Source of the DNA: Raja brachyura | Lineage: Eukaryota | Assembly: GCA_963514005.1 (NCBI GenBank) | Contig: OY740820.1 | Coordinates: 22,568,001-22,632,000 of the forward strand | Length of the DNA stretch: 64,000 nt | Direction of reading: 5' to 3' | In this document: piece by piece, positions 1 through 64,000 of the stretch | How the letters are laid out: every line of letters starts with the position of its first letter | Numbering within the stretch: the first letter of the stretch is position 1 | Position numbers and translations under genes: made by a program | The notes under the pieces: model-generated | What the model was told of the DNA's origin: nothing | Database searches by the model: none | Seen by the model: only the letters and a program-made list of their open reading frames with translations

Positions 1-270
1 GTCCAGGTCCCTTGCAACCTCGTAACATCCTCTTCACAGTTCACACTGCCACCCAGCTTTGTGTCATCCACAAACTTGCTAGTGTTGCTCCTAATTCCCT
101 CTTCCAAATCATTAATATATACGGTAAACAGTTGCGGCCCCAACACCGAGCCTTGCGGCACTCCACTCGCCACTGCCTGCCATTCTGAAAAGGACTTGTT
201 CACTCCTACTCTTTGCTTCCGGTCTGCCAACCAATTTTCTATCCATGTCAACACCCTACCCCCAATACCC
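1..270 (-). mobile_element. CR1-type LINE reverse transcriptase fragment
   Basis: The minus strand encodes GVPQGSVLGPQLFT.YINDLEEGI...SKFVDDTKLGG, the CR1/L2 RT core. Confidence 0.8.
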
Positions 271-696
271 ACTGATTGTCGCCGGAAGCTTGCGTCCTTT
301 TCAGGATGGATGATGACAGCGAGGTCAATGTCTGTAACAAGATGGACACAGAAAGAAGAAGAAGATGGGAGGGGGGAGAAGAGGGAATGATCAGGATGAG
401 ACACGTCCTTGATTTTGCTGCTGGCCTTGTCGAGGCAGTGTGGTGTTGATAGAGGCAATGGACGGAAGGTTGGTTTGTTATTTCCTAATGCCTGTAGAGG
501 GACAGTGGATAAAAGCCTCACCACTCACCTTCCAGACCAGAATAGGGTGATTTAAAAACATATTTTCTTTAATCTTTCCTTTGAGCGGCACAGTGGCGCG
601 GCGGTAGATTTGCTGGTTTGCAGACTCTTACAAAAAAATTACTAAACTGAACTAAAAAAAACTTTTAAAAATGTATTAATTCACAAGAGGTGAATT

Positions 697-953
697 TTAG
701 TTTAGAGATACAGCCTACACACACACACACACCAGGGACAATTTTACATTTATACCAAGCCAATTAACCTACAAAACCTGTACATCTTTGGAGTGTGGGA
801 GGAAACCGAAGATCTCTGACAAAACTAACGCAGGTCATGGGGAGAACGTACAAACTCCATACAGACAGCACCCGTAGTCGGGATCGAACCCAGGTCTCTA
901 GCGCAGTAAGAGCTGTGAGGCAGCAACACTACCGCTGTGCCACCATGCTGCCC
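697..953 (-). mobile_element. tRNA-derived SINE (same family)
   Basis: Reverse complement of head (ggatcgaaccc box B), core and tttagtttagagata tail. Confidence 0.85.
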
Positions 954-1728
954 AAAAGGTGAATGTCACTGGCAAGACCAGTCTTCAGTGTCCATCCCCA
1001 ATTACTCCCTGAAATGAACGTCTTGTTGGGTCAATTCTGAGGGTCAATCACATTGATGGGTCAGCACATAATAGACCAGACTGGGAAAGAATCACATGCC
1101 CTGTGAACAATGTGTTGGTGACGATAACACTTTATAAAGAGGAGAACATTTACCTCCACCACACATTTTGTGTCCTTATAACATGGCAAGGTTGTGGGAG
1201 TCAATTCAAGGCCATCAGGTCATAAGTGATAGAAGCAGAAATGGCCATTTGGCCCATCAAGTCAACACTGCCATTCAATCATTACTGATCTATCTCTCCT
1301 TCCTAATCCCATCCTCCTTCCTTCTCCTCATAACCCCTGACACCCATACTAATCAAGCCTTAAAAATATCCACTGGCTTGAATCCATTGAAACATCCATG
1401 GAATTTTCAAACTACATTTCTGCTTTCCCTTTTATCTTTCTCTCTTCATCCATGCCTCTTTTTATGGACACACGGCAAACGTATTCCCCATTGAAAACTA
1501 ATGTGACCTGCAGCTGCGTTTGGTGAAATGGCTCCATCTCTTGGTATCTCCCTCACCCTCTCCATCTGTCATCTATCCATTTCCACCTCCCTCCTTTTCT
1601 TGGCACCTTTGTCTCTTTCTATCCCTCCCTGGGGCCCCTCTTGTCTTCCTCTCTCTCTCCCTCCTCAACACATCCGCAATTCCTTCCGACACAAGTAATG
1701 GAGTATTCTCCATTTGCCTGGATAAGAG

Positions 1729-1935
1729 TTTAGTTTAGTTCAGAGATACAGCGCAGAAACGGGCCCTTCGGCCCACCGAATCCCCACCGACCAGCAATCG
1801 CCGCACATTAACACTATCCTACACACACTAGGGACAATTTACATTTATACCAAGCCAATTAACCTACAAACCTGTGCGTCTTTGGAGTGTGGGAGGAAAC
1901 CGGAGCACCCGGAGAAAACCCACGCAGGTCACGGA
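1729..1935 (-). mobile_element. tRNA-derived SINE lacking its 5' head
   Basis: Tail tttagtttagttcagagatacagc and core ...gaaaacccacgcaggtcacgg; ends inside the 109-bp duplicated segment. Confidence 0.8.
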
Positions 1936-2019
1936 GTGTGCTCAGCAACGCCACCAGTGGCGGAGCGAGGAAACGCAGGACAGCGCCTCTTGTGGTAGGT
2001 TGCGGAGCAAAGTGAGTTT

Positions 2020-2892
2020 GGCAGTGAAGAAAGCGAATGGTATGTTAGCATTCATAGCAAAAGGATTTGAGTATAGGAGCAGGGAGGTTCTCCTGCAGTT
2101 GTACAGGGTTTGGGTGAGACCACACCTGGAGTATTGCGTACAGTTTTGGTCTCCAAATCTGAGGAAAGACATTCTTGCCATAGAGGGGGTACAGAGAAGG
2201 TTCACCAGACTGATTCCTGGGATGTCAGGACTTTCATATGAAGAACGACTGGATAGACTCGGCTTGTACTCGCTAGAATTTAGAAGATTGAAGGGGTATC
2301 TTATAGAAACTTACAAAATTCTTAAGGGTACACAAAAGGCTGGAGAAACTCAGCGGGTGCAGCAGCATCTAAGGAGCGAAGGAGATAGGCAACGTTTCAG
2401 GCCGAAACCCTTCTTCAGGGCAGAAGCCCTTCTCGCTCCTTAGATGCTGCTGCACCTGCTGAGTTTCTCCAGCCTTTTGTGTACCCAGGATTTTCCAGCA
2501 TCTGCAGTTCCTTCTTTAACAAAATTCTTAAGGGGTTGGACAGGCTAGATGCAGGAAGATTGTTCCCGATGTTGGGGAAGTCCAGAACAAGGAGTCACAG
2601 AGTAAGGATAAGGGGGAAGTCTTTTAGGACCGAGATGAGAAAATCATTCTTTACACAGAGAGTGGTGAGTCTCTGGAATTCTCTGCCACAGAAGGTAGTT
2701 GAGGCCAGTTCATTGGCTATATTTAAGAGGGAGTTAGATATGGCCCTTGTGGCTAAAGGGATCAGGGGGTATGGAGAGAAGGCAGGTACAGGATACTGAG
2801 TTGGATGATCAGCCACGATCATATTGAATGGCGGTGCAGGCTCGAAGGGCCGAATGGCCTACTCCTGCACCTAATCTCTATGTTTCTATGTT
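2020..2892 (+). mobile_element. 5'-truncated CR1-type LINE (ORF2 C-terminus and 3' UTR) with a nested hairpin element
   Basis: AVKKANGMLAFIAKGFEYRSREVLLQLYRVWVRPHLEYCVQFWSP...FFTQRVVSLWNSLPQKVVEA...GYGEKAGTGY*; tail ctatgtttctatgtt. Confidence 0.92.
2329..2518. mobile_element. Palindromic Penelope-derived mini-element with 16-bp TSD
   Basis: 54-bp inverted arms at 2326-2379 and 2433-2486 (1 mismatch). TSD acaaaattcttaaggg at 2313-2328 and 2519-2534. Arm sequence matches the terminal region of the PLE at about 58975-59030. Confidence 0.85.
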
Positions 2893-3117
2893 AAACCCAC
2901 GCAGGTCACGGAGTGAACTCAGCAACGCCACCAGTGGCGGAGCGAGGAAACGCAGGGCAGCGCCTCTTGTGGGAGGTTGTGGAGCAAAGTGAGTTCGGCA
3001 GCGCCGCCGGCGGCGGGAGTGCGGAAACGCAGCGCCACCTGTGACCGAGCGCGGAGGGTGCTCAGCAGCACTACTGGTGGCCTAGCGAGGAAACGCAGGG
3101 CAGCGCCTACTGTGGCT

Positions 3118-3252
3118 GAGTGCGGAGTGAGCCCGGCAGCGCCTCCTGTGGTAGAGTGCGGAGTGAGCCCGGCAGCGCCTCCTGTGGTAGAGTGCGGAGT
3201 GAGCCCGGCAGCGCCTCCTGTGGTAGAGTGCGGAGTGAGCCCGGCAGCGCCC
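3118..3252. repeat. 36-bp tandem repeat (about 3.7 copies)
   Basis: Unit gagtgcggagtgagcccggcagcgcctcctgtggta at 3118, 3154 and 3190, partial at 3226. Confidence 0.95.
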
Positions 3253-3416
3253 CCGGCGGCGGGGAGGGGAGCACTGCGTCACCGCGGCCCACAGCGGGGC
3301 GGGGCGGGACGGCGGGCGGTGCGTGCGGAGCGGAGCGGGCGGCAGTCGCGCGGACACACCGAGTCGTGAGCAGCGGCGGCCCCAGCTCCGTCCCCTCCCC
3401 CGTCCCCCCCAGCACC

Positions 3417-3513
3417 ATGGCAACGGCTCGCGGCCCTGCTCGCCTCGGCGCCGCCGTCGTGTGCGCGCTCCTCGCGCTCTCGCTCCGGCCGGAGCCCGTC
3501 CGCGGACAGAGCG
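3417..3513 (+). CDS. NPTN: Neuroplastin coding exon 1 (signal peptide)
   Basis: Kozak-type gcaccATGG in a CpG island. Encodes MATARGPARLGAAVVCALLALSLRPEPVRGQS plus 1 nt, with a hydrophobic signal peptide. Donor G|gtgagt at 3514, phase 1, joins in frame to exon 2 (G+CT=Ala, AGFVKSP) or exon 3. Confidence 0.9.
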
Positions 3514-3581
3514 GTGAGTGGGTGAGTCCGGGCCCGGGGCCTGGACACCGGCCTGGGCCGAGGCAGAGGCCGAGCCCGGCA

Positions 3582-4220
3582 TGGGGGGGGGGGGGGGAGA
3601 GACGGGGGTAGAGGAGGTAAATTGGGAGGGGGGGAGAGAGGGAGGGATGGGGGGAGAGGGTAAATTGAGGATGGGGAGAGAAAAGGAGGATAGAGGGGGG
3701 AGAGACATGGGGGGGGATGAAGGGGGGGAGGGGAGGCAGGGAGGGATAGGGCGAGTGGGGGGAGGGGTAGAGATGGGGGGGAGAGACATGGGGGGATGAA
3801 GGGGGGAGGGGAGGCAGGGAGGGATAGGGCGAGTGGGGGGAGGAGAGGGGGAGAGACATGGGGGGATGAAGGGGGGAGGGGAGGCAGGGAGGGATAGGGC
3901 GAGTGGGGGGAGGAGAGGGGTAGAGATGGGGGGGAGAGAATAGGAAACTGGTTGGAGGATTTGCTGGGGGGGAGAAGGTTGGAAGACCCGGTGGGGGTCG
4001 GGGGAAGGACAAAGGTGAGGGGAATGGGCTAGAAGAGGGGGGGGGGGTCAAGAAGGCTGTGGGGAGGGGGAGGGGGGGGTTGAACAACCAGGGTGGGAAG
4101 AGGAAGGGGGCTGCAGGACATGGGGATGTGGGCTGGAGGACCAGGAGAGGTGTGGAAATGGGGATGGAGGACCAGGGACGGTGGGGAGTGCAATGGGGGA
4201 AGAGAGGGGGTGCTGGGGGA
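3582..4220. repeat. G/A-rich low-complexity tract with about three ~60-70-bp repeats at the start of NPTN intron 1
   Basis: Runs of G. Unit gagagacatggggggatgaaggggggaggggaggcagggagggatagggcgagtgggggga recurs at about 3700, 3781 and 3851. Confidence 0.85.
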
Positions 4221-5564
4221 GCAAAAAGACAGGAGTTCAACCCAGGTGATGGAATGGGAGCCAGGGTATTATTTGTTGGGGAAGTTGTAGCGAGGGTTGG
4301 CCAAAAAAAACAGGGAGGAGTGGGTGCCGGAAGAGGGATTGGAGTGCTCGGACAGTCACGGGATAGGAGCAAAGTACTGGGGTGGGTTTGGTCTAGGGCA
4401 GTCAGATAATAACTGAGGAAACCCAGAGGGGAGGGTGTCGATGAGAGGTCTGAGAAACATGTGCATTGACGGGGTGATCCTGGAGTTGTGGATTCCAGGT
4501 GTGTGATGAGGGGCAAGGGTGGGGGAGACGAAGACTGGCACAATGTTAGATGGAGTGAGGAATTTGGGGGCTGGTTGGGTTGAGTGCATGGGGCACAGTG
4601 GCAGAATACCTGTATCCATGATAGGTGGCAGAGTGGGGTCTTGGGCCTTGCAGTGGTGGGTTATTGGAGCTAGGAAGATCCAATATCTAGGAAGGAAAGA
4701 TTGCCCTTGTCCTAGTGAATGATAACCTTGGTTTTGCACAAATATCCAAGGATGGGGTGGAGTCTTATTATATAAATGCTTTATTTTAACCAGCTATGAT
4801 GCATCACCTAATACATGTCTTTTTTTTTAATATTTTATAACTGTCAACACAAACAAATGCAAACTCAATGCACTGAAATTCCATCTCTCCCCTTGCCCTG
4901 CAACCTATTTAATGTTTTCAATGTTTTCCCACCTTTCAATTAAATACAGGCCAAATGCCTGCAAAGGGTCAAAATGCAGTAGCATTTTCTAATTGGAACA
5001 ATTGTGATCTTGCATTAAAATTAGACTGAGGGCTGTTTTGCAGTAATGATCCATTTGGAAACGGTGAACAGTACTGCAGTGCAGTGATGTTATTAATTTC
5101 CTTGTCATATTCCACTTTGCAATCTAGGCCAGATCATGCAGGAAAGGTAAAATATTGAAAGGCAATAACTTGAACTAGAAATTAAACATTTCTAGGTTAT
5201 CAGTAGGCGGCTTTTCTGTGGTTTGAGGCAGTAGCAAATGCATTTGAAATCATCTTGTTGAACTATAATAAACTGGTTGCAGAGGATTCATTATTCTATT
5301 TTCATATTTTGTTCATTACTCATTATTAATAATTTTTATTTTGTCAACAGTAATTTGAAATTGATGAAATTCTATATCTGGACTCTAATGTCTGAGCCAT
5401 TGTTTTTCATACACATTTTATTTTTGTCCTGTCAGAATTATCCTCTCAGGAGTCGTGTTGGATAATTCGATGCACTCCAGCGATTATTGTGAGGAAATAT
5501 TGCAAGCATTACAATGTCAGTGTGGTCCCAGAAATATAATCCACAAACTCTGTTGAAAATCCAT

Positions 5565-5990
5565 CTAGAACGTGGAAACAGGCACTTCAGCCCAACCTGC
5601 CCACGCCTGTGTTTACCCATATCCCTCTAATCCTATTCATGTACCTGTCCAAATGTTTTTTTAAAAAGCTGTGATAGAACCTGCCTCGACTACCTCCTCC
5701 GCATATACCTGCCACCATTCATGTGAAAAAAACCTTGCCCCTCAGGTTCCTATTAAATGTTCCCCCCCTCTCCTTAAACCTATGTGCTCTGGTTCATGAT
5801 CCCCTACTCTGAGTAAAATACTCTTTGCATTTACCCTATATATTCTTTTCATTATCTTTTACACCTCTGTAGAATAACCACCCCTCATCTTCCTCCATTC
5901 CAATGAATAAACCCCTAGTCTGCTCAATCTCTCCCTACAGCTCAGGGCCTCTAGTCTTGCAACATCCTTGTAAATCCTCTCTGCACCCTT
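5565..5990 (-). mobile_element. Degenerate CR1-type LINE 3' fragment
   Basis: Similar to the CR1 3' fragment at 63120-63570 (gtacctgtccaaatg...cctgcctc.actacctcctc...caatctctccctacagctcagg). Boundaries approximate. Confidence 0.7.
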
Positions 5991-6087
5991 TAATTAAACT
6001 TGAATTTGGTGCTCAGTGCTTACAAAATAGGCCTGGTTGTGAATGCAGATGTTCTATTTTCGTATTTTGTTCCTGATTCATTAGTAA

Positions 6088-6375
6088 TCATAAATACGGG
6101 GTGAAAGGTGACGCCCAAAGAGCCGTACCTTTTTCTGGTCGCCGCTGGATTTTCAACATTTTGAAAATTGTTGGCCACCTGCTGCGACTATGACAGATGC
6201 CGGCAAGTCACCGAAAAAAACGCGTGAGTGGGACAGGCCCTTAATGATCTTCTGGTAACAAGTCTTTGATATTTGTTCCCTGTGTTATAATGCCAAATGT
6301 GTCCTCCAAGGTAAGTATTTCATTGAAATGATTGGTCGCATCCAAAAAGCCCACACCTTTCACCCGTATTTATGA
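6088..6375. mobile_element. Small inverted-repeat-bounded element (MITE-like) with a nested DNA transposon end
   Basis: tcataaatacggggtgaaaggtg (6088-6110) versus cacctttcacccgtatttatga (6354-6375), perfect except one indel. Internal ...gtgggacaggccc-ttaa resembles a Harbinger-type end. Confidence 0.6.
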
Positions 6376-9300
6376 ACACATTGTATTTATTCATTTAGAA
6401 TGTAGCATTTGGACTTTTAACTTAATTGAGAAAACAAAGACGACAAATGCATTTGCTGCCATTCGGTATTATTTCAAGCTGTAAAAGGAGATTAGAATAA
6501 TCTTTTGCAAATTCCTTCTTGGCATAGTGACTTGTGTTTGTCATAAGTTGTCAGGTCAATGATTGCAGGATGGTTGAGTAACTTTGCAGCCAAGGCTCAT
6601 CTGATCTTATCCGATGTCTATGGGGAATTACTAGGAATGTCCACTGACATTGGCTGCTTTCATGGCGAAGAGAAAGTTGCTTGTAGCACCCAATTTACTG
6701 AGACTTACTAACTCAGCGAAGCACAGTTGAAGGAAAGTGAACCCCTGATCACTCCTCTGTGCGTGTTCAGTCTCCACCCAAAAGGGACATAAACTGGGGC
6801 AGACCCATTGCAGAAATATTGAGATTATAACTTTATAATCAAATCCAACTGCTGCTTGAAGTTTGCATTTTTGAGTTCTGTTTGTGTGCTCACTGTCTTT
6901 ACTCTGTTTACATGGTGCTTCCACCAAAGTTTGAATTTCATCTGCGAAGAACTGGGATAATTGGTATAGAAGCTACAAGTGACTTGCATGTCAGGCTAAT
7001 TTGCCTTTCTCTCATGCCTACTTTGGAAAGTCAACAGGAAAGCTACAGCAGTTGCTTGTGGAGGATAAGGAGTCATTCATCTCAAATAGATGGAAGGGGG
7101 GTGAGGGGAGAAAAAAAGCTGGTTCCCCCCCCCATCACGTTTTCTTTTGCCAAGTGTGGCTTTAATTTGAACTAAGATGACAGATTTACTCAGGTGAACC
7201 AGGAGAAATTCTTCAGTGGCTTTCTCCTTTCCATTGTCCATTATTATTTAGAACACGGTCTTATTATTTTTGAAATTGATTTTGTGTGGTTACTGGATAA
7301 TGACCAGTTTTTTGTGTTGTGTGAATCTTCCATAATAGAACGCAGACCAATACAGCACGGGATCAGGCCCTACGGCCTACAAGATGCCAAGTTAAACTAA
7401 TCTCTTCCTGCACCCGATCCATAATCTTACCATTGACTTGGTAGCTAGTGTGTGGAAGATTGTCATTTAAATTTTATAATGTTAATGGCATTTAACTAAA
7501 CTATTTGCTAGTAAAACCCAATGTTCTCAATTCGTGGAGGAAACTGAATGTTAGTTGTCCCGTTCTGATAGTCTTTAACTTGATACATATATAGTCAGTT
7601 TCTTTCTCAATGCAGCTTCACATGCTGAGTGTTTCCTCAACTTTATGTATTTTAAAGTTGAATGTTTTCTGTAACAAGTCCATTTTAGTGTAGATCCTTT
7701 TCCTTTCAAGCTAAAATTGCTGCTGGTTTAAAGCACTATTTGTGCAGTCTAAATTATGGTGCATTTTAGCTCCCAAAATTTTCTGAAAAGGACCCTCTAA
7801 TTTAGCAGCAACCTATGATTAATTATAATTGTTGCCTGTGCTGTTGGGAGTGCAGACTTGCTTCACAACCAACAACCCTGTCTGCGATGTAGAAAAGTAC
7901 AATGTCTTGTGAGATTTTGTAAATTTTGTTTTGATTCCAGCCCATTTAATCTCAGTAATGAAAGCCAGAAATGTTTTCTGCAAAGCTACAAAATTAAATG
8001 TGTGTGCATGTATTTGCATGCACATACTGAAGCGTGCAATATGGGACTTATTTGATGTAGTGAAAATTCATCTTTATTTCAATGTGCTGGTTAGAGTCAG
8101 ATTTATTTGTATATGTAGTCTGATACAGTGTTTCGGTGTTCAAATCATATTCAAAATGCTACAAATTGAGCACCATGTAAACACAGTAAGTGACACATTC
8201 ACTGGACGGTCTGTGATTACATAGTAAAATGTTACATCAATGCAATAATACATTCACATTACTTTTCAGAGGTGATTAGAATGAATCAATTAAGAATGTT
8301 ATTTGTCAGAATTAATGTGCTCACCATGAATATTTTGCTTTAAATGTTAATATCTCATAAATATGTGGTTTAACATTTGACTAATGCAAGTTGCTTTTTG
8401 TGGTGACTATTCTTTGAGAATTACCAACCAGGTACAGTATTAACAGTGTCAAACTTGATTCATTTTAAAATTATTGCAGTATTTTAATTTATTCCCCAAT
8501 AGCTGTAGCATTTGTGTACTGTAATTGTGTCTAGTTATTTTTCTTTGTTTATAGCTGCCTTAATAAATGTTTTACTTTTGCAAAATGCAGCTGTTTTGTT
8601 TAACAAGAGCACGGTCATGTTGATAGGTAGTATATGTAGGAGTCCTCTTGAATACTGCAGCATTCATCAATTTTGGCCAGATAGTAAAATTAACTAACTA
8701 AATGTTTCCATTCGTGTGTATACACATATGAATGTTCTTCGGTATGTTTGTATGTGTGGGTACTCCATTGAGATTTTAAAAAGTACCGAGGATCTTAAAC
8801 AGCATTAAATTGTTAGGCATTATAGCACTTAGAAGTTCTTGTATTTTGCACTTTTGTTCAAGAGCAGGTTTTCCCTGAAGTCAACTTGTATAAGGGCCGC
8901 TGCAGAATAATTGTGCAGCATGTATTGGCATTGTTAGAATATCTGCTGTCGACCTGTTTCTGTGCCATTCCTTTTTGAACTGCATTAATCTGCAGCATTA
9001 AGGTGATGGTCTGGTTGGATCTAATGTGGACTGTGCAAATGTGTAAGTTGAATTCTTGAGCATAGGAGTGATAGGTTAGTGGTCTTGCTTTTTCAGCTTC
9101 CTATTATACATTCTATGTGCTGTCAGCATAGAGAACAAGCTTAATGTTAACATGTTTTTCTTTTACCCTCCTTAGTTATAACAAAAAATACTGAGTATTA
9201 TAGTGAAGTGGGGTATCTCATAGCCTAGTCTGGCGAAATTAAAATGCAAGTTCCCCATAGAATGAAGGCAGCAGAGCATCTGTGAATCCAGTTCCTCAAG

Positions 9301-9471
9301 AATGAAGCTAAGGATTGACATATAAAGTGGAAGAACTGAGGAAAAGATGGAGTAGTTGAAATCATTATCCAAACAGGTGTAAAAATAGAAATAAAGTGAT
9401 GGGAAAATGATTCAGTTCAAGGACAAAAAATGGAAGAAGAGCACAAATCTTTATAGTAACAATGACCTTTT

Positions 9472-9870
9472 TATTTCATATTTCGCTTGGGCAGCTTACA
9501 CCCCAGCGGTATGAATATTGACTTCTCTAACTTCAAGTAACCCTGTCCATCCCTCCCCCTACCCAGTTCTCCAGCCAGTGTCACTATTGTCAATTACATT
9601 TTATCTCCGTTTGCTTTGTTGTCAACCTCTTCTAGCTAACAATGATCGATTCTACAATTTCCTTGATTCGCATCTCTTTTGATGTCTAATTTTCACACCT
9701 TACACATCCTTATCTCTGAGTCTCCCTCTCCCATGACTCTCAGTCAGAAGAAGGGTCTCGACCTGAAACATCACCCATTCCTTCTATCCAGAGAAGCTGC
9801 CTGTCTCGCTGAGTTACTCCAGCATTTTGTGTCTATCTTCAGTGTAAACCAGCATCAGTTCCTTCCTACA
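9472..9870 (+). mobile_element. Penelope-like element 3' fragment
   Basis: Encodes FIFRLGSLHPSGMNIDFSNFK*, the same C-terminus as the PLE at 58790-58850, then 3' UTR and terminal repeat. Confidence 0.8.
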
Positions 9871-12800
9871 ACTTTGTAATCGTTTCTATTCATGTGCTGG
9901 AGAAATTAGACCACGGAACAGTTTCTGACAAGAGAGATTGATTCAGTCATTATTATGGAAGCTGACTTTCTGCTGCGAGTTTAAAGGGCAATTAAAGTGC
10001 AAATCCACAAACAAGAAAATCCTGAGGAGGTCAAGCATGAGATACTTTTGAACGATTTGGCGATGTGCTGAATCACAGTGAATCTCTGCCTTTCCAGTTG
10101 CTACCCAATTTGCAGTATTAATATCAGTGCTTATTGTTCAGGTGTTTATTGGTTTTGGTGACATTCATTGAATAAATAGCAGTTAAAGAATAAATTCTAA
10201 TTAAAGTTAGAATGCAAGATTTATGGAAAGATAACTTCAGAATGTTGGTGTGCAAATTTGAAGATGGGTTGCATTAGGTATTGGCAGGATAGTAACGCCC
10301 ACATAAATTGCAAATTGTAATTATTCTGACGTGCAGAATGAGAGAAAAAATGAAATTCTATACTGCATTTCCAATCAAATCTGTTCTGGAATATTGCTCT
10401 GCTGTAACAAACATAAATCCTGAAAGCTGTGTTAAGGCATAAATTACATATATTTCCAATTTGCTTTAAAATTCGATGTGCTTGGCCTCTCTATTTTCAT
10501 GTGCTTAGACATTAAACATGTCAAACATGAATGATTATTTGAGGCAAGCCTGTGCTTTGTTTGAAAACATCAGAATTTTGGGGGATTTAGTTTATATTTG
10601 TATTGAATAATCATTTAAGTTTTTAATTCATCACATTTAATCAGAGTCCCCTGCAGCGTTGTAAACCACCAAAATTGTGCTCCAGGCTTTGAATGATTCG
10701 GCAGTTGCTGGTTTAGTCTGCTTCTGTCATTCATAGAAAGCAGTAAATGCCGTCATTATCATTTATACAGTCATCCCTTCAAATTAAGGCATAAATATAT
10801 AAAAAAATAATAATTCTTTCAGAAGCATTAAACTGTATTTTATGCAGGACTTCAAGAACTAAAAGTGTAGCAATAAATTCAAATGCTATAGTATATATGA
10901 TTTTGCTTTAAGCAGAATTTGAGAGAATCTTAGAGCTATTAATTGATATCAAATATATATTCTACAATATTTATTATTTAAAGTTCCGATTGAATCCGAG
11001 TTGCCTGCATTTCACAAGCCGTTGTAGATGAATTCTGATGTTCAGCGTATTTTTAGCTTTTCCAAGTGCTCTATGTAGCTGTGATCCCTTTGAGCATTTA
11101 AGTATGCAGGCCTACACAAGGGCAGTATAGAGCAGGTTAAAAACAGGTGGCTTTGCAGGCATACAAAGTGTTTTAAATATTTAATTTTTGGATAGTTTGA
11201 CCTTTATCAAATTCCCTGCACTCCTTTTGGATTTATAATGTGAAATCTGGGCCGCTCCCACTTGAATATGACGTGGGGTTGCTGTGTTATTTTAGAGATT
11301 GGATTCTAGCATCTGCCGTGACAGCTTGAGCAAAATTCTAAAAATAGAATTAATACACAAAAAACGATTTATCTTCATATGATTGGACTAATTTTGTTAA
11401 TGTGTTATAAGACGAGGTTGTCCTATAATCTGAAATTAAATTTGGCTATAAAACTCACCCAGAAGGCTGTGTAATTTTAAATTTGTAATTTGAACAAATT
11501 GAATTCTCCAGGCAGTGTTATGCCACAACCATTAAATAAGTAAAAGGGAATCTAGTTTGAAGGAAAATGCAGTGAGCTCCAGTTTCCCATGTAATATTTA
11601 CTATGTTTCTCCGTTTACCTGTCTTTGCTAACAAAGCAATTACTGGTAGATCAGAGACTGTCATTTTGGTAATGTGAAACTACAGGTTCTCACTAAGCAA
11701 GATATAGATAACCAAGTAGCAAATGAATTGTACTACAGTAGACACAAAATGCTGGAGAAACTCGGCTGGAAAGGCAGCATCTCTGGAGAGAAGGAATGGA
11801 TGATGTTTCAGGTCGAGACCCTTCTTCGGACTGCGAGTCAGGGGGTGAGAGAGACCCCCATTCTTTCTCACCATTCCTTCTCTCCAGAGATGCTGTCTGT
11901 CCCGCGGAGTTACTCCGGCACTTTGTGTCTATCTTCGGTTTAAACCAGTTCCTTTGTACACCATGGTACAGCAATGCTGCTTTGTCTCCTTTACATAGTT
12001 TCCACGCAGTTCATGGTCGTGATTGCAACCTGCTTATTTTTAAATCACTGTTTATCAAATTTGTGGGGATTATTTGCAAAATAAATGTTGTATTATTTGT
12101 ATGTATTATTTATTGCTTTTATTTATTATTTGTAAAATCTTGATTTTAATTTCACATATTACATCATTTATATATTTAATGTATCTGGCTATTTTCAGTA
12201 ATTCAGCTATGCATCAGCAAAAGCTTCAACCATTGTCAGATTAGAATCTTTGCTCTTTTCCTGGTCTTAACTAGGATGCATCTGACCAGCTCTGCATTAT
12301 TTAGTAGCCCATTTAATAGCAAGGGACCAAAATGTCAATGAGATCTCAAATCAATTTTTGTGTTTCTACTACCAGAATAAGCAAGTGCGATGCCCAGAAA
12401 TGAACACAGTACCCCTGTTGTGGCAAAATTAGTGTTTTATAAAGGCTCATCGTAACATCCTTACATGTATTATTCTACGCCTCTACCAATTTCTAGTATA
12501 TTTTTATGTACTTTTATAATTTGCCTTGCCACTTTCAATGCATATACCCCCCCCCCCCCCCCGTCACCCGATCTCTCTTCTACTTCATCTTTTAACATTC
12601 TGTCCTCTAATTTACATTGACCCATTGTCATTCTTTCACATCAAAATGTAACGCTTCGCATTTCTCAGTTAAATTTCACTTTTGGGCCAATCCACCATCC
12701 ACATCTCCTTCAAGTCTATTTTTATCTTCCCCACTGTTCCTCCAATTTTTGTTAACAAATGTTGAGTTTGTGCAATGAAAACCCAAGCCCCGATCATTAT

Positions 12801-13509
12801 AATATATTAAGAAAGGCAGTGGTTCCCAAACCAACTTGGAAGCCCCACAGTATACTGATCTCCAGCATGAAAAACAATCTACTACAGTCTAGCAGCTTCA
12901 CTACTAATGTGTTTTTCTAGTTCGTTGGCCGATTTTCTGTCTGTGCTACTGTTATTCCATTGCCTGTAATCTTGATGACAAGACTTTTATGTAGCACCTT
13001 CAGTTTGGTAAGTCCATTAATAGCACATCAATCATATTTTTTCTCCCATTGACCTCTCTTACTTCATAAGAAAACGTTGGAAATACTAAACAAGTCGAGT
13101 ATTATCTAAGGAGGAAGAAACAAAGTAGAAGTTTTAGATTGAGTATATTTTATAGAACTATGATAGATTTTGTTTTCCACAGATGTTGCCTGTTAAGTAT
13201 TTCCAGCCTTTTTCTCAACCTTTCCAGCCATTTCTCAACACTTACTTTTTTTTGTTATTTTGTTTTTTGGAGTTATTTCTGTGTTTCTCAAATTGTCCCC
13301 AGCACTGAGGTCCATCTAGTTTGTGGTTAATTGGATCACCCCTCACCCTCGCAATGTTCCATTCCCGTTGAGCTTGTGAACTGCTGATGAAAGATGTTGT
13401 CAACCAAAGGGCACCAATAGGCTAAGAAGGGATCAACTACTTTGGTTATATTCACAAAAGCTGTTAATGATGACTTTTATAAGAGTTCTATTAATCCATT
13501 TAGTTCTCC

Positions 13510-13692
13510 GAAGATAGACACAAAAAGCTCGAGTAACACAGCGGATCAGACACCATCTCTGAACAAAAGGAATAGGTGACGTTTCGGTCACCTATTCCTT
13601 TCCCCCAGTGATGTTGTCTGACCTGCTGAGTTACTCCAGCTTTTTGTGTCTATCTTTGGTTTAAATGAGCATCTACAGTTCCTTCCTACACA
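13510..13692. mobile_element. Palindromic Penelope-derived mini-element with 12-bp TSD
   Basis: Arms meet at gaataggtgac-gtttcg-gtcacctattc. TSD atttagtt(c/t)tcc at 13498-13509 and 13693-13704. Confidence 0.8.
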
Positions 13693-16600
13693 ATTTAGTT
13701 TTCCCTTTTGTTTGGCTCGATTCCCTTTAGGGTAGTTTTGTTGTTATATACATCTTTACTATAATTGCGATGATGTTTAGGAAATAAATCATCAGTCACT
13801 TTACTATTTTCCCCTATGTTTCCGTATGATATGGAAGGATGCTACTTTCTGTGTATGCCACTTTTAGTTTTGAAAACTATACTGCGGTATAGTTTTCAAC
13901 ATTTCCATTTGCATTCAAGGCATCATTTACATTGTGGTTAAAAACCCTTTGCTATTAGAAATGATATACCAAGCATCCATGGTGATGTGCATTCGGCTTC
14001 CAGGCTTATTGGATGACCTTTCTGGTTCATCTAGTACATGTAGCTATTTCAAATATATATAATTTAATTTGAACTTGCTATGAACATTTACTGATCTTGA
14101 ATTAAATATAATACTACTGATATTGTAAAAATCAGAACTCCATAGGTTCATGGAGCATGGAAAAGAGGCGGTGGCGATGAGTGGGCAATTAACCTATCCA
14201 CCTGCATTTTGGGAAATGGGAGAAACCCAGAGCACCTAGAAGATGCCCACACCATCGCAGGGTGGTCATGCAAACTCCACCCATACAGTATAGAGGTCGG
14301 GGTTTAACCTGAATTGGCTGAGCTCTGAAGCAACAGCTCTTCTTGCTTTTATTTTAAACCCATTTGTTACTTAATCTTTCCTACCCAACTCATTCTGTCA
14401 CACTTTTATTTCTATTTTCTCAGTTCCTCCTTCTGTCTCCCTCTGTTTTCTCCAATCTTTCATGGTTCTGATGAAATATTGTGCTGAAGCCTTTGCTCCA
14501 TTTCTATCTGCTCACATGCTAACAGATCCGATGAGTACTTCAAGTAGCTTCAATTACATACAAACCCTCCAGTGTCTTTAGTGTTTTACTTAAGAAACGT
14601 CAGAAATGTTATTTGTTCACATCAGTGTTTCATAGACGTGGGAGTTGGAGGCAACATGAATATTTATGAGATTTGTTCAGATTTTTATTAAAATTGGGAT
14701 TTTCACCATTGTAGATGTAAATAAAATATAGGGATTTGCTCATTTGGATCCATATTTTGAACAAAATGGTAATTTGTGAAGGGCTTTAGGATTCCCCGGC
14801 AGTTTGTTAGGACACAAGTTAAGTTCTTGAAACTAATTCTGTAGTTTGGATGATGAATTCCACATTATTTAATGTTAGTATGTTAAAGCTGGTGTTCGTC
14901 ACTTTAGATCTACCTCATGTCTCAGGCATTTATCTCTGGCCGGCTGTACAAGCCAGTATTAGAAGTGTACTTAAGGTGCTTACAATTACCATAAAAGGAC
15001 AATGCTTCTTATGTGCCAACTATAAACAGGGTTCACACTTGTTGAATATAAACAGCTTTTAGCTCTCTGAGAAGCCTTGCAGTATTGGAAGCACAAAGCC
15101 AATCTTACATAGAGCAAGTTTATTCAATGCCGTAGCACTTTAGCACAAAAGTAGTGTTCTTGCTTGATATAGATATAGCCAGAGGGGAACTAATTTATAG
15201 TAATTAGAGGTTAAATAGTGCTTCACTTTTGGAGAATCGTCATTATTCAAGAAATGATTTCCCAACCATTTCTCAATGGACAGTACTTGCCTCACTCGTT
15301 GTTGTGAGCTCAGCAGTCACTTGAGACATGCAAGACGTTTAGTGCTACACATTGTGTGGTGGGGATTGGGGAGGAAACTAGGCCAATCTTTACTCTTTTA
15401 AAAATTAATTAAAGTAAGATTTGTCCAGTATCACGTTGTAGTTTGTGATAGCTTACTGGGGCAAAGTTGGATGCCGTAGTTTTGTTATAGCAATGGTTAC
15501 AGTTCATTAACCACTGCTTTTTGGAAGAAAATTAGGAGAAACATCTTGCTAAAAGAGAGGAGAAAATGACGTTTGTAAGATCATTAATTCATGTCGTACC
15601 AAATTTGAAGGTCTCTTTCACTTGAGTTCATTGGAAACCTAATTTTAAAATGTCTGCATGGAGAAACCAAAATACTTGACTCTGTAAGAAGGAACTACAG
15701 ATAACTGTTCAGTACACACTGGATGGAAATATAGTTGTATTGATCTTTGTGCCTTTGAGGTGGTATAATTTTTTCCGTCAAGTCAGATTGTTTAAACGGC
15801 CTTTGAATAAGGAATCTAGGACAATAGTGGCAAAGAGCAGCAATGCAGATTTATCAGTAACTGCAACTTTCAACAGAATTTGCCGTACTGGATTGTATTG
15901 TGGTGGATAGATTCAAGTTTTTTATCCATTTTGAATGCAGTGCATGTTCACCTACATCCTTAACAGAAAATAAATCTACTTATATGATTACTGATGGGAA
16001 AATCAGACTACTTGTATCTATTAACTAGTGCTTTTGTTTAGTTTAAATATTATCAAATTATTGCCAAATCCTTATTAAAGAAGTTTGTAGAAAAGTAACA
16101 TTCCCAGACACTCTGCTCATTTCTCACAGAAGTGGTTTCATTGAGCTGCAAAGCACAATTTTATTTTAATTCAAAGAAGCTACAATAAATTTTATGCAGC
16201 TCGTGTCAGCATTATGTAGAGTCAAGTTAGGTAAGATTGACGCAGATAATCTTTGACACTGCACCAAATATCTATTTGAACTCCAGCCTACGAGAAGCGG
16301 CCATGACATCGTCTGGACAGACTGCCCTTGCAACTTACTTTTTATCTCTCCCCCCCCCCCCCGCCCTCCCCAAACAATCTCCATGTTTCTCTGCTTGATG
16401 GATTAATGAAGAATGCCTAATCTTCTGAATGCCTAGTTTTTCTTGCTACCTTTGTAGCTGTGAGTTAATGGCAAAATAAATAATTGCAGAGACAACCGAG
16501 TCTCCAGAAGGTTTTCTGAGCTCCAGTCGGGTGGGTAACTTGGCTGGGTTTTATTTCTTTGTTGCTCATTTTCTCTATGGAATTAGATCTTTTTTTTTGC

Positions 16601-17164
16601 TGATTCCTGTTACTGCAGAACCTCTGCAGTTAACTCAGAAGGAATCGGGAATTGAATTTGACAGATCAGATTCATGTGACTTGTTTCTGGTTTGGATATT
16701 TTTGAACCTTGGGTGTGGCATGAAACCAAGTTAAGAATATAACATCAGACAGGGAGTGTAGCGAGCCATTCAATCCCTGGTAACTACTTGCTTGTTCAAA
16801 ATGGTCAAAGCTCACCTTTCATCTCACTGCCTTGTGCTTGCACTGATCCCGTATCCCTTAATTCCCATAACATTTAAAAATCTATTTCCTTCTGTATTGA
16901 ACATGTGCTCTAAGCCTAAAAAAAATTCCAATGATTCAATGCCCTGATAAAGGATTCAAAGCTGATCCCTTAATTTAAGGCTTGACACCCTAACCAGCCG
17001 AAGCATCAATTCTGAATCTGCCATGTCAAATCCCATTTTATTGAGATTATCTCTCATATTTCTAAGTAAACCGTATCCAACCCGAAGCGTCTCCTACTCC
17101 TTTTCTCCAGAGATGCTGTCTGACCTGCTGACTTACTCCAGCTTTTGGTGTCTATCTTCAGTTT

Positions 17165-17695
17165 AGACAATAGACAATAGGTGCAGGAGTAGGCCATTTG
17201 GCCCTTCGAGCCAACATCACCATTCAATGTGTTCATGGCTGATCATCCCCAATCAGTACCCCGTTCCTGCCTTTTCCACATATCCCCTGACTCCGCTATC
17301 TTTAAGAGCCCTATCCAGCTCTCTCTTGAAAGCATCCAGAGAACCTGCCTCCACTGCCATCTGAGGCAGAGAATTCCACACACTCCCAACTCTCTGTGAG
17401 CAAAAGTGTTTCCTCATCTCCGTTCTAAATGGCTTACCCCTTATTTTTAAACTGTGGCGCCTGGTTCTGGACTCCGACAACATCAGGAACATGTTTCCTG
17501 CCTCCAGCGTGTCCAAACCCTTAACAATCTTATATGTTTCAATAAGATCCCCTCTCATCCTTCTAAACTTCAGAGTGTACAAGCCCAGCTGCTTCATTCT
17601 CTCAGCATATGACAGTCCTGCCATCCCGGGAATTAACCTTGTAAACCTATGCTGCACTCCCTCAATAGCAAGAATGTCCTTCCTCAAATTAGCAA
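17165..17695 (-). mobile_element. CR1-type LINE 3' fragment inserted in a Penelope-derived mini-element
   Basis: ORF 17253-17708(-) LRKDILAIEGVQHRFTRLIPGM...GTGY*; tail agacaatagacaatag. Host element halves at about 17075-17164 and 17711-17740. Confidence 0.9.
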
Positions 17696-20440
17696 TGTCC
17701 TTCCTCAAATTAAACCAGCATCTGCAGTTTTTCCTACACCTTCCATATCAGGAATCAAATTGGTGTACGCCTATATATCTCTTATGTATGGACACCAAGC
17801 TTGTGTCCACAAATACCAGGTCCAATCTCACCTGGGCCTCATGCAATTGCAGTAGGCCATCTTTACTCATTCAAATACTCTTTCCTATCACACTGTCCAT
17901 GTTTTTTATGTTGTTAATGGGAAGTATGTGTTTTATTTAGGCATGTTGGGCTGGATTTTGACAAACAAAACATTTGCTTTCTATGCTGACCTTAAATTTG
18001 ATATCCAAGATCCAGCAATCTCTGGCATCTCGCATGGATTGCTGGCAGATGTCAGTTCAGATGGATTTCTGTCATCTAGTAACTATGGAGCCGTCCATCT
18101 TAATAATCGTACATGATGAGAAAAATAGATCTGGTAGATGCACAGGGTCTCTTGACCAGAGTAGGTGAATCGAGGACCAGAGGACATAGATTTAAGGTGA
18201 TGGGGAAAAGATTTAATATGGTGCTCTGAAAATGGCAGAAAGGTTAGTATTTTCCTGTTGGTACACAACAGCCAAGACATACATATATAGTAGGCCCTTC
18301 ACTTTGCAAACTGATCTAGCCTTCAAATTAATTATTTAAAATTTCTCTCTGTTACATTGGATGCTGAGGTTGATTCTTCAAAATGATGTTCTTTTGGGTA
18401 AATACCTTTGTTTCTGAACCACAAATGTTTGTAGCTTCTAGGGCAGATTTAATTGAAAGGAAAAATATTACACAAAGACTGGAAGACGTAAACATAAAAT
18501 CAGATTCAGTCCTTCCATGGGTAATATCAGGAGGTAGTACTAATAATCTGAAGTGTTTGTGTTTATAAATTGTTAGTTAATTTTAAACCTTGAATTTTGT
18601 CAATTCAAGGTATCGAGAAATGATGCAAATCCAGTATATGGGTTTGGGTCTCTGATCAACTATGATTAATGTACATCCTTTTCTGTTATTCATATGTTAG
18701 TATGAATTTACAAATATAATGTACATTCTTGATGTAAACCTTTATAATGCTAAAATGACGTACACCTTTTCTATATTATTCTTCTGCTGTTATGATCCAA
18801 TCAAGCGGCCAGTCCAACTTCCATACACAAGTGATATTTTGTCACTAGGATTACTAAAAGTTTTGTGTATGTTTGTGCTACTGCCTCCTCGGCTAGATGT
18901 GTCATGGTTAAGAACTGTCTATTCTGTGCCAGTAAGGCTGATCCCTTAGATTGCAAACAATTGCATGACGTGGTTCAACATTTCATTTCTCAGCTCTACG
19001 GCATGAATGATATTATCATTGATAACAAGAACATGCAAGTAATTTGGCAAACTACATTTAATAGAGAACCAAATAGAGATATTAGAGTGAATGGTTGCTA
19101 TTTTAACAAGTATCTGAATAGAGAAAGATTGAGGGGCAAAGAGATTTACAGAGGGAATTCAAAAATGTAGGGCCTAAACCGTTGCAATATGCCAGCATGA
19201 TGAAGTAATTACAAGTTGAAAGTGTAAGTGTCCAGAATTAGAGATGTGCAGAAGTCTGTGGATATTTAGTATGAATGGTGAAAAATATGAAGGAGGAATG
19301 TGAGAATAATGAGAAATTTAAAACTGAGACAATAAATTCAATTATTTTTGGTCTATTTTTCAATATAACTAACTTAAGGGTATAAAGGTGCCAGTGATAT
19401 TTCTCATGTCAATTACTGAATGCCAGATTTTTTAAATCTGCTAATTGGTAGTTGAACTCAATATTCAGAAATGCACTTCAATGTATCCCTTTGGATATAT
19501 TGGGTATGATTTCTATTTATCTAAAAGTTTCAAAGTATATTGCTTGAATAAAAGCTTGATTAACAGTTGAGATTGTCTAAAAACTGAAATAAATGTTTAG
19601 AAAAGGACCCTTGACATTTGTTATTTTGATTTTAATTGCAATTTATTTGTGTACATGGTTGTGTTTTGTGAATTTTGCAAGTGCTAAAATATGTAGGAAT
19701 CTGTTCAAACCAATTTATGGCAGGCAAAATTGAATTGTTCCTTGAGATTTGCATTCTCTCTTTTTAGTTTGTTGATAATCAGTAAGATGACTGCTTCTAA
19801 CTAGATTTCCCAGTGCAATAAAATGAATCAAGTGATTTATTTATGACTGTTCTGTGATGTTGAGGTATAATGGAGTTGGGTATACTTTGTGGAGTTTAAG
19901 ATTATTAGTTAGTTATCATGAGAAAGTTAGTGGACTTTCCAGCTCTGGATGTATTTCCAGTCACGTAAAGTGGCTTCAACAGTCCAAAAAGCTCTCAGTT
20001 TTGGGTATTGATTGGTAAGAATCCATGTCAGTTAATAGCTTGGTGATTAAATTTCCAATACATCTCAAATGGCCAGTTACACAGAGCGCAACAAACTATT
20101 TGCCCTGTTGTTCTTTAAATTTTTGCACATATCATAAATTTCTAAAAATTCCCAAAAATCCCTGGCCATTTCTACATTATTTGTGTCTTGTGCAATTCTT
20201 CAGATTGCCTGTCCTTTTCTTAATGATTCCTAACAAATTCTTTGAGGACAGATTGAGCCTACAATTAATTAAAATTCCATACTCCACTTTTTGTATGTAC
20301 CCTTTTTCCATGTCTGTACCTAATATTGTGGTTTTCTTTGAATTATATACACTGTTCTTTTCTAAGCTAATGTAGAAATGAACAATTTCTGTTTATATGT
20401 CTACAGTTAAGACTATTCTCAGAGTTTAGGGCTGCTTTGA

Positions 20441-20839
<399 letters not shown>

Positions 20840-23800
20840 TAGTAGTACCATTAGTAGTTCCTGCTGGTCATTGAGACCTTGCTCCTTTCCTCTTGTCTCT
20901 ACTTAATTCTTCCCCACCACCCTCCTCATTTACAATGTTGTAGACCTGCACTCCCATTTAACCGTCCAGAAATGCCTGGATTATTGTACCTTGTCTTGCC
21001 TATCCCCCTCATGATGCCTCTAGTTTGTGAATAACTTCCATTAGAAATAAAGCAGTATTGAAGCCATACTACTCCGCAGAGTTCCGTATTAATCGTGTAG
21101 TATGTATTGTAATGTGTGTGTCCCATAAATCCCTTGCCATCTAAGTAACCCTCCCCCACCCCCCCCCCCCCCCCCCCCCCCCCCTTCCTGACTTTCCCCG
21201 TGAACATTGTGAGCCCTGTAGCCTGAACAGTTGTGTGTTTAATCGATCATTGTATTGAACCTTGTAGTGCTTGGGACACAAAGCTGCTAACCAGATCAAT
21301 TTTCTTTTGAAGCAGTCATGGCAGCCGCTAGAGTGCTGATGAATGCCTGCGTGGGTGTGCATGTGAAGTTTTATTTTTACTGTTTGCTGGATACGAGACA
21401 GATGGCATAGCGAACTGCAAAGAGAGATGCTCCGCATGCTAATTGGCATCTGCAACTGCGGGGCATTACAAAATGGTGCAGGACAGCGGTTTTACAGTTA
21501 TTTTTGATACTGAACCCTGGTACTGATTAGATTTGGTGCGCTCATAATCCAAGTAATAGAATATTACATATTTTATGGTGCATTTTACTAGCTAGGCATA
21601 TTTTGAACCTTATAAAAGTTGATATTACAAATATAGCAGTTATTTCCATTTAAATAGAATTGCAGTGATGCTAAATGCAGTTTGCTGAAGGGCATGCATA
21701 TATTCCACTTTTACAAAGTTTCTTTTTAAAGCCATAAACATGAGGTTTGCTGTGTGTAGATGAACTCATTGGGAGTATGGAGAAGATGTTTTGAGCCCAA
21801 GATTTGCATGGTTTCTGAATGACTATTTCTACTAACTAATAACCCCTAGAGAGCTAATATCATTTTGTTATTGTGCAAATGCACAGCATTGAAAATGTTA
21901 ACCAACTAAGACCAACACAAAGATTTTATTCATCATATTTCTTAAAACATGAAGTCTTTTAATCATTTAAAAAAACTTAAATGTTAATCAAGTTTTGGGC
22001 ATTCTATCTCGTAGTTCAGAAAAAGAATGACGATGTAAGTATTAGCAATTATGCTAGATTTGTGGAACCCTTTTTATCTCAGAGATCTGGACAAACTTTA
22101 TCTTCATGAAGAGATTTCATCTACATTTGAAAATGGGGTAGAATTATAACCTTTTCCCAAAAGTTGCTGCTCAGCAAGATTTAAGTCATGTGCGTTAGTG
22201 CCTTCATTTTAAAGTGATGGGAAATGTCAGAGAATATTTACAATATTTGTTGATAATTTCTAGTCTTCTGCTGTAGTTAATGGAAAGTTTAATGTTGCAT
22301 TATTCTTCATTTGAGGGTATTCCTTTCATCCTTTATTTTTCAGTACTAATGGTAAGTTATTTGATATCAAAATTGTAAGAACACCACATTCAGGATGGTG
22401 AGTACATCATTAAAGACAGTGATCCTGCTACTGAGAATTATTTCTTAATCCTCTGCACCTCTACCCCAACATGCTTATTCTTCCCATCCCACAGACTAGA
22501 GCACACCATAACTATACTCTGCTTTCCATATTCCCTTTCGCCTCCTGTATTGTATCAGCTTTTCATAAATATCCCTTTTCCTGAAGTAGTCTGCATAGTC
22601 TGCTTAATTTCAATGGGATCATGCCTTTAAGGTAATGTTCATATTTGTTATTATTTCACATAGACGGTGCAACAAATGGAATATTCTTCCTTTGGCCATT
22701 TAAAGTTCAGCAATCTAAGTTGTACTGAGTTTCCTTTATTCGTTATTTGGGCTGTCAAGTGATATGTAGTCTTAGGACATTTTGATTTAGAATCTTTTCA
22801 ACATATTCCTGTAAACCCCCGTGTGGGAAAAAAAACATTTTTTTAATGTGCGGAAGAAAAGCAAAGTTCTAAACATAAACTGATACAGAGAAAGATAGAT
22901 GCAAAAGTCTAACTTTGCTCCTGAGATGAGAGGGGTGGAAATCTGACCTTGTTTCTTCTATTTTTTTTATTGCATTGGAAATTTCAACAAACAACTGAAA
23001 TATGTAAAACATTGTATTCATGATTTAAATTAACTTATTTTTCAAGGCAATCTGCAGGTCAAAGAAAACACTTTGGAGGTTTAACTTCCTTCCATTGAAG
23101 CGATGCCAGTTGAGACAGTGCTTGACTCATGAATGGTCAGAATTGGAATGGATGGTTTACTGTCCTTGCAGTCCGTTATGCCAGGCAGATAGTCTTGCAA
23201 AATAGATATAAGATAATCTCTAGAATTAATTTAAAAAGGTTATGATATATTCTTAAAAGATGATTTATTCAAGCTTCTTTCTATTAGATTTTGACTCGTT
23301 TGTGAAAATATGCGGTGAAGGGAGATTTTATTACTGTTTTGACATTGCTGCATTTTTGACTGACCCTGGCAATGTGTTCCTCTCCTGCTTTCCATGGCTC
23401 AGAAGATTCAATATTTAATTTCAATGGAAACGGGGATTAGAGTGTAAAATACGGAGTCATGTGTACAAATACATGTACCTGTCCAAGTGTCTTTTAAATG
23501 CTGTTATAGTATCTGCTTCAACTACCTCCTCAGATAGCTATTCCCCATACCCACCACCCTTTCAGTGAAAAAGTTACCGCCAAGGTGCGTATTAAATCTT
23601 GCCCCTCTCATCGTAAACATATGTTCTTTTGTTTTTGATTCCCTTATTCTGGGCATTCACCCTATCTATTCCCCTCATGATTTTATAGTCTCCTGCGCTC
23701 CAAGGAATAAAGTCCTAGCCTGCACAACCTCTCCCTATAGCTCAGCCCCTCAGGTCCTGGCAATATCCATGTTAATCTCTACACTCATTCCAGTTTACTG

Positions 23801-23929
23801 ACATCCTTCCTACAGCAAGGTAACCAAAACTGAATAGGTTTCATCGTTATACCACACTCCCCAGGGTGCTATCACGCTGGCAGAAGATTGCTGTGAAGTG
23901 GTCCTTATTGAGGACTGATTTGAGATATT

Positions 23930-24486
23930 TCATAGAAACATAGAAAATAGGTGCAGGAGGAGGCCATTCGGCCTTTCGAGCCAGCACTGCCATTCATCGT
24001 GATCATGGCTGATCGTCCCCAATCAATAACCCGTGCCTGCCTTCTCCCCATATCCCTTTATTCCACTAGCCCCGAGAGCTCTATTTAACTCTCTCTTAAA
24101 CCCATCCTGTGATTTGGTCTCCACTGCCCTCTGTGGCAGGGAATTCCACAAATTCACAACTCCCTGGGTGAAAAAGTTTTTTCTCATCTCAGTCTTAAAT
24201 GGCTTCCCCTTTATTCTAAGACTGGGGCCCCTGGTTCTGGACTCGCCCAACATTGGGAACATTTTTCCTGCATCTAGCTTGTCCAGTCCTTTTATAATTT
24301 TATATGTTTCTATAAGATCCCTCCTCATCCTTCTAAACTCTAGTGAATACAAGCCTAGCCTTTTCAATCTTTCCTAATATGACAGTCCCGCCATCCCAGG
24401 GATCAATCTCGTGAATCTATGCTGCACTGCCTCAATCATAAGGATGTCCTTCCTCAAATTAGGAGACCAAAACTGGACACAATACT
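23930..24486 (-). mobile_element. CR1-type LINE 3' fragment (an older CR1 fragment also lies at about 23470-23830)
   Basis: ORF 24023-24367(-) RLGLYSLEFRRMR.DLIETYKI...GYGEKAGTGY*; tail catagaaacatagaaa. Confidence 0.9.
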
Positions 24487-27163
24487 TTCGGAAGAGGATG
24501 TTAGCATGCAGACTTAGCTAAGATTCCAATGGCAAGGAGAAAGACTGACGTGAATGTGGTCAGGTTGAAGGAGATATGGGCGTAAGGGATTGATACTTGT
24601 AAATGTATTTCCAGAAAGGGATGACAAAGTTGTTTTAAGGTGGAGGTTGAATAGTGCTGTTGGGAGAGGGGAATTCGTGGATCAACAAACGGTAGTTACA
24701 AGCCTGCTAAAAGAAACAAGCAACTGAATTTTGGCAGAAGGAGAGGCAAGGTTAAGCAGAAAGCCGTTTACTAATGTGTTGGTATGGATATGCCTGGAGA
24801 TGATTATGGAAAGCTTATAAAGGCGGGACCAGCCCTTATGTTGAGGAAGGTAAAATCGTTTCTGCAGGTAGAAGAAGTAGGTTATCTTTGTCAAAGAGTG
24901 GATTGAAGGTCATAAGCTCTTTAAAAGCTGAGTTTCCAGTGACATGACATTAACAATTTTGGTGATAGCAAAAGGACATTGGTTAAAAATAATAATAGAC
25001 TTCCTTGAAATAGTTTTAAAAAGTACAGCATTAAGCATTTGAATCCTCATGATCAACACCAGCGGAGACTCATTAGCTCGCACTCTTCACATTTTTAACA
25101 GAGGAAGCAAACTAATTACTGACACTCAAATGTAGTAAACAGTTTACTAATCTCAAACGTAGCTGAAGTTTTTTCATTAGCGTAATTGGATTTATGTGCC
25201 GGCATTGGGTTTTGCAGCTGATATATAGCAGTAAGTCAGATTAAAGATTTGCTCGTGAAAATAAAACCAGACCCGAATACGTATAATTTTATCCCATACC
25301 TGACCCAGTCATTGTTGTGAATGTAGGTATTCCTTGATTTATCCATGTCTTGATTGCAAATTTTCTCCTTAATTTTCATGGATTACAATTGTAACATTCT
25401 GAAATATACGACTGAAGATGTCCGAGACTGGCAACATGGAGCAAAAAACAAACTGCTGGAGGAACACAGCGGGTCAGGCTTCATCTGTGGAGGGAGAGAG
25501 ATCGTCAATCACCTTCCCTCTACCTCCATAGATGCTGCCTGACCTTCTGAGTTCCTTTACCAATGTTATTTTGCAACATACTAATGATCTATTTGAGGAT
25601 GAACAGAGGGCATATGTAGTAATACTGAGAGACTCATCCTGAATAAAATACTGATCCAGTCTGGGTCTGGCATGGCCGAACCTAGACCCCAGTGTTTTAT
25701 CGGATGTGCTCCTGACCCCAAATCCAGCGCGTAGCCTTTGGATTTGGGTTGGATAATCGGGTTCAAGTTAAGTTTAGTAACCAATCATGTAGAGTGTAGA
25801 CTATACTCAGCAAAAAAATCCCAAAATTGATGGCATCTTTTAGTTTTAATATTTGGGGGGGGGGGGGGTTAAATCCCCAGTTCCAGCTATTTGAACTAGA
25901 AGTTCACCGTGACGCAGCAGTAGAGTTGCTGTCTTAAAGCAAAATGCAGCGCCGGAGACCCGGCTTCAATCCCGACTAGAGGCGCTGTCTGTACGGAGTT
26001 TGTACGTTCTCCCCGTGATCTGCGTGGGTTTGCTCCGAGATCTTCGGTTTCCACCCACATTCCAAAGACGTACAGGTTTGTAGGTTAATTGGCTTGATAA
26101 ATGTAAAAACAATTGTCCAGTATAAAATTGTCCAACTTCCAGTATAGTCCCTGGTGGACTCTTCGGATGATACAAGTTCTCCTAGATTGAAAGTAGGACA
26201 TTTGTGTATATGTTGCCAGGATTTGATTGTGGATGCTGTAATACATGTACAGTGCCGGTGAGGCGTTTAGTATTCTGCCTGTACCATATTTATTTTGTGA
26301 ATGGGTTTACATTGTTCATTCTATCATTTAATTTTCCAATTTCAAATAATTCTATTCATTGGGCCTGTCGATTTTTTTTTTTACTAAATCAGTTCTCATT
26401 GTCACCTGATTTAAACCTGCCTGAGGCCCTAACCAATACCAGATGGATCCTGCTAACTTATCACTTAACTCTTTTGAGAATGGAGAGTAGATTTACAGAC
26501 AGGTGCACGGGAATGAATTAAATAATCAGTAATGGAAGCATTTCGTTATATAACCCATAGAATGAGTTTTATGCATGGAATTCCACTTATTGAAAACCAT
26601 TTTCAACTCGCACAGGGCTAAATTAATAGTGGTGGAATCGATAGTAAATTCACAATACACAGAATTGCCTAGTCCTGTCTTTTTATCTTTATTATCACAT
26701 TTCAGCATTGCCAAGTGCAGACTTGGCTTGCAGCTAAGACAGCCTGACATGTCATGTCGTGATGATGCTGGCGTTCACCGTGCATTCCATTTGCATCAGC
26801 ATTTTCACAAAACAATTTTCTCCAGATTTGTAGCCAGATAGAGCAACAGCAAATAACCTTGAACTTGTCAGTCATCTCAAACCTTTTACAATCTCACTGA
26901 ATTGTGCTTTAAACCACATTGAGTGAATTTGCGAGGCAATTAGGGTTTTTGTAGAGAATAGTGTTTGCTACTTTGCTATTAGTCAGCTGTGGGCACAGTT
27001 TTTGTGTTAATAGCAGTGTTGTAAGTGAATAAACCCAGCAGTTCATCGAGAGAGAGTTGTATTTCCGAGTGGTTGGTGACTGAGAGTTGGCTGCATCTGT
27101 TTTTTTGCTGTGCAGTGGCATCACATTAACTAACAACCTCTATTTTTGCTCTGTGCATTTCAG

Positions 27164-27335
27164 AGCCAAAGATCCATTCGACTGAAGAAGTTATTTTAAG
27201 GCCTTCAAACACAGAAATCAACCTGTATTGTAACCTGACTTTGACATCAAGTCCCTGCAATGGCAGTTACTGGATTAAAGACGGAGAAGAGATTACTGGG
27301 ACCAGGAACCTTGCCGCAAACAGCACTGAATACAA
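27164..27335 (+). CDS. NPTN: Neuroplastin exon 3 (Ig2 N-terminal part)
   Basis: Acceptor catttcag| and donor AA|gtgaga; 172 nt. Encodes KPKIHSTEEVILRPSNTEINLYCNLTLTSSPCNGSYWIKDGEEITGTRNLAANSTEY, similar to mammalian KPRIVTSEEVII...CNLT...SYW. Not in the ORF track; read manually. Confidence 0.93.
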
Positions 27336-29119
27336 GTGAGAACTATATCTTTAGGCTTGTGTAATCGAGTATCAACTTTTGGAATTTTAAAAGGTGCGAG
27401 TAAATAAGCTTTGTCAACTGCCTCTGGATGTCTGTAAAGTTATGGGACACTATCTCATTCGAATTAAGTCCATTGGAGTAAATTCAATGATTGGATACAT
27501 TACACCATCGTTAAGAAATTTGTATATTGAATCTGCCCTATACCGTTTTCAAACCTAATTCAACTACTTTTGTCAATGGCAAATTAAGCCATTATGGTGA
27601 TCTGAGGTGCAGACATTTGCTTTTGCACGATGACAAATGGTGCTATAATCCACGTGATCATCTGTGCAAAAGCATTGTTGCTCGTGACCCAGAGAAACTT
27701 TCTCTCTTCCGTCTTTCCATCAGTGTTTGTCACATGTATACCGAGAAAAAATAGGCCTGTGTTTATCAACCATCTTTTGATACTTTTGAGAAAAAGGTTG
27801 TGAACAGCCTCATTGAGCTACCTTATGGCAGTAATCATGGCTCTAGTCAATAACTGCATTCAGTGTCATAGGCTGGGTTTTTTTTCTGGCAACAGAAATT
27901 TGTAAAAAAGTTACTGTTACCTATTTTACCATTTTTTTAAGTAAATATAATTAACAGAATGGAGCATTTCTCAAAAAGGGAAGGGGAAACTAAATTCAAT
28001 AAAATTCTTCTGTTAAAAAAACATTTTCATAATTAACCATCTCATTTTTGTCTACCTTCACAATTAACCAAATACTTTAACATAAGCTATTGCTAATGTG
28101 GTTGAGTTATCTCTTTAAAATTTTAATTCTACTTATTGGAAGGTATAATATAAATAAAGGATCTTTTATTTGCCTAATAGTTCCTCACCCAGAAATATCA
28201 CATACATGTGCCAGCATATCCTCTGTATTAGTCCAAATACTCCATTGTTTATTTTAGTGACTCTATCTAGCATCTTCATGCTGCAGATGTTAAGATGTTG
28301 GTTCTTATGAAGTCAGTAGGGGCTTTTTTTTCCATTCCCAAAGTGATATAAATAGAAATTAGATAAGAGTGCATTTTAAAGGCACGGTCAAGCAACCTGG
28401 TGTATCGAGTCGTGTACCATTTAAAGGGCAAGTACATCTTTTCTTAAATGGGGAGAACAAAATTGGAATTATTTCTCCTCGTTTTGGTTCTCCTTCTTCT
28501 GTGTTTGCACTCCTTCTCCCTTTACTATGAAGACCAATGAGCATTTCCCTTGCCTAGTCTGCTGTAACTTTGTGCCTGTACACGGGAGTCCAGACTTATC
28601 TGCACATCAGTATTTTATAATTAATTCAATTTTAAAATGTTCTATAACCCTCCAAAATGAATAATCTTGCATTCTGCTTGTCCAACTTTTTGTTCATTTT
28701 CTTAATCGCTTATAACTTGTTTTTCTCTTCATTTTATTTTCACTTTATTTTCTATCTTGCTTTCTATTGTTAGCAAACCTAGATGTGATACACTTGGTCC
28801 TTTCATCCGAGTCATTAATATAGGTGAAGTCCCAGGTCTAGTTTGGCATGGCCAATCTAACAATGTGTTTAGTCTTAAAGGTGTGCATTATTTTCAATTT
28901 CATGTAACCTTTCATTGGGACTCTTGGAAATCCATATGTACCAACAATTGGTTCTCTCTCAGCTACTCTTAAGTTACATCTTCAATGAAGTGTAACTAAT
29001 TTGTCAAACACCATTTCTCTTCATAAAACTAGGGTTCTAGAACCATTGTAATTAATGAATAGTAATGATAAGTTGCAAACCATTTGGTTTTTATCCTCCC
29101 CAGAATGTAGCAAATGATG

Positions 29120-29319
29120 GTTACACAAAAAGCTGGGGAAACTGAGCGGGTGCAGCAGCATCTAAGGAGCGAAGGAGATAGGCGACGTTTCGGGTCGAGA
29201 CCCTTCTTCAAACGTCGCCTATCTCCTTCGCTCCTTAGATGCTGCTGCACCCGCTGAGTTTCTCCAGCTTTTTGTGCAACTCTCGATTCTCCAGCATCTG
29301 CAGTTCCTTCTTTAACAAC
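29120..29319. mobile_element. Palindromic Penelope-derived mini-element with 16-bp TSD
   Basis: About 70-bp inverted arms around cgggtcgagacccttcttc. TSD aatgtagcaaatgatg at 29104-29119 and 29320-29335. Confidence 0.85.
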
Positions 29320-29828
29320 AATGTAGCAAATGATGTTCGCTTTGGTGCTATGGAGCTTGACAGGAGGAAGAGTGGTGATATGGGGCCTTCCTATTGTAGA
29401 TGGTTTCATGCTAAAGATTACACCTTCCAGCCACAGGGGGTGTATTACAGTATCTGATCTTTTTGACCAGAAAGTGTTAAGTTCAACATCAAATTCCTTT
29501 AAAGATTCATGGGTTAAGCTGAAGGTTGGTTTAATGAGCACATCCTGGGTGGTTGTGCAGACATTGATAGGTCCATTGGCCAATATTGGTTGTGTTATTT
29601 TATTAAAGAACCTACTGCACAGCTATGTTTTAAACATAATCTACATTCATGATGCGGCATAAAGATATTCAAAATCATTTGTGATTCCTTCTTAAAACAC
29701 ACACGCGTGTTTTATATGAGATGTTCTGCCACTGATGAACACCCAGTATATTTGTAAAGGTGATTTTTTATTTAATTTAACACAATCTAACCATATTTTG
29801 CTCATTTTTTATCTTCTTTGTAATCCAG

Positions 29829-29923
29829 GATTCTCAAACCGAAAACAGATAATTCTGGAGAATATCAATGCGTCTTTACATTTGAAAGTTCGCCTCCAGT
29901 CAATGCCACAATTGACGTCAAAG
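29829..29923 (+). CDS. NPTN: Neuroplastin exon 4 (Ig2 C-terminal part)
   Basis: Acceptor aatccag| and donor G|gtaggc; 95 nt, phase 2 to 1. Encodes ILKPKTDNSGEYQCVFTFESSPPVNATIDVK with the Ig F-strand motif SGEYxC. Confidence 0.93.
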
Positions 29924-29942
29924 GTAGGCTCTGTCTCCATTT

Positions 29943-30140
29943 AAGGTAGACGCAAAATGCTGAAGAAACCCAGGAGGACAGGCAGCATCTCTGGATAGAA
30001 GGAATGGGTGACTGAAGAAGGGTCTCGACCTGAAACGTCACCCATTCCTTCTATCCAGAGATGCTGCCTGTCCTGCTGAGTTGCTCCAGCATTTTGTGCA
30101 TTTTGGTGTAAACCAGCATCTGTAGTTCCTTCCTCCACAG
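29943..30140. mobile_element. Palindromic Penelope-derived mini-element with 13-bp TSD
   Basis: Inverted arms enclose ctgaagaagggtctcgacctgaaac. TSD tctgtctccattt at 29930-29942 and 30141-30153. Confidence 0.85.
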
Positions 30141-30727
30141 TCTGTCTCCATTTTACGGGAATGCCAAGTAATTGCTCATTGCACTCCCCCTCTCCCGCTG
30201 TGCTGAAGTCTCATCACCTAGCTACATCATCTGTGTGCCACTGGAAAAAAAATCAGCACAAAAGCTTCTGTTGGCAACATGAAATGAGCAGTGGGTCATG
30301 GGGATCAGTACTAGGTAACAGTACCTCAACTCCTTCCTCTTTATATAAATGGAGAAACGTACAGAGAGACAATGATAGTCAGGAAGGCACGTAGTGAAAA
30401 GGGCAAATGGAGACTTTACATGGCACTTAGATATTTAGATGAAATGATTTAGGCAAAGGTTAAAATGGGGTTTTTTTGCAGCAAGTCATGAAGTTTTGGC
30501 AGAAAAAAAATTCAAATAAAGAAACAAAGGTGAAGGATGAGAGACCTGAGATCCAGTGGGACCTGGAGTCAGATTTCTAACAGCTAGTAATCCATAATAG
30601 CAAGTAATTAAGAAAGCAAACTGTATATAACCTCTAATTGCAAGAGGAATACAAAAATAGTTGTTTTAGTTATCCAGGACATTGGTGAGGTCACATGGAG
30701 TTTGTTCTCCTTATTCAAGGAAGGATG

Positions 30728-31000
30728 TTTAGTTTTGAGATACAGCACGGAAACAGGCCCTTGGCCCACCGAGTCCGCGCTGACCAGCGATCCCCGCACA
30801 TTAACACCATCCTACACACTCTAGACAATTTTTACATTTACCAAGCCAATTAACTTACAAACCTGTACGTCTTTGGAGTGTAGGAGGAACCCAAAGATCT
30901 TGGAGAAAACCCCCATGTCACGCAGACAGCACCCGTAGTCGGGATCGAACCTGGATCTCCGGCGCTATAAGGAGGCAACTCTACAGCTGCGCCACCGTGA
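30728..31000 (-). mobile_element. tRNA-derived SINE (same family)
   Basis: Tail, core and box B (ggatcgaacc) on the minus strand. Other copies at about 14140-14345(-), 25905-26130(+), 36045-36268(+), 40550-40872(-) and 48381-48597(-). Confidence 0.85.
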
Positions 31001-34000
31001 CAGCAGCATTGGGAGTGGTTGAGAGAAGATTTAAAAGACTATTAGTTAGAATGGGTAGATTTGTATGAGGGACAGGCTATGCTAGAATTTAGTTTGAGTG
31101 GGAATTTGATTGAAATTGACAGATACTGAGGAGTTCACAGCAGAAATGTGGGGAGGATGTTACATAAGGATGGGGTGTGGTATCTGTGTTGCTGATGATT
31201 AAAGGACTTCCCATTATGTGGGCCGGAGCAGAGGGAGTATATTGATAATATGAAGCAAATTCAAGATCAGAAATTGAAAAATACAGTAGAATACTTCAGT
31301 ACATTTTCATTCATGAGTTCATCTTCCGTAGAACCATGAATTTCTCATTAGCTAGAATACATAAAGGGAAGAATGCAAGGATATTCTGAACATCAATTAA
31401 AATCTAGTTATTGGTAGTTCTTGTAAAACAAACACTAAAACAAATTACCTCCTTTGGCAAAGAGAGGTCATTCACCCCATCCAGTCCATGTGTCTCCCAT
31501 CAGAGCAGTCCCATTTCCCTTAGCCCTGCAATTTATTCCCTCGTACATGCCCAATATCTCCCCTTTTATTTTATTACTTGCCTACACTAAACATCCGTTT
31601 ATAGTGGCCATTTGCCAGCATGTTTTTGGGAATAATTGAGAGCACCTGTCAAAAGCACATGGGGAGAAGGTACAAACTCCACAGAGACAGCACGCGACTT
31701 CAGGAATGAATCAAAGTTCTAGATTTGTGTGCACCAACACGTGACATGCTAAGTATTCCCTTCTGTATTTCTATATAGATATAAGTGAAGTGCAAGTTAA
31801 TTCTTCTGGGACAAATTATATTAAAAGTTCCGGAAACACTTTTAGTCAATATGTTTCTGAAATCAACAAATTGAGACTTTAGACACAAGGAACAGCAGAT
31901 GCTGGAATCTTGAGCACAAAGCAAAGTGCTGGAAGAACTCAGCGGGTCAGGCGACATTGTGGTGGAAATGGACTTACAACTTTCTGGGTCAGGAAGGTCC
32001 CGACGCAAAACATTGTCTGCCCATTCCCTCCACAGAAATGGATACTTGATACACTTAATGAGATAAAAATTGCAGTGTGAGGAAACAGCTTGTCCAGATT
32101 TTACCTTCACTTGTCCTTGAGGTTTAGTCTTGCAGCTTGGAATCGGAAGCCGCCTGCCAGATAATAATTATTAATAACTAATGAGTTGAATCTGTTTTCT
32201 GTGTGGATGCTAGGGAGTGCCTTTTATATCTCAAACCATTTTAATGCTCTTACTACTTAAAGCAATTCACTCGTGTCAAGCTGTGCGTGGGATTTTCGTC
32301 TCTTGGAAAGGCAAAACAATAATTTTGGCTGTATTTAATGAAGAGCTGTAAGAGAATCGTCTTTAGCATGGAAACGGGCCCTTCGACCTACTGAGAGCAC
32401 ACATCTTGGGTCGAGACCCTTCTTCAGTCTCGATCAGAAACGTCAACTATTTTCTCCAGAGATGCTGCCAGAGCCGCTGAGTTACTCCAGCATTTTGTGT
32501 CTAAACTAAAATAATGATATCTTGAAGTAACCGCAGTAGGTTATTATGGCACAAGCAATCCAGAGATGTGTTCATATCCCACCTCTGCTGTTTTTAAAAT
32601 AGAAATTAGTGAAAGTGGGACAGTTCTTTGAAGCAAAAACTGCCCTCATTTTAAAAACTGGTTATGACACTGAAGCTTTTTAGAATAAAGAAAATGTTCA
32701 TACAAGTGAATCCAGTCCAAAACTATCTGGTTCATTCCTGTGAATGGACAATCAGCACCAGCCGTGTTAGTATTGCTCACATCCTATTTATAATATTTAA
32801 CAATGTGAATCTGTAATTATTTGCTTACACTACGTCAGTATAGATGACAGGTTTATTCATTATAAACAGTCACAGAAGAAGGGTCTCAACCCGAAACATC
32901 ACCTATTCCTTTTCGCCAGAGATGTTGCCCGACCCACTGCGTTACTCCAGCTTTTTGTGTCTATCTTCGATTTAAACCAGCATCTGCAATTCCTGTCTTA
33001 GTGTTGTTGAAATATGGATGAATTGGAATTAATTTGCTTTTAAGTAAAGTTAGATAATTCTGTTCTCATAATTAAGGCTTTAAAATAAGAAATGGGAGCA
33101 GGATTAGATCATTCACTCCTTTGAGCTTGCTCTGCCATTCATCAACGTCATACATGCTCTTCATTACAATTCCTGCATTGCCCTTGGATTGCTTTAGTCC
33201 CTAGAAACCCTTGGGAAGAGAAAGGAATTAGTTCAAAAAGGCCTACTGTCTTTCTGTTTTTTCAGTAATAATAATGCTGCATTTTTCCTAGCCACTTAGA
33301 ATAAAGGGCGCAAGTATCATTGCCGGCAGGAGGTACGAAATGAGAGATACTTAAAACATCTGTGCGGTATTTACCTCAAGGAATAGAGAAATTCATAGAA
33401 ACAACAGCCAGTCCATTTAAATGTCATAGAAAATACTTTGGAAAAATGTTAGTTTAGATTAATTGAAAACAATTAAATAGTACAGCAGAACCAAAAAAAA
33501 GTATACGCATGCATTGTATAAATCCTAAGTAGAATACTACTTGTGGGAAAAGTATAAGATTTCCTGAAATAAAATAATAGCATCAAAGAAGAAAAGACGA
33601 GGCTGTCTATCTGGATTGTTGTAAAACAGCTCTGGAACGCTTATCTCCCGTTACTGGGATTGGTTTAGGTGTTGCAGCTGAACTACAATTTAAATGGCTT
33701 CAATTGTCAGGGATTTTATGTTAGTAATATACCCACCTTGTGTCAACATTTCCAGCATCAGCGGCTTCACATGGTACATTTAGCATTGTAAAACGCCATG
33801 TGAAAGTTAACAATTTTACTCGGATAGAAGGCACCAGCCTATGTCTTATATTGTCAAAATCTGCTAACTGTTCAAGTTTGAAAGGAGGCTGCTGGCACTG
33901 ACACTCTGCTTTCTCCCGCTCTGGTGCAGTTCTGCAGAGTCCACTACATGCACGCATGTAATTAGGTCACCGCCCATATGGCTGTAAATTAATCCTTTCC

Positions 34001-35561
34001 AAGCCTCAATATTTCCTCATACTCCAGCAGATCCATTTCCTAATTCCATGTTCATTTGAACCTCTCCAAAGCTCATATATGAATGATGTCACCCCAGCTC
34101 TAACATTACTGCAGTTAATCTATAATCACTTGTACTTCAGTATTGGTAGCTGCCTACTATCTATTCAAAGTTGTGCCAAACAAGTTTACATCATTTAACA
34201 ATGCCGAGTGCGAACATTGATTAATAATGAATTATTTTTAAAATGTAAAATCCACATGTAATCATGATAATATAAAAATGCTGTGCGTGCTGGGAATCTT
34301 TGAAACAATTTGGGTTTTCTCAGAGTGTTTCACAGTGCGTACTGTGAAGGCCTTGAATAAACCGACTTGTTTGAGAAACTCACCTTTGCTCTACGAGATG
34401 TTCTTTGTGTTTGTTCCTGAGCTGTAATTAAGAGGGCAACTGGGGCCCTACCTGAAAGCCAGATTCAGGGTACAGATTAAACATAAAATTCCCTCCAACT
34501 TTTCTGCAATCCCACACCAAGTCTATTAAATGTGGCTTCACAACATTGACAGAAGACAAAAACGTTCCATAGATTAGCGTTTCATCAACATCTGCCAGTT
34601 TGGGGGGGGGGGGGGTGGGGGGGTGCAGGACCTCAGAACTGGGCTTCTTGATGCCTGGCTGTTGTCCCCAGCTGGCCATGTGTGTCACATGTACTGACAG
34701 TCAGCATGGTTTGCTCTCTGCATTCAGTAACAGCCGAGCGTGGGCAGACAGGGACAGGTGGTAGCGAGGTGTGATACATCAACCACTTTGCTGACTGTTT
34801 AGTATACATGTGCCAATGAATTTTCCTTTCAGTGGGCAGGAGAACATGATCAGTAAACCGTTCATTTAACTTGCTAACTGTAGATCAAGGCTACAAAGAA
34901 TTGCATTGTAGATAGATGTCTGGAATTGGGGTACTTGGTAACTGAAGAAAGCATGCAGTTAGGAAACTGAAACATTTAAGATAGCGTTCGAGATTGTGAG
35001 GTTTCTGAATATAACATTTGATTTATTCAAGTAAATAATCTCTAGACAAATGTGTTGGAAGGATGCCATGGTACAGATCAGCCATTGGTATTAAAATTGT
35101 GTATTCTGTTCATCTTTTGCTCATTGAAGGGAGGAATTAGGTCTATCAGTAGAACGACTAAATTTACCCGTCGTACAGTTTAATTCAGAATCATCATTAG
35201 AAAACATTGAATTATAATATAAATTCAGTTATTTTTGATTAACGGCTGTATAGGTTTGGAGGAAATTGAAGATGCTCATATAATAGAGTACATTATTTTA
35301 GAGAAAAACAGTGGTGGTACCACATCTGACCTGAGGAGTTGAACATTCAGATAAGATGAGACCACAACATATTGAAGGTGGTGATTATAGCGTTTAACTG
35401 GCAAGTTATTTTTGAGTTTTCAAAGCAGCTGAAATAAATGTTGAATCAACAATGAGGCAAGATGACGGACTGACGTCAGCAAAGTTTTAAATTGGGGGGG
35501 GGGGGGGGAATGGATGCTAGGAATTTTGCCGTCAGTTGGTAGTTTACATAAGCATTAATAA

Positions 35562-35780
<219 letters not shown>

Positions 35781-36776
35781 TGAATCTCATGCTTGGAATG
35801 CTTCTCATTTTTCTTTTAAATTGAATTCAAGTTCTTCACTTGAAATAACGTGGCTTGACTAGTACATATTAAAGATGCTCAAACAAAAACCTCAATTTCT
35901 GTATCTGCTGTTATGCTTTGGGGCAAATAGGAGAGAGAAGTGAATTGTACAAAGGGTGGTACGCCAGTGAGGAACCAGTGTTGGATGTCTGACTTCACAA
36001 AGGAAAGCTGCATTTTTATTGTTCCTTCAAATAGACTTAATGAGGAGCAGCACGGTGGCGCAGCAGTAGAGTTGCCGGGACCCGGGTCCGGTCCTGACTG
36101 TGGATACTGTCTGTACTTTATCCCTGTGACTTTGCCTTTCATGTACAGACAGGCCTGTAGGTAAAAGATAAAGTGTGGGATGCTAGTGTGTAGGATAGTG
36201 TTAGCGTACAGGGATCGCTGGGCGGCACGGATTAGGTGATTCCGCTCTACATCTATAAACTAAACTAATTCACTGGAATGAATGAGCATGCCTATGCATT
36301 ATTGTTGTGTAATACTTTTGATAGCAAGCTCCAGAATAGATGACAAAGCAATTAAATAATGCAACAGATATTGATCATATGTTCATAGTTTGAGTAAATT
36401 GAAATTGAATTCCACGGCTGTCAGACTAGACAACAAGGACAAAAGGGCTGATATTCCTACTTGTATCCAGTCCACTGCATCAGAGGTGCATTAACCCTTG
36501 TGTGAGCTACGTTTCTGGATTCAGGCAGAGGCTTCCTGCTGCCGGCTACACTTGGCAGTGACTGATGTCCAGAAAGAAAAGAGATTGAACTCAGATTTGA
36601 GACAAATAATTGCTTTGGCATTCTCCTTATTTCCTAAGCACTGGACAACACTTTGTTCCTCTACAACACTTTGTTTATCACGCACGTGGGAATGTCTTTT
36701 GTTCTCTGGAATGAAAGAAATTGGTCATGTTACATTTTTAATCAATTTCAAAATTGTTTCTCCTGTCCTCTGATAG

Positions 36777-37091
<315 letters not shown>

Positions 37092-40000
37092 TAGACTTAA
37101 CCCATTTAATATTAGCCTGTTCAGGTGGCCTATTAATACTCTATCAGTCTCTAGAATTAAATAGGTTACTTGAAAAGACATTGAAGCATTTATATATTAC
37201 GTAGAATTTTACCTGACCCTTTTTTTTGATGTTCAATTGCTTTTCATTCATTTGTTTATGCTGAAGGTAAAGCTTTTCCCTTTTGAACATTGAAAATTTT
37301 CATTGGTTTGAATTTGCTAATTTATTATTTTAAGAAGGAATTCTGACAGTAGAACAGAGGTAATGTTTTTCTGAGGAACATTTTACATATTTCCATTACA
37401 GACAATAGTGGATTCTGAATGCAAACTAATCACTCTGATATTGATCTTTGCTGACTCAGTAGAAAAGTTCCAAGTATTTCACAAGGACAGTTTACAAAAA
37501 TATTTTGAGAATGTAGTCGCAAAGCAGTATTTTATGTTTTTTAAGGATTTATTTAAGACCTGTTTTCTCCTACACTGCTCATGTCTTTGTCTGTCTAATT
37601 CACCTGCATCCTGCCATTATTCACACCCCTTCCATGTGTAAATGCATGTCTGTGATTGTCACTGCAAATTGTAACTATACAGAAAGAAAGCAAACATTAA
37701 ATGTTTTAATGCAAAAAAAGTTACATTTAATGGAATGATTTTAAAGTTGAGATTATCCAGTTGTTAGTGCTGTAAATTATAATCCAATTGATTCCAGTTG
37801 TATCCTTCAGTGTTTCACCATAGAACTTGAAGATTATTGCAGCGTATGATCAAAATGGTTTGCATGTGTTTGATATAATATATATATATGTCCAGGATGG
37901 TAGACAGCAATACATCTTTCTATCTTGAAGTGCTCAACCACTCAACCCTTTGTTCAGCCCTGTGGATAGCATGATGTGTGTCATGGTAAGCAAGTGTTGT
38001 AACTTCAGATAGCTGCATGGGACTCGTCTGCACAGCACATGAATCTTCCTTGTGGAAGCGCAGTCTCCAAGATAGGCTAAATACAAGGGTTGAAGAAGTG
38101 ACAGGGCAGAACACAGACACAATTAAGAAATAATTCAATAAAAGCAGAGGATGTGGAAACAAAGGAAAATCTCTGAAGACAGTTATTGAAATAAAGCTGA
38201 TGAAGGGCCCCTTTAATCAAATGATGTATCTACTGCTTAATATGTGTTTGGTGTGTTTGTTTTTACTTTGCTAAAGTAGTTAGCATCCAGCATTGATCTG
38301 TTGAGAAGCACAGAAATTCGTGTGAAATATTTAGTACCCAGTAGAATTTGAATCTAGTTTTTTGTACAGATATTTATATTATGGACAGGTACAAGGATTG
38401 GGCCAAACGTAGGCAAGTAGGGCTAGAGTAGACGGGGCAAGTTGGCCGAAGGGCCTGTTTCCATATTGCATGACTCTATGACTCTATTCAAGATTCCCAA
38501 ACTAGCAGAGTATTAGTTGAGATTTTGTTCATTCTAGATTCTAAATTTTATCTTGATATTAAATTGCCCAGTCTTGTTTTCTGTCTTTCATATTGGATAT
38601 ACAATGACATCTTATCTTTTGGCAGAAGCCTGTATTAGTAATGCAACTCAGCAATGTCTGTGTTCAGTGAAATGCGCTCTAATACATATTTACAATGAGT
38701 AGAAGATAGACACAATGCTGGAGTAACTCAGCGGGTCAGGCAGCATCTCTGGAGAAAAAGAACAGGTGACATTTCAGGTTGAGACCCTTTCTTCAGACTG
38801 AGAGTCAGGGGAGAGAGGCCGATGACTCAAGAAAAGTGGAGCCCAAATTGTTCCATTGTTGGCAGTGGAAGAGGTGATAATGAAGGGATACAAACAGTGA
38901 AACTAGCAGGATGACTTGGGTGGGGGAGGGACAGAGAGAGGGGGAATGCAAGGGTTATGAAATTAGAGAAATCAATGTTCGTAACGAAGATAGATATAAA
39001 ATGCTGGATCAGTGGGACAGACAGCATCTCTGGAGAGAATGAATAGGTGACGTTTTGGGTCGAGACGCTCTTCAGACTAAGTTTCATGCTTGGCACGAGG
39101 ATGAGTTTAAACCATGAAGTGCAATTTGTGTGAGGCCTTGTTTTTCTGTCCTTGTCATTTTGTGTGACTGAAGTATGATATCCTGCTGAATTGGAAGTAG
39201 CACCCCTGGGAAACAAAGTGATATTGATTAAAGGAAGAGGTTGCAGTGTGCGAGTGGACAATAGCATTCACGTGGTAAAAGGAGAGCAGTTCTAAAGTAT
39301 TGGAAAACAAGGAGGTCTGGACGGCAGTGGCTTGGGAATGCATAACTGCTTTCCAAAGGGGAAATATTCTGAATTGTTTATAATCGCTTTTTGAGAGAAT
39401 GCAGGACAAATAAGCATAGAAAAAAATAGTCTTGACCATTTTATTCATGTAGAGGGAAAACTGCAGTGATTCCAGGTCAAAACTAAGCTGATAGTTTGCT
39501 GAACCCAGCTGAAGCTAGTGAATGCCTGTGAAACTATTTTACACTGACAATGTTTTGGCAATGATGCAACTTTTTAAACAAAAATGGCCAGTAGACATTT
39601 TACATGCCAAAGACACTAAATGCACCTCAGGCATGGTACAGATTTAATGCATTATATGATGATTCTAGACTCCATTTACTGCTGAATTTACTACATGTAT
39701 ACTCTTGCTTGATAAGCTTTGCATCGTGACTTTAAAGGCTATATAAATTTGTAGTTAGCAAAAGGGCTTCTGTTTACCAAATTATTTTCTAAATTTTCAT
39801 CCATTCATTTTTATTTTTCTGTCCGGCCCGACAAAGAGCTTTGAGGGAGCAATTGATGGATTGATAACGTCTTCATACAGAGCAAAACTCTGCAGATGCT
39901 GTAAATTTGATATAAACCAAAAAAATGCAGCAATTGCTCAGGTTTACATAATCTGTGGGGAGAGGAATTGGAGCCAATATTTTGAATTGGCAAAATGATT

Positions 40001-43000
40001 GATTAAGTTATAAAAGGTCATCATTGTGAAATGGCTTCATACAAATAAGCCATTCCTTAAAAACTTTTAGAAATAACCAATAGCAATCGATACCTCTATC
40101 ATTGTTCCTGCTGCAGTAATAACAGTACATCTATTGAAGATCATTCAAGTTTTGTAATGGTTAGGTTAACGAGCAGCCAACAAATTTTATATTAATCATT
40201 GTATCTATTCCACGTTCTGCATTGTGTCTGCTTTACTGAGAGGAATGGTTTCTCCAGTAATTGGTGCAAAAATCTCCATTTACCTTGTTTGTTTATTTCA
40301 AGTCCATCAGAAAGTAACTCGGGATTAGTTTAGAGCTCCCTTAACTAGCAGTTGTTGGGGTTGACAGTTCCAGGTTAATTAAGAGCTTATTATGCAATAA
40401 AAAATAATGGAATATTATTGGGAGTGCCACAATAAGCATTCAGCAGCAGCATTGAAAGCTACACTTGGGAAACTTGCTTCAGGGCATTGCCGATAAGTAT
40501 GATGTGGAAAACAAACCCAAGAGAATGCCTAGCTGCTTTGAGAGGTTTATGAAAGATACAGCATGGAAACAGGCCCTTCGGCCCATTGAGTCCACACCGT
40601 CCATCGATCACCAATTTGCTGAAGATACATTAGTTCTATGTTATTCCACTTTCTTATCCATGCCCCACAATTGCAATTTTCAGTGGTCAATTAACCAACA
40701 AAGCCGCATGTCTTCGAGGTGTGGAAGGAAACTTGAGCACTCGGGGGGGGGGGAAGCCACACAGTCACATAGAGAACCTGTAAACTCCACACAGACAGTA
40801 CCTGAGGTCAGGATTGAACCTGGGTCTCTGCTGCTGTGCGGCAGCAGCTCTGCCAGCTGCACCACTGTGCCGGATTAATGATTTTGCTAGATCATTCAGT
40901 AATCTGACTTCCTGGGCAGTCTGTTTGCCCTTGGTTCGATTGCCCAATATCACTAATGTCAGGTACCAGAATAAGCACTTTAGGTTACTGGTCCCTGAAA
41001 GAGAAAATAGCACATTTGCACCTGATTCCCAGCCATTGGGATAGACCCTGGATCCTATCAACCTGCGCAGAATGCCATTGCTATTTATGGATGGTCATTA
41101 TTGTTTCAGCATTAATTACTTCAAATGTGCATTGGACAGTTAATGCATTGTTTCAGACAATGCTTGAAACATTATACTCTACGTTCAGAGATGTTTTGAT
41201 TTATCAAAGATAATGGATCATTGAATCTGACCATTAAATCTCTTTCAGCATTCAGAATAAAAATGTCTCTCATTATCTTAAGGTTTATCAAAATATTGCA
41301 GAGTGTTAGTGTTAGTAAATATCTCGCATTATTCTCAGTAGATTTGAGTTTATGGCTCCAGTTTATTACAGAATTGATATTAAAACTAAAATAGTAAGAG
41401 GGAAAGGCCAGATTGTTAGATTGTTCTGTAATCCTACTTCCTGGCCAACCGGTTTGTCCCTTAGTTCCGTTGGCCAATAGCAATATCCAGTATCAGCCAC
41501 AACTTAAATTTATAATAAAGTATAATGTAATGACTAGGCGATCACAATCTGAAGGAAAATTCCAAAGATTCATGATCTGCATGAAGAAATGTCACTTTGA
41601 CACAGTAATGAATGGCTTGTCCTTGTATTTGGATGGCTCCCAGGTTAAGTACTCCAAACAAAATAATGAGTTTATTATCCATCCTGTAAAGCCCCCTCAG
41701 AATCTTGAGATCAGTTCCATTCCTCAACTCTATAGAATAGCAACATTTACTTGATCAAGCCCTGCAGAATAATAGGACATTCACTCACCAATGCAGTTGA
41801 ACTAACAGTCATCCTGCAAGGTTGGAGTGATATTTGAGGCCTTCAGCTAGAAGAACTTTTATGTCGCAATTAATTTGAGATGCAATCGGAGCATAGTACA
41901 TATTTTTGTAAAACTGACTGGTCATGAATAAACAAAGACCTTTGTTAAGTCTGTTGAAACAGTCTTTGCTTTCAATGTTCATGAGTATTTGGGAGATGGG
42001 AGAACAATACTTGGTGTTGACCAGGATTTTTTTTTAATTGGGTATTTACGTGATGGATGTTCATGGAAGAATTTGCAGTTCGTATGATAGTCTTAATAAT
42101 TAAATTTGTTTATGAATCAAGTTTTATTTCTAAATGCTCATGTAATACTCAAAATAACCTGAACTACACTAAAAGGTTGCCAAAATCAACTCCAAGTAAA
42201 GCGTTTGAAAGGTGTGGCTACTTTGGCAGTGGGGTCACGGAAAGTAAGGCAAGGTAATGCTCATGTTTTTTTGTTAGAACTGCCACCTTGAGAAAATACA
42301 AGATACAGCAATTTTCCAAATTTTGCAGTTCCTTCTTCCAGGGATACAGGCCATTTCCCCCATGTCTGTTTCCAACAAGGTCAGATGGCCAAAGGGAGAC
42401 CTTCATCCTAGCGCTCTAGATTAGAACTATGGTTTGTATTGATATTTGTCGGTTATTGTGACTTCTTTTCTTTCCCTCTCAATTGCATCATACCCTAAAA
42501 CTGGTGGTAAGTGAGAGAATTGCATGCTCGAGTTTGTTTCTCCTCAGCTTCAAGTCTGAAGTGCATCAGTTCATGATGTTAAAACTTTTTTCCAAGTCCT
42601 CATCTACGTTCGCAACTTTTTTTCGTATCTTCCATTCCGTTTTTCTGCTGCCCATTTCTGGATTTGTAGTTCTGTTTTCTTTTGTTTTTAAATCAGCGTT
42701 TGAGTTTTTTGGGTTTAGTCTGCTCTGTTTCTGTCCTGGGGATGTTACAGGAGTTGGCCAGAACTAACGGCCTGCAAACATAGATTGCTTCTAGGTTTGA
42801 ACTAGTTGTCTTCTAGAGCTATATGGCTTATGATGAGGATTTCAACCATACCATGGTCTGCATCAGGGGTATTGCTGTGTCTGCATGTGCCATGGCAGAT
42901 AGCTATTGTAAAATCTGAATAGTTTCAGTGTACATACCACAGGGGTGATATGGTGAAGAAACAAATCAGGAATCATTCTAGCCAGTGTAGGATTGAAATA

Positions 43001-53774: not shown

Positions 53775-55748
53775 GGGGAGTCGTGGACAGGGGAAGCGAG
53801 GGGAGTCGTGGACAGGGGAAGCGAGGGGAGTCGTGGACAGGGGAAGCGAGGGGAGTCGTGGACAGGGAAGTGAGGGGAGTCGTGGACAGGGGAAGCGAGG
53901 GGAGTCGTGGACAGGGGAAGCGAGGGGAGTCGTGGACAGGGAAGTGAGGGGAGTCGTGGACAGGGGGAGTCGTGGACAGGGGAAGTGAGGGGAGTCGTGG
54001 ACAGGGGAAGCGAGGGGAGTCGTGGACAGGGGAAGTGAGGGGAGCCGTGGAAGGGGAAGTGAAGGGAGTCGTAGAGAGGGGAAGTGAGGGGAGTCGTGGA
54101 AGGGAAGTGAGGGGAGTCGTGGACAGGGGAAGCGAGGGGAGTCGTGGAAGGGGAAGTGAAGGGAGTCGTAGAGAGGGGAAGTGAGGGGAGTCGTGGACAG
54201 GGGAAGTGAGGGGAGTCGTGGACAGGCGAAGCGAGGGGAGTCGTGGACAGGGAAGTGAGGGGAGTCGTGGACAGGGGAAGTGAGGGGAGTCGTGGACAGG
54301 GGAAGTGAGGGGAGTCGTGGGAGGGGAGTCATGGACAGGGGAAGTGAGGGGAGTCGTGGAGGGGAAGTGAGGGGAGTCGTGGACAGGGGAAGTGAGGGGA
54401 GCCGTGGACAGGGAAGTGAGGGGAGTCGTGGGAGGGGAGTCATGGACAGGGGAAGTGAGGGGAGTCGTGGAGGGGAAGTGAGGGGAGTCGTGGACAGGGG
54501 AAGTGAGGGGAGCCGTGGAAGGGGAAGTGAGGGGAGTCGTGGACAGGGGAAGTGAGGGGAGCCGTGGAAGGGGAAGTGAGGAGAGCCGTGGAAGGGGAAG
54601 TGAGGGGAGTCGTGGACAGGGGAAGTGAGGGGAGTCGTGGACAGGGGAAGTGAGGGGAGTCGTGGAGAGGGGAAGTGAGGGGAGCCGTGGAAGGGGAAGT
54701 GAGGGGAGTCGTGGACAGGGGAAGTGAGGGGAGCCGTGGACAGGGGAAGTGAAGGGAGTCGTAGAGAGGGGAAGTGAGGGGAGTCGTGGACAGGGGAAGT
54801 GAAGGGAGTCGTAGAGAGGGGAAGTGAGGGGAGTCGTGGACAGGGGAAGTGAAGGGAGTCGTAGAGAGGGGAAGTGAGGGGAGCCGTGGAAGGGGAAGTG
54901 AGGGGAGTCGTGGACAGGGGAAGTGAGGGGAGTCGTGGACAGGGGAAGTGAGGGGAGTCGTGGAGAAGGGAAGTGAGGGGAGTCGTGGACAGGGGAAGCG
55001 AGGGGAGTCGTGGACAGGGGAAGTGAGGGGAGTCGTGGAGAGGGGAAGTGAGGGGAGTCGTGGACAGGGGAAGTGAGGGGAGTCGTGGACAGGGGAAGTG
55101 AGGGGAGTCGTGGAGATGGGAAGTGAGGGGAGTCGTGGACAGGGGAAGTGAGGGGAGCCGTGGAAGGGGAAGTGAGGGGAGCCGTGGAAGGGGAAGTGAG
55201 GGGAGCCGTGGAAGGGAAGTGAGGGGAGTCGTGGACAGGGGAAGCGAGGGGAGTCGTGGACAGGGAAGTGAGGGGAGTCGTGGGAGGGGAGTCATGGACA
55301 GGGGAAGTGAGGGGAGTCGTGGAGGGGAAGTGAGGGGAGTCGTGGAAGGGGAGGGGAGTCATGGACAGGGGAAGTGAGGGGAGTCATGGACAGGGGAAGT
55401 GAGGGGAGTCGTGGACAGGGGAAGTGAGGGGAGTCGTGGAAGGGAAGTGAGGGGAGTCGTGGAAGGGAAGTGAGGGGAGTCGTGGAAGGGAAGTGAGGGG
55501 AGTCGTGGAAGGGAAGTGAGGGGAGTCGTGGAGAGGGGAAGTGAGGGGAGTCGTGGAGAGGGGAAGTGAGGGGAGTCGTGGAGTGGGGAAGTGAGGGGAG
55601 TCGTGGACAGGGGAAGTGAGGGGAGTCGTGGACAGGGGAAGTGAGGGGAGTCGTGGAGTGGGGAAGTGAGGGGAGTCGTGGACAGGGGAAGTGAGGGGAG
55701 TCGTGGACAGGGGAAGTGAGGGGAGTCGTGGACAGGGGAAGTGAGGGG
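53775..55748. repeat. G-rich minisatellite, 24-25-bp unit, roughly 80 copies
   Basis: Unit ggggagtcgtggacaggggaagtga with variants (gcga/gtga, gaca/gaa/gaga, gtcgt/gccgt/gtcat). Starts about 50 nt after the PPCDC donor. Confidence 0.97.
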
Positions 55749-56228
55749 GGGAATGGTGAGAGGTGGAGGGGAAGAGTGAGGGGAGTAGCAGAGTGGAAGA
55801 GTGAAGGAGTAGTGGAGTGAGGGAGTTGGGAGAGGTGGAGGGGCATTAAGGGTGGAATAGAGGACGGGGAGTCAGGGAGGGCGATAGTGAGGGGGGAGTC
55901 GTGGAGGGGGGTGTTGGGAGAGTTGTAGGGGAAGTGAGGAGAGGGGGATAGTGAGGGGAGTGGGCAATAACTCAGCGGTCAGTCAGCATCTCTGGAGAAC
56001 ATGGATAGGTGATGTTTCGGCTCGAGACCCTTCTTCAGACTGCCTGAAGCCTCAACCCTATTTGAATAAAGGTCCCAATTGGAAATGTTATATCCATGTT
56101 CACCAGAGATGCTGCCTTACCTGCTTGAGTTACTCCAGCACTTTGTGTCTGTTTGTATATTATACAGCATCTGCAGTTTCTTGTTTCTACACTCATACTT
56201 CCTACGTTCATATCAAATCATAAATGTA

Positions 56229-57039
56229 CAGTAGACCTTCGTTGTTGCAGACCTCTTTATAACAAACTTTGGTTATCGCGGACTGACTCTAAACACAGCT
56301 GCTGGTTACACTGCAGAGACTATTGAAATTGACAATTTTTTGAAATTGACTAGGCATTGAAATTGACATCAAGTTCAAAGTTTATTGTCATGTGTCTCTG
56401 ATAGGACAATGACATTTGTGCTTTGCTTTAGCACACCAGAGCATAGCAGGCACGAATACAGAACAGATCAGTGTGTCCATATACCATTGTATAAATATAT
56501 ACACACATGAATAAATAAACTGATAAAGTGCAAATAACAGATTATGGGCTATTAATGTTCAGAGTTTTGCCCGAGCCGAGTTTAGTAGCCTGATGGCTGT
56601 GGGGAAGTAGCTATTCCTGAACCTGGTCATAGCAGTCTTCAGACTCCTGTACCTTCTACCTCAAGGTGTATGAAATAAGAGGAGATGAGTGTATGGCCCA
56701 GATGGTGTGGGTCCTTGATGATGCTGCCAGCCTTTTTGAGGCAGCGACTGTGATAGATCCCCTCGATGGAAGGGAGGTCAGAACCGATGATGGACTGGGA
56801 GGTGTTTACTACTTTTTGTAGTCTTGGATTTGAAATTGACAAGCAATCGCTTTGGGCATTTAGCTCTATTAAACAATGTAACAAACAGCCTTTATATATT
56901 TATCAGTAACAAAAAATATTTTTTAGCTGTTAAATAGAACTTTGCATTTAAAAACAATTTGTTGTTTCACGGCAATAACGGACACTATTCCCCCCCCCCC
57001 CCCCCCCCACCCACGGTTCGTTATAACAAGGGTTTACTG
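56229..57039. mobile_element. Tigger/pogo-like MITE hosting the Rex-like insertion
   Basis: TA|cagtagaccttcgtt ... aacaagggtttactg|TA: imperfect terminal inverted repeats with a TA duplication. Confidence 0.7.
56369..56829 (-). mobile_element. Rex1/Babar-like LINE 3' fragment with 12-bp target-site duplication
   Basis: RLQKVVNTSQSIIGSDLPSIEGIYHSRCLKKAGSIIKDPHH; ttgaaattgaca flanks it at 56357-56368 and 56830-56841. Clade assignment is from recall of the C-terminal motif. Confidence 0.75.
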
Positions 57040-57405
57040 TATATGGCAAATAATTTGTTAAAGAAAACTTTAAATCACAACTCAAAGATATGGCAAGACC
57101 CGCTGAGTTACTCCAGCACTTTGTGCCTGTTTTTGTAAACCAACATCTGCTGTTCCTTGTTTCCACAAAACAGCGGAATCTGGGTGCATAATACATATCT
57201 TCACACATCCATCCGGATGGCTGTAAAGAAATTAATTAATTACTCAAAATGCATTAATTGCCCAGCATTGTTCACAGGGTATACAGGAAGTGAATATGAT
57301 GAAATATTGTTGGCTCATAATCTTGTACATGTACGCTCACCGCAGGATCCCCCTTGAGAGCAACGTGAGGACCTATTGGCACTAACGTGGAACTGTGCGG
57401 GTTTA

Positions 57406-57420
57406 CCACTAGATGGTGCT
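57406..57420 (+). promoter_or_regulatory. Candidate CTCF site
   Basis: CCACTAGATGGTGCT closely matches the CTCF core consensus CCACYAGRKGGCRC; lies in non-repeat-looking intronic DNA. Confidence 0.5.
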
Positions 57421-57644
57421 ACATACAAGCAATTAAGGAGAAGACATAAAGTCCTTCATTGTTCTTTATCTCTCCACATCACCGTCTATATCTCTCTTTT
57501 CCCTGATCCCTGACCAGTCTGAAGAAGGGTCTCGACCCGAAACGTCGCCTATCTCCTTCACTCCTTAGATGCTGCTGCACCCGCTGAGTTTCTCCAGCTT
57601 TTTGTGTAATCCTGGAGTAACTGGGTGGGTCAAGTAACATCCAT

Positions 57645-59031
57645 CAACGATTGCATTGGTGCTACCTCCTGCACCCACACACAACTCACTGAGCTAGATA
57701 GGGCTCTTAAAAATAGCGGAGTCAGGGGATATGGGGAGCAGGCAGGAACGGGGTACTGATTGGGGATGATCAGCCATGATCACATTGAATGGTGGTGCTG
57801 GCTCGAAGGGCCGAATGGCCTATTCCTGCACCTATTGTCTATTGACTTCATCAACTTCACCACTAACTTCCATTCGGCACTCAAATACACCTGGACCATT
57901 TCCGTCACTTCCCTACCATTTCATGACCTCACTATCTCCATCGCAGGTGATAGACTTCTGACCGACATCCACCATAAGCCCACTGACTCCCATGGCTATC
58001 TAGACTACACTTCTTCCCACCCTACTTCCTGTAAGGACTCCATCCCCTACTCCCAATTCCTCCGTCTACGCCGCATCTGCTCCCAGGATGAGGTGTTCCA
58101 CACCAGGGCATCTGAAATGTCCTCATTCTACAGGGAACGGGGGTTCCCTTCCCCTACCATAGATGAGGCTCTCACCAGGGTCTCTTCAATATCCCGCAAC
58201 ACTGCTCTCTCTCCCCATCCCCCCCAATCGGAACAAGGGAAGAGCCCCCTAGTCCTCACCTTCCACCGCACTAGCTGTCACGTACAACAAATAGTCCTCC
58301 GTCATTTTCGCCACCTCCAACGTGACCCCACCACTCGCCACATCTTCTCATCTTCCCCCCCCCCCCCCCGTCTACTTTCTGCAAAGACCGCTCCCTCCGT
58401 AACTCCCTGGTCAATTCTTCCCTTCCCACCCCCTCCCCGGGCACTTTCCCTTGCAGGAGATGCTACACTTGTCGCTTTATGTCTCCCCTCAACTCCATTC
58501 AAGGACCCAAGCAGTCGTTCCAGGTGCGGCAGAGGTTCACCAGCACCTCCTCCAACCTCATCTATTGCATCCACTGCTCTAGATGTCAGCTGATCTACAT
58601 CGGTGAGACCAAGCGTAGGCTTGGCGATCGTTTCGCTGAACACCTCCGCTCGGTCCGCGTTAACCAACCTGATCTCTCTGTGGCTCAGCACTTCAACTCC
58701 CCCTCCCATTCCAAACCCAACCTTTCTGTCCTGGGCCTCTTCCATGGCCAGAGTGAGGACCACCGGAAATTGGAGGAACAGCCCCTCATATTCCGCTTGG
58801 GCAGTCTGCACCCTAGCGGCCTGAACATTGACTTCTCCAATTTCCGGTAGCCCTTGCTGTCTCCTCCCCTTACTAGCTCTCCCTCAGCCCTCGGACTCCT
58901 CCTCTTCCTTTCTTCTTCCCCACCCACCCTGCATCAGTCTGAAGAAGGGTTTCGACCCGAAACGTTGCCTATTTCCTTCGCTCCATAGATGCTGCCTCAC
59001 CCGCTGAGTTTCTCCAGCACCTTTGTCTACC
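57645..59031 (+). mobile_element. 5'-truncated, frameshifted Penelope-like element (RT C-terminal part, GIY-YIG endonuclease, terminal repeat)
   Basis: Begins at a degenerate YIDD motif (INDCIGATSCTHTQLT). Continues DFINFTTNFH...LPFHDLTI...KPTDSHGYLDYTSSHP...SIPYSQFLRLRRICS, then GIY-YIG NLIYCIHCSRCQLIYIGETKRRLGDRFAEH...HF...LIFRLGSLHPSGLNIDF. Flanked by aacatccat at 57636-57644 and 59032-59040. Interrupted by a CR1 3' end. Confidence 0.9.
57693..57843 (+). mobile_element. CR1-type LINE 3' end inserted into the Penelope-like element
   Basis: ELDRALKNSGVRGYGEQAGTGY* followed by the same 3' UTR and ctattgtctatt tail as the other CR1 copies. Confidence 0.85.
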
Positions 59032-60110
59032 AACATCCATTTAAGTTCATTTTAAGTACAGATGCTGCCTACACCAGCACTTTGCGTCTTTTTTTGGTAA
59101 ACCAGCATCTGCAGTTCCTTGTTTCTGCAAGCAAATACATTTCACTTCATTCCATCTTGCTTGATTAGAGAGCATCATCAACATTGACATCCAAATCCTT
59201 AGTCATCTAAGCCTTCCTCCCCAAAGCAAACCACCTCTCTGACATAGACCTATACAGCACGGAAACAGGCCCATGCCATCCAAGATGCCCCATGTTCTAC
59301 ACTATCCATGTATCTGCCCAAATGTTTCCATGGTACTCACCTCAACCACCTCCTCCGGCAGCTCATTCCATAGACCCGCACCGTCTGTGTAACAAGGCTG
59401 CCCCTCAGGTTCCTACTGTTCCCAGCAAGTGGTTGCCATTCAATTCTTGCCGTTTTTTACACGTGTGACTTACTTTGGTTTTACTTTTCCCAACCAAGAC
59501 GAGCAGCCCGTTGAACAGTACATCCCTTCCAATTCCAATGTGAGTGGTTCGCAGCATAGAGACAAGAAACTGCAGATACTGGTGAAAAATGTTACTTTTA
59601 TAACAACTAAACCGGTTCGCTTCTTAATAAACAGACAACTTACAAATGTTTGGTAGACCAGTTCAAAACTTTACTTATTATGGGCCGATGGAAGGGAGGG
59701 AGAACTCTAGTCAAGTGAGCAATACAGACACTTCACTGTCCTTAGTCCACTTCCTCGAACAACGGAATTACATCGTATTATATAGTGTTTTTTTGTCACC
59801 TTAGCACATTCCACAAACATTAGTTATGGTCAGAGGTACAGGAAATAAAGATCACTGCAGGATGCGCCTGAGTGGTCTCGTCACATCAAAGGCATCTTGT
59901 CATATGGTACAAGGGTTACATATCGAAGGCTTCAGCCATTTGTCAAAATGTCAATCAAAATTTGTCAATCTAGTTTCCACTCTCGTCACCTCCTCCCTCA
60001 TAAACATCGGACATTTGGTGCAAGGCATTTTACATGTCAAATACATCAGCCATTGCATACCTCAAAGGCATCGGACATTTGTCCCAATACCCCTTACTGG
60101 GATTAATCTG

Positions 60111-61141
60111 TAGCAATGTTACAAAATTTTGAGATTTTAAAAATCAAGTCTGCAATTTATCCCATCAGATAAAGCATAAAAAGAAGTTTAATTTGACGCC
60201 TAATTCACTTTCATATCTTCAGTATTAAAAAAGTTATGGCCATTTTCATACTCGGAAATTAGCATCTTGTTCCCTATTGCTTTTCTATTGACTTAACACA
60301 AAAGTTGTGATCGAGGACAGTCAAAAGCCCATAACTTTCTTAACAATTAAGAGAACTGAAAGAAATTTTCAGTTATTATAGATTGAAGCATTCCGAAACA
60401 AATATGAAGCAATCTTACTTGGATGACCTGAAATTAAAGCATATAATTAGTTAGTTACCCAATTGTAGCTAATTACAAAATTCAATTACTAGATCTAAAC
60501 ATCTATCCATTTCTTAAGAAAAAATTACCATTTTGTTCAAAGCCTAAGCGTCCAAATAACATTCACACAATAATTCACAATATAACATGATTTTTAAATC
60601 TAATTGTCATTAATTTATAGGCCAAATTGAAGGAATTTAGTGTTTAATGCCTGAAGATTAATGGCCATTTAAATCAACTTGCGAGTGGGATTTTCTGGAA
60701 CGGGATGGATTGGAACGTTGCGGTGAATTTAAACCCCATATCGGCAGGAAAAAGTCTGCCGGTTCGTATGGGGAATAAATCACCGTTTTGCAACGTTAAA
60801 TGTTGATTAAGGTCATCTAAACAAGCAAGTTTATATGTAAAAATAAACAGCTTTCACTTACCTGTCCCCTACGTAAAATCCGTCCCCGTTGTCGCCGTTC
60901 ACGGCATTAGGAGCTAATTTTTATTTTACTCCAGCGCTGAAATAGTCAGGGATTTTTTTTTATAAATTCACTTACCGGCAGTCGGAACAAATTTCCAGAA
61001 AAAGCTCGCACTCTTTGAAAATAAAGTCCGGATGGCAAGGGAAAACCGCATTTTAACCCCGCCCCCAAAGGCGCCAAAGTCGTGCACACGGCCAGTGACA
61101 GAACTGCAGCACCGCTAAGGGTAAGTTTTGTAAAATACCTA
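60111..61141. mobile_element. Probable non-autonomous DNA transposon (~1 kb)
   Basis: Imperfect TIRs tagcaatgttacaaaattt and aagttttgtaaaataccta, TAG...CTA termini, no ORF, CpG-rich right arm. TSD not evident. Confidence 0.55.
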
Positions 61142-61470
61142 TATCTCTCTCGTCAAATGCTGGACGCATTTTAAAGTAATTCATTATCTCAATACACAGC
61201 AACCTGAGGCAAGCCTAATTTGAGACTAAATATAAACTGTAAGACAGCCCAGGAACCAATTAAATATCTTCTTATATTTTTTACTTAATTCAGCCTTATC
61301 ACTGGAATCCTGAGCAAAGCACAGAGTGCTGGAGGAACCCGGCGGATCAGGCAGCATCTGCGGGAGGAAGGGGCAGACGATGTTTCCCTCCTCCACCCTA
61401 GACGTCCTACCAGTTCCACTGTTTGAGTCCTTGTATTCCTCTCATTAGCACATTCTTCCTAGCCACGCCA

Positions 61471-61784
61471 GGGTGGCACGGTGGCACAGCAGTAGCATTG
61501 CTGCCTTACAGCGATTACAGCGCCACAGACCCGGGTTCGATCCTGACTACGGGTGCCTGTCCGTGCGTAGTTTGTACGTTCTCCCCTGTGACCTGCGTGG
61601 ATTTTCTCCAAGAACTTGCGTTTCCTTCCACACTTGAAAGACGGACACGTTTGTCGGTTAATTAGCTTGGTGTAAAGGCAAATAATTGTCCCTGGTGTAG
61701 GATAGTGTGAATGTGCGGGGATTGTTGGTCGGTGCGGACACAGTGGGCCGAAGGGGCTCTTTCCGCGCAGTATCTCTAAACTAA
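61471..61784 (+). mobile_element. Near-complete tRNA-derived SINE (HE1/V-SINE-like)
   Basis: Box A-like tggcacagcagtag, box B ggttcgatcc, core tttgtacgttctcccc.gtgacctgcgtgg, tail tatctctaaactaaa. Confidence 0.85.
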
Positions 61785-62974
61785 ATAATGGGCCATTATG
61801 GACTCCATCCTTCCTGAGGTCATCTGTTGCCGGCTCTGAGTTGTTCTGGCCTTTTCTTGTCTAAAGTCCCAGTCTGAAGAAGGGTCCCGACCTGAAACGT
61901 TACCTACACTTTTCTCCAAAGATGCTGCCTGATCTGCTGAGTTACTCCAGCATTTTGTGTCCGTGTCCAGTCCAAACCAGCATGTGCAATTCCTTCCTCC
62001 ACACCAGGCAAGGTAGGTTGAGCATCTTTCCCTGGACGCTACCCTTATTTTTATGATTTTATTTCCCTGTGTAAATGGAGTTTTCCAGTACATCATCCAT
62101 GGAGACTCTTGACCCCTGAAGGGATGTCAAACAGGGGTCTAGAGTCTAGACAGGGTCTAGGTGACCCCAAACAGAGTGTCTACTCTCCACATCAACCTCA
62201 GGGGAGATTGCTATCGTTGGTCAGACATAGAGAGCAGTGAAAAGTGAGAGTTGTGTTCACTGCTGGTCAGCCATGTGTTCAGGATACTCGATACGATTAC
62301 AATCAAGCCATTTACAGTGTATAGATACACGATAAGGGAGTTAAAGTAAGAAATGTTGCTGCAGGAGTGGAGATTTAAGAGTGTGGAGCCATTGTAATAT
62401 GTGGCTAGCAGGCAATTGGTCGCTTGGGTTAGACTTGATGGGCCAAATGGCCTAATTCTGCTCCTATCACTTATGGACCATTCACCTTGACAAGGAGGAT
62501 AAAGGTGGACTTTATTTAACCTTGGCGCTTCATAGCATCATTGCAGCATGATGGTGCAAGTGTGGCCATTGGTGAAAGTGGTGGTGCATAAATTGGTTTG
62601 GCAGTAAATCTCAGGAATGGCAGTGTGCCAACAAGAGTGGCTTTACAGTTATGGCGGCAATGTGCTCGAACAGTGATAAGCTATTTAATGAGGTGGGGTT
62701 TTTAACAACCTTGTGGTGTTGCGACATCACTCAACGTTTTATAGCACCTGCCAATTGTTCAGAAAATGGCTGTGGGAAAAAGATGAACGTGTGGGGAGAA
62801 GGTCACTGTGATCTCGCTCTCGTTGTTGCGTCCACTGTGCCCCTACACATCACAAAGTACCCTGTGGTTTGTTTGATGGACTGGAAAATTAACCTGAAAC
62901 AATCCGTTCTCTCTGCCTGAGTGAAAAGACCGTTGAATGCAGAACCAAAATGATTCTTTTCATAAAGATCTTGA

Positions 62975-63685
62975 AGCACTTAGAATATACATAGAACAGT
63001 ATAGCAGAGGAACAGGCCCTTAAGCCCGCAATATCTGTGCAAACATGATGCCAGGTTAAACTAACCTCCTGTGTCTGCACAGGATTCATATCCCTCTATT
63101 ACTTGAATATCCATGTGATTGTCATACAGCATGGAAACAGCCCCTTTGGCCCAACTTGCCCACACCGGCCCCCAACATGTCCCAGCTACCACTAGTCCCA
63201 CCTGCCCACGTTTGGTCCATATCCCCGTCCTATCCATGTATCTGTCTAACCGTGTCTTAAACGTTGGGATAGTACCTGCCTCAACTACCTCCTCTGGCAG
63301 CTTGTTCCATGCACCCACCACCCTTTGGGTGTGAAAAGTTACCCTTTAGATTCTTATTAAATCTTTTCCTCTTCACCTTAAACCTATGTCCTCTGGTCCT
63401 CCATTCCCCTACTCTAGGGAAGAGACTTGGTGCGTCTATCCGATCTATTCCTCTCATGATTTTGTACACCTCTATAACATCACCCCTCATCCCCCCCCTG
63501 CTCCAAGGAATAGAGTCCCAGTCTACTCAACCTCTCCCTATAACTCAGACCCCCTAGTCCTGGCAACATAGAAAATAGGTCCTGGAGTAGGCCATTTGGC
63601 CCTTCGAGCCAGCACCGCCATTCAATATGATCATGGCTGTTCATCCAAAATCAGTACCACGTTCCTGCTTTCTCCCCATATTCCT
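62975..63685 (-). mobile_element. Cluster of CR1-type LINE 3' fragments
   Basis: ORFs MRGDVIEVYKIMRGIDRIDA... and GAWNKLPEEVVEAGTI.TFKTRLDRYM; several separate 3' tails. Confidence 0.85.
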
Positions 63686-64000
63686 GGCTGCGCATTCCAA
63701 GCACCGACCACTTGTGTAAACAAAACTTGACTTGCGCATCTCATTTAAACTTTGCCCCATCGCACCTGAAAGCATTGGCCTCTGGTCTTTGATGCTTGCA
63801 CCTTGTTAAAAGCAAAGATCCTATAGCGGAGCAAGATAGATCATTCCTTCTAAATGCAATGGGATGACGTGTAGTACGCAACGGAGAGAAACGTGGGCCT
63901 TTTTTTCATCCATTTCAGTGACCCGACCCGACCCGCAGTGTAATCAACGTTGTGGGGGAACAGTTTGTGTTAATAAATTAAAATTCTGAAAATGAGGAGA

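What the first reader, a model, noticed from the sequence alone, without database searches (positions are those of the whole stretch)
58939..58966. Minimal hammerhead-ribozyme-like motif in the PLE terminus, dispersed in about 15 copies across the window
Seen: CTGAAGA-A-GGGT-(TTCG/CTCG)-ACCC-GAAAC-GT(C/T) about 90 nt after the PLE stop codon. The same core occurs at 52868-52895 and 57519-57546 (intact), at 30012-30039, 61874-61901 and 2391-2418(-), and in decayed form near 9745, 11805, 29185, 32410, 32875, 38770, 39050, 51405, 52007 and 56010. Established: the hammerhead core is CUGANGA-stem II-GAAA-stem III-UH, and PLE terminal repeats carry minimal type I hammerheads with a very short palindromic stem III thought to act as dimers; here ACGT is that palindrome. 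Caveats: there is an extra A before stem II, and stem I is only about 2 bp in most copies (gggt/acct in the decayed copy at 51402-51437). Inference: a retrozyme-like system placing candidate self-cleaving motifs in the sense strand of NPTN and PPCDC introns.
Basis: partly seen in the sequence, partly recalled or inferred. Interest (0 to 1): 0.7.

Follow-up and report, generated by a model that had tools for sequence, protein, structure and literature searches.

The report
Penelope retrotransposon's minimal hammerhead ribozyme
The repeat is the stripped-down self-cutting-RNA motif already known from Penelope-type jumping genes, and the ends of its many genomic copies suggest that it likely sits at the very start of the element's RNA, is mostly copied uncut, and possibly does cut a small share of those RNAs in the animal.

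Summary
The motif is real: 14 window matches against 0 by chance, and 53,803 exact 27-mers in the genome. It is the minimal type I hammerhead (min-HHR) in the pseudo-LTR of a Neptune-type Penelope-like element (PLE). An intact 3,991-nt unit with RT and GIY-YIG carries it at both ends. The extra A and the ACGU palindrome are published min-HHR features, not caveats. It is not a retrozyme. Most copies are 95-135-nt insertions that decay neutrally and occur in both orientations in introns; only 3 of 18 window copies examined are intact. Copy ends point to the mechanism: 53 of 100 young copies begin 0-7 nt before the core, often after an extra G, and only 2 begin at the cut site. They are likely run-off cDNAs from uncut RNA that starts there. 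Among 30 tandem-jump loci, 10 re-enter exactly at the predicted cut site, which hints at rare cleavage in vivo; a reverse-transcriptase stall is not excluded. I found no covariation, and cleavage was not tested. The scan found this family and the transcript-start reading before, on other DNA of this genome.

The parts
57843..58850 (+). 5'-truncated, frameshifted 3' end of a Neptune-type PLE ORF (end of RT, Cys linker, GIY-YIG); stop TAG at 58848-58850
   Evidence: 82.6% identical to the intact unit L275 over 57843-58929; GIY-YIG E 0.001, below the Pfam cut-off; the homologous full ORF has RVT_1 and GIY-YIG, both below cut-off
58851..58935 (+). 3' UTR part of the pseudo-LTR, pyrimidine-rich; resembles an intron from GT at 58847 to CAG at 58937, splicing not shown
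   Evidence: sequence; a GT over the stop codon in most ORF ends listed; no GT..AG joint among the 15 of 54 contig joints shown
58936..58938 (+). AGT: 5' strand of the 2-bp stem I and inferred transcription start (initiator-like YCAGT, motif recalled)
   Evidence: family-wide pile-up of copy 5' ends at -4..0 with an extra G; inference
58939..58966 (+). Minimal type I hammerhead: CUGAAGA, extra A, stem II 58947-58958 (GGGU/ACCC, UUCG loop), GAAA, palindromic ACGU, H17 = U; predicted cut between 58966 and 58967
   Evidence: fits the PMC4209133 consensus
58967..59031 (+). Downstream pLTR (5' UTR sequence of the next unit), ending at the first of two fixed 3' ends, the inferred internal RT start
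   Evidence: homology ends at 59030-59032 in 15 of the 25 rows shown; family 3' ends at +86..96 in 64 and +125..131 in 22 of 100 copies
57456..57609 (+). Young subfamily-A terminus with an intact min-HHR at 57519-57546
   Evidence: 98% identical to the reference copy from -63 to +90; intact
61871..61963 (+). Older terminus with a formally intact min-HHR at 61874-61901 (G.U at the base of stem II)
52868..52961 (+). Solo copy that starts at C3; core intact, stem I 5' strand missing; lies after the NPTN stop
29946..30102 (.). Inverted pair: a forward copy from the core plus an inverted arm; would fold as one long hairpin that buries the GUC
29120..29281 (.). Inverted pair, young subfamily A
2327..2485 (.). 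Inverted pair with the core at 2391-2418 (-)
53642..53731 (+). Host context: PPCDC-like coding exon. A later Flavoprotein exon lies 4.2 kb beyond the window end, so 57519, 58939 and 61874 are sense-intronic
   Evidence: E 0.016 to 1qzu; PF02441 E 5.7e-15 at L041:4200-4334
20474..20824 (+). Host context: neuroplastin (NPTN) Ig1 exon
   Evidence: E 1.9e-71 to neuroplastin 9gsd_B

Best explanation
The motif is the minimal type I hammerhead in the pseudo-LTR of a very high-copy Neptune-type Penelope-like retrotransposon; it likely forms the first ~31 nt of the element's transcript, most dispersed copies are likely run-off cDNAs of uncut RNA, and the ribozyme possibly cuts only a small share of RNAs, probably as a protein-assisted dimer. 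Shown: an intact unit has the motif at both ends, 3,991 nt apart, with the ORF starting 163 nt after the 5' copy; insertions end at two fixed points (+90, +129); half of young copies start 0-7 nt before the core; inserted copies decay neutrally. Inferred: an internal Pol II promoter starts the RNA at about the A of CAGT. The PLE protein nicks the target and starts RT inside the RNA at +90 or +129, as shown in vitro for the anole element PAc. On the 5' pLTR the RT reaches the RNA end after 95-135 nt and inserts a solo copy; when both target ends are extended, the two cDNAs join head-to-head. The two hammerheads of a unit-length or read-through RNA would pair through ACGU and cut after GUC/GUU, which would remove the cap and promoter-bearing leader or trim multimers. 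This cut is not needed for most insertions. The dispersed copies are by-products with no sign of a host role. Odds by step: family identity 0.95, transcript-start/run-off 0.7, rare cleavage in vivo 0.45.
For: Architecture. Consensus fit. Constraint among 6 subfamily majorities: core 0 of 11 columns variable, stems 1 of 14 (U-A to U.G), tail 22 of 61, Fisher p 0.002. 5' ends of the first 100 tail-anchored copies on C1: 53 at -7..0, 31 further upstream, 16 at +2..+28, 2 of these at +28. Genome-wide 25-26-mers: tail 53,494; across the cut site 57,757 (CpG-degenerate); across the 5' edge 12,696. Three long copies (L087, L092, L104) also start at that edge. G directly before 5' ends at -7..-2 in 15 of 24 against 7.0 expected, p 7e-4; controls 3-6 of 25. 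An extra G marks capped full-length L1 insertions (PMC11702581, passage). Shared flanking repeats of 10 bp or more in 17 of 197 copies against 0 of 197 swapped; about 3 of the 17 are matches within element sequence. 1,449 exact head-to-head junctions at the near-self-complementary AGACT end. Rare cutting: all 40 genome-wide tandem junction matches make 30 loci; re-entry is at +28 in 10, at +29..34 in 14, at +22..27 in 1 (ambiguous) and at +16..21 in 5, p 2e-6 against uniform. Two arrays have differing seams that all stop at +28..31.
Against: No cleavage assay and no raw RNA reads: only contigs were available, and they cannot show ends. No compensatory changes above shuffles in 255 copies. The hammerhead fold is far from the predicted minimum: monomer -4.2 against -8.5 to -9.6 kcal/mol, forced dimer about -6.6 against -19 (no tertiary terms). 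Stem I is 2 bp, with a wobble beside the cut in subfamilies A and B. Copies starting at +28 are not in excess overall: 152 against 140 at +32, and 68 at +30 with a different filter. The +28 seams reduce to about 7 distinct types, and +31 has about 6. Two of the ten +28 loci (L361, L365) have only a 10-13-nt filler upstream. Arrays can be inherited: one 66-nt array type recurs at 6 places. An extra G also occurs at three +28 loci, so G may mark any template end and not a cap. In the all-family set the G excess is weak (8 of 18). In D. virilis Penelope the start site lies 46 nt before a 75-nt intron that ends at helix I (PMC2377424 passages; PMC4209133), so not at the hammerhead. The subfamily test is biased by profile-based selection, and the 100 copies are neighbours on one contig, with a few duplicates.
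Confidence: 0.65

Rival explanations
1. The motif is a catalytically dead hammerhead relic, kept because the same bases serve as an internal core promoter (initiator plus downstream element) or as a protein-binding site; the +28 seams are RT stalls at a hairpin (rel 14-17 paired with 25-28).
For: No covariation; the hammerhead fold is disfavoured; no overall excess of +28 starts. AAACGTCR at +25..+32 from the inferred start resembles the RGACGTGY downstream element of Penelope and LINEs (PMC2377424). One array passes +28 in its last-made unit (L321). PAc inserts without cleavage and shows no RNA-seq ends at its cut site (PMC11167929). 8 of 9 Xenopus dimers did not cleave (bioRxiv 2026.07.22.740005).
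Against: Subfamily changes fall in the loop, H17 and a pair-keeping position. The seam edge is exactly at nucleotide 1.1, mostly without microhomology, whereas a stall before a paired G28 would be expected at +29 (inference). Related motifs cleave in vitro as dimers or with protein.
Confidence: 0.25
2. The shared 5' edge is not a transcription start but a 3' splice site (CAG|T) or an RT road-block at the hammerhead in longer RNA; the solo copies are ordinary 5'-truncated products of the 3' pLTR.
For: A pyrimidine tract, CTGAC and CAG precede the core, and GT overlaps the stop codon. The D. virilis intron ends at helix I.
Against: 30 of the 53 edge copies extend to -4..-2, past the splice junction at -1. 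Copies with clear duplications abut target DNA with no shared upstream exon. The extra G suggests a physical RNA end. No GT..AG joint among the 15 of 54 contig joints shown.
Confidence: 0.15
3. One reading: a retrozyme-like non-autonomous system whose dispersed copies self-cleave in host pre-mRNA such as NPTN and PPCDC.
For: Three formally intact sense copies lie within 4.4 kb in a PPCDC intron. 58 of 84 young copies keep core, stem II and palindrome. Animal retrozymes derive from pLTRs.
Against: Retrozymes are tandem units that each hold a hammerhead; the tandem arrays seen here lack the core after the first unit. Core plus stem II mutate like the tail, 16 of 1,428 against 32 of 2,746. Both orientations occur in NPTN introns, 3 sense and 5 antisense.
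Confidence: 0.05

Closest known systems
min-HHRs of metazoan PLE pseudo-LTRs (Cervera and de la Pena 2014, PMC4209133; main-text parts 1-2 of 4, supplement part 2 and passages of part 1 read)
   Same: CUGANGA-H, G10.1-C11.1, GAAA-N-palindrome-UH, no loop 3, position in both pLTRs, mass dispersal as single motifs and opposite-strand pairs. The Acropora row also has a 4-bp helix II.
   Different: Helix I is 2 bp with a wobble in two subfamilies, weaker than the rows I saw. Copy number is about 0.95 million by extrapolation, against 4,000-9,000 reported for coelacanth and Xenopus. No cartilaginous fish name was found in the 2 supplement files searched (one file could not be searched).
Neptune-clade EN+ PLEs (Craig et al. 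2021, PMC8557442; passages)
   Same: Single ORF with RT, a CX2-5CxxC linker and C-terminal GIY-YIG; partial tandems, inverted 5' copies, a 30-40-bp tail.
   Different: Clade assigned by motifs only, no tree built. The passages seen do not describe solo copies starting at the hammerhead edge.
PAc Poseidon element of Anolis (Frangieh et al. 2024, PMC11167929; parts 1-2 of 4 read)
   Same: Two internal RT starts in an AC-rich region that define the tail; both target strands extended; uncut RNA as the main substrate; protein-assisted HHR.
   Different: In PAc the ORF starts inside the HHR; here it starts 163 nt downstream. They found no RNA ends at the cut site.
Animal non-LTR retrozymes (bioRxiv 10.64898/2026.07.22.740005; parts 1 and 3 and passages read)
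   Same: pLTR-derived, non-coding, carry a type I HHR.
   Different: Defined as tandem repeats with an HHR in each unit; the copies here are solo or inverted, and the arrays lack the core.

Membership tests
Minimal type I hammerhead (min-HHR) | Core C3-U4-G5-A6-N7-G8-A9, G12-A13-A14, A15.1-U16.1, H17 | tested here: met
   invariant in 6 subfamily majorities
Minimal type I hammerhead (min-HHR) | Extra nucleotide between 9 and 10.1; G10.1-C11.1; palindromic 15.2-16.2 | tested here: met
   A; G-C; C-G
Minimal type I hammerhead (min-HHR) | Helix II of 3 bp or more | tested here: met
   4 bp plus tetraloop
Minimal type I hammerhead (min-HHR) | Helix I (2-6 bp in published rows) | tested here: inconclusive
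   2 bp, one of them U.G in the focal subfamily; predicted pairing probability about 0
Minimal type I hammerhead (min-HHR) | Compensatory covariation in stems | tested here: inconclusive
   double changes 0-7 per pair against shuffled means of 0.9-6.4 in 255 copies; subfamilies too close to give power; no distant family retrieved
Minimal type I hammerhead (min-HHR) | Self-cleavage after H17 as a dimer or with protein | not testable with these tools
   indirect only: seam edge at +28; no overall excess
Rfam hammerhead families | Reaches a model's score | tested here: not met
   no hammerhead hit at E up to 10 in the window; none at gathering score in 19 loci
EN+ PLE, Neptune type | One ORF with RT and C-terminal GIY-YIG | tested here: met
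   1,192-aa ORF in L275; RVT_1 E 5e-4, GIY-YIG E 2e-3, both under the cut-offs
EN+ PLE, Neptune type | CX2-5CxxC linker between RT and EN | tested here: met
   CNRKRCYTC; definition
EN+ PLE, Neptune type | Partial-tandem pLTRs, inverted 5' copies, 30-40-bp tail | tested here: met
   L270, L274, L275; 24 of 100 copies inverted; 3' ends at about +93 and +128
EN+ PLE, Neptune type | RT phylogeny within the Neptune clade | not tested
   no reference sequences fetched
Non-LTR retrozyme | Tandem units, each with a complete HHR | tested here: not met
   window copies are solo or inverted; arrays lack the core; not surveyed genome-wide
Non-LTR retrozyme | Abundant circular RNA | not testable with these tools
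   only contigs available

The most novel reading that the evidence does not exclude
In this PLE the hammerhead is written over the core promoter and forms the first 31 nt of the capped RNA. About half of some million copies are run-off cDNAs that map the start site, and tandem-jump seams at exactly nucleotide 1.1 are a germ-line fossil record that an animal min-HHR cuts in vivo, acting as a built-in brake that removes cap and promoter from a share of transcripts.
Probability: 0.3. Interest if true: 0.7.

Novelty: new member of a known kind. Interest (0 to 1): 0.42.

Why it matters
The motif itself is a known kind. [quoted passage not shown] This genome holds a young, huge family with an intact unit, a sharp predicted start site and a predicted cut site 31 nt apart, so both questions become direct assays. 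If the seams record cleavage, they would be indirect in vivo evidence; I found none in print, but Lunse et al. 2017 is not held and was not read. For the host genes NPTN and PPCDC nothing special is indicated.

Tried and rejected
Rfam: only miRNA-like hairpin hits caused by inverted pairs; nothing in 19 loci, so no U6 or other RNA at the +28 starts sampled. Longer stem I at 51406: rejected, it is an inverted fragment. Cleavage as the usual 5' end: rejected. Overall excess of +28 starts: none. Covariation: none. Distant hammerhead families for covariation: the metagenome scan gave one unrelated, bacterial-looking locus; a loose genome pattern gave 455 hits against 185 in its control, and the 100 listed are mostly mutated copies. 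My generic descriptor wrongly dropped perfect copies (loop rule), so its counts are not used. RNA contigs X1-X4 (RNA status guessed, two probably DNA, source organisms unnamed) cover the terminus but cannot show ends or strand; no splice joint among the rows shown. An MTE-like promoter match was noticed from recall and not tested. Lunse et al. 2017 was not read; what I know of it comes from the review PMC6765202 (passages). Supplements of the bioRxiv retrozyme preprint, which includes one chondrichthyan, are closed and could bear on novelty.

Full report
Observation. Positions are given relative to C3 of the core (rel 0 = window 58939); the predicted cut lies between +27 and +28. The motif is at 58939-58966, 88 nt after the stop codon of a frameshifted ORF fragment. 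The window has 14 matches with up to 3 mismatches against 0 in 100 shuffles and 30 profile hits, 17 of which reach the core. The exact 27-mer occurs 53,803 times in the 2.7-Gb genome, the reversed control 0 times. In 800 kb of arbitrarily chosen blocks there are 281 hits, about 0.95 million genome-wide by extrapolation. Of 18 window copies examined, only 57519, 58939 and 61874 are fully intact. The host is probably a cartilaginous fish (recalled repeat types and earlier notes; not tested).

The element. The upstream fragment (57843-58850) is 82.6% identical to an intact unit, L275. That unit has a partial 5' copy of the ORF end, a hammerhead at 1334, a 1,192-aa ORF starting at +163, and a second hammerhead at 5325, 3,991 nt later. 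The protein has RT and GIY-YIG matches, both below the Pfam cut-offs, and a CX4CX2C linker, which Craig et al. give for Neptune PLEs (PMC8557442, passages). Partial tandems, inverted 5' copies (24 of 100) and two fixed 3' ends about 35 nt apart (64 of 100 at +86..96, 22 at +125..131) are the PLE signature. The two ends match the two internal RT starts shown in vitro for PAc (PMC11167929).

The hammerhead. The motif fits the min-HHR consensus of Cervera and de la Pena, in which the extra base after A9, G10.1-C11.1 and the palindromic 15.2-16.2 pair are conserved features and 2-bp helices I occur (PMC4209133). Among six subfamily majorities, 0 of 11 core columns and 1 of 14 stem columns vary (U-A to U.G), against 22 of 61 in the tail (p 0.002; selection by profile biases this test). 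There is no compensatory covariation, no Rfam hit, and the hammerhead fold is predicted to be much less stable than alternatives, as monomer and as dimer. This fits the low or protein-dependent activity reported for relatives. After insertion the motif decays neutrally: 16 of 1,428 core and stem II sites against 32 of 2,746 tail sites, CpG sites excluded.

Where copies begin. Of the first 100 tail-anchored young copies on contig C1, 53 begin at -7..0 (two of these in fact continue upstream and were dropped), 31 run further into the pLTR, and 16 begin at +2..+28, 2 of them at +28. Genome-wide counts agree: 53,494 for the tail word, 57,757 for a CpG-degenerate word across the cut site, 12,696 for a word across the 5' edge. 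Flanking repeats of 10 bp or more bracket 17 of 197 copies against 0 in a swapped control; about 3 of the 17 are spurious. A G directly precedes 15 of 24 non-inverted starts at -7..-2 (7.0 expected, p 7e-4), the mark of capped full-length L1 insertions (PMC11702581, passage), though it may mark any template end. 1,449 head-to-head junctions sit at the near-self-complementary end AGACT, as expected if two cDNAs that both ran to about -3 were joined. I infer a transcription start at the A of CAGT, internal RT initiation and run-off. A splice acceptor at CAG|T is the main alternative, but 30 of the 53 edge copies reach past it. D. virilis Penelope starts well upstream of its hammerhead (PMC2377424, passages), so this layout differs from the one characterised case.

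Does it cut? Copies that start at +28 after two purines number 152, against 140 at +32: no overall excess. A direct search for tandem seams from the RT start back into +8..+34 gave 40 matches at 30 loci, all listed. Re-entry is at +28 in 10 loci, +29..34 in 14, +22..27 in 1 (ambiguous) and +16..21 in 5 (p 2e-6 against uniform). In two arrays the seams differ from unit to unit yet all stop at +28..31. That edge is what a cut template would leave. Against: about 7 distinct seam types at +28 and about 6 at +31, several of the latter with microhomology; two of the ten have only a short filler upstream; arrays can be inherited (a 66-nt type recurs at 6 places); and a weak hairpin that ends at G28 could stall RT. 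I put cleavage in vivo at about 0.45. RNA data could not decide: only contigs were available.

Host genes. NPTN is confirmed and its stop lies near 48079. A PPCDC-like exon at 53642 and a Flavoprotein exon 4.2 kb past the window (107 of 174 candidate peptides scanned) place 57519, 58939 and 61874 in a sense intron. NPTN introns hold 3 sense and 5 antisense copies, and the only sense copy with an intact core lies in an inverted-repeat hairpin. Nothing suggests selection on these copies. The retrozyme label fails its defining feature, tandem units each with a hammerhead, as far as sampled.

Verdict. A new member of a known kind: a PLE min-HHR. The added value is the genomic record of a likely start site at the ribozyme and a possible trace of rare cleavage. 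The scan reached the start-site reading before on other DNA of this genome; those notes are not independent support. Searches for prior work were made, seen as listings; Lunse et al. 2017 was not available. Interest 0.42.

Noticed in passing
G000:C41 upstream of the window (stitched coordinates 7158, 16542-17065, 35107, 73535) and downstream (197430, 257634); A recurring 66-nt tandem array from another subfamily: first unit from the core, later units from about +20 via TG microhomology, up to 9 units. It looks like a self-propagating minisatellite-like derivative that lacks the CUGANGA strand.
   Followed up: partly
L304 (G000:C1:74835266-74835640), L312, L321, L359: Arrays of 3-6 units of 60-63 nt that start exactly at the predicted cut site; L304 also has an inverted arm joined at a GGCC seam.
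   Followed up: yes
L295:1501-1538 and three similar rows (C1:141240988, C2:113436353, C3:31078213): A second small repeat family with CTGATGA...GAAACGTY and a different 24-nt interior; no PLE ORF within 1.5 kb of L295; may be chance or a different hammerhead.
   Followed up: partly
L275:1361-1465 (rel +28..+130): The 5' UTR between the cut site and the two RT starts folds into nested stems (AGAUGCUG with CAGCAUCU; a GCUG/CAGC hairpin); a candidate binding element for the PLE protein. It also holds a 41-codon upstream ORF that overlaps the main ATG.
   Followed up: no
L275:1966-2664, and the same place in 7 other long copies: A 231-232-codon open frame overlapping the N-terminal part of the PLE ORF; may be a by-product of C-rich sequence.
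   Followed up: no
window 53740-55750: A long G-rich tandem repeat that begins right after the first PPCDC-like coding exon.
   Followed up: no
window 61468-61790 and 57700-57842: A tRNA-derived SINE-like insertion and a CR1-like 3' end next to the focal element (labels recalled, not tested).
   Followed up: no
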